A stretch of 53,314 nt of DNA, the filler included, from Limisphaerales bacterium (lineage in GTDB: Bacteria > Verrucomicrobiota > Verrucomicrobiia > Limisphaerales > SIBE01): NCBI GenBank assembly GCA_044225505.1. It is 2 parts of 2 records of this genome, joined end to end, with 100 filler letters (N's around TTAATTAATTAA, not from the genome) between each part and the next. Parts side by side here need not be neighbours in the genome. Positions count along the whole stretch, not along the records: positions 1 to 26,753 come from JBGAIN010000118.1; 1 more part is not named here. One strand, 5' to 3'. Below, one piece after another: positions 1 to 53,314 of this stretch; within the stretch, counting starts at the first letter, position 1; every line of letters begins with the position of its first letter. The notes beneath the pieces were generated by a model, which saw only the letters and a list, made by a program, of their open reading frames with translations, ran no database searches and was not told the DNA's origin. The position numbers and the translations under genes are program-made.

Positions 1-75
1 AAAACCTATCTCTTTTCACCGCAATCAATAGTCGACAGAAGAGTTGGGCGTTGGGATGGTGGGGACGGTGGAGGA

Positions 76-217
76 ATGGCCAAGGCATTGCGCGTGGACA
101 TGGCAGGAGCGTGGTATCACGTCATGAATCGGGGGCATCGAGGAGAAGCGTTGTGTTTGGAGCGACGCCAACCGGCAGCGATTTATGGGCGTGGTGGCGG
201 AGTTGCCGGAGCGCTGA
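76..217 (+). pseudogene. 5' remnant of a Y1/HUH (RAYT / IS200-like) tyrosine transposase
   Basis: ATG at 76 after GGAGGA reads MAKALRVDMAGAWYHVMNRGHRGEAL. After a 1-nt shift near 155 it reads WSDANRQRFMGVVAELPER* (TGA 215-217). This resembles the RAYT N-terminus (MARxLR...GxxYHVxxRG...DRxxFL). The HUH core is absent. Confidence 0.7.
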
Positions 218-236
218 TCAGGTCGTGCGGGTGAAC

Positions 237-306
237 CCGCCTTCGCTCGAGAACGAGCTTCGGCGTGGCAGTCTTCGATCTTCGCTGGCGCGACGAACGA
301 AGACTG
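237..306. repeat. Structured tRNA-trailer repeat (multi-hairpin, possibly Acido-Lenti-1-like)
   Basis: CCGCCTTC-GCTCG-agaa-CGAGC-TTCGGCG hairpin, plus a 9-bp inverted repeat CAGTCTTCG (269-277) / CGAAGACTG (298-306) overlapping the tRNA CCA end. Confidence 0.55.
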
Positions 307-381
307 GCGGGAGCGGCGGGGCTCGAACCCGTAACCTCTGCCGTGACAGGGCAGCGCTCTAACCAATTGAGCTACGCCCCC
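305..381 (-). tRNA. tRNA-Asp (GTC)
   Basis: Reverse complement GGGGGCGTAGCTCAATTGGTTAGAGCGCTGCCCTGTCACGGCAGAGGTTACGGGTTCGAGCCCCGCCGCTCCCGCCA: full cloverleaf, GTC anticodon, TTCGA T-loop, encoded CCA. Confidence 0.97.
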
Positions 382-396
382 GCACTTGGGACCGCG

Positions 397-425
397 AAAT
401 TATGAGAACCGAGGATTCAAGTCAA
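397..425 (-). promoter_or_regulatory. Putative sigma70 promoter of tRNA-Asp
   Basis: TTGACT (425-420) - 17 nt - TAATTT (402-397) just upstream of the tRNA. Confidence 0.55.
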
Positions 426-445
426 CGGGGAATTCGAAAATTTCG

Positions 446-530
446 CAAAACGATTCGGGCAGCAGACGCCAAGGAGGTGGGGGTGGGGAACCCCGCTGAA
501 GAAACGTACCGCTACCCGAACCAAAACCAC
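446..530 (-). ncRNA. Candidate small RNA: long hairpin with an anti-Shine-Dalgarno loop
   Basis: Own promoter at 535-562. A 14-bp stem (522-509 with 452-465) has three G-U pairs valid only on the minus strand. The loop contains CCCCCACCUCCUU and the stem is followed by GUUUU. Confidence 0.5.
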
Positions 531-534
531 TTAC

Positions 535-562
535 AGTGTAATTGGATTCCGGGCCTTGTCAA
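535..562 (-). promoter_or_regulatory. Putative sigma70 promoter
   Basis: TTGACA (562-557) - 16 nt - TACACT (540-535). Confidence 0.55.
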
Positions 563-1129
563 CCCTCGACGAAAAGTCAGGGACTTGGCAGATCTGCTCG
601 TGGATACGAGGCGCACGCACGAGATCGGCGACGTTCCTAACTGATCCGCAGCCCTGCTATGACAAGGCTCGCGCGCCTGCAAGGAGTGGCTGGACGCACA
701 TCATTCGTCGAAATGATTATCAGGGAATCGGAGGTGGCCCGTTCCCGTGTGCAGCCCAATTATTTACGCGGTTTTCACACATTGTGAATCGCCACCGGCC
801 ACGAGCTGCCTTCAAGGATGCGCTTCTGAATCGACAGCAGCAGGCTTATCCGCGCGAAGAATCTAATTTGAACGATACCAGGCCGAACCGGCGTCGATTC
901 GACGTCGAACTTTCCGATTGTCGAGCAAGCAACGGACGGCCAAAGGCCGATGGAATCTGGTAGAAAACTGTTTGAAACCAGGACACGAGTCGGTGCGGAT
1001 CAGGAGATTGTTGGACGGCAGGGACCGATAGCGAGTGGCGCTCTATCTAGAGTTGCGCAAAACCGAGCTGGCGTGTGAGTTGCTCAGCCTGAGCTGTCAG
1101 CGTTTCTCTTGTCACTATTGCGCAGTCAC

Positions 1130-1639
1130 ATGTCCAGCTCTCCTCAGACTCGCCGGTTCAGCGTCAAGGTTCTGGCCAACATTCTCTTTTGGTCGGTGTG
1201 CAGCGCGGTGCTCTTGCATCGCTTCGTGTTCGCCCTATACATTATCCAGGGGTCGAGCATGGCTCCGACGTTGGCGGACGGGGATACGGCGCTTGTTAAT
1301 ATGGCCGTGCGGGGCATGGCTCGATTTGACCGTGGTGAAATCGTCCTGGTCCGAGATGGTTTTCGGGATTATGCCACCAAAAGGATCGTCGGGCTCCCTG
1401 GAGAACGCGTGGATATCCGCTCCAATCGGGTTTATATCAATGGCTCGCCCTTGCGTGAGACTTATCTGCGTAAGACCACCATCACGCTCAGCGCATGCCC
1501 GACGTTCAAACTGAAAGCCAACGAGTACTTTGTGTTGGGCGATAATCGCATGGACAGCTATGACAGCCGGTTTTACGGGCCGGTGCAAAAGAGCGCCATT
1601 GTCGGTTCGTACTCACGGACCTTCTGGGCGTGCCGCTAG
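1130..1639 (+). CDS. lepB: Signal peptidase I (S26)
   Basis: N-terminal TM, catalytic Ser box GSSMAPTL, Lys box TKRIVGLPGE and GDNRMDSYDSR box. Start placed at ATG 1130. Confidence 0.92.
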   Translation: MSSSPQTRRFSVKVLANILFWSVCSAVLLHRFVFALYIIQGSSMAPTLADGDTALVNMAVRGMARFDRGEIVLVRDGFRDYATKRIVGLPGERVDIRSNRVYINGSPLRETYLRKTTITLSACPTFKLKANEYFVLGDNRMDSYDSRFYGPVQKSAIVGSYSRTFWACR

Positions 1640-1642
1640 GCT

Positions 1643-2068
1643 TTAGCGAGGGGCGACGCTTTTTTTGGGGAGGAGGGGACAGCTGGAGCTCACCACTTCG
1701 TGGCCGCGCAGCAGAAAATAATACTCGTGCTCGATCACGTCGGTGCCGCCTTGGGCATTAGGCCGGTGCTCGCGTATTTTCGCCCAGACGAGCCAGCCTT
1801 CCTGGAAATCGCGCGTTCCGGCGACCGGTTCTGTGACTGAACTGACCGTTCGGGTGGCGGAGGTTGCTCCGGGCGAGGGATTGATCCACTGCTGAATGAT
1901 CTCTTCGCTGTCGTCGGGGAACGGACCGTAGCGATGGAGATCGACTGATCTTGTCGTGGCGCAAGCCACGAGCGCGCTGGCCAGCGCCGAGAGCCAGAGC
2001 ACATTCAACCAGCCACGGATGTGAGCGCTGGCCGTCGCTAAATGAAATCGGGGCAGAAAGCGATCCAT
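1643..2068 (-). CDS. Hypothetical lipoprotein
   Basis: Hydrophobic stretch ending in lipobox LVAC. Exact start uncertain. Confidence 0.55.
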   Translation of the reverse strand: MDRFLPRFHLATASAHIRGWLNVLWLSALASALVACATTRSVDLHRYGPFPDDSEEIIQQWINPSPGATSATRTVSSVTEPVAGTRDFQEGWLVWAKIREHRPNAQGGTDVIEHEYYFLLRGHEVVSSSCPLLPKKSVAPR

Positions 2069-2096
2069 GACGTGTCAAGGAGTGGCCTCAGTTCGG

Positions 2097-3149
2097 TTAA
2101 GGCGTGACGGACGAGGCACGCATCGAAGCAACCAGGTCAGCTTCCAGGATCGTTCGAGCAAGTGGCCAGATTGAAGAACCCGAGACGAAATACGCGCTCA
2201 GAGCTGCGGCGAACCGGCTGTAGTGTTCCTGCGCTGGGGGGGGTGCCCGAAAGAGTTGGGCGGAGAGGATGGATCCGTTCGACAAACGAACCGCGAAGTT
2301 GATGTCGGTCATTGCGCCGGTCAGAACGAGCAGGAGGCTGCGCAATCCATCGCGATGCTGGAGACTCCAAGCCCTGGCTTGCGGCGCGAGCTTGGGCAAC
2401 AAGCCGAGCCCGACGAGATCCTCGGTGCGGCCGTCAAGGACAGGGTTGCCTTGCGGGGTGTGCGTCCGGGAGGCGGCAGCCTGGAGTAAAGGCCAGAACC
2501 ACGGCTCGGGCGGGGTGAGCGTCCAAAGGTCCGTGGCCTGCAACCGTTGCACGTGCACGATTCCGGCTTCACCTTTGCGGCGCTTTTCGAGGATCGGGAG
2601 CAACCCTTCCAACGCGTCGACTTCAGCGCTTGGGAACGGGCCTTGAACGATGATGAGAGCGTCCTTTAAGCGGGGTTGCTTGGGAAGTTCGAGCTCCGGC
2701 AAACGAAACGTGGTAGGCAACACCGTTCCCGCCGCGAGCCGCAAGGACCGCGATTTGCTGATCTCCACCAACTCCGAAGCGGTAGCTCCTGTTTCCGCCA
2801 AGAGCCCGTAGACGAACACACGCGTTCCCGGCGCGGCCGTGAGGAGAGTTCGGCGGATCAGCGCTGGGTCGGGAGCGACGTTGGCAGGAGTGCCGGCCAG
2901 CACCAGGGCATCCGCTCCTTCCATGGCTTTCTCGGGGGTATCGGCGATTTCCAAAGCGAAATCCTGACGGCGCTTTTCGAGTCGGGGTTTCGCGGTCGAA
3001 TCGCTGCACCAGGCGGAGACTCGGACTTGCGGGCGGACGAACGCCCCGCCATCCGCATAGCCAATGAGAAAGCGATCGAGCACTTGCTGCGCGGGGGACA
3101 GGAGGCTGAAGTGTTCGGTGAGAAATGCAACGCGTCGGAACTCTGGCAT
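2097..3149 (-). CDS. Gfo/Idh/MocA-like hypothetical protein, degenerate paralog of the upstream gene
   Basis: Collinear motifs with the upstream ORF (SPAQQVLDRFLIGY vs SHAQHFIDRYVEGY; AGTVLPTTFRLP vs AGSSLPVTWRIP; HRDGLR vs HRDGFK; WPLARTIL vs YPVERTLL). Confidence 0.75.
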   Translation of the reverse strand: MPEFRRVAFLTEHFSLLSPAQQVLDRFLIGYADGGAFVRPQVRVSAWCSDSTAKPRLEKRRQDFALEIADTPEKAMEGADALVLAGTPANVAPDPALIRRTLLTAAPGTRVFVYGLLAETGATASELVEISKSRSLRLAAGTVLPTTFRLPELELPKQPRLKDALIIVQGPFPSAEVDALEGLLPILEKRRKGEAGIVHVQRLQATDLWTLTPPEPWFWPLLQAAASRTHTPQGNPVLDGRTEDLVGLGLLPKLAPQARAWSLQHRDGLRSLLLVLTGAMTDINFAVRLSNGSILSAQLFRAPPPAQEHYSRFAAALSAYFVSGSSIWPLARTILEADLVASMRASSVTP

Positions 3150-3150
3150 A

Positions 3151-4461
3151 TTAGCTTCTCCAGAAAGTGGATTCTTTAGGTGCGGTGTAGATCACGGACA
3201 TTTCCGGCGTGCTCAGCGGCACTTGACCGCGGGCGAGGGATTCGACCGCGAACAGGGTCATCCCCGAGGTTAACAAAGTCCGCTCGACAGGATATTGCGG
3301 GCGGTTCTGCAGGATCATCTCTTCGACATGATGCACGAGCGGATTGAAAAAATCGGCGGTGGTGCTGACCGTGCCTGGCATTGGTAAAAACATCTGGCAG
3401 GACTGGACCTGCCCGGTGTCCGAGCGTTTGCCAGCGTAGGTAAAATCCGAGACCAGGCCGTTCATGAGGAACATGCGAGTCTTGAACCCGTCCCGATGTT
3501 GATAGAAATAACCGATCGGCTCGGCACACCGTTGACGCATCCAGTCCAGGGCCGGAACGCTCACTGGATACTCCGGCGAGGCGGCCCCCACGGTAAAACT
3601 ACGCGTCAGCGCCGCTAGAAAGAGCTCGTGAGTGGTCGCTTCTTTTTACAGACGGTCCCAAACAGCGGCGCCACGCAGGGCCTGGACTGACTCAATTCCC
3701 ACTTCGCCGCCCAACCGGCGCTCGGACATGCACTGCGCCGTTTCCAATCCGTGAAAATCATAGGAATCAACGCCGCCGTACCCGACACAAACGCTTTCGG
3801 CGAGAGGAATGTTCAAGGGAAAGTCCATTTGGGGGATCCGCCAGGTGACGGGGAGCGATGATCCAGCCATGAATGGGAATTGCATCCGTCGGGCGGTCTG
3901 CACCATCGCGACGCATTCTTGCCAGGCCGTCGAGAGGTGCTTGTCATTGAATACTGGCACAGCTCGGCCGGTGGCCAGGAACGTTTTCACTGTCTCGTTG
4001 AAGAAACGATAACGCGGGTAAAGCGTCTGGCCTTTCTCGTTGCGCGGGTATTTGCCGTGCTCGCCAATGATCAGGACGCCGTCGACCGCGAGTTGGGCGG
4101 TGCCACAGGTGAGCGCTTCCATGATCGTGGGATAAATCCGCGTCTGGTGCCTGCGTTCGCGGTCGCGGCTAAGGTCGCCTTCGGGAAACTGATCCACATA
4201 CAAGGAGACAAGGTCGACTCTGGGATGGTAGTGCCGTCCTTCCCAGCCATAGCCTTCCACATAACGGTCGATGAAATGCTGCGCATGGGAATGCTTCCGC
4301 ACCTCCGTGGCCAGAATCGCAATACGTTTACGAGCTGCTTGACGGCGCGACTTCAATCCCTGCGCGTGCAACGTCTTTGGCCCGTAGAGCGCGGCCCAAG
4401 CCGCGGCTTGAGTCGTCGCACCGATAAACTTACGTCGGGAAAGGATGGGTGACGATTTCAT
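3151..4461 (-). pseudogene. Tat-exported Gfo/Idh/MocA-like protein interrupted by one in-frame TAA (3646-3648)
   Basis: Start MKSSPILSRRKFIG (twin-Arg) overlaps the upstream stop (ATGA). ORF pieces 3646-4461 and 3151-3591 share a frame and read through as WDRL*KEATTHELFLAALTRS. The stop may be a base-call error. Confidence 0.75.
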
Positions 4462-5711
4462 GGTGGAGATGAGACGGGAGTATTCCAGAACTTCCAAAGG
4501 ACGCCCAGAGCGACCAGAGGCAGCAGCCCAGCGATGACGAAGCCGGCGTCGAATGAGTGCGTCGTATCGATCAAGCGGCCAAAAAACTTTTGCGCGGGCG
4601 GGGAGAATCCCCAAGCGGCGACGCCGGCGATGCCGGTGACTTTGCCTTGATGGTCGGGCGAGATGTCCTGGGTGAACGAATGATAGATGGGAAACACGCC
4701 CAGGGCGCCGGCACCGACCACGAGCAGCAGGCCAAGCAGGGGCCACCCGCGGGGTAACGCCGGGATGAAGAGTGCGCAGGCGCTCATCAAGGCACACACA
4801 GCGAAAGCGGTGAAACGGCTGCGGTCGGCGCTCTGGCCGCGGCGCGAGAGCCAAAGGGAAAGGGCGCCTGCGCCGATCACTCCGACATCCGTGGCGATGT
4901 AGAACACGGAATTGAAGTAGAGCGTCTCCGCTTCCGGAAAACCGCGGCCTTCCTGCAAGAATTTGGGGAGCCAGGCACGCACGGTTTGCCAGCCGGTATT
5001 GATCAGGGCGACCACCGCCAGGATGACCCACATCCGCCGGGTCAGGAGGATTTGCCAAATCCCGAGGCGGGCTCCTGGAGAGGGCGTGGCGGGCGCGGGA
5101 GCCAGATTGCGCACCGAGCCAATGTCGCCCGGGCGGACGAGGAGAAACCAGGCTGCGATCCAAGCCAAGCCCATGGCACCGACGACGAGAAAGGGCCGCC
5201 GCCAACTGCTGGGCTCCTCGGTAAGCATGGCTCGCATGATCAACGGGGTGAGGACCGCGCCGATGGAAGTGCCACTTTGCAGGAGGCTATTGCCCATGGG
5301 CCGGTCTGACACGGCGAGCAGGTGCTGGGTCGTTTTCACGGCACATGGCCAATGGCCCGCTTCGAAGAAGCCCAGCAAGGTTCGGCAGATGAGCAATTGG
5401 CTATAATCCGTGACAAGACCCGTGACGAAACCCGTGATCGACCAGAAAGCCAGGGCGATCGGATAAACCCAACGGACCGGAAGCCGGTCTGCGAGGATTC
5501 CAAACAGGATCGAGCCGACGGCGAAAGCCCAGCCAAATCCAAACTCCAAATTGCCGTATTGTTCTTGCGTCAGGGCGAACTGCTTGGAGATGCGCGTGGC
5601 GGCGTTGGCCAGCGTTTGGCGATCCATGTAATTGATCGCCGACGCGCAGAGCAGAAGCCCGCAGACCGACCATTTCCAGGCTTGTGAGCGACCTGACGAA
5701 CGGGTTTTCAT
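4458..5711 (-). CDS. MFS transporter (ACS / hexuronate-like family)
   Basis: INYMDRQTL, GILADRLPVR and LLGFFEAG motifs; about 12 TM. Confidence 0.88.
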   Translation of the reverse strand: MKTRSSGRSQAWKWSVCGLLLCASAINYMDRQTLANAATRISKQFALTQEQYGNLEFGFGWAFAVGSILFGILADRLPVRWVYPIALAFWSITGFVTGLVTDYSQLLICRTLLGFFEAGHWPCAVKTTQHLLAVSDRPMGNSLLQSGTSIGAVLTPLIMRAMLTEEPSSWRRPFLVVGAMGLAWIAAWFLLVRPGDIGSVRNLAPAPATPSPGARLGIWQILLTRRMWVILAVVALINTGWQTVRAWLPKFLQEGRGFPEAETLYFNSVFYIATDVGVIGAGALSLWLSRRGQSADRSRFTAFAVCALMSACALFIPALPRGWPLLGLLLVVGAGALGVFPIYHSFTQDISPDHQGKVTGIAGVAAWGFSPPAQKFFGRLIDTTHSFDAGFVIAGLLPLVALGVLWKFWNTPVSSPP

Positions 5712-6466
5712 CCATTCCAGGAGTGTCCATCCCAGTGAAGGACTCGTTCCAAAAGGTGGATGACGTCCTGACTAAAGGTGGAAAAGAGAATCTCGCCCTT
5801 TTCTGGAGTGGCCAATCCCGGCGAGCCAATGTGTCCAGGCCCGCTCCGGTCTTTGGTGGTCCAGGCGCGAGCGGCTGGGGCAAATCCATCCCCAAACTCG
5901 ACGGTCGGAAGAGAGGTCAGATCTCCCACCAGATGTGGCGCCAGGCGCAAAATCATGGAAGTTTCCCATTCGCAGGCGTGACCCATTTCGCGCTGGTGCA
6001 AGGTGGAGGCTTTTTCCCAAGGTTTACCGCCAAGCGACCAATAGGTTGCGAACAAGAGAAGTAAATCGTGCCGTGCGCGATATCGTTGCCTGATCTCAAA
6101 GATTGCCTGGCGCCCGGGGATGTCGTTCCCGCCGTGGCCATTGAGGAATACCAACCGCTTGAATCCGTGACCGATAAAGTTTTCCAGCAAGCCGCCGAGC
6201 AGGTCGAGATAAGTTCGAGGCGCGGCGGAAAGAGTTCCCGGAAAATCGAGGTGATGATCCGAATTCCCGAGCCAGGTCAGAGGAGCCCAGAGCACGCGGT
6301 CGCCCAGCGCCAGGGCGGCGCGGCGAGCGATTTCCCCGAGGAGGAAGCTATCGGTGAAAAGAGGAAGATGGCCGCCGTGCTGTTCCAGGGCCGCCACTGG
6401 AATGATAACCGGCGTCTCTTTGGGCAGGGCGTGGACCGCGGGCCAGGTCAAATCAGAGAGTTGCAT
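5708..6466 (-). CDS. Creatininase / amidohydrolase family protein
   Basis: EQHGGHLP...TD, NGHGGN and GHACEWETS metal-binding motifs. Confidence 0.92.
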   Translation of the reverse strand: MQLSDLTWPAVHALPKETPVIIPVAALEQHGGHLPLFTDSFLLGEIARRAALALGDRVLWAPLTWLGNSDHHLDFPGTLSAAPRTYLDLLGGLLENFIGHGFKRLVFLNGHGGNDIPGRQAIFEIRQRYRARHDLLLLFATYWSLGGKPWEKASTLHQREMGHACEWETSMILRLAPHLVGDLTSLPTVEFGDGFAPAARAWTTKDRSGPGHIGSPGLATPEKGEILFSTFSQDVIHLLERVLHWDGHSWNG

Positions 6467-6478
6467 AACGTCAGGGCT

Positions 6479-8089
6479 CTAACGAAACAACCCCCAGAGC
6501 AGGGACACCAGCAAAAACAGACTGAGCATCCAGAACCCAGCCACCCGAAGATCCCGGTCGGTTTCGCCCTCTCCACGCTTCCAGGCAACGCGGAACGTGC
6601 CTTGGAGCACCTCGGGGCGCGGGGCGGGCGTCAGATAACTGACCGCGAGCATGGCAATAAACGTCCCGACCGCGCAGAGAAATGAGCGATGGAGGAAAGA
6701 GGCGAGGTAAGGATGGCGAAGCAACGGGACCAACCCGCCCGAGACGTGGCTATCCGCCAGCAGGAGGGCGCTCAGGGTGATGCCTGCGAGCACCGCGGCC
6801 ATGGCGCCCGCGCGGTTGACACGCCGCAAGAAAACGCCGCTCAGACCGACGACAGCAAAGGGGACGGAGAGGTAGGCGCTCATCTCCTGGAGGTAATCCC
6901 AGAGGTGCTTGTATTTTCCAATCAACGGGGTCACTAAAATCCCACCGACCATGACAAGAACGAGCGCCAGGTGGCCAACCGCGATTTGCGCGGAGGTGGA
7001 ACTGGCCGGCGCAAAGCGCGCCACGAGATCGCGGGCGACCAGGGTAGAGGCAGAATTGAACATGGAACTGATCGACGACATGAGGGCGGCAAGCAACGCG
7101 GCCAGGACGATCCCGCGGAGTCCCGCAGGCAGCAGGGTTTGCACCAGGACGCTGTAAGTCCGGTTGTAGTCAGGTTGCCCATTGCGATCGCGGATATCCA
7201 GATCGAGCGCGGCGGCAATGACGCCAGGCAAAACGAGGATGAACACAGGAATGATCTTGAGGAACCCGGCAAAGACGGCGCCCAACCTGGCTTCACGAAC
7301 GTTTTTTGCCCCAAGGACCCGTTGGACGTTCACCTGGTCCATGCACCAGTAAAACATTCCACCCACCAGGAAGTTTCCCAGGAGAAAGCCGGAAAAGGGG
7401 AGATCGGACCCGGGGCCTTTGACCATCGAAAGCAGGTCCAGTTTGCCGGCAGTTTCCAGGTGGCTGGTAAGACCGGACCATCCGCCGACCTTCGCCAATC
7501 CAAAACCCGTGAGGACGAAAGCTCCGCCGATCAGAATTACAGCCTGCAAGGCATCGGTGTAAACGACGGCGGCCAAGCCTCCCGCCATGGTGTAGAGAGC
7601 TGTGACGATGCCGATGGTCCACATGATCGTCTGGAAATCCCACCCCGTGAGGTCGGCCAGGACTCGCGTTCCGGAATAGAGCGCCACGGAAGTCTTGGTC
7701 AAGACGATCATGGCCAAGAAATAGAAGGTCAGGAGCACCCGTGCTTCCAAGCCGAAGCGCCGTTCGAAAAACTCGGGAATCGTGAAGACCTTGTGCTTGA
7801 GATATTGGGGGGCGAACACCCCTGCCAGCATGAGCAGGCAGTAGCTGGCGATCCATTCGTAGCCGCCTTGCACGAGACCTTCCCGGTTCCCTCCCGCGGC
7901 CAGTCCAACGAAATGCTCCGTGGAGATGTTGGTGGCGAACAGGGAGAGACCGATCACTGGCCAAGTGAGGCTTCGGCCCGCCAGGAAGAAATCTTCGGAG
8001 CCCTGCCAGCGACGGGAAAAGTAAAGGCCGAGACTCACCGTTAGAATAAAGTACGCAACGATGATGAAGTAATCGGCTGGGCTGAGCAT
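6479..8089 (-). CDS. Sodium:solute symporter (SSS family)
   Basis: DFFLAGR, SLFATNISTEHFVGLA, GGLAAVVYTD, YWCMDQVNVQR. Start placed at MLSPADYF (8089). Confidence 0.93.
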   Translation of the reverse strand: MLSPADYFIIVAYFILTVSLGLYFSRRWQGSEDFFLAGRSLTWPVIGLSLFATNISTEHFVGLAAGGNREGLVQGGYEWIASYCLLMLAGVFAPQYLKHKVFTIPEFFERRFGLEARVLLTFYFLAMIVLTKTSVALYSGTRVLADLTGWDFQTIMWTIGIVTALYTMAGGLAAVVYTDALQAVILIGGAFVLTGFGLAKVGGWSGLTSHLETAGKLDLLSMVKGPGSDLPFSGFLLGNFLVGGMFYWCMDQVNVQRVLGAKNVREARLGAVFAGFLKIIPVFILVLPGVIAAALDLDIRDRNGQPDYNRTYSVLVQTLLPAGLRGIVLAALLAALMSSISSMFNSASTLVARDLVARFAPASSTSAQIAVGHLALVLVMVGGILVTPLIGKYKHLWDYLQEMSAYLSVPFAVVGLSGVFLRRVNRAGAMAAVLAGITLSALLLADSHVSGGLVPLLRHPYLASFLHRSFLCAVGTFIAMLAVSYLTPAPRPEVLQGTFRVAWKRGEGETDRDLRVAGFWMLSLFLLVSLLWGLFR

Positions 8090-8348
8090 GAACTGTGACG
8101 TTAGGGATGCCGGCCTTCGCTGTCGAACTAATCTAGCGATGAATACGGGACTTGGACACCAGTGCGGCGCGTTGCGAAGCGTGGCCATATCCGTATGGAA
8201 ATGAAACACGGAATAGAAAAAGCACGACGAGGGCTGCCCGCAGCTGCCTCGCCTTGGCCAAGGACTCTTGATTGGGTGCTGCGCACCGGTCCGTGTCGCG
8301 TCGGTTCCGGACGAAGGCCTCTGCAGTGCATGATCTCGGGGGGATTTC

Positions 8349-8398
8349 CGCCGGCCTGGGAGGTCGTGAAAAAGTTTTCACTCCCGGCTGGCGTTTTT
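8349..8398 (+). terminator. Terminator-like hairpin containing a GTGAAAA-AG-TTTTCAC palindrome
   Basis: Imperfect inverted repeat CGCCGGCC-TGGGAG..GTGAAAA / TTTTCAC-TCCC-GGCTGGCG followed by TTTTT. Confidence 0.4.
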
Positions 8399-8451
8399 CC
8401 TATGAGCCTCTAGGCTCTGCGGCGCATTGCCTAGGTTGGCGTGTTGAGAGG

Positions 8452-8802
8452 ATGAGACCATCGTTCAAGTCGCTGTATTGCGCGTCCCGCGGTTGTGCTA
8501 CGGAGCAGTTTGATCGAGAGATCTTTCGACGATGCTTGCATCCTCATGCTCGTTTGATCGCGTTTATTCTCAAACGAATGGATCCTTTGTTCTTCCGCGA
8601 GGACACAGACTTTATCAGGGACGTCGGGACAGCGACCAGCCGCGGCGAAGTCATTTGCGAACTCAACCGTTTCTACGGTCGGAACATGAGGGACCGGAAC
8701 TGGCTCAGGCGAGTTTTCTTCCTCCGTCTCTCTGGCAAGCGCGTGCTGCGCATTTATCGGGAATTGGCGCGTGCGGACCGGGACCTGGCGAGCGATGACT
8801 GA
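8452..8802 (+). CDS. Hypothetical basic protein
   Basis: ATG after GAGAGG; 116 aa with plausible protein composition, 3 nt from the next ORF. Confidence 0.6.
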   Translation: MRPSFKSLYCASRGCATEQFDREIFRRCLHPHARLIAFILKRMDPLFFREDTDFIRDVGTATSRGEVICELNRFYGRNMRDRNWLRRVFFLRLSGKRVLRIYRELARADRDLASDD

Positions 8803-8805
8803 CGG

Positions 8806-9471
8806 GTGGGTGTGACTGTGAATCTTGCGAAAACCTTGGCCGTTCTTTGCGCCTTCGTCTTCTTTGAAGGGCGTTGCCACGCTGCCATCCTGAACGCCAA
8901 GCCGCCGGAACAAGGCCTACAGATTGCCTATGGCCACCTTAAGAAATCAGCTTCCGACTTTCTCGAAATGCCGTTGAAGGAACTGCGCCTGGCCGACCCG
9001 CGTCGATCTTACCTGATTGGAGCGGACGAAATCGCCAATGGCCAGTTGCTTTCAGGCGCTCGACAGTTTTCGTGGCAATACCTTGTTTTGCAGAGAGAAA
9101 AGCCAGTTGCAGAGATCCATTTGAATGCCAACGAAAGAGCGGGTCCGTTGCTCAAAGTGATGAGGGTCTCTCGAGGACCTCTTGTGGATGCCTTTTCCGA
9201 GGCCTCGGAACAGGCCGCGGAGCTGCCACAGGTCAAGGTGGCGAATTACGAGCTACGACTCTTGAACGCACCGTCGGTACATTTCTACGCAATCTGGCTG
9301 CATCGGGCGTCGGACGACATTCTGATTCCTTTAAACCCTTCCGGGCTGCTACCGAAAGAACTCGTGCGCAACCGCGCTTACTCTGAACCAGAAGTCCTCA
9401 AGGTGCTAACGCCGATCGCGGAAGAAACCATCCGGACCTTCCGAAAAGCAGCGCCGAATGCGGTGGGCTGA
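8806..9471 (+). CDS. Secreted hypothetical protein
   Basis: Signal peptide (LAVLCAFVFF..CHA); conserved-looking WQYLV and ELRLLNAPSVHFYAIWLH..DILIPL segments. Confidence 0.7.
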   Translation: MGVTVNLAKTLAVLCAFVFFEGRCHAAILNAKPPEQGLQIAYGHLKKSASDFLEMPLKELRLADPRRSYLIGADEIANGQLLSGARQFSWQYLVLQREKPVAEIHLNANERAGPLLKVMRVSRGPLVDAFSEASEQAAELPQVKVANYELRLLNAPSVHFYAIWLHRASDDILIPLNPSGLLPKELVRNRAYSEPEVLKVLTPIAEETIRTFRKAAPNAVG

Positions 9472-9549
9472 ATCTCAAAGTCTGCTTCCGGGCATACTGC
9501 GACCACGAGCACCGTGGACCGAGACAATAGAAGCAGAACTTGACATGGG

Positions 9550-10047
9550 TTAGGTCGGTTCTTCTGTCGAGGCACCCTCGGACAACAATTGTTCCGGGAA
9601 GCCCAGTTGCCGGAGCGCTTCATACAAAACCACCGCGACGCAATTGGACAAGTTCAGCGAGCGCGCGTCCGAGTGAAACATCGGGATTCGGATCCATTGG
9701 TCACGATGCTGCACCAGCAGCGCCTGCGGCAGGCCAGCGGTCTCGCGCCCGAAAACCAGGTAGTCGTCGCGGTCGTAAGTCACCTGGGCGTAATGCCGGC
9801 TTCCGTTCGATTCCACAAACCAGAGGCGAGCGGCGGGTGGGAGTTGGATTTGGAATTCGGCCCAGTTGGCCCAGCGATGCCAGCGGACATGCTGCCAATA
9901 ATCCATTCCCGCTCGCTTCAAGGTTTTGTCGTCCAGCTTGAATCCGAACGGTTCGATGAGATGTAACGTGGATCGTGTTGCCGCACAAAGTCGCGCCACG
10001 TTGCCCGTGTTCGGGGGAATTTCCGGCTCGAAAAGTACAACGTTCAT
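9550..10047 (-). CDS. trmL: tRNA (cytidine/uridine-34 2'-O)-methyltransferase
   Basis: PEIPPNTGN, KRAGMDYW, FGRETAGLP and RSLNLSN SPOUT motifs. Confidence 0.95.
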   Translation of the reverse strand: MNVVLFEPEIPPNTGNVARLCAATRSTLHLIEPFGFKLDDKTLKRAGMDYWQHVRWHRWANWAEFQIQLPPAARLWFVESNGSRHYAQVTYDRDDYLVFGRETAGLPQALLVQHRDQWIRIPMFHSDARSLNLSNCVAVVLYEALRQLGFPEQLLSEGASTEEPT

Positions 10048-10892
10048 TCAAGGTCGGCGGCGAGTTCCGTGGACGGAGTGGCTGGCGCGGCGCGTCCTCG
10101 GGCCGACGCGCGGCCGTAAAAGACTTTCCAGAGCACCAGGCCGTGGGCTGGTGCGGTCATGCCAGCCAGGCGTCGGTCTTTGCTCTCGAGCATTTGCAGC
10201 ACCGAATCGGGCGAGAACTTGCCCAGCCCAACCTGGGAGAGAGTTCCGACAATCCCGCGACACATGCGGTAAAGAAATCCGTCCCCCTCGATAATAAAGG
10301 TGAAGAGCGCGCCTTGTTTGCGAATGTCGAGGCGAGTCAAATGCCGGACGGTGCTCTTCAGCTTGTACTCGCGGGTGGCGGCGAAACAGGCGAAATCGTG
10401 GCGGCCGATCAGATGGTGCGCGGCTTGCCTCATCGCGGAGAGCTGAAGCGGCTTGGGGAGGTGCCACGCTTGGGTGCGGAGCAGGGGATTATGCGCGGCG
10501 TGGTTCCATAGAAAATAGCGATACTGCTTGCCCTTGGCATCGAATCGAGCGTGGAAGCGCGCTGAGCATCGCTGAGCGTTGAGGATTCGAATATCCTCGG
10601 GAAGATGTGCGTTCAGGGCCAAGGCCAGTTTGCTCGGAGGGATTTGGCGGTCGTTAGCAGAAAACTCGAGGTGCGCGACCATGCCGAGAGCGTGCACGCC
10701 TGTGTCTGTTCGGCTGGAACTGTGCAATCTGGGATGGGAAAGAAAAAGCTTGGAGAGCGCTTCTTCGATAATCTGCTGGACGCCCGTGCCAATCTTCTGG
10801 GCTTGCCAGCCTTCGTAGGCAGTTCCGTCGTAGGCGATTGTTAATTTAATCTTCGTCCCAGCCACGGAAGAACTTTCTGCGACATCAAGCAT
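10044..10892 (-). CDS. truA: tRNA pseudouridine(38-40) synthase
   Basis: AYDGTAYEGWQ, SRTDTGVHA, FHARF, GFLYRMCR, TAPAHGL. Confidence 0.95.
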   Translation of the reverse strand: MLDVAESSSVAGTKIKLTIAYDGTAYEGWQAQKIGTGVQQIIEEALSKLFLSHPRLHSSSRTDTGVHALGMVAHLEFSANDRQIPPSKLALALNAHLPEDIRILNAQRCSARFHARFDAKGKQYRYFLWNHAAHNPLLRTQAWHLPKPLQLSAMRQAAHHLIGRHDFACFAATREYKLKSTVRHLTRLDIRKQGALFTFIIEGDGFLYRMCRGIVGTLSQVGLGKFSPDSVLQMLESKDRRLAGMTAPAHGLVLWKVFYGRASARGRAAPATPSTELAADLE

Positions 10893-10955
10893 CTAGCCAA
10901 TGCAAAAAATCGAAGTTCCCCCGGGGACGAGGTGGAGGCTGAACGTCGTGGATCG

Positions 10956-11696
10956 TTACGGTCGTTTCGTTTGGGAGGCAAGCGCTCCTAGGAAATCCAT
11001 GAACCACTGCTCCGGAGGTGCGGTGAAGGCCAGGCATTCCCCTCGCCAGGGGAATTTCACGACTCCCGCGTGCAACGCGTGATGGGGCAGGATCAGGCGA
11101 GCCCAGTCAGCGGCAGAGAGCCGCCCTTCCACAAAGGCGAGGTAGAGCTGTTCGTCCGGACCATATATCTTGTCGCCGACGAGCGGATGCCCCCGCCACG
11201 CCAGGTGGATGCGAATCTGGTGTTTGCGGCCGGTTTGCGGCCGCACTTCCAACCAGGAGAAATCGACGCCGTCGCGAGAGAAGTGGCCCAACACGGAGTA
11301 TTCGGTGACAGCGGAAAGGCCGCTGGATTGCACGCAGTCTTTGATAGCGACGGCACTCGTTAAGTCTTTGCCGAGGGCGGCGGCAATCGAACCGTGAGCC
11401 GGGGCGACCGTGCCATGGGTGATGGCCCAATAGACTTTTTCGACGAGACGCGTTTCCCAGCAACGTCGCAACTCGCGGGCGGCATCCGGATTTTTGCCGA
11501 CCACCACCAGGCCACTCGTTTCGCGATCGAGACGATTGATGAGTTGAGGGGCTCCGTTTGCTCCCAGGTAAAGGCGCGTCCGGCTAATGAGGCTGGAGAA
11601 GACGTCTCCCTTGGTTGGGTGACAGACCAAGCCCGCAGGCTTGTTGATGACAAGAAGATCGGTGTCCTCGAAGACAACGTCAAAAAGTGGCTGCAT
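10956..11696 (-). CDS. RluA-family pseudouridine synthase
   Basis: NKPAGL, NRLDRETSG, TGRKHQIR, GDKIYG, LHA motifs; no S4 domain. Confidence 0.92.
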   Translation of the reverse strand: MQPLFDVVFEDTDLLVINKPAGLVCHPTKGDVFSSLISRTRLYLGANGAPQLINRLDRETSGLVVVGKNPDAARELRRCWETRLVEKVYWAITHGTVAPAHGSIAAALGKDLTSAVAIKDCVQSSGLSAVTEYSVLGHFSRDGVDFSWLEVRPQTGRKHQIRIHLAWRGHPLVGDKIYGPDEQLYLAFVEGRLSAADWARLILPHHALHAGVVKFPWRGECLAFTAPPEQWFMDFLGALASQTKRP

Positions 11697-11738
11697 CGGC
11701 CTCCAGAGTTTGGTGGTGTTCCACCGCCAATCGGTTGC

Positions 11739-11766
11739 TTGTCATTCCTTGATGGGAGCGTATCAT
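11739..11766 (+). promoter_or_regulatory. Putative sigma70 promoter, leaderless configuration
   Basis: TTGTCA - 16 nt - TATCAT, with an in-frame GTG 7 nt downstream. Confidence 0.4.
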
Positions 11767-11773
11767 GCGCACC

Positions 11774-12382
11774 GTGAAAGAGAAACGAAAGGTTTGGCTG
11801 CCGGTTCTACTAATGGGGTGCTTTGCACTGACCCGTTGGCCCGGCGTCATGCCTCCGAATTTTAGCGCCGCTTATGCGCTCGCGTTTTGCGCGGGCGTAT
11901 ACTTTCCCGGTCGAATGGCGTGGTGGCTTCCGTTGAGCACGCTCGTGGCCACCGACGTTTTAATGAATGTTGCTTATTATCACGTCCCGCCCTTGGACGA
12001 CCGGATGCTGGGGAATTACCTCGCTTACGGCGCGTCGATTTTCTTGGGCCAAAGGTTCAAACCCTCGGCCTCATGGCTGTTTCTGTTGACTGGCGGATTG
12101 TTAGGCGCGGTTTTGTTCTATTTTGTTACGAACACGGTCTCTTGGATGATGGACCCTGCCTATGCGAAAACGTTGGGCGGCTGGATCCAAGCTTTGACGG
12201 TAGGAACTCCTGGGTGGCCCCATACCTGGGAGTTTTTTCGGAATACACTGCTTAGCGGCGGATTGTTCACTGGATTGTTTGCCGGGGCGATGAAGTTGGG
12301 CGGAGCGGTTGAAACGGAAGAGCAGGAAGAAGAGGCAGAGGCCGAGGCGGAGGACGCGGCCGCTGAGGAAGCGAAGGCATAA
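11774..12382 (+). CDS. DUF6580-like putative transport membrane protein
   Basis: PPNFSAAYALAFCAG, FYFVTN, FFRNTLLS; multi-TM; acidic tail. Start at GTG 11774 or ATG 11765. Confidence 0.7.
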   Translation: MKEKRKVWLPVLLMGCFALTRWPGVMPPNFSAAYALAFCAGVYFPGRMAWWLPLSTLVATDVLMNVAYYHVPPLDDRMLGNYLAYGASIFLGQRFKPSASWLFLLTGGLLGAVLFYFVTNTVSWMMDPAYAKTLGGWIQALTVGTPGWPHTWEFFRNTLLSGGLFTGLFAGAMKLGGAVETEEQEEEAEAEAEDAAAEEAKA

Positions 12383-12436
12383 CGCAGGACTTTTGACCCG
12401 CTGCGTAAGTTCGTCGCTGCGGTTTGGTTTCCATAC

Positions 12437-12901
12437 ATGAAACGCATCGGCATCATTTCCGACACCCACGGCCATTTGGACCCGAAGATCCCCGAACTGT
12501 TTAAGGGGGTCGACCTGATCTTTCACGCCGGCGATATCGGCTTACCTTGGTTGATCCTGGAATTGGAGGATATTGCTCCGGTGACGGCCGTCTCCGGGAA
12601 CACCGATGAGGGACTAGAGTACAAAGATACGGAATTGGTCCAAGTCGATGGCCGGAAGTTTCTGGTGCACCACGTGGTGGACGTCCATTCGCCGGAAGAT
12701 AAGGTCAAACGCCGGATCATTCGCGAGAACCCAGATGTCGTCGTTTTCGGTCATACGCATAAACGATTTTGCGAGACCATCGGCCAGACCCTTTATTTCA
12801 ACCCGGGTTACGCTGGCAAACCGCGCCTGAATCAACCTCGGAGCGTGGCGATCTTGACGTGTGACGAGACCGGGATGACCGCGGATTACTTCGAGCTCTA
12901 A
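12437..12901 (+). CDS. YfcE-type metallophosphoesterase
   Basis: SDTH, HAGD, GNTD, FGHTH, NPG motifs. Confidence 0.92.
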   Translation: MKRIGIISDTHGHLDPKIPELFKGVDLIFHAGDIGLPWLILELEDIAPVTAVSGNTDEGLEYKDTELVQVDGRKFLVHHVVDVHSPEDKVKRRIIRENPDVVVFGHTHKRFCETIGQTLYFNPGYAGKPRLNQPRSVAILTCDETGMTADYFEL

Positions 12902-12946
12902 TCGTCCGAAGCCGCGCCGAGCGATGCTCAACGGGGTGGCGACGGG

Positions 12947-12975
12947 TTGTCTAAGCTTGGGATTCCGAGTAGCTT
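12947..12975 (+). promoter_or_regulatory. Putative sigma70 promoter, leaderless configuration
   Basis: TTGTCT - 17 nt - TAGCTT, 5 nt before ATG 12981; no SD. Confidence 0.4.
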
Positions 12976-12980
12976 AGAGC

Positions 12981-13925
12981 ATGATTGCGCTGCTGGCAAA
13001 ACCGCTCGACTGGTGGGTCATTCGTTTGGCGAGCCGGAGCACAGGTGTTTCGGAAGGAAGCCTTGAGCCGAGCCGCGCTCTCGCTCAGATCGTGCCCGAA
13101 CTGCACATCGGTCGCAAGGTAAGCCCGGCCACACCTGTTCTGAATTTCACGGCGGACGATGCTTTCGAGTTCACATCGCCCGTTGAGACGCCCGCACCTT
13201 GCAATAACCGGGTGCACGGGCGCTTGTTCAAAGTGGGTCAGGATTGGCGCGATCGCCCGGTGGCAATATTGATGCACGGCTGGAATGCGGAGGTTTGCTA
13301 TCGTCATCTGTTTCCCCGGCTAGCCCGGCGGTTAAGCCGCGCTGGGCTCAACACGGTAATCTTCGAACTTCCCTACCACATGCAACGCCGGCCGAGAGTG
13401 GGCCCCATGAATGATTTCATCTCGTCGGACCTTTTTGGGATGATGGAGGCGACACGGCAGGCCATTGCCGATGCCAGATCGCTCTGCCAGTGGTGTCGCG
13501 CTCAGGGCGTCCCGGCCGTAGGACTCTGGGGCTTTTCCCTGGGGGCCTGGCTAATCGGTCTGCTCACCCGTTTAGAAGCTGAGCTCAGTTTCGCCGTGCT
13601 TACGACCCCCATTGCGCGGATCGACCGCGCGGTGGCGACCTTGGCGTTCTGCGAGCCAATTCGCCGAAGCATCGTGGCTCAGCCGGTGGACTTGCGCATC
13701 TTGAACCTGGGAACCGAGCGGCCGCTCCTCGCTCCGGAGCGCATTCTCCTAATGCAATCCAAGCATGACCAGTTTGCTCCCGCTGAAACGTTGAACGAAT
13801 TGTGGCGGGCTTGGAAGGAGCCCGCCATGTGGCAGCTTCCTCATGGACACATCAGCATCCTCGCGTCCGGTCGGATTTTTGCGCGGACCGTAGAATGGAT
13901 TTCTGGCGCGGTGCGCACGGCGTAG
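12981..13925 (+). CDS. Alpha/beta hydrolase (ABHD18/DUF2048-like)
   Basis: HGW, LPYHMQRRP, nucleophile elbow GFSLG, Asp (HDQF) and His (HGH). Confidence 0.85.
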   Translation: MIALLAKPLDWWVIRLASRSTGVSEGSLEPSRALAQIVPELHIGRKVSPATPVLNFTADDAFEFTSPVETPAPCNNRVHGRLFKVGQDWRDRPVAILMHGWNAEVCYRHLFPRLARRLSRAGLNTVIFELPYHMQRRPRVGPMNDFISSDLFGMMEATRQAIADARSLCQWCRAQGVPAVGLWGFSLGAWLIGLLTRLEAELSFAVLTTPIARIDRAVATLAFCEPIRRSIVAQPVDLRILNLGTERPLLAPERILLMQSKHDQFAPAETLNELWRAWKEPAMWQLPHGHISILASGRIFARTVEWISGAVRTA

Positions 13926-14097
13926 ACTCTCATTGTCGCGGCTGTTGGGAGCCCTTGGAGCCGCTGCAAGTGCCACCGGGTTGGACAGCTTTATCCCATC
14001 GCAAGGCAGCGCCGTCTTTTTTGTAAAGCGCTCGAATGAGAGCCTGGGAGCGTCTGATCCCTTTCGTATTGTCCCATCGTCTCAGTTTACAGAAAAC

Positions 14098-14118
14098 CTT
14101 GTCTTTAATTAAGACAAG
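14098..14118. promoter_or_regulatory. Operator-like inverted repeat upstream of pilM
   Basis: CTTGTCTT-TAATT-AAGACAAG, perfect 8-bp arms in the AT-rich promoter region. Confidence 0.4.
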
Positions 14119-14209
14119 CAATGTGGGAAAGGGCCGCGACGGCCGCTGGAAGATTCGCGGAGAGGGGCGTTTTTGCCGCTAGGCATGGAAAATGATACCA
14201 GCTGCATGA

Positions 14210-15274
14210 ATGGCGTTATTCACTCAAACCGCTTCTAGCAAGAAGCGAATGCACATTGTGGCGATCGACATGGGCACTCGGACCACAAAGGCCGTCGCGC
14301 TCCAACGCCGTGGAACAGGGTTCGATCTGGTTCGATACACCATCCTGGACGCCCCGATTTACGAGAAGAGCATTTCGCCGGAATTGATTGGTGAACACCT
14401 CAAGACCGTGACGGAAGCGGTCGGTGCCAAAACCAAGCAAGTGAGTGTGGTGGTTGGTGTCAATGATTCATTGCTGCGTCACGCGGAAATGCCGCTCGTC
14501 CCGATCGACGACATGCGGTTGATGCTGAAGTTCAACAGCAAGAACTATCTCCAACAAGACCTGCCCGATCACGTTTTCGATTGTTATATCCTGCCGCCGC
14601 GCGCTGGGACGAAGCCTGCCGAAGCGATGAAGGCGAACCAAAAGTGCCGCGTGCTGGTGGGAGGCGCGAAGAAGCAGTTCATGGACAACCTGCAGTCGGC
14701 TTTGAAGGCGGCGGGTTTGGTTCCGGATCAAGTCGCGCCGAGTTTGATGGCGGCGGTGAATGCCTTCGAGTTGGCGCAACCAGAGACTTTTGCCAAGGAG
14801 GTCATAGCCTTGGTCGACATAGGATTTAAGAACTCCAGCATCAATATTTTGCTGGAGGGCGAGCTGATGTTAAGCCGCGTGGTTGCAATCGGCGGCGACA
14901 GGATTACGGCTGGCTTGGCCGAAGCCCTGAATATCAGTTACGCCGAAGCCGAAGGAATCAAGGTTGGGATGCCTGACCAAGTGCAATCAACCATGCTCCC
15001 CCTGCTGACACCGCTCGGCCGCGAGCTGCGAGCGTCCATCGATTTCTTCGAACATCAACAGGACAAGCCCGTCAGCCAGGTTTACATCTCTGGAGGATCT
15101 GCCCGATCGCAGTTCATCATCGAGACGCTGCAAAGTGAATTGATGGTGCCTTGCCAAGGCTGGAATCCACTTAGTTTCCTCAACGTGGCGCTTTCGCCGG
15201 ACCAACGGGGAGAGTTTGAGCAAGTCGCGCCGCAACTGGCCGTCGCTACCGGCGGGGCTGTGGCCGCATTCTAG
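14210..15274 (+). CDS. pilM: Type IV pilus assembly protein PilM (actin-like)
   Basis: AIDMGTRTTK, LVDIG, IGGDRITAGLA, ELRASIDFF, YISGGSA, PQLAVATG. Confidence 0.9.
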   Translation: MALFTQTASSKKRMHIVAIDMGTRTTKAVALQRRGTGFDLVRYTILDAPIYEKSISPELIGEHLKTVTEAVGAKTKQVSVVVGVNDSLLRHAEMPLVPIDDMRLMLKFNSKNYLQQDLPDHVFDCYILPPRAGTKPAEAMKANQKCRVLVGGAKKQFMDNLQSALKAAGLVPDQVAPSLMAAVNAFELAQPETFAKEVIALVDIGFKNSSINILLEGELMLSRVVAIGGDRITAGLAEALNISYAEAEGIKVGMPDQVQSTMLPLLTPLGRELRASIDFFEHQQDKPVSQVYISGGSARSQFIIETLQSELMVPCQGWNPLSFLNVALSPDQRGEFEQVAPQLAVATGGAVAAF

Positions 15275-15281
15275 CAAGAGT

Positions 15282-16169
15282 ATGCCTATTCGGATCAACT
15301 TACTGGCGGAACAACAAGCAGCGGAAGAGGCGCGTCGGCGGGACCCTGTCAAACGCGCGATCTGGGCCGGCGCCGCCCTGGCCGCTATGATGATTCTGTG
15401 GGCTGTCCTGCTGCAACTTCGACTCGCTTCCGCGCGTGCCGAATTGAGCCGCTACAGCAACCAGTTACAGGCCGTTGAAGAGAATTCCAAAGAGGCTCGG
15501 CTCAAATCGAATTCGGCCGGGCAGCTCGAGAGCCGCATTACCAATTTACAGCGGTACAGCACGAACCGCTTCTTCTGCGCGACCGCCCTGGACGCTATTC
15601 AGCAGGTCATGTCTGAGGACATTCGAGTGGTGCAGTTTCAAACGGTCCACTCTTACAGCACGAATTCCGAAAGTACTTACAAGACGAACATCGCCTTCCC
15701 AATTCAGAAAGTCCGAGCGTGGCAGTTCTGGAAGGGGCGATCGTCGCAACCGAATGTGCTCACGCTCGTTTCGAACCAGTTGGCGGTGATTACGAACAAA
15801 GTCGAGGCGCTCAAGGGGAGTGCGCTTCCGTTGATCACTCGCATCGAAGTCACCACCAACGGCAGCGTGGCCAACGCCAAGATCGAAGTCACCAAACCCG
15901 TCGCAGCGGTGGAACGTGTCCAGCTGACCATCAAAGCTCGGGACTATGCCAATCCTCCGGGCAAGCGCGTCGATGAATTCTCCAAAGCGATTGCCGCGCA
16001 TCCTTACTTCAACCAACGCCTGGTCCAAGCGGAGGGCGAGGGAATCCGACTCAGGGAGCGGGCGATTCAACCGGAGTTTGACCCGGGTGATTCGGTCTCA
16101 GCTTCGAAACCATTCGTTCCGTTCGTGATCGAGTGCCGGTACCGCGAAACTCTACGTGCCAATGAATAA
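15282..16169 (+). CDS. pilN: PilN-like protein, longer than usual
   Basis: N-terminal PilM-binding motif IRINLL, single TM, coiled coil; directly after pilM. Confidence 0.75.
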   Translation: MPIRINLLAEQQAAEEARRRDPVKRAIWAGAALAAMMILWAVLLQLRLASARAELSRYSNQLQAVEENSKEARLKSNSAGQLESRITNLQRYSTNRFFCATALDAIQQVMSEDIRVVQFQTVHSYSTNSESTYKTNIAFPIQKVRAWQFWKGRSSQPNVLTLVSNQLAVITNKVEALKGSALPLITRIEVTTNGSVANAKIEVTKPVAAVERVQLTIKARDYANPPGKRVDEFSKAIAAHPYFNQRLVQAEGEGIRLRERAIQPEFDPGDSVSASKPFVPFVIECRYRETLRANE

Positions 16170-16793
16170 GTTGCCCAAGGAAAAACGCGACAAACTGCTG
16201 CTGGTGGCCCTGGGGTTCTAGCGGCAATTTATCTGCTGGTCATTAGCGCCCAACAAGAGTCGTTGCAGGAATGCGCCGACAAGACTGAGGCCGCGAAGGA
16301 ACAACTCAACAAGGCTGAGCGTTGGTTGCGCATGGCGCCGACGATTGAAACTCGCCTGAGTGCTTACCGCAAGGAACTCGAAGCGAGGCAGGAGAACATG
16401 GCGCCGGTCGACAAGTTTAAGTGGTTTTACAATACCATGGAACGGTTTCTCGCCCAACACCAAGTAAAGCTCGTCGATATCACGCGCGAACCAGAGGTAG
16501 GCGACGCCGGGGTTCTCCCCAAATTTCCTTATCAAGCTGCCACTTTCGGAGTGAAGCTCAACGCTTACTTCCAGGATTTTGGCTCTTTCCTCGCGGAATT
16601 CGAAAATCAGTTTCCATTCATGCGGGTGCAAAATCTGGAACTGGAATCGGAAGTCGGCGGTCGCCTGGGAGTTACGGAGACGATCGACCAGGAGCGCAAG
16701 CCAGCGCCTGGCGAAGCTCGAACGCAGGCGTCTGAACGGCTTGCGATCACCATGCGAGTGGTCACCTTGGTCAAGCCCAACGGAATCCTTTAA
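16162..16793 (+). pseudogene. pilO: PilO-like protein, frameshifted near 16215
   Basis: MNKLPKEKRDKLLLVALG continues in another frame as VLAAIYLLVISAQQ...AYFQDFGSFLAEFENQFPFMRV (PilO/GspM-type motif). Probably an assembly error. Confidence 0.7.
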
Positions 16794-16800
16794 ACGCGTT

Positions 16801-17400
16801 ATGAAGCCTGTTCTCGCAAAGGTTGCAACTCTCAGAGGCGTCAGTTTGGGAATGATCAAGTCTCTTCACTCCGGGATGTGGATTACGGCCCTCGGCGCGG
16901 TCTTATTGGCCACGGGTTGCGGTTCCCCTCCAGCGCCAGGCAATGCCGCGGGCAACTCTCCCGCAGCACCCAAGGCTCCTGCGACCAGCGGAAGCCTGGC
17001 AACCGATGCCAAAGCGGCGGCCAATGTCCAAGCAGCTGTTCCCCGAGCGGTCTTTCACACGGGACCTCAAGCGGGACGTGATCCCTTCTTTCCTAACTCC
17101 ACGCGTGGAATGGCAAAGGCCACGCCGGAGAGCGCGCCCGTTCCGCAGGTACCGCTGGTCAGTCACATCAAACTTTTTGGGATCAGGCCTGGGACCGATC
17201 GTCCGATGGCCTTGATCAACCGGACACCCTTCGCTCCGGGGGAAGAGGGAGACGTGACCGTTGTCATTGGCAGTGAGTCGAACCGGCCTGAGATTCAGAA
17301 AGTCAATATTCGCTGCCTCGAGATTCGCCGCGACTCAGTCTTGATCAGCATCGCTGGAGAAGTCGGGGTGAAGGAACTGCGCATGGCCCAGGCGAAATGA
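16801..17400 (+). CDS. PilP/GspC-like lipoprotein
   Basis: Lipobox LATGC, Pro/Ala linker, GRDPFFP motif, beta domain (ALINR). Sits between pilO and the secretin. Start at 16801 or 16852. Confidence 0.7.
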   Translation: MKPVLAKVATLRGVSLGMIKSLHSGMWITALGAVLLATGCGSPPAPGNAAGNSPAAPKAPATSGSLATDAKAAANVQAAVPRAVFHTGPQAGRDPFFPNSTRGMAKATPESAPVPQVPLVSHIKLFGIRPGTDRPMALINRTPFAPGEEGDVTVVIGSESNRPEIQKVNIRCLEIRRDSVLISIAGEVGVKELRMAQAK

Positions 17401-17470
17401 GTCGCAAACGCGCAGGATGTGCCCACTCACCGCTGAAACTATCTCCGCTTAATTTTATCGGGTCAGAATT

Positions 17471-19190
17471 ATGAATATGAAGCTCGCGTTTTCGCTCCTG
17501 TTCGGGCTTGCCCTATGTGGCCGGGTCGTCCCTTTCGCAGACCGATCCGCCGGTGGCAGCCCCCAACACGGCGGCTCCTGCGAATCCCGCGGAAAATCCG
17601 GCACCTGCGCCCGCAACCGCTCCCGTGACCGCGCCTGCCGATCCCGCGGGCGCCGCTCTTTCAACCGCACCTGGGACGGGCTCTCTTGGTGGATCCCGTC
17701 GCGACGGCCATGATTGTTCGCCGGAGGCGATCCCCGCCGGCTGGCATCACTTCGACGAACGACAACCGTGGACCCTTGACTCTGGAACAAGAGCTTCCTG
17801 CGGCGATTCAGTTTCTCGAGCGAATGGCCAACCTGAATATCCAGTTCGATCCGAGCTTGTTTTCACGAACAACATCCCCGGACCTGATGGGAAAGTGACG
17901 GCAGCGCCGGTGGTCTCACTGCGATGGGAGAATGTGACCGCGGAGGATGCGCTCCAGGAAGTGCTCGATAACTACGGTCTGATGCTGGTCGTGAACCCGA
18001 AGACGACCGTCGGACGGGTGACCCGGAAGCCAACCGTGCTGCCGCTGACCACGGCCATCGTGCAGCTGAAGTACAGCAGCCCCACCAACATCATGGAAGT
18101 GTTAAAGTCCACCTTCGTCGATCCCCGGAGCAAGGTAAGCGCGGATTTGCGAACCAGCCAGTTGGTAGTCGTGACTACAACGCAAGAAATGTATGCCGCG
18201 ACCAATTTAATCGCGGTGCTGGATACGCCGACCAAACAGGTTCTAATTGAAGCGCGAATGCTGGAAACCGCCAAGAGCCCGCGTTCGGTGAAGGGGATCG
18301 ATTGGTCGGGAACCTTGGAAGGGCAGAACTTCAGCTTTGGGAATGGAATCACTTCGGGCCAGACCACGACTCGGACGCCTGGAGACTCTTCGACCACGAC
18401 TTTGCCGAGCGGACGGACCATGACCACCAGCAGTGGCACGAGCTCGACGACAGAATTGCTCACCTCGATTGGGAGTGGTGGGATTAGCGCAAATACGCTG
18501 CGTGGCTTTTCGCCAAGCACAGCGTTCCTCAATGCGGATGGCGTGCACGCGGTCCTTTCGTTCTTGAACTCAGACAATGACACGGAAGTTGTCGCCACGC
18601 CTCGGGCTGTGACGGCCGATAACCAAACCGCGATCCTTTCGGTGACGCGCGCGTTTCCAATTTTCGAAGTCACACCGGGATCGGCCAACGTCGCCGCCGC
18701 GGCGCAAGTGAAATACACTAACCTGGGCACGATCTTGAAAGTAACGCCGCGCATCACGGCCAACAGCAATATCGCGTTGAAGGTGGTGCCTGAGGTGTCG
18801 AACATCGATTCCAAGGACCGTCAGATTATCAACGGGAATGTGAACGAGGCGAACGTCTATGCGATCCGTCGAATGGAAGCGGACGTGGTCATCCCAAGTG
18901 GCAATACTCTCGTCATGGGTGGCTTGATTAGCGACAACTCCAGCAAGTCCTACAATAAGGTTCCGATCCTCGGAGATCTGCCCGGAGTCGGCCTGGCTTT
19001 TCGTAAGGATTCCAAATCGCGCAACAAGGCGAATCTGATTATCTTTGTCACTCCGACGATCATTAATGATCAAGACTTTCAACCGACCGCATCGACCTTC
19101 CTGAGGACCCCGGTTCCCCCGCAGAACGACGTTCAGGAATCGGCCTGGGACAGCGGTAAACCCTACAAGTGGAACCGCTCCAAGAAATGA
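17471..19190 (+). CDS. Secretin (PilQ/GspD family); N-terminal part broken by at least 3 frameshifts
   Basis: LDTPTKQVLIEAR, GIDW, ATPRAVTADNQTA, LKVTPRI, TLVMGGLI, KVPILGDLPGVG, LIIFVTPTI. Signal peptide (17471 frame) and N-domains (17508 and 17686 frames) are spread over different frames. Confidence 0.9.
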
Positions 19191-19233
19191 CGTGGCTTAT
19201 GAGTTGCTCACTCGAAGGATCGACATTAGCGCT

Positions 19234-22200
19234 ATGAACACGCCCGCCAGAATGCGGAAGTCCTCGACGCATCGCCAGCTCTGCCCGAGCGGCGGCGCAC
19301 TCCTGGGCGCGTTGCTCGCCTGGTCGGCGTGGACGGTGGGCCTCCAAGCGGAGCCAACCGTTAAGACCCTCGGAGGTGGCCGGCTCACGGTGAATGGCCC
19401 GGATGCGGGCTTTTCTGACGGCGATATCTTGCAGGCGGCCCAGTTCCACAGTCCCTACGGCTGCGCCGTCGACACTACCGGCCGAATCTATGTGGCCGAT
19501 CGTGACAACGGAGCGCTCCGACGGCTCGACCCCGCCGCGAATCGGGCGCGAACGCTCCTCACTGGCCTCAAGGTGCCTGTCGCTGTCATCGTCGATCTGA
19601 CCAACTCGGTCTACGTCTTGACTCAGCAGGACGGCACCATCGTCAAGCTGCAACGCGGGACCACGAGCGTCCTGGCCACCGGGTTAATCGCTCCTTCCGC
19701 CATGACTTGGGATGGAGATGCTGCACTGTATGTTGCTCAGACCGCAGGCACCGTCGTCCGAGTGAGCCTGGCGGACGGAGCCGTTTCGAGTCCAATCATC
19801 ACTGGCTTGAATCAACCGAGCGGAATTGCCTACCTTGACAACGGTTTCGTCGCCGTCAGCGAGGCGGGTTCCAACCAAATCCGCATTTGGGATCCCCGAA
19901 ATGGTGCGCTGAAGTCTCGGGTCGGGACGGGCGTCGCCGGGTTTGCCGATGGGCCAGCCACCATCGCCCAGTTCAATCAGCCTCAGCATCTGGCCAAAGC
20001 ACCCGGTGGGAGCATGCTGGTGGCGGATCGCTTGAATCATCGAGTTCGCCTGATTGAAAGCGACGGTTTTGTCACGAGCCTTTACGGAGTTGATCCCACC
20101 CTGTGGGAGGGGCCGGCCTGCACGACGTGTGATCCAATCATCTTGCCAGGGTGGTTCGACGGTTCGGTCGAGTTCGCGGAAGCGCGCGAACCGGTCGGAG
20201 TGGCCGTAAGCAGCGATGGAAAGATTTACACCACGGAGGATTTCTATCATCTGGTGCGCGAAATCAGCGGTGCGAGCTTTGTCGATGGTGGTGGGTCCGG
20301 TGAAACCAACACTCTCTATGCGCCGGTGATCTCGCCGAACAGCGGCTATTTTCCGATGGGACAGATCATCCAGGTCACCAATCCCAATGTCAGCGCGCTA
20401 TTGCCTTCTGCGGTCTATTATACGACGGACGGAACCGAACCGACGACCAACAGCTTGAGAGTCGTTATGGACGGAAATGCAGGTTCAATTCTCTGGCAGG
20501 AAAAGCGCCGGGATCTGACTTCACTTCGGTTGATAGCGTTCGTGGGATCGAAGTCGAGTCCAATCACGAGCGGTCAATCTGTGGTCGCCAATGAAATTGG
20601 CATTTCGCAGAATGTCGCCGCTGGCATCGGGTCGACGGCGATTCTTCCGGTTGTGGTTAATCTCCGCACCAACGAACAGTTGCAGTCGCTGCAATATCGG
20701 CTGGAAGTCAGTCCCATTTCGTCCGGGACGCCAATGATTCCTGAGACTTTCGGGGCGATCTCCTATTCGACCAACGATTTCATCACGGTATACACCGCCG
20801 CGGATCCTAAGGGAGAAGCGAATTTCCGGGTTTTGCCATATAACTTCGATCAGACGCGCGGGGTGGCCGTCACGTTCATCGGGACCAACGCCAATCTCTC
20901 CGTGAAAGCGTTCGGCGTCGTGGGCATGATAACCGTTCCCATCCCACCATCCGCGCACGTCGGTGATCGATATAAAGTCTCACTGCTCAATCCGTCGGGA
21001 ACATCCGATGGTGGCGAGCAGCGGGTGGCCATAGCGGCGATGCCCGATCGGATTTTGGAGGTCCAGGCGGCGCATTATCTGGTTGGAGACTCGGCGAGCG
21101 CCATCTGGTACAACTCGGCTCAACTCGATGCCACGGGCGCACTTCGGCAGGGATTTGGAGATGGCATCCTGGATAACAGCGACGTGAACAACGTCTTCTC
21201 TGTGGCCTTGGGAATGCGGGTTCCCTATCCCCACACGGATCTCTTTGATGCGATGGACGCGTTCCCCGAGGACACGATTACAAGCGCCGGCGGCGATGGC
21301 CTGATTCGATTCCTCGACTGGCAAGTCATCCTCATGCGGTCTTTAGGCCTGGATCCGGCTCGCTGGGAGAGAGTTTGGGCGGACGGCGGGGTACGAATCA
21401 CTCGAGGGTCCAATAGCCCAGGAGCTCCCAACACTGCGGGAGTAAAGTTGACCGCGTTGCCGGGCGAAGTTTGGAGCCGACAAGTGGTACTCGCCGCACA
21501 ATCGTTTGAAGTTGTCCAACCAGGAGCGATTCTGGACGTCCCCGTCACTCTCGATGTTGCCGCGGGCTGTGAACTGGCGGGATTGGCGTTTCGCGCCATG
21601 GTTCGAGCGGATGGCGGCGCTCCGCTCTTGGACCGTCCGATTCAGTTTGTCCCAGCCGCGAGCATTCCTGCGCCGACCCAGAGCCTGGTGCCGAGCTATG
21701 ACACGGTCTTGTGCGGTTGGCCGCTGGTGCCGTCGTCCTCATTCGATCCGACCTTACGCGGCAAAGTGTTGCTGGGGTACATCCGCGTGCCCGTGCCTTG
21801 GCGCTCGACGCAGGGACAGACCTATACCGTTCATTTCTCGAATGCGGATGGATCACCCGACATCCAGACCCAGTATGAATTTGAAACCAAGTCCGGCACG
21901 CTCTGGATCTTGAGCTATGCGGATAAACCAGCGGACGTAAGTTCGGACGAGTGGAAGCAGCACTTTTTTGGGAGTGCCTTGAGTGACACGGCGATCGATA
22001 GCGCCGATCCCGATCACGACGGCACGCCGAACTACCTCGAATATTTGTCCGGCACCGACCCGACCGATCCACAATCGTTCCTTCGCCTGAATGCTGCTCC
22101 GCTCGACGCCCAGGGCAAGAATGTCGTGCTCAGTTGGCTGAGTGCGCCCGGGAAGACTTACCAGATCGAGATGGCGACTAGTTTGTTGGGCAAAGACTGG

Positions 22201-22305
22201 ACCGTCGTCGCCAACGGCTTGATCGGGACGGGCCGGTCCCAGCAATGGATTCACTCTATGAACACCAATAACAACAGCTTTTATCGAATTCGTCTGCAAC
22301 CCTAA
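19234..22305 (+). CDS. Large exported protein: NHL repeats - CHB_HEX_C-like - cohesin-like - dockerin-like - cohesin-like - C-terminal domain (paralog 1)
   Basis: Signal peptide ..VGLQA/EP; NHL repeats (FHSPYGCAVD..YVAD, FNQP..VADRLNHRVR); YYTTDGTEP; GDGILDNSD...DAFP..GGDGLIRFLD; DPDHDGTPNYLEYLSGTDP; terminal FYRIRLQP. Confidence 0.85.
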   Translation: MNTPARMRKSSTHRQLCPSGGALLGALLAWSAWTVGLQAEPTVKTLGGGRLTVNGPDAGFSDGDILQAAQFHSPYGCAVDTTGRIYVADRDNGALRRLDPAANRARTLLTGLKVPVAVIVDLTNSVYVLTQQDGTIVKLQRGTTSVLATGLIAPSAMTWDGDAALYVAQTAGTVVRVSLADGAVSSPIITGLNQPSGIAYLDNGFVAVSEAGSNQIRIWDPRNGALKSRVGTGVAGFADGPATIAQFNQPQHLAKAPGGSMLVADRLNHRVRLIESDGFVTSLYGVDPTLWEGPACTTCDPIILPGWFDGSVEFAEAREPVGVAVSSDGKIYTTEDFYHLVREISGASFVDGGGSGETNTLYAPVISPNSGYFPMGQIIQVTNPNVSALLPSAVYYTTDGTEPTTNSLRVVMDGNAGSILWQEKRRDLTSLRLIAFVGSKSSPITSGQSVVANEIGISQNVAAGIGSTAILPVVVNLRTNEQLQSLQYRLEVSPISSGTPMIPETFGAISYSTNDFITVYTAADPKGEANFRVLPYNFDQTRGVAVTFIGTNANLSVKAFGVVGMITVPIPPSAHVGDRYKVSLLNPSGTSDGGEQRVAIAAMPDRILEVQAAHYLVGDSASAIWYNSAQLDATGALRQGFGDGILDNSDVNNVFSVALGMRVPYPHTDLFDAMDAFPEDTITSAGGDGLIRFLDWQVILMRSLGLDPARWERVWADGGVRITRGSNSPGAPNTAGVKLTALPGEVWSRQVVLAAQSFEVVQPGAILDVPVTLDVAAGCELAGLAFRAMVRADGGAPLLDRPIQFVPAASIPAPTQSLVPSYDTVLCGWPLVPSSSFDPTLRGKVLLGYIRVPVPWRSTQGQTYTVHFSNADGSPDIQTQYEFETKSGTLWILSYADKPADVSSDEWKQHFFGSALSDTAIDSADPDHDGTPNYLEYLSGTDPTDPQSFLRLNAAPLDAQGKNVVLSWLSAPGKTYQIEMATSLLGKDWTVVANGLIGTGRSQQWIHSMNTNNNSFYRIRLQP

Positions 22306-22422
22306 ACATCACTCACCACTATGAACAATGCCTCAAGTCTACGCTCGTCCCGTGAGTCCGGGCGCCGGGTGCAGACGTTGCCTAGTCCGCCTCCTATCAC
22401 TGAACTTATTAACCCCAATGCT

Positions 22423-25400
22423 ATGAAAAAAACCTGGTGCGTACTGATCGCCCTGATGTTTGCGCTCGGGGCGGTTGCTCAGCCCGCGCTGCAAACACTC
22501 GTCTCCTCTGGCCTATCCGAACCGTACGGTGTGGCCGTTGATGCCAAAAACAACATCTACATCACCGACAGCGTCAACAACCGGATTGCCAAGTACAATC
22601 CGAACTCCGGCTCTTTGACCAACCTGGCCGGTGTGCTCGGTGAACCCGGCAATAATGACGGGCCCGGGCCGTTCGCTCACTTCTCGAGCCCCCAAGGGAT
22701 TGTTTACGCCCGCGGCGGTCTGGTGGTGGCGGATTCCGGAAATCACCTGATTCGGTTTGTGACCTTGGCCGGAGCAGTGTCGACCCTGGCGGGCAGCACC
22801 GCGGGAGTCCAAGACGGCGTGGGCGCAGCAGCCCAGTTTAACGCGCCCGCCGGATTGGCTGCCGACGCGGCCGGGAACATCTATGTGGCCGACCTCTTGA
22901 ACAACCGCATCCGCAAAATCGATCTCGCCAACAAGGTGACGACAATCGCCTCCGGGTTGTCACGCCCATCCGGCGTGAGCATCGACAAGGCGAAGAACCA
23001 AATCTACGTGGCGGACACGGGGACGCACTCGATCCGGGTGATCCAGCCGGACGGCACCGTTACTCTCTTCGCGGGAAGCGGTTCGCCTTTCATCAGCGGC
23101 CTAAAAGAGTCCCTGATTGCGACGAACGCTCTCTTCAATGCGCCTCGCGGACTCGTTTGGGTCGGAGGCACGACCGGATTGCTCGTGAGCGATACGGGAA
23201 ACCACCGCATTCGTCGGATCTTCTCCAACACGAACTTTAACACCTTCTCCACGGAAAGCTTCGTCAGCTCGACATTGATCTCTCCAGTCGGCATGTCGAT
23301 TGACGAAAACGGCAATTTCCCGCTCGTCGACCTTGCGGCGAATGCTCTGATCAGTTTGCAGGTGACGGCGCCCCAAGCCCCTGTTAGTAACCCGAAGATC
23401 GGGATTGTGGTGCTGAACACCAACTCGTTTGGCGATCTCGTCACGGAACTGATCCCTATCGTCAATTCAACGTTTAATAACGACGTCAACGTGGCGATCC
23501 TGGCGGAGGACGGCACCGAGACATTCTACACGCTGAACTCAGCGGCTGATTTTCCGGAGGATGCAACGAGCCGAAATACGCCCGCACGTTATGTGAACGG
23601 CCTGCTGGAATGGACGAATTCAATCGTCGTGCCGAGCGAAGATGGCTCTAATGTCCTGGTCCGCGCCATCAGCACGCAGGACGGTCGTCGTCCGAGTGAA
23701 GTGGTGTCCGCTCGATTCCAGTTCAAGGTTGCCAATCCGATTATCAATGGAAAGAATCCGGGTAACTTCACTGTCTCCGACAACACGGACAACGCCGAGA
23801 TCTGGTATTCGACCGATGGGTCCGTGCCGACGAACAGCGCGCCGTCTCAACTCTATCTGCCGGGCAGTCACTTGAACATTGTCAACGGCACGAATAACGT
23901 GCTGTTCACAGCTCGCGCCTTCAAGCGTGGCTATACCCCGAGCACCGAGGTCAGCAAAACCTTCCTGTTCACCGATCTGGAAACCAGCGTCATTGGCGTG
24001 ACTCGCGATTACACCGCGGGCATCGGTTCGACCATCGTGGTCCCGGTCGAGGTGCGCGTGGCCGGTGCGGATGCGCTTCGGTCCTTGCAGTTCCGCGTCG
24101 AAGTGACCGCGAATAATGGCGCTCCGCCGATCTCGGCACAATTCCGCAGTCTGCCGTTTAGCACGAACGACTTCGTCTTCGTTCCCGCGCCCAGCACAAA
24201 CCCGCCGATCTCTTCGGTCTACAGCTCCAATAACGTGACCGGACTTAGTATCGCGTATATCGGCCAAAGTTCTGGTTTGGAGTTGCGCGAGACAGCAACG
24301 GCGGCACTCTTGGCGGTGCCGATCCCACCGGACGCTCTCGAAGGTCAGACTTACACCATCTCGCTGGTGCAGCCCTCTGGGACAGCGGACGCTGGGCAAT
24401 CGCCCGTGCCCCTGACCGTGCTGGCAAATCGCACGATCACCGTGTCTAACGTCAGCTATCTGGTCGGCGACAGCGCCGTGAGCTCCTGGTACAACGCCGG
24501 TGATTTCGGCAATGAAGACCTGGCGAACAATGACGTTAACAACGCCTTCCACGTCTCCCTGGGGTTATACAATCTCTTCCCGTTCACGGATCTGTTCGAT
24601 TCCATGGACGCGTTTCCGCCCGATTCGACCACGACTGTGGGTGGTGACGGCCAAATCCGCTTCCTCGATTGGCAGCTGATCCTTCGACGGTCCTTGCGCT
24701 TAAGCAGTCCGAACTGGCAGCGTTCCTGGTCGGTCGGCGGCCTCCGCGCCCCTGGCAGTGCGACCCTCAGCGGCTCGCCCGATACCGCAGGGCAGAAGCT
24801 CGTTGCACCAGCTCCAGGCGCCGTTTGGGTGCGCGAAGCGTCGTTCCTCGCCTCCGCTGTGGAAAATGCGCAGCCCGGTGAAACCGTTAAAGTTCCCCTC
24901 TACGTCAAGGTTGAGGAAGGTTCCTCCCTCTCTGGTTTGCAGTTCCTTGCTCGCGTCACGGCGTCTGACCGTGCTCCCGACCTGACCAGTCCGGCCGTGT
25001 TTGTCCCGGCGGACGGAACGCCCGTGGGCCGCAGTGCGGATGGATTAGCTCCCAACCAAGTGGCTTATGCCTGGGATCTCGGTTCATTCAACCCGGCCCT
25101 GCAAGGTAAAGTGTTGCTCGGTGATGTGGTCTTCACGATCCCTGCGACCGCTAAACCCGGTCAGTCTTATCGCGTCCGTTTCGGCAATGCGGACGGCGCT
25201 CCCAACGAAAATACACAATACGAGTTCGAATCGTTCTCCGCTCGCGTCTGGGTGAGTGTTCCCGCCACGGGCCCGCAAGAGATCATCTCGGACGAGTGGA
25301 AGATCAAGTTCTTTGGAACCGTCGACAATGTGGACGCAGCACCGAACGCTGATCCTGACAAAGACGGCGCGCCCAACTGGAAAGAATACCTGGCGGGCAC

Positions 25401-25656
25401 CGATCCGATCAAGGCCGACTCGCACCTGCACCTGCGTGCTCCTGAGCAGAAAGTGAAGAATGGCAAGAAGCAATTGGCCTTACGCTGGCTGAGTGCACCT
25501 TCCAAGCACTACGTCATCGAAACCACCACCGACCTGATCAACGGGCCGTGGACAGTCGTCGCGACTGGAATCGTGGGTGACGGCAATCTGAAGGAGTACC
25601 TGCAAGCCACCCCTGGCCAAGGTCCTCAGTACTACCGAGTGCGGCTGCAAGACTAA
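22423..25656 (+). CDS. Large exported NHL / CHB_HEX_C-like x2 / cohesin-dockerin-cohesin protein (paralog 2)
   Basis: Signal peptide MKKTWCVLIALMFALGAVA/Q. Same domain order as paralog 1, with shared strings AGIGST, STNDF, PSGT, YLVGDSA, GGDGxIRFLDWQ, NADG, SDEWK, WLSAP. Confidence 0.87.
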   Translation: MKKTWCVLIALMFALGAVAQPALQTLVSSGLSEPYGVAVDAKNNIYITDSVNNRIAKYNPNSGSLTNLAGVLGEPGNNDGPGPFAHFSSPQGIVYARGGLVVADSGNHLIRFVTLAGAVSTLAGSTAGVQDGVGAAAQFNAPAGLAADAAGNIYVADLLNNRIRKIDLANKVTTIASGLSRPSGVSIDKAKNQIYVADTGTHSIRVIQPDGTVTLFAGSGSPFISGLKESLIATNALFNAPRGLVWVGGTTGLLVSDTGNHRIRRIFSNTNFNTFSTESFVSSTLISPVGMSIDENGNFPLVDLAANALISLQVTAPQAPVSNPKIGIVVLNTNSFGDLVTELIPIVNSTFNNDVNVAILAEDGTETFYTLNSAADFPEDATSRNTPARYVNGLLEWTNSIVVPSEDGSNVLVRAISTQDGRRPSEVVSARFQFKVANPIINGKNPGNFTVSDNTDNAEIWYSTDGSVPTNSAPSQLYLPGSHLNIVNGTNNVLFTARAFKRGYTPSTEVSKTFLFTDLETSVIGVTRDYTAGIGSTIVVPVEVRVAGADALRSLQFRVEVTANNGAPPISAQFRSLPFSTNDFVFVPAPSTNPPISSVYSSNNVTGLSIAYIGQSSGLELRETATAALLAVPIPPDALEGQTYTISLVQPSGTADAGQSPVPLTVLANRTITVSNVSYLVGDSAVSSWYNAGDFGNEDLANNDVNNAFHVSLGLYNLFPFTDLFDSMDAFPPDSTTTVGGDGQIRFLDWQLILRRSLRLSSPNWQRSWSVGGLRAPGSATLSGSPDTAGQKLVAPAPGAVWVREASFLASAVENAQPGETVKVPLYVKVEEGSSLSGLQFLARVTASDRAPDLTSPAVFVPADGTPVGRSADGLAPNQVAYAWDLGSFNPALQGKVLLGDVVFTIPATAKPGQSYRVRFGNADGAPNENTQYEFESFSARVWVSVPATGPQEIISDEWKIKFFGTVDNVDAAPNADPDKDGAPNWKEYLAGTDPIKADSHLHLRAPEQKVKNGKKQLALRWLSAPSKHYVIETTTDLINGPWTVVATGIVGDGNLKEYLQATPGQGPQYYRVRLQD

Positions 25657-25673
25657 GCAGCGAATTCCATGGG

Positions 25674-25713
25674 CCCGCGGAAAGCAGGCGTATCCACCCT
25701 GTCTTTCCGCGGG
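25674..25713 (+). other. Intergenic GC-rich stem-loop without a U-tract
   Basis: CCCGCGGAAAG (25674-84) / CTTTCCGCGGG (25703-13), plus an inner CAGG/CCTG pair. Confidence 0.55.
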
Positions 25714-25813
25714 ACCTCTCTGTCCGGTCACTTTCTAAACTCGCGCAATGAAAAATCCGACCCTGCTTCTGTTGCCGGTGCATTCATCCTGCGCGTCTCG
25801 TCTTCGTAGCGTC

Positions 25814-26753
25814 ATGAACGAATCTGTCCCTTTCTCCGATTGCTGCCTGTCCAGCGGAAGTCTTCTGCGCCGATGGACCAAGAGTGTCCTCGCGTTGGCC
25901 GCAGGTCTGTGGATGACCAACAGCCAGGCTCAGACCGTCGATACGGTGCTGACCAACCGGTTGGCGGAACCGTACAACGTTGTGATTGAAGGAGGAACCT
26001 ATTTCATTAGCGACAGCGGCAACGATCGCATTATCCGCTTTGTCCCGGACAGCGGAGCATTCTCGACGCTGGCCGGGTTTGCCGGGCGCCCTGGATCCAC
26101 CGATGGTAAAGGCGTCTTTGCTCGTTTCTTTAGTCCACGTGGGCTTGTCTCTGTTCCGGCTCGAAATGGCTTGGTCGTCTCAGACTATGCCAACCATACA
26201 CTCCGATTGGTGAAGCTGGACGGCACCGTCACGACGCTCGTCGGAACGCCTGGCCAGGCTGGATTCGACGCTACTCACTTTAATTTCCCTTCCGCCCTCG
26301 CTACCGACACCAATGGGAACGTTTATATTTCCGACACTAAGAATAACGCGATTCGCAAACTTGATCTAGCAGGCAACTTGTCCACGGTCGCCACGGGTTT
26401 TAGCGAACCAGACGGAATCGCGGTGGGCGACAACGGCGACCTCTGGATTGCCGATAGTCGCAATTATACCATCAAACGACGCCGGGCCAACGGCACGGTG
26501 GAGTTGATCGCGGGGATTCCCGGCCAGGCTGGGGCTCTCGATTCGATCTTTTCCAACGAAACCCTTTTCAATAACCCAAGCGCGCTGCTTTGGTTGGGGG
26601 GAGCGTCCGGGTTGCTCGTCTCGGACTCGGGCAATCACGCGTTGCGCCGCATCTATTTTGATCCCGAAATCGGTGGGTATTCCGTCGAAACCTACGCGGG
26701 ATCTCCCACTCAGCCAGGCTTTGTTAATGGCCCCGTGCGCACGGCTAAGTTTA
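25814..26753 (+). CDS. NHL-repeat exported protein (paralog 3), truncated by the contig end
   Basis: Signal peptide ..TNSQA/Q. LAEPYNV, ARFFSPRGL and LLWLGGASGLLVSDSGNH align with paralog 2. Runs into the N gap. Confidence 0.82.
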
Positions 26754-26853
26754 NNNNNNNNNNNNNNNNNNNNNNNNNNNNNNNNNNNNNNNNNNNNTTA
26801 ATTAATTAANNNNNNNNNNNNNNNNNNNNNNNNNNNNNNNNNNNNNNNNNNNN
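26754..26853. other. Artificial contig-joining linker
   Basis: 44 N + TTAATTAATTAA (stops in all six frames) + 44 N. Confidence 0.95.
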
Positions 26854-27101
26854 CGAATTGAGGGTGTCGAACCGCTTCGCGGTCGAATTGCGGCCGAGAG
26901 CCATCTTGCTTCAAGACTCTGGTGCGCAGGCACTCAGCGCTGCGCTAAACCGCCCAGGGCTGACCTCCGATCGTCCTTGCGAGATGTCCCGAGCATTGCT
27001 GACAAATTGTCAGCGGAGTGTGAGACATTTGACCAGTGGTGAGCGTTGATTCGTTCAGGCTAAAGCGCCAGAGCCGCGCCCTGATCCCCGGCAGCCCGGT
27101 G

Positions 27102-27653
27102 TCATCGAAATACGACTTTAGCCGTGGAATCTTCGCGATAAGTCACTTCGTGCCCGGGGACCCAAGTCCCGTTTTTGAAGTATTCGGAACGCACATGGAA
27201 ACTGCGGTCCGCGCGAAGCTCACTTGTTCCCCGAACTTCCGTGATGCCCTCCTTGCTGCCGGTCACTTTTTCCAACGTGATGAACTTGCCATTCTCAAAA
27301 CGCATGGTGCCCATGGTCATAAATCCGGCCGTCGTGAAATAGTAATAAGACACCTGCTGTTTTTGCTCATCCCAAAGGACCAGGCTTTCGCCGCCGTAAA
27401 TCCCTTCGTTGATGGAATGCAAAATCCGCACCGCTCGACCGTTCAACGCTCTCTCCCAATGGGAAATATCGACGGTCGGTTGTTCCGGCTTCGAATCCTT
27501 GAATTGGCCTTTCCAGGTCTTTTCCAGAAGCGGCCGAAGGGGTTCTAGATGCGTATCGAGCACCGGAGCGTCCGCTCCAAAGATGGCAGAGAGATTTACC
27601 AGCGTTGTGACAATTAATGGGGTCCAGAATGCTTTCTTCATAAGTTGTTTCAT
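27102..27653 (-). CDS. Secreted hypothetical beta-barrel-like protein
   Basis: Signal peptide; beta-rich domain (TWKG..WERALNGRAVR..YYFTTAG); downstream of the AraC gene. Confidence 0.75.
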   Translation of the reverse strand: MKQLMKKAFWTPLIVTTLVNLSAIFGADAPVLDTHLEPLRPLLEKTWKGQFKDSKPEQPTVDISHWERALNGRAVRILHSINEGIYGGESLVLWDEQKQQVSYYYFTTAGFMTMGTMRFENGKFITLEKVTGSKEGITEVRGTSELRADRSFHVRSEYFKNGTWVPGHEVTYREDSTAKVVFR

Positions 27654-27712
27654 CGGTTCCTACGGATTGCGCCGAGTTTGCCCAGGAAGCCTTAAAGTGT
27701 ATTGGAAAAATT

Positions 27713-28549
27713 TTACCTCAAGCGATCGACTGGTAGGAAGCGTCCGGCTTCATCTTCGAAGCGCAAATAGGTGGAGGGGTTAACTCCGGCAAAGGCGCGG
27801 AAGTCGTTGACGAAATGGGCCTGATCATAATAGCCGCAACGGCCCGCAACCTCCACCCAAGGCACGGAATGGCCCGCCTGGATCTCTCCGAGCACTCCTT
27901 GAAATCGACGGATCCTGCTAAATAGTTTAGGAGTCAATCCCACCTCGTCCCGAAATTCCGCGACCAGGTGCTTGTGCGAAATTCCAAGATGCCGCGCCAA
28001 ACTTCGAACCGACGCTGGCTGAGCTTCAGCTTCCAATTGTTCCAACAGCCACGCGACGCGCCGACGACGCTGATCGTTGATCCGCGCTTGACGCAGTCGT
28101 CCGAGTAAAAACATCTCCAAAAGAGTAAACTTCGCCATGGGATCGGGAGCCTCCAAAAGTCGCTCGCGCAATTCCCGGTCCTGAGCCCCCCAGAACGTCC
28201 GACTCTCGACCACTTGATCCCTGAAATCGGACGCAGGCATTCCCAGAATTGCCGCCGCCCCTCCCGGACGGAAATGCACGCCAATCATGGACGCGCCCGG
28301 ATGCGCATCGATCACCAAATAGCGCGAGTGCGCCCCGGACCACCACGCCTCACGGAAAGAACTTCGGGCGGTTCCGTCTTCCGGGTCGAACACGTGTCGC
28401 GGCTCATCGCCCAGGTTGATGATCCATTCGAAGGTGCCATCCGGGAGCACATGTTCGCGGCGATGGTTTCCGTTCCAGTCCGTGTAATACCAAAAGAAAT
28501 CGACGAACGCGGCGAGAGGCTGGCCGGGCTGGTGACGCCGGAAGAACAT
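27713..28549 (-). CDS. AraC-family transcriptional regulator (DUF6597-like N-domain)
   Basis: VLPDG, GVHFRPGG, VGLTPKLFSRIRRF, GYYDQAHFVNDFRAFAG. Confidence 0.92.
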   Translation of the reverse strand: MFFRRHQPGQPLAAFVDFFWYYTDWNGNHRREHVLPDGTFEWIINLGDEPRHVFDPEDGTARSSFREAWWSGAHSRYLVIDAHPGASMIGVHFRPGGAAAILGMPASDFRDQVVESRTFWGAQDRELRERLLEAPDPMAKFTLLEMFLLGRLRQARINDQRRRRVAWLLEQLEAEAQPASVRSLARHLGISHKHLVAEFRDEVGLTPKLFSRIRRFQGVLGEIQAGHSVPWVEVAGRCGYYDQAHFVNDFRAFAGVNPSTYLRFEDEAGRFLPVDRLR

Positions 28550-28630
28550 GACAGGGACGTTTACCCGGTCGGAGCGGTCGCACCAAGTGAAAAATACGCC
28601 TGAGCCGCGATGGCGCAGGCTTCGGGCACG

Positions 28631-29803
28631 CTATTTCCGCACGGCCAGGACGATGAGGCCAATCAAGCCGCCGCAAAGCGCCACGCTCACCGCCAGCGCG
28701 CTGCTGTTTGGATACGCCGGTAACAACGTTAACGCGCTCGCCCCAATGGCAGGCCCGGCAAAAATACCAGCGCCGATTGCGGCCTCGTGCATTCCTCCAT
28801 GCTCCCCTTTAGCCTCGCCCACATTCATGGAATAGTAGAGAGACGAGTAATAAATAAGTCCCAGCGCCAGGCCGAAAGTCAACTGCGCCACAAAAAGCAC
28901 CCATAAATTGGGGACCAGCAAAATGAGAGCAAAGCTCGAGACCAAGAGGAAATACGCTCCGAAAAACCAGCGCATGCGGTAATGCCAGCCGCTCCAGCGC
29001 CAGAGTATGAAGAAGGTTCCCAGCCGGGCGAAGAACCAGGTCGAACAGAAGAAGCCTGCCACGGCCGGGCTTAGCTGAAGTTCCTTGGCTAAACTTGGCA
29101 CCACCGCCACCACTGTGTTGATTGCCACGTAGGCAAACGGGTTCGCCACCCACGACATCCGCAAAAAGAGGCGCGCCCGTGCAATGGGACGTGCGGTCAA
29201 CTCGATCGGCCCGGTAAGCGGCGTCGGAAGGGATTGAGGCAATGGCTGTCGAACCGCGAGTGCGAGACGCATCAGCACGCCCGCTTGCAGCACGTGAATG
29301 AGGAATGGGATCCAGAAAAGGCATCGCAACCCAAGCTGCTGCAACAGCCAGCCGCCGCTAAAGTAAGCCAGGGCACTCGTGCCGGCCCAAACCAGATTGT
29401 AGACTCCGATTCGCTCTTGGAGTCCGACCGGGTCTTCCCCTTCACTCACGATCGCTTCCAAACTGGGCCAGGTGAAACAAATGCCGCTGGTCCAAACGAT
29501 CAGTCCGAACACGGACATCCAGGGGGACGTGGCATAGAAGCCAATGGCCAACGCTACACACATCGTTCCGAAACCGATCGCGAGCGCCTTATAATACCCA
29601 AAGCGCTGGCCCCAGCGCCCCGCCAGCCACGCCATGAACGTGTAGATAAATCCGTTGAGCGCCGCGAGCGCCAGGTTCTCGCGATTCCCAAACCCGTACT
29701 GCCGCTGCATGTAGAAGAACAGGTAGTAAAAGTAGAAACTCGTCGCGAACGAGTTCATTCCTTCGAGAATAAAATAGCCTGTTTTGAGTTGGCGAAGGGT
29801 CAT
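28631..29803 (-). CDS. MFS transporter
   Basis: About 12 hydrophobic segments; GRWGQRFG loop motif. Confidence 0.82.
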   Translation of the reverse strand: MTLRQLKTGYFILEGMNSFATSFYFYYLFFYMQRQYGFGNRENLALAALNGFIYTFMAWLAGRWGQRFGYYKALAIGFGTMCVALAIGFYATSPWMSVFGLIVWTSGICFTWPSLEAIVSEGEDPVGLQERIGVYNLVWAGTSALAYFSGGWLLQQLGLRCLFWIPFLIHVLQAGVLMRLALAVRQPLPQSLPTPLTGPIELTARPIARARLFLRMSWVANPFAYVAINTVVAVVPSLAKELQLSPAVAGFFCSTWFFARLGTFFILWRWSGWHYRMRWFFGAYFLLVSSFALILLVPNLWVLFVAQLTFGLALGLIYYSSLYYSMNVGEAKGEHGGMHEAAIGAGIFAGPAIGASALTLLPAYPNSSALAVSVALCGGLIGLIVLAVRK

Positions 29804-29911
29804 GAAATAAGAAGCAAATTGCCCGTGCCCTGAGAAGAGGTCGACCGCGGCTGGAGAGATCGGACTCGAATCCTTGGCTCAAGCCGAGCGCCAGACCGGG
29901 CTACCCCGAAC

Positions 29912-30370
29912 TCAGCTTCGGAGTTCCTCCAGTGCTTTGACGCAGTACCACTTGACTGCGGCTGACATGGCAGGCTCCAGAGTCTCCAGTTCCACCGCGG
30001 AGCACCATCGGATGTCGTGATGTTCTGTCGCCGAGAGAGTGAGAGCCCCACGCTTGGGGCGAGCCCAATAAATCATCCCGATGTGCTCGTGGGTGGGATT
30101 AATGCGGTGAATATCCAAAAAGCGCGGCGCAATCAGAGCGCGCGTCCCCGGGCCCGTCGTCGGCGGGCGTTCCCCCACCAACTCAATCTCCAAGCCGCTC
30201 TCTTCGCTCGCTTCGCGAAGGGCCGCCGCTTCCGGCTCTTCGTCCAATTCAATGTGCCCGCCCAATGGCAACCATTGATTTAACTTCCGGTGATGCACAA
30301 CAAGGACCTGATTGTCCTGAACGATAAAGATAGCGACGGTAAAATCGATCCGTTCGTGAATATGGGGCAT
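29912..30370 (-). CDS. Nudix hydrolase
   Basis: Nudix box GGHIELDEEPEAAALREASEESGL. Confidence 0.92.
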   Translation of the reverse strand: MPHIHERIDFTVAIFIVQDNQVLVVHHRKLNQWLPLGGHIELDEEPEAAALREASEESGLEIELVGERPPTTGPGTRALIAPRFLDIHRINPTHEHIGMIYWARPKRGALTLSATEHHDIRWCSAVELETLEPAMSAAVKWYCVKALEELRS

Positions 30371-30378
30371 TCCCTAAC

Positions 30379-30936
30379 CTAGTAATCGTAGAGGCCGCCA
30401 TCCCGCGAATAGCCGCCACCGCCATAGCCGCCCATCCCACCCATTTCATCTTCGCCCTCGGGTCCTCCCATGAGATCCCCAAGCACGTCACCCATGTCCG
30501 CCTCGATCTTCTNNNNNACGTCACCCATGTCCGCCTCGATCTTCTCCGGGTCTTCGCCAGATTCCAGACGCTTAATCGCCACATCCATCTCTTTGGGCAT
30601 GGTGCCCGGAGGCATGATGTCCTTCATCTTGCGCATCATGTGCGCCATATGTTTCGGGTTGTTCTCGTCCAAATGCTCCATGTCCCGTTCCATCTCGCTC
30701 ATGGCCCGCATCACCCGCGGGTCGTCCAGATCAGGCATGGGGCCCTCATCACCCCCACCTTCTGGCTTAGCCGCCGGTTCCTGCAACCCTCTCGGCATGG
30801 CGAAGGCACTCATCTGTTTCGTCATTTTCTTGTTCCCGCATTTGGGACAGACCGGCAACCGTTCCGGATTCAGCCTCTTCGACAAGAAGCTGAAAATGAC
30901 ACGGCACTTCGGACAGGCAAATTCGTAAATCGGCAT
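30379..30936 (-). CDS. FmdB-family zinc-ribbon protein
   Basis: MPIYEFACPKC...CPKCG. Contains a 28-bp duplication around 5 Ns (assembly artefact). Confidence 0.85.
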   Translation of the reverse strand: MPIYEFACPKCRVIFSFLSKRLNPERLPVCPKCGNKKMTKQMSAFAMPRGLQEPAAKPEGGGDEGPMPDLDDPRVMRAMSEMERDMEHLDENNPKHMAHMMRKMKDIMPPGTMPKEMDVAIKRLESGEDPEKIEADMGDXXXKIEADMGDVLGDLMGGPEGEDEMGGMGGYGGGGYSRDGGLYDY

Positions 30937-31156
30937 AGATCCAAATTCGACTCGCAGATTTCTAACACAGGATTCGGGACCGTAAAAGTCCGAAAAATGC
31001 AGCTGCAAATGCCAAGAATACAAGGGAGATAGCACCAAAGGACTATTGTGACGCGAAGTCGCGCGGGTATGATCCCCATAGATGGTGCGACCAGTCCCGT
31101 CGAAGACCTTGGTGCACCCGTTATTAAAATGCCGTAACCAAAAATCGCCTGCGATT

Positions 31157-31501
31157 ATGCAAACCGAAACCACCCGGCCCCAGTTGACTCACCGAGTCGC
31201 CCAGACTGGCAATTCGAACCATCGCCTGGTCGTCGTCGAGTCTGCGCCGCACAAATTTACGGTTGAACCTCGTTACACCCGTTCCGCCCCAATCGGGAGC
31301 CGCCCGGTGACTCATCGAATCGCTTCCGTCGAGGCTTACCCGCGCGGTGGATACGTCACAGGCGCCGAACTGCAAACGGCGGTTCTCCTCATCCTGGCAC
31401 TCTACGCTTCGCTAGCGTTGCTTAACTTTCGGAACGAGTTTTCGAATCTGGTCCAGCACTGGCAGAGCTTCATCGAGTTCCTCAGCCAGGCGCTCTGCTA
31501 G
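31157..31501 (+). CDS. Small hypothetical membrane protein
   Basis: One C-terminal TM (AVLLILALYASLALL); no recognisable family. Confidence 0.4.
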   Translation: MQTETTRPQLTHRVAQTGNSNHRLVVVESAPHKFTVEPRYTRSAPIGSRPVTHRIASVEAYPRGGYVTGAELQTAVLLILALYASLALLNFRNEFSNLVQHWQSFIEFLSQALC

Positions 31502-31523
31502 TGCGCTGTCCGCTCGGGGATCA

Positions 31524-31583
31524 TTCGCTGGTAACCCACAGGTAACCCACTCCCGAGTGGGTTACCTGTGGGTTACCAGCGAA
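31524..31583. repeat. Perfect 29-bp inverted repeat with internal 11-bp periodic units
   Basis: TTCGCTGGTAACCCACAGGTAACCCACTC-CC-GAGTGGGTTACCTGTGGGTTACCAGCGAA. Confidence 0.9.
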
Positions 31584-31747
31584 AGAAGAGCGAATGGACT
31601 GGGTGGGACCGAGCAAAGGGCCGGGTCCCGGGAGAGGTATGAAGTGCGACAACCGAGCGCGATCCCGTTCGAGACGCTCGCACGATCACCTAACCAACTA
31701 ATACGCAACGACCTGTAGCGCTACAGAAGCGATTGATTTCAGTTTAC

Positions 31748-31860
31748 GGACCGCGACTGTGTGCGGAGCACCAGTCGCAGCATTCTAGGGTTCAACAGAT
31801 TCCGTCGCCCTCGATACACCCACCAAACTGCAGCTGATCCTTCGGATACAGCCGCGCCCC
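31748..31860. repeat. REP/REPIN-like inverted doublet
   Basis: 31748-31780 and the reverse complement of 31828-31860 match at 23/33 positions (hand count). Each folds into the same nested hairpin with compensatory changes. Confidence 0.65.
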
Positions 31861-31900
31861 GATTGCGAAGTGGGTAACGCTCAACGAAACTGTCACCGCG

Positions 31901-32941
31901 TCAAGGGGTTGGACAAGGCTTGGTCCCGTTCTTCTCGTAATACCGCTGATGGTACTCTTCGGCGGGGGTAAACGTCCCAGCTAACGCGATCTCGGTGGTG
32001 ACTTTCTTGCCGGGTTGCTTCTCTTCCAACCGCGCCGCGGCTTGGCGAGCGATCGTCTCTTGCTCTGGCGTGGAAAAGAAGATGGCAGATCGGTATTGAT
32101 CACCCTCGTCCGCACCGGTAGCCCGCGCCGTAAACGCGTTATGCTTCTGCCAGAACAGGTCAAGTAATTGATTCAGAGTGACCTGCGCCGGATCATACTC
32201 GACGGAAACCACCTCCGCGTGCCCGCTGCGATGGGAACAAACCTGCTCATAAGTGGGATTCTTGGTATGCCCTCCCGCGTAACCGACTCGTGTTCCCGCT
32301 ACGCCTTTGACATGGCGAAAAGCCTCTTCTACACCCCAAAAGCAGCCGGCGCCCAGAACGATCGTCTGTCGCAGGACGCCTTTCATCGGGCGTTCGTGGA
32401 ACGAGAGAGCGTCCGAGTTAATGCAGTAACGAAGCCGCGTAGGTGCGGGCCCGTCTGGAAACACATGCCCCAAATGCGAGTCACAGCGCTCACAATGCAC
32501 CTCCACCCGGACCATGCCGTAACTCGTGTCCCGCGTCTCACCGATGTTTTCCTTGGCTACGGGCTGGAAGAAACTAGGCCACCCAGTGCCGGAATCGAAC
32601 TTTGCGTCCGACCGGAACAGAGGAAGTCCGCACCCGATGCACGCGTAGACACCGGTTTTGTGATTATCATGGAACACGCCGCAGAAAGCCCGCTCGGTGC
32701 CATGGCCGCGCGTGATTCGAAACTGTTCGTCGGTCAATTGGTTTTTCCAAGCGGCCTCGGATTTGACGACTTTCGGCACGGTCAGGGGTCCCGTGACCTC
32801 GCCAGAGGGTTCCAACAGGCGCACGGTAACGTTTCCAGGGTTCATATTGGTTTTGCTTGCGGGTGAAGGCTTAGACGACACAGCCCAGGCTGTAGCCAAA
32901 ATCGCCGACAGAGCGAAGGTTAAGAATAGATACGGTTTCAT
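31901..32941 (-). CDS. msrAB: Exported bifunctional methionine sulfoxide reductase, MsrB-MsrA order
   Basis: Signal peptide; Msr[27 protein letters not shown]; MsrA GAGCFWG, GHAEVV, QYRS, AEEYHQ. Confidence 0.93.
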
Positions 32942-33135
32942 GAAAGTGCATTCCTACGGTGCCCCACCCCTTGCGGCGGTGAGGTTGGACGATGGCGCTG
33001 GTGACAACCACGGGCCTAAAATGGCTCATTTTCTCTCGGCTTACAACTTGAACGAGACCAGGCCACTCCGGGCACCCACCCGGAAGGCGACCACATAAGA
33101 GAGTCGGGCGAGCAAGCAATTCCTGACATCAAGGA

Positions 33136-34191
33136 TCATTCAATGACCCCCACCCCTAGACAGGTCTCGCCCTCATAAAACACGGCCGATTGCCCGGAAG
33201 CAATCCCTGGGTCTGGCTGGTCCAGCGTGACTTGCCAACGGCCCGCTTCCAAAGACTCCACCTCGCAGAGAGCGATGGTTGGCCCGTGGCGAATCTTCGT
33301 TCCCAAATGACTCGTGCGGGGTTCTCCTGCAATCCAATGCACGTTCCCAACCGTAAATTCCCGGCGAGCATAGCGACCGAACTGGTCTGCGTGTGCCACA
33401 TACAGGCGATTCGCGGGCAAATCCTTACGCGCGACGTACCAGGGTCCCCCGCCCAAACGCAATCCCTGACGCTGCCCAATCGTATGGAACCAGACGCCTT
33501 TGTGTTGGCCTAAAACCTTGCCCGAATCGGCATCGACAATCTCCCCTTCTTTCTCTCCCAAATGGAACCGGACAAACTCCGGATAGCGAATCTTGCCCAG
33601 AAAGCAAATCCCCTGGCTGTCTTTGCGATTGCGATTCGGCAACTCGAGCTCCTGCGCCAACTTCCGCACCTCAGCCTTCATCAGGTGCCCGATAGGGAAA
33701 ACGATGCGGGCGAGCTGCTTCTGATCAAGTCGCGAGAGGAAATAAGTCTGGTCCTTCACAGGATCTGGCGCCCGCTTGAGTTGGTAGACGCCATTCTCCA
33801 GCGTGACTCGGGCATAGTGCCCAGAAACGACCCGGTCGAACCCAGGCCCGACCTTCTCAAAGAACAGGCCAAACTTAATATATTGATTACACAGGATGTC
33901 CGGGCTCGGGGTTCGGCCGGACCGCAATTCACTCAGCGCAAAATCGACGACGCGCTCCTGGTACTCCGTCTGCAGCGGCACAACCTCCAATGGGACACCA
34001 GCTTGCGCACAAACAGCCCTTGCATTCTTCAGATCGTCCTCCCACGGACAATCCCCCAAGAACGCCAACTCCTCTTGCAGCCAGATCTTCAAGTAAAACG
34101 CCGTGATCTCGCCCGCGCCGCCCTGCTGCACCAACCGCAGGGCAACGGAACTATCCACTCCACCTGATAACAAAACGGCCGTTCTCATCAT
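33136..34191 (-). CDS. mnmA: tRNA 2-thiouridine(34) synthase
   Basis: SGGVDS, TPSPDILCN, GHYA, KDQTYFL, DSQGICF, TIGQRQG. Confidence 0.95.
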   Translation of the reverse strand: MMRTAVLLSGGVDSSVALRLVQQGGAGEITAFYLKIWLQEELAFLGDCPWEDDLKNARAVCAQAGVPLEVVPLQTEYQERVVDFALSELRSGRTPSPDILCNQYIKFGLFFEKVGPGFDRVVSGHYARVTLENGVYQLKRAPDPVKDQTYFLSRLDQKQLARIVFPIGHLMKAEVRKLAQELELPNRNRKDSQGICFLGKIRYPEFVRFHLGEKEGEIVDADSGKVLGQHKGVWFHTIGQRQGLRLGGGPWYVARKDLPANRLYVAHADQFGRYARREFTVGNVHWIAGEPRTSHLGTKIRHGPTIALCEVESLEAGRWQVTLDQPDPGIASGQSAVFYEGETCLGVGVIE

Positions 34192-34321
34192 GCGAACCAG
34201 GTCTGAGCTTAGAGGAATTCAGATCCGGACGCCAATGCATCGTCAGGCCTTGGTCGTGGAACATCATTGCCGGAACGAAGGGATATAGCCGACAAGTTAG
34301 CGCAAACCGATTGGCGTCCAC

Positions 34322-34542
34322 GTCGGGGTCGGACTCGAAAGGATGTGCATGGGATTTGGTCATGGGCGCTTGGATGTGTCCCGCACTTCCATCGATTACG
34401 TGGGTTGGACCGCATCGTGGCCATGCTGACGAAACTCGGACCGCGTGGGTATACGATCCACGAGGAATCGGATGATTGCAGTGATTTCAGGAACGATACC
34501 GATGCCGATAGCGACCCCGACTCCGAACGCAGCCGGAAATGA
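34322..34542 (+). pseudogene. Internally deleted four-helix-bundle (23S rRNA-IVP / bAvd-like) gene with flanking inverted repeats
   Basis: ATG 34349 after AAAGGA gives MGFGHGRLDVSRTSIDYVGW, fused out of frame to LDRIVAMLTKLGPRGYTIHEE..DTDADSDPDSE. Flanked by GTCGGGGTCG (34322-31) / CGACCCCGAC (34512-21). Confidence 0.6.
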
Positions 34543-34880
34543 GCGCTAACCCACCCTGTGGCCTTGTTGGAAAGGGCACTCGGCAGCGACATGCCGCTCC
34601 ACGGCGAGCCAAGCCCGTCCAACGCTTACAAACCCTGCCTGGGAAATGTCGCACACATTGTCCGCAAATTGTTGTCGAACTGTGCGACATTTGGCCCTGG
34701 CGCGCTCCTTCCCCGCAACGTCTTTCCGGTTTGGACTGGGAATCCATCTAACACCCGTATGCGATCTATCCCAATGCCTCCCCGGCTCCTCGCCACCCTC
34801 AGCAGATGGACATTGTCGACCTGATCGGTGCCGGTGTAGGATGCGCGACGGTAGCCCGTCGTAGGCTGAGCCGTGGTTTC

Positions 34881-36476
34881 ATGAGCACGACTGCGCTGGA
34901 TCAACACAATATCTGCGCTGGCACGAGCAACAGGCGTGCAGGAGCACGCCGCCAAACGGGTTGCACGCGGATCCTGGTGCGTGCTGGGTTGGCGGCCGCG
35001 GTCTGCATCTTCATGATTCTCGTCCCCAGCTGGGGGGCACCGCCACAAACCCTTCTTGGGAGCCGCCCTAACATCATTCTCGTTCTCACGGACGATCAAG
35101 GCTACGGGGACATGTCCTGCCACGGTCATCCCGTGCTCCGAACCCCAAACATCGATCGTTTGCATCGCGAGGGAATCTGCTTTGCGGATTTCCATGTTAG
35201 CCCGACCTGTTCGCCCACGCGCGCCGCTCTCCTGACCGGCCGGCATGAGTTTAGAAGTGGGGTGACTCATACCATCCTGGAAAGGGAGCGACTCGCCCTC
35301 CAATCCGTCACGCTGGCCCAGATTCTCAAGTCGGCCGGTTACACCAACGGGATATTTGGCAAATGGCATCTAGGGGACGAACCGGATTACCGTCCCGAGC
35401 GGCGCGGGTTCGACGAAGTGTTCATCCATGGCGGCGGCGGGATAGGCCAAACTTACCCGGGTTCCTGTGGCGACGCCCCGGGCAACACTTACTTTGATCC
35501 CGCGATTCTTCACAACGGTCGTTTCGTAAAAACGAGCGGCTATTGCACGGATGTCTTTTTCAATCAGGCGCTCCGCTGGATTGATCAAACGCGGGGGCGT
35601 CAACCGTTCTTTGCTTATATTGCCTGCAATGCCCCACACGCCCCGCTGCAAGTGCGGCCGGAGGACGAAGCACGGTATCGCGGCACCGTCCCGAACACGA
35701 ATGCCGTCCGTTACCTGGGCATGGTGAGTAACATCGACGACAATCTCGGGCGATTGCTGGCTCGACTGGAAGAATGGGGCCTGGATCGCAATACCTTGGT
35801 CATTTTCATGACGGACAATGGAGCTGATGGCGGTCTTTTAGCGGGCTATAACGCCGGCATGCGCGGCGGCAAGGGAACCGCATTCCTGGGCGGGACTCGG
35901 GCGGTTTCCCTCTGGCGGTGGCCAGGGAGGCTCGAGCCGGGAGAGTGCCAGGCGTTGACCGCACACATCGATTTCTTTCCAACGATCGTCGCGTTGGCCG
36001 GGGTGCGCCCACCGCTCAACGTGGCGCGCCAAATTGAAGGGAGAAATCTGCTGCCCTTACTTGAGGATCCAAAGGCGCCATGGCCAGATCGCGTTCTCTT
36101 TACCCATCTGGGCCGTTGGCCGAAAGGGTCCGATCCGGAATTGGCCAAGTTTCGGACGTGCGGCGTTCGGTCAGAGCGTTGGCACTTGGTTTCCCCGGAC
36201 GGAGCTCGGGAACCCCACTGGTTGCTATTCGATGTCACGAATGATCCGCAAGAACTCAACGACGTGCAATTTGCCCACCCCGTGATCGTGCGCGACCTCG
36301 CGCAACAGTACGACGATTGGTGGGACTCTGTGAAAGACTCTTTTATTAACGAGGACGCGATCGGACCGAAAATCAATCCGTTCAAAGCGGAATTCTGGCG
36401 CCAGTTCGGCGGTGGACCGAGCCCGGAGGATCTCCGCTTGATGGACTTGAATCAGCACCCGGACACCCAATTCTGA
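34881..36476 (+). CDS. Arylsulfatase (Cys-type, formylglycine-dependent S1 sulfatase)
   Basis: RPNIILVLTDDQGYGD, CSPTRAALLTGR, GKWHLG, TDNG; signal peptide; start uncertain. Confidence 0.93.
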   Translation: MSTTALDQHNICAGTSNRRAGARRQTGCTRILVRAGLAAAVCIFMILVPSWGAPPQTLLGSRPNIILVLTDDQGYGDMSCHGHPVLRTPNIDRLHREGICFADFHVSPTCSPTRAALLTGRHEFRSGVTHTILERERLALQSVTLAQILKSAGYTNGIFGKWHLGDEPDYRPERRGFDEVFIHGGGGIGQTYPGSCGDAPGNTYFDPAILHNGRFVKTSGYCTDVFFNQALRWIDQTRGRQPFFAYIACNAPHAPLQVRPEDEARYRGTVPNTNAVRYLGMVSNIDDNLGRLLARLEEWGLDRNTLVIFMTDNGADGGLLAGYNAGMRGGKGTAFLGGTRAVSLWRWPGRLEPGECQALTAHIDFFPTIVALAGVRPPLNVARQIEGRNLLPLLEDPKAPWPDRVLFTHLGRWPKGSDPELAKFRTCGVRSERWHLVSPDGAREPHWLLFDVTNDPQELNDVQFAHPVIVRDLAQQYDDWWDSVKDSFINEDAIGPKINPFKAEFWRQFGGGPSPEDLRLMDLNQHPDTQF

Positions 36477-36557
36477 ATTTAGAGACCATTCGAAGAGACA
36501 AGGCGAATCGGTCAACGGGCGCTGCGGTTCTCGCTCAACACTGCAACAGAAGAGGCA

Positions 36558-38053
36558 TCAATGACCAGCCGTTGCTGTCGCTTCAGATCGGGAGCAGAAG
36601 GCGAGGAACAGAGCGCTGCCGGCGACGATTAACGCGATGATGAGGAACGCGTCGTTATAAGCCATCACGAACGCTTCACGGCGAACTAAACGCTGTAATG
36701 TTTCAAGGGCTTGTTGAGATGCAGTCGCGGCATCATAACCCTGTTGCACAAAAGTCGCCACGGATCGAACCAAAGTCTCCTGCGTGCCAGCACTGTAAAG
36801 ACTGACTCCTTCGCCGATCCGCTGCGAGTGAAACTGTTCACGACGCGTGACTAAGGTCGACAGTAGCGCGATGCCCATGGATCCCCCCAGGTTACGCAGC
36901 ATATTGAACAGGGCGGATGCAGACCCCGCCTGGCTAGACTCAATCGTCCCGGTAGCCAACGCCGTCAGCGGAACAAAGATAGTTGATCAATCGCCGTCCA
37001 ATGGGTCATGACAGAGTTCATGGCGCAACTGAACGCGAATAGAGCGAGGCCGACCGCGATCATTGCCCTAAGTTCGCAACGTTTCATTAACCACGGGACC
37101 ACGGGTAAGACAAACAGTTGAGGAACTCCCAGCCACATGATCGTCCGGCCGATCTGCAGCGAGTTATAACCCTGGATCTGACTGAGATAGAGCGGCAACA
37201 CGAAGGCCACTCCATATAACCCAACGCCGAGGACCACGTTAATCAGGGAAGCGAAGGCAAAGTTCCGGCGTTTCAGCAATCGTAAATTCAGGAACGGATT
37301 ACGGCCGGTAAGCTCAATCACGATACACGCGGTGAGGCACATGCCAGCCAGCACAGCCAACCCGGTGATCAGTCCAGACCCAAACCAATCCTTGCGATTT
37401 CCCTCTTCTAGAAAGGCGGTCAACGAGCCGAGCCCAATAGCCATCGTCACGACTCCAGCCCAATCCCCGCGGCGCAACCGATAGAGTTGCAGTTGTTCTT
37501 GCTCCAAGGAATAACTGATGGCCGCCATGAGGACGACTCCCGGAGCCAAGTTCATGTAGAATATGGAGGGCCAGCCGTAGTTCTCGGTCAGCCAACCGCC
37601 AATGGTCGGCCCAATCGCCGGGGCAAATGTCGCTGTCATCCGAAGAGGTGCAAAACCGACGGCGCGTTGGGCAGGTGCCAGGTGGGTGAGGATACTGTTA
37701 AAGGCCATTGGAATGAGGACTCCGCCGGTCAACCCTTGCAGGACACGAAACGCGATCATGACGGGCAAGCTCCAGGCTACGCCGCAAAGCACGGAAGCAA
37801 TCAAAAAGAGGCCAGCATTCGCCAAGAGGTATCGCCGGGGGGTAAAGACTTGAGAAAGCCATCCGGTTAAGGGGATAACAACAATTTCCGCCACCAGGTA
37901 AGAGGTCGAGATCCAGGAACCCTCCTCCAAAGTGGCGCCCAAGCTCCCCAAAATATTCGCGAGCGACGCGTTGGTGATCTGGATGTCCAAAACGGCCATG
38001 AAAGCTCCCAGAATTGAGCCCAGCACAGCAATCCAGTTACGCCATGGCCTCAT
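36558..38053 (-). pseudogene. EmrB/QacA (DHA2) efflux MFS with a frameshifting deletion near 36980
   Basis: MAVLDIQITN, WISTSYLVAE, EEGNRKDWF. After IDQL the frame jumps to IFVPLTALATG...SALFNMLRNLGGS; part of a TM helix appears to be missing. Confidence 0.8.
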
Positions 38054-39195
38054 GGGGAAACCTCGACGTCCACCTCCGCTGAGAGTCCCGGCACAATCCG
38101 TTCCTCAAAGCCGTCCAAACACTTGGAGTCAAAGACGATCTTCACTGGAACCCGTTGCACAATTTTGGTGAAGTTACCGGTAGCGTTGTCCGGTGGCAGG
38201 AGGGCAAACTGGGAGCCAGCCGCCGGAGAAAAGCTCTTCACGGTCCCAGCAAATCGATGCCCAGGGATGGCATCAATCCGAATCAGCGCTCGCTGGCCGA
38301 TGCGCAGATGTGCCAACTGAGTTTCTTTGAAGTTAGCTATTACCCACTTTTCGTCGCCCACCACACCCGCCAGGAACTGTCCCGGCTGCACCCGCTGTCC
38401 CACTTCGACGTTTTTGCGACCGACCGTGCCCGTGACCGGGGCCGCAATCACCAGATAAGAACGCTGCAATTCAGCCTCTTCCAGTCGAAGTTCCGCACTC
38501 TGAGATTGGCTAAGAGCGACCTCGGCGGCGGCCTGGCTAGATGTCAGTAGCGCGTTGGCCGACTGAAGATCACTCTCGCTCGCGCGAGATGAGGCACTGG
38601 CGACATCAAAGGCCGCTTGCGCAGCGTCGAATTCCTGTCGCGAGATCGCTGCGAACCGAGCTCCGCCCTCGGCCAGAAGCACAGCTCGTTCCTGGTCCAG
38701 GCGGGCTCGTTGGAGCTCTGCCGCGGTTTTGGCCGCCTTTGCTTCAGCCTGGGAGCGCTGGGCCCGCGCTTGCTGAACTCCAGCCAGGGCTTGCTCGGAC
38801 CGGGCCGCCATTTCCGCGACTTGGTTTCGGGCTTGAGCCACGGACAGGTTGGCATCGCGAGGATCCAAACGGATCATCGGGTCTCCAGCGACCACTCGTG
38901 AGTGATCGTCAATCAAGACTTCAGCGACGCTGCCAGCGATCCGAGAACTCGCTGGGTGAATCATTCCCGCAACGGCGGCGTTGTCCGTCGTGACGTGCGC
39001 ACGTGCGTGGTTCCAAACAACATAAGCGACAGCGCCAAGCAGCAGACCAGCGGCAATCAAAACGATCGTCCAGGGCCGCACGGTTCGGTTTGGAGTGGCC
39101 GAAGCGTCGGACTGCTCATGGCCCAGCGAAGGATCGGCTGGCTTCACGGAGCTCGCTAGCTTCGGATGGATGAATATTTCTAAGCTTGCACTCAT
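38050..39195 (-). CDS. EmrA/HlyD-family periplasmic adaptor
   Basis: TTDNA, ANFKETQL, FALLPPDNATGNFTKIVQRVPVKI. Confidence 0.93.
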   Translation of the reverse strand: MSASLEIFIHPKLASSVKPADPSLGHEQSDASATPNRTVRPWTIVLIAAGLLLGAVAYVVWNHARAHVTTDNAAVAGMIHPASSRIAGSVAEVLIDDHSRVVAGDPMIRLDPRDANLSVAQARNQVAEMAARSEQALAGVQQARAQRSQAEAKAAKTAAELQRARLDQERAVLLAEGGARFAAISRQEFDAAQAAFDVASASSRASESDLQSANALLTSSQAAAEVALSQSQSAELRLEEAELQRSYLVIAAPVTGTVGRKNVEVGQRVQPGQFLAGVVGDEKWVIANFKETQLAHLRIGQRALIRIDAIPGHRFAGTVKSFSPAAGSQFALLPPDNATGNFTKIVQRVPVKIVFDSKCLDGFEERIVPGLSAEVDVEVSP

Positions 39196-39339
39196 ACAAC
39201 GTAAACGCTCTGAATCAAAGAGCAGCGCGCCTTTGCCAGGTCAGCACGACCCAAACCGCGCACAGAGAACTGTAAACCCCGGAAATCAGGGGGAGCTAAT
39301 ATTTGTTTGGATGGCTAGCTCAACCTTTTCGGTATAACT

Positions 39340-40281
39340 GTGGAATACCGTCATCTCCGTTACTTTGTCACGGTGGCAGAAGAGCTTAACTTTTCCAGGG
39401 CCGCTCGGAAGCTGCACGTCTCGCAGCCGCCGCTCTCGCGACAAATTCGCGATCTGGAAGGAGAGCTGGGGTTGAGCTTGTTCCGGCGGGGCAAAATCAA
39501 AATTGAGCTGACCGAGGCTGGGCGTGACTTGTTCCAGCGGGCGCAGGTGCTCCTGCGGGAGCGCGAGGGATTCTTGCGACGCGCTCGAGAGCTGGCGCAA
39601 GCGGAACGTCCGGAACTGCACATCGGCTACGTCGCACATGTCCATGCGCAGTTGATTATCGACTCAGCAACGCGATTTCGTCTCCTTCATCCTGACGTCG
39701 CGGTGAAAGTCTTTGATTCGAGCACCACCGACCAGATTGAAGCCTTGCTGGCTGGCCGGATGCACTTAGGATTCGTTGGCTTTCAAGAAGCTGCGGTGCG
39801 GCACGGACTGGAAGTGGAATGCATCGGCACCACGCACGCGATCGTGGCTCTTCCGGAGAATCATCCTTTCGCACGGCGCCCCGCACAGCCGCTATCCGCA
39901 TTCAAGGATGAGCCGTTCATTGCCATTGACGAGAAGGCATTTCCAGGAGCCCGCGAATACATGCTCGAGTTCTGCCGCCTGGCCGGATTTCAACCCAGGA
40001 TCGTGCACCAAGCCGTTCTACCGGTCGACCTACTGAACCAGGTCGCGCTGGGAGAAGGCGTCGCGCTCGTGCCGGAGCACATGAGGGACACACCTAACCC
40101 TGGCGTCGCGTTCTGCGACCTCCGAGAACCGGTCCCGCGCATCGGTTCGTACGTTGCTTGGAAGGCTGCGGAGGTCTCCGACCTGGTGCCGGATTTTGTC
40201 AGCGTGGTCAAAGCGACTTATCAATCGGCGCGGCGATCGCGTCGGAAACTAGGAACGAAGCGGTTGACAAGCCGCGACTGA
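39340..40281 (+). CDS. LysR-family regulator divergent from emrAB
   Basis: RHLRYFVTVAEELNFSRAARKLHVSQPPLSRQIRDLE helix-turn-helix. Confidence 0.95.
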   Translation: MEYRHLRYFVTVAEELNFSRAARKLHVSQPPLSRQIRDLEGELGLSLFRRGKIKIELTEAGRDLFQRAQVLLREREGFLRRARELAQAERPELHIGYVAHVHAQLIIDSATRFRLLHPDVAVKVFDSSTTDQIEALLAGRMHLGFVGFQEAAVRHGLEVECIGTTHAIVALPENHPFARRPAQPLSAFKDEPFIAIDEKAFPGAREYMLEFCRLAGFQPRIVHQAVLPVDLLNQVALGEGVALVPEHMRDTPNPGVAFCDLREPVPRIGSYVAWKAAEVSDLVPDFVSVVKATYQSARRSRRKLGTKRLTSRD

Positions 40282-40358
40282 GTCTCACCAGAATTTGGAT
40301 TGCTCACAGTTAGACAGTTGCCTAATCTTGCCAGGATCATGACCGAGTCGTGCAAACT

Positions 40359-41648
40359 ATGAGCAACGTTGCGGAACTCACACTTGAGGGTAAGACCTAC
40401 AACCTGCCCGTGGTCGAGGGGACGGAAAAAGAGAAAGCGCTTTGCGTCGCCTCGTTGCGCGACCAAACTGGTTACGTGACGCTTGATGACGGTTACGCCA
40501 ATACCGGATCATGTCGCAGCGCCATTACCTTTATCGACGGCGAGCAAGGCATTCTGCGCTATCGCGGGATTCCCATCGAAGAGCTCGCGGAGCAGTCCAC
40601 CTTTGTCGAAGTCGCTCACCTCTTGATCATGGGAACGCTGCCGACGCGCGAGCAACTGAAGCGGTTTTCCAATTTGCTGACGGAAAGCCAGATGCTTCAT
40701 GAAGACATGAAGTATCATTTCGAAGGGTTTCCGTCGACGGCGCACCCGATGGCGATTCTCTCCTCGATGATCAATGCGAGCAGTTGTTTCGATCCCGAGT
40801 TGATGCATGGGTGGGAGAAAAATCATTTCGACGTCCAGGCGACGCGCCTTTTGTCACAAGTCCGGACGATTGCAGCGTTTTCTTACCGTAAATCCCGGGG
40901 GCTGCCTTTTGTTTATCCGAAGCCCCACTACAAGTACACGCAGAATTTCCTGCATATGATGTTCGCGGAACCGTATGAGGACGGGGATCCAAACCCGGAA
41001 TCGGTCAGTGCGCTCGATTTGATTTTCCTGCTCCACGCCGATCATGAACAGAACTGTTCGACCGCGACGGTTCGAATGGTCGCATCGAGCCGGGCCAATC
41101 TGTTTGCCAGCGCAGCAGCTGGAGTGTGTAGCTTGTGGGGACCGCTCCATGGCGGTGCCAACCAAGCGGTCATCGAGATGCTGGCTGACATTCATCGCAG
41201 CGGCGATGACGGTTCCAAGTTTATCACTGCGGCTAAGGATAAGAAATCGGGCAAACGTCTGATGGGCTTTGGGCATCGGGTCTACAAGAATTACGATCCG
41301 CGAGCAAAAATCATTAAGAAACGTTGCGACGAATTACTCGCCAAGCTGAAAAAGAGCGACCCGCTCCTGGACATTGCCAAGCGGCTGGAACAGGCCGCGT
41401 TGAACGATCCTTACTTTGTTGAACGAAAGCTTTATCCGAACGTCGACTTCTACAGCGGCATTATCATGCGTGCTATTGGAATTCCGTTGGAGATGTTTAC
41501 CGTCATGTTCGCGATTGGACGTATGCCAGGGTGGATTGCCAATTACCGTGAAGTTCTCGAAGATCCTTCCGGTCGCATCTACCGTCCCAGACAGATTTAC
41601 ACCGGGGAAACACTTCGCCGGTATCTTCCTCTTGATGAGCGCGATTAA
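40359..41648 (+). CDS. gltA: Citrate synthase
   Basis: [42 protein letters not shown]. Confidence 0.96.
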
Positions 41649-41675
41649 ATTACGCGCTTGGATTGACGTTCCCGC

Positions 41676-42899
41676 ATGAATATTCACGAATATCAGGGCA
41701 AGCAACTGCTCGCCTCCGAAGGCGTAGCCATTCCCGAAGGCCGTGTTGCGCAAAACGCCGAGGAAGCCAAAGCCATCGCGACGGAACTCGCCGCGAAAGG
41801 GCACAAGCGATTTGTCGTTAAATCACAGATCCACGCTGGCGGCCGGGGCAAAGGGACGTTTAAGAACGGGCTGCAAGGCGGGGTCAAGGTGCTCTCCTCG
41901 GTCGACCAGGTCTACGAACGCACCGGTCAGATGATTGGCCAGGTGCTGATCACCAAGCAAACCGGATCTGAAGGACGGCTGGTTACTAAACTCCTTGTCG
42001 ACGGCGCACCTGAGATCAAAAAAGAACTTTACGTCGCAGTATTGCTTGATCGGGGAATGTCGAGGCCAGTCATGATGGCCAGCACCGAGGGCGGGATGGA
42101 TATCGAAGAGGTCGCCGCGAAAACGCCAGAAAAAATCGTCAAGGAATGGATCGACCCGGCATTAGGAATGATGCCGTACCAAGCTCGCAAAATCGCGTCC
42201 GGGCTGAATTTGCGCGGTGAATTAATGGGCCCGGCGGTAAAACTATTGACCGGAATCTACAATGCCTGGTGGAAATCGGACGCCACGCTGGTCGAGATCA
42301 ACCCGCTCTGCATCGTGGCTGGGCCGAATGGCCAAGACACGTTGATGGCGGTGGATGCCAAGGTGTCATTGGATGACAACGCTCTTTACCGCCACAAAGA
42401 TCTTGCGGCTCTTCGGGATCTCAACGAAGAAGCACCCTTGGAAGTAGAAGCAAGCAAGTTCGGTCTGAACTATATCAAATTGGACGGTAATATTGCTTGC
42501 CTGGTAAACGGTGCAGGTTTGGCCATGGCAACGATGGATATCATTCAGCATTTTGGCGGCAAACCCGCCAACTTTCTCGATGTCGGCGGCGGTGCCAGCA
42601 AAGAACAGGTAACGGCAGCGTTTCGCATCATTCTCAGCGATCGCAATGTCGAAGCAATCTTGGTGAACATTTTTGGAGGGATCATGCAGTGTGACATCAT
42701 TGCCACCGGCATTGTCGCTGCTGTCAAGGAGACAAAGTTGAACTTACCTCTGGTCGTCCGATTGGAAGGGAACAACGTCGAATTGGGCAAGAAAATCCTG
42801 CAGGACTCTGGCTTGCCTATCATTAACGCGGGTTCAATGGCGGATGGGGCCGAGAAAGTCGTCAAAGCTCTCGCCGCGCGCTCGTCTGCCGGGCGCTAA
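41676..42899 (+). CDS. sucC: Succinyl-CoA synthetase beta subunit
   Basis: [48 protein letters not shown]. Confidence 0.96.
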
Positions 42900-42936
42900 A
42901 GGGCCGCTCGTGGATCCGATCTGATTTTCTATCGCC

Positions 42937-43833
42937 ATGTCTATCTTAGTTACGCCGACCACTAAAATTCTCGTTCAAGGCATTACTGGCAGCTTCGGCG
43001 CCAAGCATACCCAATTGAGCCTCGCCTACGGCACACAGGTCGTGGCCGGAGTAACGCCAGGGAAAGGGGGTCAGCACTTTGAGAACAAGGTGCCGATCTT
43101 TGACACCGTCCGGGAAGCCAAGATTCAAACCGGAGCGACAGCGTCTGCGATCTTTGTTCCCCCTGCATTCGCAGCGGACGCTATCTTGGAAGCGTTCGAC
43201 GCCGAGTTGGACTTGGTCGTTTGCATCACTGAGGGAATTCCCGTTCGAGACATGATCCAGGTCAAACGCGCCACGGCCGGACGAAAAACCCGGTTAATCG
43301 GGCCGAATTGCCCAGGGATCGTAACGCCTGGCCCAGGCAAAGATTCCGTCGGTGGTTGCCGCATCGGGATTGCACCGGGCTATATACATCAAAAGGGTAA
43401 TATTGGTGTCGTTTCTCGCAGCGGCACTCTGACCTATGAAGCGGTGTGGCAGTTGACCTGTCTGGGCCTTGGGCAGTCAACTTGCGTTGGAATTGGCGGA
43501 GATCCTGTGAATGGGACGAGCCATTTGGATGTCATCCAATTGTTCAATGAGGATCCGGAAACGCACGGCATTATCATGATCGGTGAGATTGGCGGATCGG
43601 CCGAAGAAGAAGCCGCGGCCTGGATACAAAAGCATTGTCGAAAGCCGGTTGCAGGGTTTATCGCCGGAGCGACTGCCCCACCTGGACGGCGAATGGGTCA
43701 CGCAGGCGCGATTGTTAGTGGAGGCAAAGGAACAGCCGCCGCAAAAATTGCCGCGTTTCGAGAAGCGGGCATCGGTATCGCAGAAACACCGTCCGTCATG
43801 GCGGAGACTTTAGTAAGAATGATGAAGCGTTAA
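42937..43833 (+). CDS. sucD: Succinyl-CoA synthetase alpha subunit
   Basis: [29 protein letters not shown]. Confidence 0.96.
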
Positions 43834-43915
43834 CGGCCATGCGGCAGCGGGCCGCGCCAGTGTTTCCGAGACGTCAGCCGATGTCTCATGAACCCGCGCC
43901 GCCTGCTGACTTATC

Positions 43916-44761
43916 ATGGGCCTCATCGACCTGATTCTGAATGTCGCCTGCGTGCTTCTTTGGTTTAACTGGCGCTCGGCGCAGGTAGCTACGTTCGAAA
44001 AATCCCCTCCAGTCACACTCGCCTCGACAATCAAGCAAGTCGACACCCGTCACTCCGGAAGGTGGTTCCTATTACTGGCGCTGCTTGGATTGCTCATGGC
44101 GCGCAGTTTTGTTTACTGGAAGCTCGGTGCAGCTTGGAGATGGACGCCCACACTCGAGTTGGGGGTGATTCGCTTACCGTTCCGGAGCGACTTCTTGGCG
44201 CGTATTGTCGCTTATTCGTGGCTGAGCTTCGCGCTTCTGCTTGGAACGATCTACGCGTGGCTCATTTTGCTTTCTATCATCAATCGTCGAGTCGCGGGCG
44301 ATGAACCGCTGCAAAAGCTCGTTCGGCTGCATCTGGGCTGGATCGATCGTTGGCCACCCTTGCTGCAAGCCGCCCTGCCCGCCCTAATTACAGCTGCTAT
44401 CTGGGGGTTTAGCCACTCCAGTCTGGTCCGCTTGGGTATTGTTCCGGTCCCCTCTTCACAAGCTCAGGTGTGGCAAGAAGCCCTGCTTCTAGGCGTTAGC
44501 AGCTGGCTGGTCTGGAAGCCACTCGTGCTCCTCCTGTGCGTGCTTTACGTGATCCAAAGCTACGTCTACCTTGGCGAGGCACCTTTCTGGCGGTTTATCA
44601 ATACGAGCGGCACTAACCTGCTCGGACCGTTGCGCCGTTTGCCAATCGCGATCGGAAAACTAGACCTCGCTCCACTGGTAGTCATGGCGCTGGTCTTCGG
44701 AATTGGACATTGGGCCGCTCGTTGGCTGCCAAAGCTCTTTCAGCAACTGCCTCTCCCGTGA
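43916..44761 (+). CDS. Extended YggT-like membrane protein
   Basis: Multi-TM; C-terminal LLGPLRRLPIAIGKLDLAPLV resembles YGGT; precedes DUF167 as in yggT-yggU. Confidence 0.65.
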   Translation: MGLIDLILNVACVLLWFNWRSAQVATFEKSPPVTLASTIKQVDTRHSGRWFLLLALLGLLMARSFVYWKLGAAWRWTPTLELGVIRLPFRSDFLARIVAYSWLSFALLLGTIYAWLILLSIINRRVAGDEPLQKLVRLHLGWIDRWPPLLQAALPALITAAIWGFSHSSLVRLGIVPVPSSQAQVWQEALLLGVSSWLVWKPLVLLLCVLYVIQSYVYLGEAPFWRFINTSGTNLLGPLRRLPIAIGKLDLAPLVVMALVFGIGHWAARWLPKLFQQLPLP

Positions 44762-44770
44762 TCAAGCCCT

Positions 44771-45058
44771 ATGGCACCGTTCTTACAAGTGAGCAAGGAA
44801 GGCGTTTACATCCACATCAAAGTCCAGCCGCGTGCGCATCGGACAGAGGTTGCCGGAATTTGGGAACGTGAGCTGAAAGTCAAAGTTTCCGCCCCGCCCG
44901 TGGACAGCGCGGCAAATGAGGCGTTGATTCGCTTTCTGGCGGATCACCTCGGTTGTGCCAAGAACGCGGTGACACTCGTGCGCGGGCAAACCTCGCGTCA
45001 CAAGGTCGTATTGATCTCCGGGCTCACCGCCGAGGCCATCGCTGATCGTCTAGCCTAA
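44771..45058 (+). CDS. DUF167 / YggU family protein
   Basis: KVQPRA, APPVDSAANEAL, GQTSRHK. Confidence 0.9.
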   Translation: MAPFLQVSKEGVYIHIKVQPRAHRTEVAGIWERELKVKVSAPPVDSAANEALIRFLADHLGCAKNAVTLVRGQTSRHKVVLISGLTAEAIADRLA

Positions 45059-45093
45059 AACACGTCGACCTTGGTGAGCTTCAAACTTGCTGC

Positions 45094-45900
45094 CTAGCTC
45101 AGTAATTTCGGAAAGAACGAGTGCGCGGCCGCGCACGTTGCGTCGCCCAGACTTTCCATCGAGATTCCCTGAAGCGTGGCAATGGCCTTCGCTGTCTCAC
45201 GCACATAGGCTGGTTCACAGCGTTTACCACGAAAGGGAACAGGCGCCAGAAATGGCGCATCCGTTTCCAGCATGAACTGGCTTGGTGAAAGCGCCGCGGC
45301 GCTAGCCTGTGCCGTTTGCGCGTTCTTAAACGTCACAATTCCAGTGAAGCTAACAAGAGATCCCAACGCCAAGACACGCTGGGCGTCGGCAGGTGGGTTA
45401 CCGAAACAATGGAATACCGTGCGCAATCGCCCGGAGTACGGCTGCACTTCAAGGAGTGTATCCTCAAACGAGTCCCGCTGATGCACGACACAGTTCAGGC
45501 CCAACTCCGCAGCCAAATCAAGTTGCTGTCGAAAAACCGTCTTTTGCTTCTCCATATACGGACCGTCCTCATCCAGATGCCCTCCTTCCCGCCTGCTCGG
45601 AAGGCGATAGTAGTCCAGGCCAATCTCGCCGATCCCGACCACTTTGGGATGACGCGCCAGCACGCGCAATTCAGGGCGAACGTCCGCTGGCGCTCGTGCG
45701 GCATCTGACGGATGCCATCCGACGGTCGCATAGACATTCGGGTAGGTCTCGCTAATCTGAATGGCGCGATGACTGGTCTCGAGATCGGTCCCGATGGTAA
45801 TCACCTTGGTCACGCCTGCCTCGCGCGCGCGCTCGAGGACCTCGTGAAGGTCTCCCTCAAAGTCCGCGTATCCAAGATGCGCGTGAGTATCGTAAAACAT
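45094..45900 (-). CDS. tatD: TatD-family hydrolase
   Basis: DTHAH, GWHP, GEIGLDYY, HQRDS, HCF, ETDAPFLAP. Confidence 0.94.
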   Translation of the reverse strand: MFYDTHAHLGYADFEGDLHEVLERAREAGVTKVITIGTDLETSHRAIQISETYPNVYATVGWHPSDAARAPADVRPELRVLARHPKVVGIGEIGLDYYRLPSRREGGHLDEDGPYMEKQKTVFRQQLDLAAELGLNCVVHQRDSFEDTLLEVQPYSGRLRTVFHCFGNPPADAQRVLALGSLVSFTGIVTFKNAQTAQASAAALSPSQFMLETDAPFLAPVPFRGKRCEPAYVRETAKAIATLQGISMESLGDATCAAAHSFFPKLLS

Positions 45901-46033
45901 CTGAGAAGGTTAATGGTCCACGCCAAACCTGACGATGCCGAAGATGCGAACTCCGCCGCGGTCCGTGATCTCACCCTCATCCCTCGCCCCCACATCTCTC
46001 CCGGCAAGCGATGCTCGTAAAACCCAGCCGCCA

Positions 46034-46600
46034 TCACTCTCGGACGGCCGTCTCGACAACGCCTTTGGCTTCCTTCGACCGCCGATCCGCTCGCGCGAAA
46101 GCATACTGATCGAGCAACGGCAAGCCCTTCACAAATCGACGTTTAAACTCAACCAAGCCCGATTCCACCATGAGAGCATTTACATTGGTCTCACCGACGC
46201 GCACCACCCCCACCCCACGACGTTGCTCGTCAATCCAAGTTAAAGTGATCTGCACCTCGTTCGACCGCACCAATTCATTGAGCCGTGCTCTGCTTCGGAT
46301 CGCTAAATCCCCTTCCGCGGTATTCGGCTGGAATGGAGGTGGAACGAGGCCGAGAAGCGCGATGCTGTAGTTGTGACGATCAGTCCCGCGCACCATGATC
46401 GATGCCCCATCAGGCACCTTGATCACGGTTCCTGAAATCTCGCCGACCGGCCTGACGGAGATGTCGCTTTTATTCTGCCAGACCGTGTACCAGTCCACGA
46501 CGGGTTCAGAGATTCCAGTTCGCTGGTATACCCACGCTGTCAGTCCAACGATTAGGGCAACCCACGCGGCTAGGTAAATGCGATGGAGCACGTGGAACAT
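46034..46600 (-). CDS. Membrane-anchored thermonuclease (SNase)-fold protein, catalytic motifs degenerate
   Basis: GTVIKVPDGASI, IALLGL, DEQRRGVG and NVNALMVESGL follow the SNase pattern; N-terminal TM. Confidence 0.65.
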   Translation of the reverse strand: MFHVLHRIYLAAWVALIVGLTAWVYQRTGISEPVVDWYTVWQNKSDISVRPVGEISGTVIKVPDGASIMVRGTDRHNYSIALLGLVPPPFQPNTAEGDLAIRSRARLNELVRSNEVQITLTWIDEQRRGVGVVRVGETNVNALMVESGLVEFKRRFVKGLPLLDQYAFARADRRSKEAKGVVETAVRE

Positions 46601-46606
46601 AGATCG

Positions 46607-47416
46607 TCATTCCGCTTTAAGAAAGGCGACGACGCGCGCCCAGACGATGGAAATTCCGGTCGCAAAAGGCTGTCCGTGGGGACGGGATCCGCCTCGGCTT
46701 GACGAAACAATTTCTGGCTCAACGGAAGGCACCGCGGGCGTGACTGAGCCAGCCGGCGGCGAGTCCACCAGAGCTTTATCCAAGGGATCGTCCGAGCGCC
46801 GAAAAAGGCGAATTTGGGGATTCCGCTTCAAGCCTACGAGCCGTGGCGCTGCGGGAATGGCAATCGGAACAGCCTCCGGTCGAGGAGGTTTTTCCAGAGA
46901 AAGGAGCATGATATTTACTTCCTGATTTCGGTGTGGCCGCGGATCGACGCCATGCCGTTTCAAAATCACATACGCTTGGAGCGAGTTCTGCGTGTTGTTA
47001 AACTGGAAAACTTCACGCGCATAGATCTTTTCCAGCCAGGAGTCGCGGGGGGCGTTCTTCAATCCCACGATAAACGGAGTCGGCGACGATGGGTGTCGGA
47101 CAGCTTCCCAGAAACAAAGGGCCGCTGTCCATCGGCGAAAACCTCGCGCGTCGGTCCATTTGAGCATCTTGGAGATCCAATTAGTCCGCTCGACGTAAGT
47201 GCTCTCAGTCATCGTCCCGGTGAGTGGCCCACTAACTTTGTCACCGAGATAGGGCGCCCAGACGAGCGCATTCAGAAACCCCAGTCCAACGCAGATCACC
47301 AAATAATATGCGCCAGTCAGGTCTCCAGCTTCGCCGGTGCCGCCGGCATTCCTGGCGCCCTCAATCATTTCGAAAAGCAGCGCCGCCCCAAAAAGGATTC
47401 GCAAGACGATCAGCAT
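46607..47416 (-). CDS. Hypothetical membrane protein
   Basis: Two N-terminal TMs, helical domain, Pro/Ser tail; tightly coupled to its neighbours. Confidence 0.7.
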   Translation of the reverse strand: MLIVLRILFGAALLFEMIEGARNAGGTGEAGDLTGAYYLVICVGLGFLNALVWAPYLGDKVSGPLTGTMTESTYVERTNWISKMLKWTDARGFRRWTAALCFWEAVRHPSSPTPFIVGLKNAPRDSWLEKIYAREVFQFNNTQNSLQAYVILKRHGVDPRPHRNQEVNIMLLSLEKPPRPEAVPIAIPAAPRLVGLKRNPQIRLFRRSDDPLDKALVDSPPAGSVTPAVPSVEPEIVSSSRGGSRPHGQPFATGISIVWARVVAFLKAE

Positions 47417-47424
47417 GGCATCCG

Positions 47425-48540
47425 TTAAGTATCAGGTTGCAAAATCGGTGTCGGGGCCACGATGCCGCGCATCGTCATGTCCAATCGGTGTTTGTTGACT
47501 GCATAGTGCCGCGCGACATCTTCACTCACGATCCCATCGGCCAGAAGCTCCAGCAAGTATTGATCAAAGGTATGCATTCCCTGATTGACCGAAGCTTCGA
47601 TGATTCCAGAGAGCAGATGCAGATTGTTTGTTTGAATCGCCTCCTGAACTCCCGCATCTCGTTTTAGGATCTCGAGACACGGTGTCCGGCTTCCAGAGGT
47701 GTTCGGTAACAGCCGCTGGGAAACAATCGAATTCAAGTTCCTCGCTAGTAGACTGCTAACCCCAGCCTGCTCGGACGTCGGGTAAAACTCACGAATCCGC
47801 CCGATGGATTGCGCGACGGAATCGGAATGGAGCGTGGTCAAAACGAGGTGTCCTGTCTCCGCTGCTTGCATCGCCGCAAAAATGCTTTCCCGGTCACGTA
47901 TTTCGCCGACGAAGATCACATTCGGATCTTGTCGCATCGCATTTCGAATCCCGTCGGCAAAGGAAGCGGTGTCGATGCCGACTTCGCGCTGTTCGAACTG
48001 AGAAAGCTCGTCCTCAAAGACGTACTCAATTGGGTCCTCAATAGTGACAATTCGCAATGCTTGCGTCTCGTTAATCTCTTGGATCAAAGCGCGCAAGGTC
48101 GTGCTTTTTCCCTGCCCAGTTGGGCCTGTCACAAGAATCAGTCCGCGCGGCTCGCGAATGAGCTCGGTCAGGGATTCTGGCAACTGCAAATCGTGAAGCT
48201 TTAATCGGTGCTGGGAAACAGTCCGAAAGGAAAAGGACTGCTCACCTTTTTGCTTGCTGAAATTCGCTCGATAGCGAAGCCCAGCGCAGTAGAAACTCAG
48301 GTCCAGTTCGGACTGCTTCTCAATCCGATCGACGGTCGCCCCCGAGAAATTCTCGCGCAACATTCCAAAAAGCTCCGACTGGGTTGGAGCTGGAAAATCG
48401 TGGGTGTGGACGCGGCTCAATGTGCCATGCACTCGAATGCGATAAGGTCGACCAGCTTGGGCGTGGAGGTCGGTAGCCATCTGCTGCTGGCACCACTGGA
48501 TCAGCTGCCCTAGCTGGGTGTCTGGCTGGACGTTTTCCAT
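47425..48540 (-). CDS. PilT/PilU-family ATPase
   Basis: Walker A GPTGQGKST, Asp box TIEDPIE, RQDPNVIFVGEIRD, AAETGHLVLTTLH, GMHTFDQ. Confidence 0.92.
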   Translation of the reverse strand: MENVQPDTQLGQLIQWCQQQMATDLHAQAGRPYRIRVHGTLSRVHTHDFPAPTQSELFGMLRENFSGATVDRIEKQSELDLSFYCAGLRYRANFSKQKGEQSFSFRTVSQHRLKLHDLQLPESLTELIREPRGLILVTGPTGQGKSTTLRALIQEINETQALRIVTIEDPIEYVFEDELSQFEQREVGIDTASFADGIRNAMRQDPNVIFVGEIRDRESIFAAMQAAETGHLVLTTLHSDSVAQSIGRIREFYPTSEQAGVSSLLARNLNSIVSQRLLPNTSGSRTPCLEILKRDAGVQEAIQTNNLHLLSGIIEASVNQGMHTFDQYLLELLADGIVSEDVARHYAVNKHRLDMTMRGIVAPTPILQPDT

Positions 48541-48980
48541 ACGGATTCGTCAATATGGCCAATTTATTGCCCCACGAATCGATTGTCTGCTACGCTAAAT
48601 CTTTACCAAACGTCTAGCAATGGCTATTAGCATGTGACATGCCGGAGTCATTGGCGCTTCTTAGCCTCCAGGCGCCGATGCCCAAGCCATGAGCAACACT
48701 CTGGCAGCGTTCTCCGGCCTGTGACTCCCCAGAACCATGCTGTCCGTCGGAATTTCGCAGATGTCGGTGCTGCTCCACGTCTCCACTTTCAAATGACCGT
48801 GGTTAAGCCACTTCGGGAGGGCTGCCGACAATCCAGGAGCGAGCGCGTGAATCTGACGGGTTCTGCGTGAAAGCCACGCCCGGCCGTAGTTATCCCCATT
48901 CGCTGACTTTGTCGTCGCCTGGCGAGGGCGTGTTTTGCTCGCGGAGGTCTTGAACCTCAGAGGAGTCGTTGCCAAGTCGG

Positions 48981-49943
48981 CTACCCGAGTTTCTGTCCAA
49001 TGGAGACGGGAAATCCAGCCAGGAACTCCTGCGCATTGAGACGACGGCCTCCCTCTCGCTGCAATTCCAGGATTCGCAGGGCGCCAGTACCGCAAGCAAC
49101 CACCAGGCCCGCACGGTCGGCAGCGAGGATCGATCCGGCGGAATCTGCCTCACCCGGACTGACTTCCGCTCGCCAAATCTTGAGCCGAGATCGGCGAGGA
49201 TCACCCATCACATGCGTCCAAGCCCCGGGCCAGGGGGTAAATGCGCGGATCCGGTTCCAGAGCACCCGCCGGCAAATTCCAGTCGAGTGTCGTCTTCCTT
49301 GACGATCTTCCGAGCGTAACTGGCCCCGATCTCCGGTTGTTTTTGAGGAACAATCGCGCCGCGGACATACTCTGGGAGGGTTTGGAGCAGCAAGTTTGCG
49401 CCGAGTTCACCGAGTTTGTCATGAAGACTCTGAGCGTCATCTCCTGGCGTAATTTTGAGGCGCTGCTGGGTCAAGATGTCGCCCGTGTCCAGCACCTGCG
49501 TCCATCCGCATGATCGTGACCCCGGTATCGGGTTCATCTGCGAGAAGGGCCCATTGAATCGGTGCTGCCCCGCGATATTTCGGCAGGAGGGATGCGTGCA
49601 CATTGATGCATCCGAATCGCGGCACATCGAGAAGCGTGCGTGGTAAAATCTGGCCGTAGGCGACTACCACCACAAGGTCAGGGGCCAAGCTTGCCAAAGC
49701 CGCAATGAACTCCGGGTCGCGCGCACGGGCCGGCTGCAGGACCGGGAGAGCTCGGGATGCGGCCTCGACTTTCACTGGGGAGGGTTGCGGCTTGAGTTCA
49801 CGGCCCTTCGGCCGGTCGGGTTGAGTCACCACCGCAACGACCAAGAGGCTAGGATGCCTCGCCAAAGCCAGCAGGCTATAAGTTGCCAATGCAGCCGTGC
49901 CGAAAAAAACGATTCGTAAAGGCGGCACGGAGCTAAGCGTCAT
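48981..49943 (-). CDS. fmt: Methionyl-tRNA formyltransferase, split by about 3 frameshifts
   Basis: TQPDRPKGR and NVHASLLPKYRGAAPIQ; LDTGD..YARKIVKED in a second frame; RIRAFTPWPGA in a later segment. Confidence 0.88.
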
Positions 49944-50132
49944 TGGTCCCATCGGCACCCTTTGGCGAAAATCACACTCCAGCTCTGAGTTCCGAGCCAG
50001 GCTCCTGGCGACTTACAGGCATTGGCAGCTGCCACGCACCGCACAAGAACGTCATCCGGGTTTGGATGACCGAGAAAGCGCGAACAGTCGGGAATAGCCA
50101 ATAACAAGTTTTGTATTCGCCGACCGGGCGGT

Positions 50133-50726
50133 TCATGGCCGAACTTTCCCATCGACAATAATGTCCAATATGTCGCGGAGCACTTTGGCTGGCCCTTGGG
50201 TTCCGTCGACCGTATGTGCCAAGGCAGGGCCATAAAAATCTAGCACGGGCCGCGTTTGCTGCTCATAGATCACGAGCCTGGAGCGGATGACTTCGAGATT
50301 GGCGTCATCCAGTCGATTTTCGCGCAAAGCGCGGCGCTGCAAGCGCTCGACCAGCTTAACCGGGTCAGGGCAGCTAAGATTGATCACCGCACGAACTTCA
50401 ATCGCTTCCTGCAACATTTGAGCCTGATGGACATTTCGCGGAATTCCATCCAGGACGAGCGTGTCTCGATCCGGATGAAAATGGCCAGCGCGGGTATTCC
50501 CATCGATGAACTGACGCCAGAGCTTGACCGTCGCGTCGTCCGGAACGAGTTGGCCACGACTGGAGTATTCCACGAACGTCCGCCCAAGGTCGTTATCGGT
50601 TCTAAGATTCCGGAAGACGTCGCCACAGGCGCAATGGAAGAACTGGGGAATTGTCCCAAGGATTTTCCCCTGGGTTCCCTTGCCCGCGCCAGGAGCCCCA
50701 AACAGTAGAATCGTCCGATATTTCAT
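50133..50726 (-). CDS. adk: Adenylate kinase family (short, no LID)
   Basis: GAPGAGKGTQ, GQLVPD, LDGIPR, RLDD. Confidence 0.85.
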   Translation of the reverse strand: MKYRTILLFGAPGAGKGTQGKILGTIPQFFHCACGDVFRNLRTDNDLGRTFVEYSSRGQLVPDDATVKLWRQFIDGNTRAGHFHPDRDTLVLDGIPRNVHQAQMLQEAIEVRAVINLSCPDPVKLVERLQRRALRENRLDDANLEVIRSRLVIYEQQTRPVLDFYGPALAHTVDGTQGPAKVLRDILDIIVDGKVRP

Positions 50727-50845
50727 GAGCGGCCCCAAATTATCTTGGAAATGGCCAGTGAGCAACAGCTGTTCTCCAAAGGATTGGGGAGAGACGACCA
50801 ACCCCGTCAAACAAGGAACGGAGCCACTTCGCAACTTCTCGGAAT

Positions 50846-51802
50846 CTAGCCTTTACTGTCTTTGTGACGCAGAAGAACCTCGGTAATATCCCCGAATGAA
50901 ACCGAGACCTCGCCTCCGCGCAAGAGTTGCACGTGCATTTCGGAAGAGGAAATGCGGCTGATGCGCTTCGCGGTGTGCTCCTCCTTCGCCGTCCGCACAA
51001 TCAGAACCATGTCCTTGTCCGCTTCACTTTGAACGACCCGGAACAGGCCAGGGAACTTGGTCTCCATGAATCGGCGATTAAACGTGAACTCTCCGCGTTT
51101 GTAGCTCTGAGGGCCAGCGGCGGCGGGCGCTGCTGCGCCTTTATCCGCTTGAGCAACGCTCAAACCACTGGCCATCGGAGTCTTGGCAAGTGGTCCGGTG
51201 GAGGACTTTGCTGAGACCTGAGCTGGGTCCGTAGTCTCGGAAGCACCGGCAGCTTCTGTATCGACACCAGGAGGCGGCGGCATCGCCAGGAACAGAAGCG
51301 GTGCGATAACCGGAAATAAAACAGAGAGCCCGCAAACCAGGCCTGGCGGACGATATCGGTAACGAGCAATCTCATATCCAGCATAAACGTTGGCGAGCAA
51401 CAAAACGAACAATGTCGCCAATCCGACCGGGGTGAAAAATGAAGCGAAAAAGTTCGGTTTTTCGACTCGCTCCGCGCGTGGGACTGGTTTAAGAACGATT
51501 TCCTTCTTCTTTTTGTCTTTGTCCTTCGGGACGGGAGGCAACTCGATAAACGGTTCAACGAACTTCGCCGCTTGAGGATTCGCCGAAAGCTCCTTCAACG
51601 TCTCCTGCGTCAGCTTACTCCAACTCAAACGGGGAGAGTGACCACCAATTTCCAGTCGGACTACCATCCCATCATCGTTAAACGACACCGGTTCGCCTCG
51701 AACGACGTCCCCGTTGCTCAGTCGAAACTCGCCTCCCCGAACCAACATGGTAGCGTGCCAAAGACTCAGTGCTGTCAGAAGTAGTAGACGCAAAACGCGC
51801 AT
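50846..51802 (-). CDS. Hypothetical membrane protein
   Basis: Signal peptide, small beta domain, two TMs, C-terminal soluble domain. Confidence 0.72.
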   Translation of the reverse strand: MRVLRLLLLTALSLWHATMLVRGGEFRLSNGDVVRGEPVSFNDDGMVVRLEIGGHSPRLSWSKLTQETLKELSANPQAAKFVEPFIELPPVPKDKDKKKKEIVLKPVPRAERVEKPNFFASFFTPVGLATLFVLLLANVYAGYEIARYRYRPPGLVCGLSVLFPVIAPLLFLAMPPPPGVDTEAAGASETTDPAQVSAKSSTGPLAKTPMASGLSVAQADKGAAAPAAAGPQSYKRGEFTFNRRFMETKFPGLFRVVQSEADKDMVLIVRTAKEEHTAKRISRISSSEMHVQLLRGGEVSVSFGDITEVLLRHKDSKG

Positions 51803-52018
51803 GGTGACGTCTGAATAGCAAACCGCTCGAATCGACGGAAGCAAAATCCCAGAACCTCACCCTTTCGAACGACGGACGTACACCCTGCCACCCTGGTGGC
51901 TCCCGCAACGTTTTCCTTTCCAGAGCGCTCCAGCTGGGTCATAGTCTCGGCCCGTCATGAGTTGCTTTGGGACTCTCCACGCCGGCCTGGTGCGTCTGAG
52001 TCCACTCGAATGCCAAGA

Positions 52019-53314
52019 ATGAAATCTCAGCCCAAACGCTCCAAGAAAACTGAGGCAAAAAAACCGTCGACTCCAAAAAAGACGACGGCCGCCGCTCCGG
52101 CCAAAGCTCCACCAACTCGAGGGCCACGCCTGAAAATCGGCGAGAAGGCTGTTCCCCCCGCCCCCGTCAAGACGCTTCAAACTCTGCCAGAAACAAGCGC
52201 TTCCGCGAATGTCCAACCGGTCGCCAAAGCGACCGAGACCAGGATATTGGGAGCACGTTCCGCACCGCCGAGGACGTCGCGTAAACGCCCGCCGGTTGTG
52301 CTGCCGCCAATCTTGCTGGAAGGAGACGCTTCGTCGGTGCCCTCGGTGAGCGGACCTGGGGAACGTTATGCCATTCGGCCGCCCTCACGGGAGCGGGAAG
52401 TCCCACTCAAACCGATCCCGACGGAGTTACCGGACGGCTACGGTTCGGAACAGCTTTTCTTGACAGCGCGCGATCCACTTTGGCTCTATGCCGCTTGGGA
52501 TTTAACGCCCGCGCAACGCGACTCTTATAACGCCCAATCCCGCGACGGACACCTTATCATCAGGATTTATCAGGACGCCGTTCGAGGAAATGCGCTCAGC
52601 GAGACCCATGTCCATCGGGAATCAAAAAGTTGGTTTCTTTCCGTGGAACGAGGGGGACAACGATACCAAGCCGAATTAGGGTTTTACACGCGGGAGAATG
52701 TTTGGCAGAGAGTCGCACTATCGGCATCCACATTGACACCGCCCGACTCGACGTCTCGGGAAACGACGGTGGAGTTCGCCACGATTCCGCCTAATGTCCC
52801 ACTCAAGAAACTATTTGAAGCTGTTCAGGAAGCAGTCATCGAAAACGCTCCATTGGAGGAGGCGGTTCAGCAACTGAGGAGCGAAGGGTGGACGGAGTTA
52901 CCCGCCGTCGTTCCGACATCGCCACCCGAGTGGACGCCAGCGCAAGCACGCGCCTTGGCCGAGGTCGTGCGACTGGATGATTCGCGCCGGGTTTGGATGG
53001 GCTCCGTCGAGATCACTGAGCTAATTCGCCGCCACCTGCAGCTCAAGAGTTCGTCTCCGGCCCCTTTGCCAACCCCAGGAGGGCCAAGCGCACCGCTCCT
53101 GGAAAGCATTGCTTTAGCCGGGCCGTCCAGTTCGGTGGGAATTCCAGAAGGGCGGGAGTCTGAGAAAAGATCGTTTTGGATCAATATCAATGCCGAACTC
53201 GTCTTGTATGGTGCTACCGAGCCAAGCGCAAAAGTTAGCGCTGACGGGCGCGAAGTCAAATTACGGCCTGATGGAACTTTTAGTTACCGGTTCGCCCTTC
53301 CGGATGGCCAATAC
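52019..53314 (+). CDS. DUF4912 domain protein, running off the window end
   Basis: Frame from ATG 52019 (absent from the ORF track, no stop seen): Lys/Pro-rich N-terminus, ELPDGYGSEQLFLTARDPLWLYAAWD, and C-terminal AELVLYGATEP..DGTFSYRFALPDG in the same frame. Confidence 0.85.
   Translation, partial: MKSQPKRSKKTEAKKPSTPKKTTAAAPAKAPPTRGPRLKIGEKAVPPAPVKTLQTLPETSASANVQPVAKATETRILGARSAPPRTSRKRPPVVLPPILLEGDASSVPSVSGPGERYAIRPPSREREVPLKPIPTELPDGYGSEQLFLTARDPLWLYAAWDLTPAQRDSYNAQSRDGHLIIRIYQDAVRGNALSETHVHRESKSWFLSVERGGQRYQAELGFYTRENVWQRVALSASTLTPPDSTSRETTVEFATIPPNVPLKKLFEAVQEAVIENAPLEEAVQQLRSEGWTELPAVVPTSPPEWTPAQARALAEVVRLDDSRRVWMGSVEITELIRRHLQLKSSSPAPLPTPGGPSAPLLESIALAGPSSSVGIPEGRESEKRSFWININAELVLYGATEPSAKVSADGREVKLRPDGTFSYRFALPDGQY

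Follow-up and report, generated by a model that had tools for sequence, protein, structure and literature searches.

Directly behind the secretin gene of what is best read as a type IVa-like pilus operon in a Limisphaerales bacterium lie three genes for large signal-peptide proteins, and across the order the presence of this gene array goes along with a long, Thr/Ser-rich lip on the secretin. Judging from these sequences, we give about an even chance to the idea that the array supplies optional adhesins in physical contact with the outer rim of the secretin. Array and lip pattern together suggest that the pore bears a docked adhesive crown or plug of a kind not described before. The stretch of DNA analyzed here, 53,314 nucleotides in all, is referred to as the window; the bases beyond position 26753, where the locus breaks off, come from a different contig (C209) after an N spacer.

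The pilMNOPQ operon and its partner genes

The first-pass annotation had described an operon of pilM, pilN, pilO, a pilP-like gene and a secretin, followed by the paralogue array, and all of these genes were found at the coordinates and on the strand it gave. PilM (14210..15274, plus strand, as are all features below; 354 aa) is a stand-alone actin-like alignment subunit with matches in 33 of 41 relatives. It scores 92.9 bits against Pfam PilM_2 (PF11104, cut-off 27) and 118.6 against TIGR01175, under that family's cut-off of 133. The pilN-like gene (15282..16169, 295 aa) was recognized by its position and is conserved in relatives; its product has a single membrane anchor and gave no match in the Pfam search, and it weakly resembles the Amuc_1101 family over the second half of the latter (E 7e-6). 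PilO (16162..16793; 213 aa, allowing for a 10-base assembly gap at 16214) shows a profile match to Myxococcus PilO (3jc8, E 0.0023) as well as a GspM-like one (E 5e-5). The pilP-like lipoprotein gene (16801..17400) starts at 16801 or 16852 and has its lipobox Cys near 16918. The lipobox is also present in a same-genus homologue and an RDPFF motif is conserved, while searches of Pfam and of PDB profiles gave no match, solved relative or PilP structure. PilN and PilP, both below family cut-offs, are putative assignments from position, the single membrane anchor and the lipobox.

The secretin (17471..19190, 575 aa) comprises a signal peptide, a linker, an N0/STN-like domain, one N3 domain and the secretin domain. 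It passes the Pfam models Secretin and Secretin_N (one copy), the STN match being weak and located in a frameshifted part, and PilQ 6ve2 aligns over N3 and the secretin domain (E 2e-29). In the window both pilO and the secretin are frameshifted, but contigs of runs from two to three other studies restore both frames, and contigs of runs X5 and X6 close the pilO gap. The frameshifts, including the secretin indels at 17530-17858, are assembly errors; a pseudogene reading was discarded because contigs of the other runs carry intact frames of 213 and 575 aa.

As had been noted before, pilin, assembly ATPase and PilC/GspF genes are absent from the operon, which is normal for pilMNOPQ. Elsewhere the genome holds 16 matches to PF00437, 19 to PF00482 and 119 prepilin motifs. 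A PilB-PilT-like-PilB-PilC cluster lies on contig C40; its PilC was rejected as the specific partner, since 104 of 111 genomes carry it, among them 18 of the 19 genomes that have neither this secretin nor the PilC on contig C160. The latter (G000:C160) is found in 81 of 82 carriers of the secretin, and from this co-occurrence it is most likely the partner of this machine. The locus does not have the layout of a type II secretion system (T2SS): Secretin_N is single here and threefold in the T2SS locus on C303, PilM is separate, and neither a fused GspL nor GspE, GspF or GspG-K occurs in the cluster, here or in relatives. The same genome also has two full T2SS loci. Models of the Akkermansia Amuc_1098-1102 system scored 75 and 82 bits against cut-offs of 650 and 750, and the Amuc-type cluster, with a 635-aa PilM, is a separate locus (G000:C78). 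On the best reading, the operon is the pilMNOPQ of a type IVa-like pilus machine that spans the order and whose motor and platform are encoded elsewhere, as usual for type IVa pili.

The first-pass annotation had seen no evident terminator ahead of the array. This holds between the secretin and array gene 1, where nothing terminator-like was found (fold z +0.7); between genes 2 and 3 there is a GC-rich RNA hairpin without a U tract (25671..25716; -37.5 kcal/mol, z -4.1, matched by none of 200 shuffles), strong in only some relatives. A promoter scan of the locus stayed at chance level. In RNA run X16, coverage of pilN, the secretin and genes 1 and 2 consists of short contigs only, none of which spans a gene boundary, with DNA carry-over possible.

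Architecture of the array proteins

At least three paralogous signal-peptide proteins had been expected in the array; there are exactly three, as the gene following gene 3 lies on the opposite strand. The array is cut at the contig end, and the adjacent contig could be recovered. Gene 3 (type 3, the last of the array) has its 5' part at 25748..26753 and resumes at G000:C70:1-2481; about 47 residues are missing between the pieces, both of which match a single intact protein from the same genus at 65% identity. Each array protein consists of a signal peptide, an NHL propeller, a stalk, a cohesin, a dockerin-like module, a second cohesin and a C-terminal domain, so that the shared domain order and C-terminal domain proposed for the two complete proteins stand. 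In gene 1 (19234..22305) the stalk is of the CHB_HEX_C type and a Ca-loop precedes the C-terminal domain. Gene 2 (22423..25656, likely start 22423) has the same layout, and the two cores are 42% identical. Its NHL beta-propeller head (22483..23370; Pfam NHL, 104.4 bits) is followed after the stalk by cohesin-fold domain 1 (23983..24456; model pLDDT 93), the dockerin-like module with two Asp-anchored loop-helix units and three helices (24457..24735), cohesin-fold domain 2 (24823..25266) and, at 25288..25653, a TSP3-like Asp loop with the beta-rich C-terminal domain of about 70 aa, which has an (F/Y)YR motif at its end.

Both cohesin folds assigned earlier hold in the predicted structure. Domain 1 matches 4uyp_A (Z 14.3, rmsd 2.4, 137 residues aligned; Foldseek E 1e-8) and domain 2 matches 5nrk_A (Z 14.3, rmsd 2.5, 135 aligned; Foldseek E 1.7e-8), with the best non-cohesin at Z 9.6; at the sequence level, PF00963 gave weak matches in 21 of 63 family members. 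The dockerin-like module is the most conserved part of the family and has invariant Asp and Gly residues. Compared with dockerins it gave a weak in-register profile match (HHalign score 19.6, probability 6.9%) that none of 30 shuffles reached, and searches of Pfam and of PDB sequences gave no match. Its identity as a divergent dockerin is therefore weakly supported. The helices of the module bear conserved residues specific to each paralogue. A complex prediction for a pair of type 3 cores plus calcium was uninformative (score 0.02, mark 0.42) and weighs neither for nor against binding. No catalytic or carbohydrate-active module was found in the three window proteins or in the 25 long homologues scanned, and the earlier description of the system as non-cellulosomal was borne out; the layout of head, stalk and constant base is adhesin-like.

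The first-pass annotation had placed these proteins in a dedicated T2SS-like export conduit, from which they would leave the pore and polymerize by cohesin-dockerin contacts into a free lattice or filament. The pair of cohesin folds and the dockerin-like module in each chain, the paralogue-specific helix residues and the tight linkage would agree with this, although we consider it rather improbable. Of the 82 genomes with the operon, 39 have no array, the single N3 and separate PilM are unlike the two full T2SS loci of the genome, and a free lattice does not explain the conserved lip tip. Moreover, the dedicated conduit is unsupported because the C-terminal domain is common to about 260 unlinked proteins scattered through the same genome. 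It also occurs in 50-67 copies in G013, G019 and G033, where pilM, the secretin and the partner PilC were not found; its presence in genomes without this machine ruled it out as a machine-specific signal.

Linkage of the array and co-variation with the secretin lip

The expected synteny was recovered in related genomes, with the family directly behind this secretin in 43 of 45 carrier genomes of the order. By our reading, 88 of 94 family matches lie downstream of the secretin on the same contig; wherever the secretin is assembled, no match occupies any other place on contiguous DNA. A locus holds one to five paralogues of 1000-1900 aa; the family comprises 525 clusters at 50% identity (E up to 1e-30), and its database names are generic only. 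G003 (96% complete) has one intact and one truncated array gene, and an orthologous secretin was not found there. At some loci a second, unrelated secreted family, for which sequence searches gave no solved relative, occupies the same slot; its secretins have their own short lip, and it co-occurs with the array in none of six cases. Other unrelated genes also sit behind the secretin at some loci.

The tie between the array and this secretin goes beyond the linkage originally proposed and is strengthened by co-variation with the lip, a 61-aa, Thr/Ser-rich top-gate insert (18345..18527) whose distal hairpin spans 12 residues (18393-18428). The insert aligns with one at the same place in EPEC GspD (5w68), a secretin whose top gate is described as protruding above the outer membrane (PMC10550240). 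Alignment and composition suggest that the lip likewise forms a hairpin outside the cell. In a blind set, with thresholds fixed in advance, a long Thr/Ser-rich lip was present in 31 of 31 array carriers and in 2 of 19 noncarriers. A post hoc lip motif occurred in 32 of 33 carriers and 1 of 38 noncarriers, and a strict tip motif in only 22 of the 31 blind carriers. On a tree built from the secretin minus its lip, 11 independent pairs lay on supported branches, of which 10.6 were concordant (median p 0.001). The PilM tree offered only four supported independent pairs (p 0.125) and is too weak for the paired test. Three same-genus relatives without the array lack the distal hairpin and keep the lip stem, and the hairpin is also absent from the second secretin of G243, which has no array. 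Two genomes without the array, G167 and G199, possess long Thr/Ser-rich lips.

A secretin and an array that travel as one cassette would also couple lip and array. The two might then never touch: the secretin allele and the adhesin genes would be co-transcribed and gained, lost or swapped whole, and the lip would change independently, for example under phage pressure or for sealing. Changes of the array label indeed number at least 12 on the PilM tree and 17 on the secretin tree, unrelated genes can follow the secretin, and according to PMC10550240 top gates can simply improve sealing. This account is nevertheless improbable in our view, because same-genus pairs without the array lose the distal hairpin alone with the stem kept, the tree behind the concordant pairs comes from the secretin itself without the lip, and the other C-terminal-domain proteins are scattered whereas the array family is not.

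The docking reading is supported by linkage, the lip data, hairpin loss within a genus, the alternative slot family, the head-stalk-base layout and a precedent in Thermus. The weak PilM tree, the lips of G167 and G199, the incomplete strict motif, G003 and the unproven dockerin speak against it.

Relation to known systems and a possible mechanism

Type IVa pilMNOPQ operons of P. aeruginosa, V. cholerae and M. xanthus share with the locus the gene order, the stand-alone PilM, a lipoprotein before the secretin, the N0-N3-secretin layout (PMC7545093), and motor and pilins encoded elsewhere. In contrast to these, the present system has no AMIN domain, a long Thr/Ser-rich lip and one to five large cohesin-fold proteins, and its PilN and PilP fall below family cut-offs; AMIN domains were absent from 27 of the 197 secretins covered in PMC7545093. 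The Akkermansia Amuc_1098-1102 system (NF042912, NF045709, NF042425) is likewise a Verrucomicrobiota alignment and secretin operon without motor genes, but has a fused PilMN and a secretin of about 900 aa. TcpF and CofJ, which like the array proteins have signal peptides and are encoded in a pilus operon, are colonization proteins exported via the type IVb secretin; they are small, released and part of complete type IVb operons, and we know of no lip co-variation for them. Cohesin-dockerin modules (PDB 4uyp, 5nrk, 2xdh, 2vo8) resemble the array proteins in having two cohesin folds per chain and a duplicated Asp-anchored loop-helix. Here, however, identity is 10-20%, the divergent dockerin-like unit lies between the cohesins of one chain, enzymes are missing, and the modules are tied to a secretin in a Gram-negative host.

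The Vibrio-type T2SS top gate, a ring of apical beta-hairpins, is likewise optional and sits where the lip aligns; according to PMC10550240, it improves sealing and confers no substrate specificity, whereas the present lip tracks one neighboring gene family. In Thermus thermophilus a separate protein, not named in PMC5745081, is proposed to cap PilQ outside the membrane; this PilQ has no lip, the crown is about 40 Å high, and crown defects halved adherence. The candidates here exceed 100 kDa, have their genes in the operon itself and are paired with a hairpin on the lip.

PilY1/PilC proteins are also large, non-pilin, signal-peptide adhesins with a beta-propeller (PMC11525922; PMC4471445). The array proteins might accordingly be tip adhesins or plugs of the PilY1 kind, or cargo exported by the pilus, passing through or sitting inside the secretin on the tip of the pilus, with the lip as a tailored gate and not a permanent dock, an alternative that we regard as unlikely. 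The linkage and lip data speak for it too. PilY1 is reported to cork the P. aeruginosa secretin, touching it via its propeller (PMC11525922), a grafted top gate alters the passage of modular substrates (PMC10550240), and some type IV pili secrete proteins (PMC4471445). A PilY1 search of the genome gave no match, which weighs little, as the control also matched nowhere. On the other hand, the array proteins bear their propellers, which are of the NHL type and vary in number, at the N-terminus, whereas PilY1 has its conserved propeller at the C-terminus (PMC4471445), and PF05567, the model for the latter, gave no match in the array proteins. They further differ in having no vWA domain and a cohesin/dockerin-like base, and their genes lie apart from minor pilin genes. 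Up to five paralogues of such size fit a single cork poorly, and almost half of the machines (39/82) have no array.

Returning to docking at the rim, the following mechanism may be proposed. PilM, PilN, PilO and the lipoprotein, families with established roles whose identity is shown in part here, would connect the inner-membrane platform to the secretin, and motor, platform and pilins would be supplied by other loci, with the C160 PilC the most likely one by co-occurrence. From gene spacing and signal peptides, the three array proteins would be translated from the operon's transcript and use Sec to cross the inner membrane. They might reach the surface via this pore, or via a general route using the shared C-terminal domain. 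Co-evolution points to a constant cohesin/dockerin-like base that would bind the ring of Thr-rich lip hairpins and surround the pilus exit as a crown or collar, in which type 3 would be the core subunit, supplemented by types 1 and 2. The domain layout suggests that stalks of variable length hold the NHL propellers outward, where they could bind surfaces, polymers or other cells. Tentatively, one may go further and picture the secretin rim as a modular docking platform, whose lip ring would hold a crown of giant adhesins cross-linked by repurposed cohesin/dockerin-like contacts. The cassette behind the secretin (array, second family or nothing) would then set what the pore displays, and the C-terminal domain would act throughout the phylum as an export tag, delivering the array proteins along with hundreds of others.

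The literature searched, main texts with few subscription papers among them, contained no description of the operon, the family, the lip or the C-terminal domain. The locus bears on whether secretins expose a functional outer surface, and on what binds there, top gates being known as seals (PMC10550240). As it names a candidate crown and a candidate docking element, the latter narrowed to a hairpin of 12 residues with several natural deletions, the docking idea is directly testable. If true, cohesin-fold modules would serve in the pilus machine of a Gram-negative bacterium, and an order abundant in sludge, soil and freshwater would possess a possible device for adhesion or floc formation. The hosts of the array form a widespread group of uncultured Verrucomicrobiota.

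Gene content and extent of the locus

The eight genes placed on the + strand by the first-pass annotation were all confirmed. PilM and the secretin scored above the Pfam cut-offs and PilO matched weakly; PilN and the PilP-like lipoprotein were assigned by position, topology and conservation. The window copies of pilO and of the secretin gene are frameshifted, and contigs of three runs from three studies, compared over the pilO–secretin region, identify these frameshifts as assembly errors. The 10-base gap in pilO was filled in the contigs of two runs, the third being without coverage there, and each secretin indel at 17530-17858 was shown by two or three of the three runs. After correction, pilO encodes 213 and the secretin 575 amino acids. 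Where labelled, the metagenomes with matching contigs came from sludge or bioreactors.

Only bases 1-26753 of the window belong to this contig (C208); an artificial N spacer with stop-codon linker (26754-26853) joins it to the remainder, an unrelated contig. The array of NHL/cohesin/dockerin-like paralogues had been described as cut by the contig end after at least three members. Its gene 3 resumes on contig C70 of the same genome, with about 47 residues missing between the pieces, both of which are 65% identical to a single intact protein of a same-genus genome. Since the following gene lies on the opposite strand, the array consists of three genes. Upstream of pilM, 11765-13925 encodes a DUF6580 protein, a YfcE-type phosphoesterase and an alpha/beta hydrolase, the first two of which are also found upstream in several relatives, and an AT-rich palindrome lies at 14098-14118. 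The named relatives are Verrucomicrobiota MAGs, several of them labelled Limisphaerales or Pedosphaera.

Of the 111 genomes examined in this order, 82 yielded the secretin and 45 the base, i.e., the constant cohesin/dockerin-like/cohesin part of the array proteins. In 43 of these 45 genomes, two tables read together show array gene 1 as the immediate, co-directional downstream neighbour of the secretin, so the linkage noted earlier is conserved in relatives. The secretin's contig carried 88 of 94 base matches; two lay on separate contigs of fragmented loci (this genome and G206) and four in G003 and G038, in neither of which the secretin was found. In G003 (L123, contig C151), pilMNO runs directly into a 5'-truncated array gene, and pilP and the secretin are missing, a state that may reflect either decay or misassembly. 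Arrays comprise 1-5 genes; type 3 comes last in the mapped loci, and single-gene arrays are nearest to type 3. The array is an optional module, because it is absent from 39 of the 82 secretin carriers and from 32 of 50 PilM-anchored loci whose contigs extend far enough to show it. In the wider phylum, 250 sampled genomes gave no match to the base, and 6 of 120 had this PilM, in four cases as a long fused form.

In relatives, no hairpin follows the secretin gene (median -11 to -12 kcal/mol), and one follows the type 3 gene (median -21 kcal/mol). This pattern would be compatible with, but does not prove, co-transcription of secretin and array as a single transcript. A strong hairpin ahead of array gene 3 (25671-25716) may tune subunit ratios.

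Co-variation of the secretin lip with the array

In an alignment of 71 secretins, the segment after the GIDW strand varied with the downstream gene. This lip, a putative extracellular insert with a distal hairpin, was Thr/Ser-rich and 61-86 residues long in all 33 array carriers (including L053, whose NHL genes are without verified base). A P[SG]GR-type turn, a motif picked after inspecting these data, occurred in 32 of the 33 versus 1 of 38 others. A second set comprised 60 new regions, of which 6 were unparsed and 4 duplicates. Under cut-offs of ≥58 residues and ≥27% Thr+Ser, both derived from the first set, 31/31 array carriers passed versus 2/19 non-carriers, and the strict turn motif was present in 22/31 versus 1/19. 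Three unparsed rows, read by eye, followed the same pattern.

On a lip-free tree of 120 secretins, the array state changes at least 17 times; 11 independent pairs lie on supported branches, 10.6 of them in the same direction (median p 0.001). The PilM tree offered only 4 independent pairs (p 0.125). In the same-genus pairs G221/G028, G225/G036 and G163/G228, the array-less member keeps the lip stem and lacks only the distal hairpin, and G243 has two secretins, one of each kind. True exceptions are G167 and G199, with a long lip, no turn motif and no array. That array proteins and lip make no contact at all appears the least probable of the readings weighed.

The lip aligned with an insert at the equivalent place in EPEC GspD, which we infer to be the top gate, the apical secretin ring that, according to the accessible part of PMC10550240, projects outside the membrane. 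Of all readings we prefer, at about even confidence, that the array proteins dock on the secretin rim as a crown or collar, where they would contact the lip. The Thermus crown is a precedent, as far as the available text of PMC5745081 goes; a 2026 Thermus paper (PMC13039148) does not use the word "crown". A PilY1-like plug or cargo, for which the accessible portion of PMC11525922 provides a precedent in the PilY1 cork, is a distinctly less probable alternative to the docked crown or collar.

Folds of the array proteins and their C-terminal domain

Every array protein combines a signal peptide, read from the sequence, with an NHL propeller, a CHB_HEX_C/Fn3-associated stalk and the constant base. 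Propeller and stalk-repeat numbers varied among 25 long homologues chosen from 150, none of which had a catalytic domain. In models of the base (pLDDT 93), cohesin was the top structural match for both beta sandwiches (Z 14.3, rmsd 2.4, 137 aligned; Z 14.3, rmsd 2.5, 135 aligned), the first non-cohesin structure following at Z 9.6. The cohesin folds of the first-pass annotation thus stand; the dockerin remains weak. The unit between the two cohesins has three helices and two Asp-anchored loops and is better conserved than any other part of the family; its helix residues distinguish types 1/2 from type 3. Aligned with nine dockerins encoded in this genome, it keeps their register and beats 30/30 shuffles, yet the match probability is 6.9%, and the C-terminal Asp loop scored equally high in the same alignment test. 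The unit had no Pfam or PDB match, and we call it dockerin-like, as yet unproven. Self-assembly into a free lattice, the earlier model, could draw on the paired cohesins and the dockerin-like unit; we consider it unlikely. Canonical dockerins occur in giant open frames of 2,800-12,700 amino acids (contigs C311, C139, C65, C292 and C36), and Pfam finds only two cohesins in this genome. The available text of a cellulosome survey mentions the host's superphylum once, for a planctomycete (PMC11557425).

The array proteins share a C-terminal domain of about 70 residues (22078-22302 and 25429-25653), without a Pfam or NCBIfam family. An iterated profile, which may drift, returned 262 proteins of this genome; 260 of them are complete, and in 224 of these the domain forms the extreme C terminus. 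Its carriers, mostly soluble, make up 7.9% of coded residues, and 1/204 has an internal membrane segment versus 698/5117 other proteins. It occurs in 40/41 relatives and in 52/121 genomes of a phylum sample. Genomes without this machine hold 50-67 copies, so the domain is no pointer to this pore. Prepilin genes adjoin domain genes in 13/117 cases versus a 3.4% background (about three times), a lead only; 50/117 prepilin-motif genes carry an H-X9-DG motif. The domain is a candidate export or anchoring tag.

Pilus machine and other genes behind the secretin

Motor, platform and pilin genes are absent from the operon, as noted before, which is usual for pilMNOPQ operons. This genome has them elsewhere, together with two full T2SS loci, one Amuc-type locus and 119 prepilin-motif genes. 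The PilC on contig C160 tracks this secretin: 81 of 82 secretin carriers have it, and 19 of the 29 non-carriers gave no match; in G184 it shares contig and strand with the secretin. In G003, where the secretin was not found, the match to this PilC was partial. Presence of another PilC, on C40, does not track this secretin, and C40 was rejected as partner. After the partner PilC lies a sigma-54 response regulator (L131:936-3622), an order that resembles pilC-pilR arrangements.

The N0-N3-secretin layout is that of type IVa pilus secretins, according to the part of PMC7545093 available. We conclude that the locus is a variant of a type IVa-like pilus machine with a new secretin-coupled adhesin module, whose proteins would be exposed at the surface and mediate adhesion. 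It is undescribed in the literature found: a search mostly of non-subscription papers gave no description of the operon, the adhesin family, the lip or the C-terminal domain. Orthologous secretins at L013:8012-10045 and L014:2954-4915 have extra N0-like repeats (650-680 versus about 550 residues). A further secretin of this genome, of 734 amino acids (L005:230-2434, contig C188), lies close to a contig end, with no adjoining alignment genes seen.

Where the array is absent, the slot behind the secretin is often empty. Eight array-less loci have there an unrelated signal-peptide family of 290-390 amino acids, without Pfam, PDB or Atlas match (L027:14723-15892, L044:15430-16491, L048:14628-15773, L060:14581-15501, L061:14460-15416, L075:14550-15506, L083:5816-6688 and L106:13170-14078). 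Of 111 genomes, 6 carry the family, 5 of them immediately after the secretin gene and none together with the array; the secretins of its loci have short lips of 34-51 residues. In another array-less genome, a secretin whose lip is without the distal hairpin is followed by an RCC1/Ig protein that also carries the shared C-terminal domain (L111:6952-11607).

Follow-up and report, generated by a model that had tools for sequence, protein, structure and literature searches.

The window, meaning the whole 53,314-nucleotide stretch of DNA analysed, contained a pilMNOPQ-type operon with three paralogous genes after it on the same strand (Table 1). The PilM-like protein and the secretin scored above the Pfam cut-offs, and the N, O and P assignments were weak or positional. 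The real start of the PilN-like gene is probably downstream of the call at 15216. The PilP-like protein matched no family in Pfam or NCBIfam; it is likely a lipoprotein with its real start after the ORF-called one. The operon lacked genes for an ATPase, a platform protein and a pilin, and 16 T2SSE matches, six secretin matches and three PilM loci were counted genome-wide. Scans for promoters and terminators stayed at chance level.

Table 1. Genes and protein features of the locus (positions in the window; P2 residue numbers in brackets).
Feature	Position	Strand	Basis or remark
PilM-like protein, operon gene 1	14210..15274	+	Pfam PilM_2, E 2.5e-26; TIGR01175, E 2.8e-34, below its cut-off
PilN-like protein	15216..16169	+	named by position, which is conserved across loci; weak match to C-terminal part of Amuc_1101 family, E 7e-6
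PilO/GspM-like protein	16263..16793	+	T2SSM_b, E 0.0024; GspM, E 4.7e-5
PilP-like protein	16579..17400	+	name inferred; position after pilO and before the secretin gene conserved in many loci
Secretin (PilQ/GspD family)	17508..19190	+	Pfam Secretin, E 4e-42; Secretin_N; weak STN
P1, type A paralog	19192..22305	+	signal-peptide-like N-terminus, NHL propeller, Ig-like spacer, Coh1-Doc-Coh2, acidic loop-helix pair, C-terminal tail domain
P1 cohesin 1 (Coh1)	20584..21069	+	alignment to P2 Coh1
P1 loop-expanded dockerin (Doc) and subsequent hairpin	21070..21405	+	motifs, sequence alignment
P1 cohesin 2 (Coh2)	21466..21933	+	sequence alignment
P2, type A paralog	22321..25656	+	architecture as P1
P2 cohesin 1 (554-710)	23980..24450	+	fold, Z 14.6; co-evolution
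P2 dockerin (711-812)	24451..24756	+	fold, complex model, co-evolution
P2 flexible linker (816-835)	24766..24825	+	model residues 268-276, pLDDT<50
P2 cohesin 2 (836-980)	24826..25260	+	fold, Z 13.5; complex model
Acidic loop-helix pair	25285..25413	+	resembles TSP3_bac/EF-hand calcium loops, seen in sequence
C-terminal tail domain	25426..25653	+	common to many exported proteins of the genome
Third paralog, type B, N-terminal part (NHL propeller)	25748..26753	+	ended by assembly gap

P2 probably starts at the ATG at 22423, after which a signal-peptide-like stretch can be read. The cassette of the third paralog was located at G000:C70:1-2481, as the two type B pieces aligned at 65% to separate stretches (25-355 and 403-1228) of a single relative of 1232 residues. 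Three of three RNA runs, each from a different study, gave short contigs (99%) on P1 and P2; DNA carry-over in these runs was uncontrolled, hence they are no evidence of transcription.

The pilMNOPQ operon of type IVa pili carries alignment-complex genes and the secretin gene, and the pili have accessory adhesins such as PilY1. The present operon resembled it in combining alignment-complex and secretin genes without a pilin or ATPase, and in the linkage of large exported propeller proteins to the machine. Unlike in PilY1, the propeller of P1 and P2 was N-terminal and of NHL type, and was followed by a cohesin-dockerin-cohesin cassette; neither protein matched a PilY1 family in Pfam or NCBIfam.

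Among loci with at least 800 bp of upstream DNA, the secretin gene lay immediately 5′ of the cassette genes in 53 of 54 from genomes and 43 of 46 from metagenomes. The arrangement, pilM-N-O-P-secretin and then cassette genes of two subfamilies (A and B), belonged to one Verrucomicrobiota order, with a constant order of secretin, A (1-3 copies) and B (AB or AAB in 97/140 loci). This constant link to the pilMNOP-secretin operon, like the third paralog, goes beyond the original prediction. The family comprised 1127 clusters at 50% identity. Since the cassette was found in 76 of 201 genomes of the order and a secretin orthologue in 128, the machine can do without the cassette. In 20 secretin loci from cassette-lacking genomes, one of them cut off by a contig end, no cohesin substitute lay 3′ of the secretin gene. 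The literature searched, mainly openly accessible main texts, yielded no description of the family or its mechanism.

The original prediction placed a cohesin-dockerin-cohesin cassette inside single polypeptides, with an acidic module at 21076-21355 (P1 629-722) and 24457-24702 (P2 713-794). These coordinates were exact, and all quoted motifs were located: P1 had those of the dockerin and P2 that of the cohesin. In the Pfam check that it proposed, full-length P1 and P2 matched neither cohesin nor dockerin in Pfam or NCBIfam, even at E≤1, and among 26 family members Cohesin (PF00963) was matched weakly by six per domain (best E 0.011 and 0.00043) and Dockerin_1 by one (E 0.14). Given the silence on full-length proteins, the assignment needed profiles and folds.

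An AlphaFold model of P2 554-986 had a pLDDT of 93.9 and a pTM of 0.89. In fold searches with this model, Coh1 matched 4uyp_A (Z 14.6, rmsd 2.3, 136 aligned) and Coh2 matched 2vo8_A (Z 13.5, rmsd 2.6, 133 aligned). Both paralogs carry the cassette, and the beta domains were nine-stranded jelly-rolls with cohesin entries in all of the first 19 rows of the fold search. Other sandwiches appeared from Z 10.1, ruling out the CBM or generic Ig identity that had been named as a possible refutation. The best solved structures for the family profiles were also cohesins, 4uyp_A for Coh1 (E 2e-4) and 10uv_A for Coh2 (E 3.6e-4).

When the middle module was folded by itself (pLDDT 94.8), it had three helices and the duplicated loop-helix fold of dockerins, and 16 of 17 matches at Z≥2 were dockerin-bearing chains, the best being 2ccl_B (Z 7.7, rmsd 1.7, 62 aligned), in agreement with the dockerin-like module foreseen. 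With Foldseek on the dockerin alone, dockerins ranked top at a non-significant E of 0.62, and the dockerin family profile found no dockerin among PDB sequences. Both calcium loops of the P2 dockerin carried inserts. They departed from canonical 12-residue loops: in type A, Asp was kept at positions 1 and 12 (98-99%), position 3 was replaced by inserts, and repeat 2 had Arg at loop position 9. No catalytic CAZyme domain was detected by Pfam in P1, P2 and six other cassette proteins and the operon neighbours were pil genes, so the statement that this is not a cellulosome held.

To the Coh1-Doc part of P2, Coh2 was docked in a complex model on dockerin repeat 2 with a score of 0.82 (best control 0.00); the score mark was attained by 116/157 solved pairs and 2/215 mismatched pairs. 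Runs agreed in at least 97% of contacts with a partner pLDDT of at least 88, and the contacts listed on the Coh1-Doc chain were all dockerin residues and none in Coh1. This pass may reflect likeness to solved complexes, since the partners are the two halves of a single protein and also form a textbook pair. The conserved face of Coh1 was S588/Q590/S686/T688/S694, and the predicted Coh2 face was G872/Q874/A917/D958/G959/A960/Q966; the top-residue frequencies of the two faces were 0.70 and 0.66. Dockerin contact would lie at the cohesin 8-3-6-5 face, as the complex model predicts for Coh2 and co-evolution suggests for both. On the dockerin, the repeat-1 site comprised N736/N737/S791/L792 and the repeat-2 site R780/F781/L782/Q785/S746/L747, with F743, H744, L788 and R789 common to both.

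Co-evolution was scored on the 25 contacts of the complex model together with their counterparts mapped by symmetry; the model contacts and type A co-evolution use a common alignment, and the type B and repeat 1 × Coh1 sets are independent of the model. Mean z values were 1.44 (type A) and 1.32 (type B) for repeat 1 × Coh1, and 0.81 and 1.05 for repeat 2 × Coh2, as against -0.09, 0.12, -0.26 and 0.21 for the crossed pairings. Matched pairings exceeded 5000/5000 segment-shift nulls in both subfamilies (crossed, p 0.11-0.90). Repeat 1 × Coh1 lay above both crossed sets in 8/8 random halves; type A repeat 2 × Coh2 was weak in two halves (0.26 and 0.30) and, in a separate comparison, hardly above shifted registers. 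Contrary to a clean split, a set-level test of repeat 2 × Coh1 gave p 0.025, and the pairs A645-F765 (z 8.3) and L655-F781 (z 5.5) fitted imperfectly.

Positions 10/11 of repeats 1 and 2 read N,N(S/A) versus F,L in type A and N,N versus V,D in type B. A symmetric dual-binding dockerin (type I style) was ruled out, as the repeats differ at these positions and co-evolve with different cohesins. Coh1 co-evolved with a front patch of the dockerin (V619-S721, rank 2 overall; Q590-S791; S694-N737) and with a separate back patch (I568-G806, L663-F753, A665-F755). Its conserved face would thus be the acceptor for the dockerin of a neighbour molecule, and its back and lower end would pack against its own dockerin. 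Between the subfamilies, profile overlap was 0.49 at the repeat 1/Coh1 interface and 0.15 at repeat 2/Coh2, with equal conservation within families; a common repeat 1/Coh1 and a private repeat 2/Coh2 are what one would predict for a common link combined with a private cap. The hetero-polymerisation originally proposed gained no co-evolution support from paired A-B alignments (66 pairs, effective 50), an underpowered comparison in which 2/4 positive controls also failed. The junction between Coh1 and the dockerin was 4-5 residues in 275/275 type A rows measured, and the Coh2 linker was 15-29 residues in 254/255.

We hold it about evenly probable that a P1/P2-type protein is an exported self-capped subunit linking head-to-tail and associated with a secretin machine of the type IV filament kind. 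The folds, the operon linkage and the two specific pairings are computed, and binding itself is predicted. Coh1 and the dockerin would form one rigid unit, as the model and co-evolution suggest, and the single binding face of the dockerin would have had its ancestral two-way symmetry split into two specific fits. In the repeat 2 orientation the dockerin would bind Coh2, which is on a flexible linker and reachable in the same chain; in the opposite, repeat 1 orientation it would bind Coh1 of another molecule. The latter contact is placed between molecules because Coh1, about four residues from the back of the dockerin, should be unable to reach its own dockerin, judging from the topology of cohesins, the length of the linker and the two patches. 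Because the central residues are common to both sites, the two fits should compete, and Coh1 and Coh2 would exclude each other on the dockerin. A monomer closed by its own Coh2 would, on cap release, be linked head-to-tail via Coh1 into a chain, a ring or, at the least, a dimer on the secretin-linked cell surface. The NHL propellers would face outward as likely adhesive heads. We infer calcium dependence and export through the adjoining secretin, as well as the assembly shape and the trigger.

In chaperone-usher pili and self-complemented pilus subunits, a capped monomer polymerises head-to-tail as its cap is swapped for a neighbour. The analogy is in mode only; no fold or gene is in common, and the swap here would be domain-for-domain, not strand-for-strand. 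A fuller version, which we put forward tentatively and regard as somewhat doubtful, is a new design of secretin-associated Gram-negative surface polymer, in which the dockerins of Coh2-capped monomers turn 180 degrees to a neighbour's Coh1 to build a filament or a ring at the secretin, paralogs being mixed via the common repeat 1/Coh1 code and release perhaps being triggered via the C-terminal tail in export.

It is rather unlikely that the dockerin holds its own Coh2 and a neighbour's Coh1 at once, Coh2 then being the brace of a small fixed oligomer such as a secretin collar rather than a removable cap. Both pairings are kept in both subfamilies, the loop inserts widen the dockerin surface and the gene order is constant, all in keeping with such a clamp; the four residues common to both sites speak against it, as do known dual-mode dockerins, which in the account available from PMC12484212 bind either way round on a symmetric surface, the two orientations differing by 180 degrees.

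Branched polymerisation, which the original prediction derived from two acceptors and one donor per subunit, would have each cohesin take up dockerins from other molecules in a tree-like mesh. The conservation of both cohesin faces, and their co-evolution with the dockerin, would suit it, co-evolution being blind to within- versus between-chain contact, and the complex model passed with Coh2 as a separate chain. But Coh2 is 15-29 flexible residues away from its own dockerin and the single-chain model is compact, so within-chain binding should win, and the Coh2 interface is private to each subfamily; we consider the mesh unlikely. Intermolecular binding stays likely, but the acceptors are not interchangeable, as each is linked by co-evolution to a separate dockerin orientation. 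This non-equivalence and the reach of Coh2 to its own dockerin favour the capped chain or ring over free branching. Some branching of the assembly may occur, and a Coh2 freed within a chain could capture more monomers.

Coh2 might instead close the dockerin permanently while Coh1 recruits other exported proteins by their dockerins, for instance the giant dockerin proteins of this genome (Pfam gives 10 dockerin matches, mostly within open frames 1500-12700 residues long). Conservation of the Coh1 face across subfamilies would fit such an adaptor or anchor, but Coh1 co-evolves specifically with the repeat 1 of its own family in two separate alignments, which a foreign partner would not yield, making this quite improbable. 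Very improbable is a closed module with all contacts intramolecular, serving as no more than a stiff spacer stabilised by calcium, or as a mechanical latch, within an adhesin stalk. The high pTM of the monomer model and the recurrence of a looser, more canonical cassette in unrelated proteins are in its favour. Against it, opposite surfaces of the Coh1 sandwich co-evolve with opposite patches of the dockerin, and the complex model has no Coh1 residue near Coh2, although two cohesins sharing one dockerin face should bring some there.

The self-capped chain has partial counterparts in known systems. In the available part of PMC5141474, the Clostridium thermocellum type II X-dockerins of ScaA(CipA)/CipB have two cohesin sites of distinct specificity in opposite orientations, one polar-leaning and one hydrophobic-leaning. 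The likeness lies in two sites of distinct specificity on a dockerin braced by a fused neighbour module; unlike the X-dockerins, whose cohesins are on separate anchoring proteins in that account (PMC5141474), P1 and P2 have both cohesins in the dockerin's own chain, a cohesin as the brace, and no enzymes. As far as the accessible text of PMC4611034 and PMC12663171 goes, the cohesin and dockerin of Ruminococcus bromii Amy4/Sca1 bind each other and the protein aggregates unless the dockerin is removed. Both systems thus have a mutually recognising cohesin and dockerin in one chain, with binding shown for Amy4 and predicted for P1/P2; Amy4, as described there, is an amylase that has a single cohesin, without a built-in second cohesin or secretin link. 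Non-cellulosomal modules are also known from the Archaeoglobus fulgidus cohesin 2xdh (fold match, Z 13.4) and from ANME proteins with a dockerin and several cohesins in one chain, for which two-orientation specificity or an operon link is not described in the available part of PMC9012536. A comparison of profiles between the P1/P2-type cassette and the more canonical one on G000:C94 was non-significant (probability 0.5%, E 0.12) and so gave no support to a shared origin of the two cassette types.

Within one protein, the two dockerin orientations appear to be assigned different jobs, cap and link. If so, cohesin-dockerin chemistry would build structure at a secretin machine in a Verrucomicrobiota order that is widespread and mostly uncultured (cassette in 76/201 genomes sampled), and a single dockerin would offer two orthogonal cohesin-dockerin pairs usable in protein engineering.

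Behind the cassette, the acidic loop-helix pair had a counterpart in the type B paralog, with a weak TSP3_bac match (E 0.0045). Atlas neighbours of the tail domain were without any Pfam family. A search with this domain gave 98 C-terminal matches, and 171 with one iteration; it is possibly a sorting signal.

Two complete paralogs and part of a third were found in the window, and the coordinates and motifs originally predicted for P1 and P2 were reproduced exactly on re-checking. Each cassette runs from a first cohesin (Coh1) through a two-repeat dockerin to a second cohesin (Coh2). P1 and P2 were 34% identical overall and 41% across the cassette, and the Pfam hits on them were limited to NHL repeats plus CHB_HEX_C/Fn3-like domains, none catalytic. 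The third gene resumed on contig C70, both pieces matching non-overlapping parts of one relative at 65%. The artificial join at 26754–26853 was a short spacer between two N runs, and DNA beyond 26853 was absent from contig C208.

Cassette genes of the window
Gene	Extent	Position
P1	complete paralog	19192–22305
P2	complete paralog	22321–25656
Third paralog	5′ part only	25748 to assembly gap at 26753

Profiles built from 26 family members gave solved cohesins as the top matches of both beta domains. AlphaFold modeling of P2 residues 554–986 from 150 rows (146 type A cores kept from 183 after de-replication, P1, P2 and two others) gave a pLDDT of 93.9 and a pTM of 0.89, with disorder limited to the linker before Coh2. 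A fold search with this model found cohesins for Coh1 (Z 14.6) and Coh2 (Z 13.5), and Foldseek agreed; for the isolated middle module, 16 of 17 fold matches were dockerins (best Z 7.7, rmsd 1.7, 62 residues). ESM Atlas neighbours were clusters bearing cohesins and dockerins. The dockerin calcium loops were atypical, with position 3 displaced by inserts and, in type A repeat 2, Arg at position 9. Profiles and fold searches thus bore out the predicted cohesin-dockerin-cohesin order in single chains, and the cassette is a real, conserved feature.

Immediately upstream of the cassette genes lay a run of pilM, three genes resembling pilN, pilO and pilP, and then a secretin gene. The secretin lay directly upstream in 13/15 relatives and, where at least 800 bp of upstream sequence was available (40 of 140 loci had too little), in 53/54 genome loci and 43/46 metagenome loci, two overlapping sets. 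The genes fell into two subfamilies, type A for P1 and P2 and type B for the third gene; their order was AB or AAB in 97 of the 140 loci, and B occurred without A in some genomes. Among 251 genomes across Verrucomicrobiia, all 16 matches fell within Limisphaerales; matching records were named mostly Verrucomicrobiota, Limisphaerales or Pedosphaera, and a few bore other names. Since 76 of 201 genomes of the order had the dockerin module and 128 a secretin orthologue, the cassette genes were an optional extension of the operon. One lineage (L041:152–9268, L127–L129) had pilM-N-O and cassette genes without pilP and secretin, and its type A gene was shortened (698 residues). The window's own genome (G000) contained several further secretin and PilM loci, and a 4328-residue open frame (C260:88457–101443) ended in a secretin domain.

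Mean-field co-evolution was computed separately for type A (276 rows, effective 197) and type B (201 rows, effective 157; cores >640 residues or with X excluded), columns with >30% gaps being removed. The internal symmetry of the dockerin and the alignment of Coh2 to Coh1 served to turn the top 25 complex-model contacts into four sets. Repeat 1 with Coh1 had mean z values of 1.44 (A) and 1.32 (B), and repeat 2 with Coh2 had 0.81 (A) and 1.05 (B), above all 20000 random-pair draws and all 5000 segment-shift draws. The crossed sets gave −0.09 and 0.12 (A) and −0.26 and 0.21 (B), with p 0.11–0.90 against segment-shift draws; because the sequences are related, co-evolution p-values here overstate significance. 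Single pairs in line with repeat 1 and Coh1 were Q590-S791, S694-N737 and Q590-N736 in type A and T183-N245 and G118-F309 in type B, where V302-V399 and D303-L492 were the counterparts for Coh2. Against a clean pairing, A645-F765 (z 8.3) and L655-F781 fitted poorly, and the set-level test of repeat 2 with Coh1 gave p 0.025.

Two-chain folding of Coh1-dockerin with Coh2 scored 0.82 against 0.00 for the best control, a mark attained by 116/157 solved pairs and 2/215 mismatched pairs. Runs agreed in at least 97% of contacts, with partner pLDDT of at least 88; for a textbook pair formed by halves of one protein, such a pass may stem from likeness to solved complexes. The predicted complex had canonical geometry with repeat 2 leading, dockerin residues R780, F781, L782 and Q785, plus F743, S746 and L747, touching the conserved face of Coh2 (G872–Q874, A917–L920, D958–A960, Q966). 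The listed contacts were all dockerin-Coh2, with none between Coh1 and Coh2, and the type A co-evolution signal for repeat 2 with Coh2 was modest. The linker before Coh2 (15–29 residues in type A, 19–44 in type B) and the compact single-chain model suggest that Coh2 can fold back onto the dockerin of the same chain. F743, H744, L788 and R789 were common to both dockerin sites, so Coh1 and Coh2 should compete; a clamp, with two cohesins on the dockerin simultaneously, appears unlikely.

The Coh1-dockerin binding contact is probably between molecules. By the strand order of the model, combined with general cohesin topology, the Coh1 binding residues would lie at the sandwich end that holds the turn between strands 8 and 9, and strand 9 would lead to the far end. 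Strand 9 was separated from the dockerin by 4–5 residues in all 275 type A rows measured and in 169/199 type B rows (others up to 11). A second dockerin patch (W723, F753, F755, G806) co-evolved with the back sheet and lower loops of Coh1 (I568, V573, L663, A665). Because a single sandwich cannot use two opposing faces to grip a small domain from both sides, two Coh1 molecules would be needed, presumably one fused to the dockerin at its back and one from a neighbour at its front. The loop inserts of the dockerin appear to take part in each of these contacts: S721 paired with V619 of the Coh1 top loop, the second strongest pair overall, and W723 with the Coh1 back.

Interface overlap between types A and B was 0.49 for repeat 1/Coh1 and 0.15 for repeat 2/Coh2 (p 0.004; 20 positions each, equal within-family conservation, positions not independent), fitting a link common to the subfamilies and a private cap. 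A direct paired test for A-B cross-subfamily contacts, underpowered, was blank. In the most likely mechanism, to which we give about an even chance, the monomer would be exported closed, and loss of the Coh2 cap would free the dockerin to bind, the other way round, the Coh1 of a neighbour. Subunits would then join head-to-tail, whether as dimers, rings or chains, at or beyond the secretin, and their NHL propellers would face outward. A branched mesh, the polymerisation originally predicted, is quite unlikely, and use of the cassette as an adaptor for other dockerin proteins very unlikely. A purely internal module, opposed to a Coh1 contact between molecules, is the least probable. The proposed cap-and-link mechanism is specific and cheap to test.

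Type II X-dockerins of C. thermocellum have two sites of distinct specificity (PMC5141474), as proposed for the window dockerin; R. bromii Amy4 is a self-binding cohesin-dockerin protein (PMC4611034, PMC12663171), and ANME archaea carry a dockerin plus cohesins in one chain (PMC9012536), both resembling the cassette. Passages on Cloacimonadota scaffoldin-like proteins (PMC8542988), from a cellulosome survey (PMC11557425), and on truncated dockerins (PMC12270676) and dual-binding dockerins (PMC4728124, PMC5864761) gave no closer parallel. Neither a dockerin flanked by both its cognate cohesins nor a cohesin-dockerin link to a secretin operon was found in the main texts of the open literature.

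An unrelated G000 protein with delta-60-like and Ig repeats (L057:7401–11138, contig C94) contained a second cohesin-dockerin-cohesin cassette, more canonical and more symmetric than the window's and common to 18 proteins with varied N-termini; homology between the two cassettes was not significant. Giant open frames (6815–12706 residues) with canonical dockerin matches were located on C311, C65 and C139 (L004, L005, L007–L010).

P2 ended in a ~75-residue beta domain (25426–25653) common to 98–171 G000 open frames (median 675 residues), and many exported proteins ended in this tail. Its Atlas neighbours, all mostly Verrucomicrobiota, included no Pfam family. The tail resembles a sorting signal, with a role akin to that of the type IX C-terminal domain, and, located after Coh2, is a candidate handle. 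In two cassette-lacking genomes (L204:8010–11708, L206:1946–6604), the gene after the secretin encoded a large protein with the same tail and, as read from its sequence, a metalloprotease-like motif. A second PilM-secretin operon of G000 (L199:914–18312, contig C78), Amuc_1098–1101-like in gene sizes and order, was followed by large proteins with this tail, one of them a subtilase.
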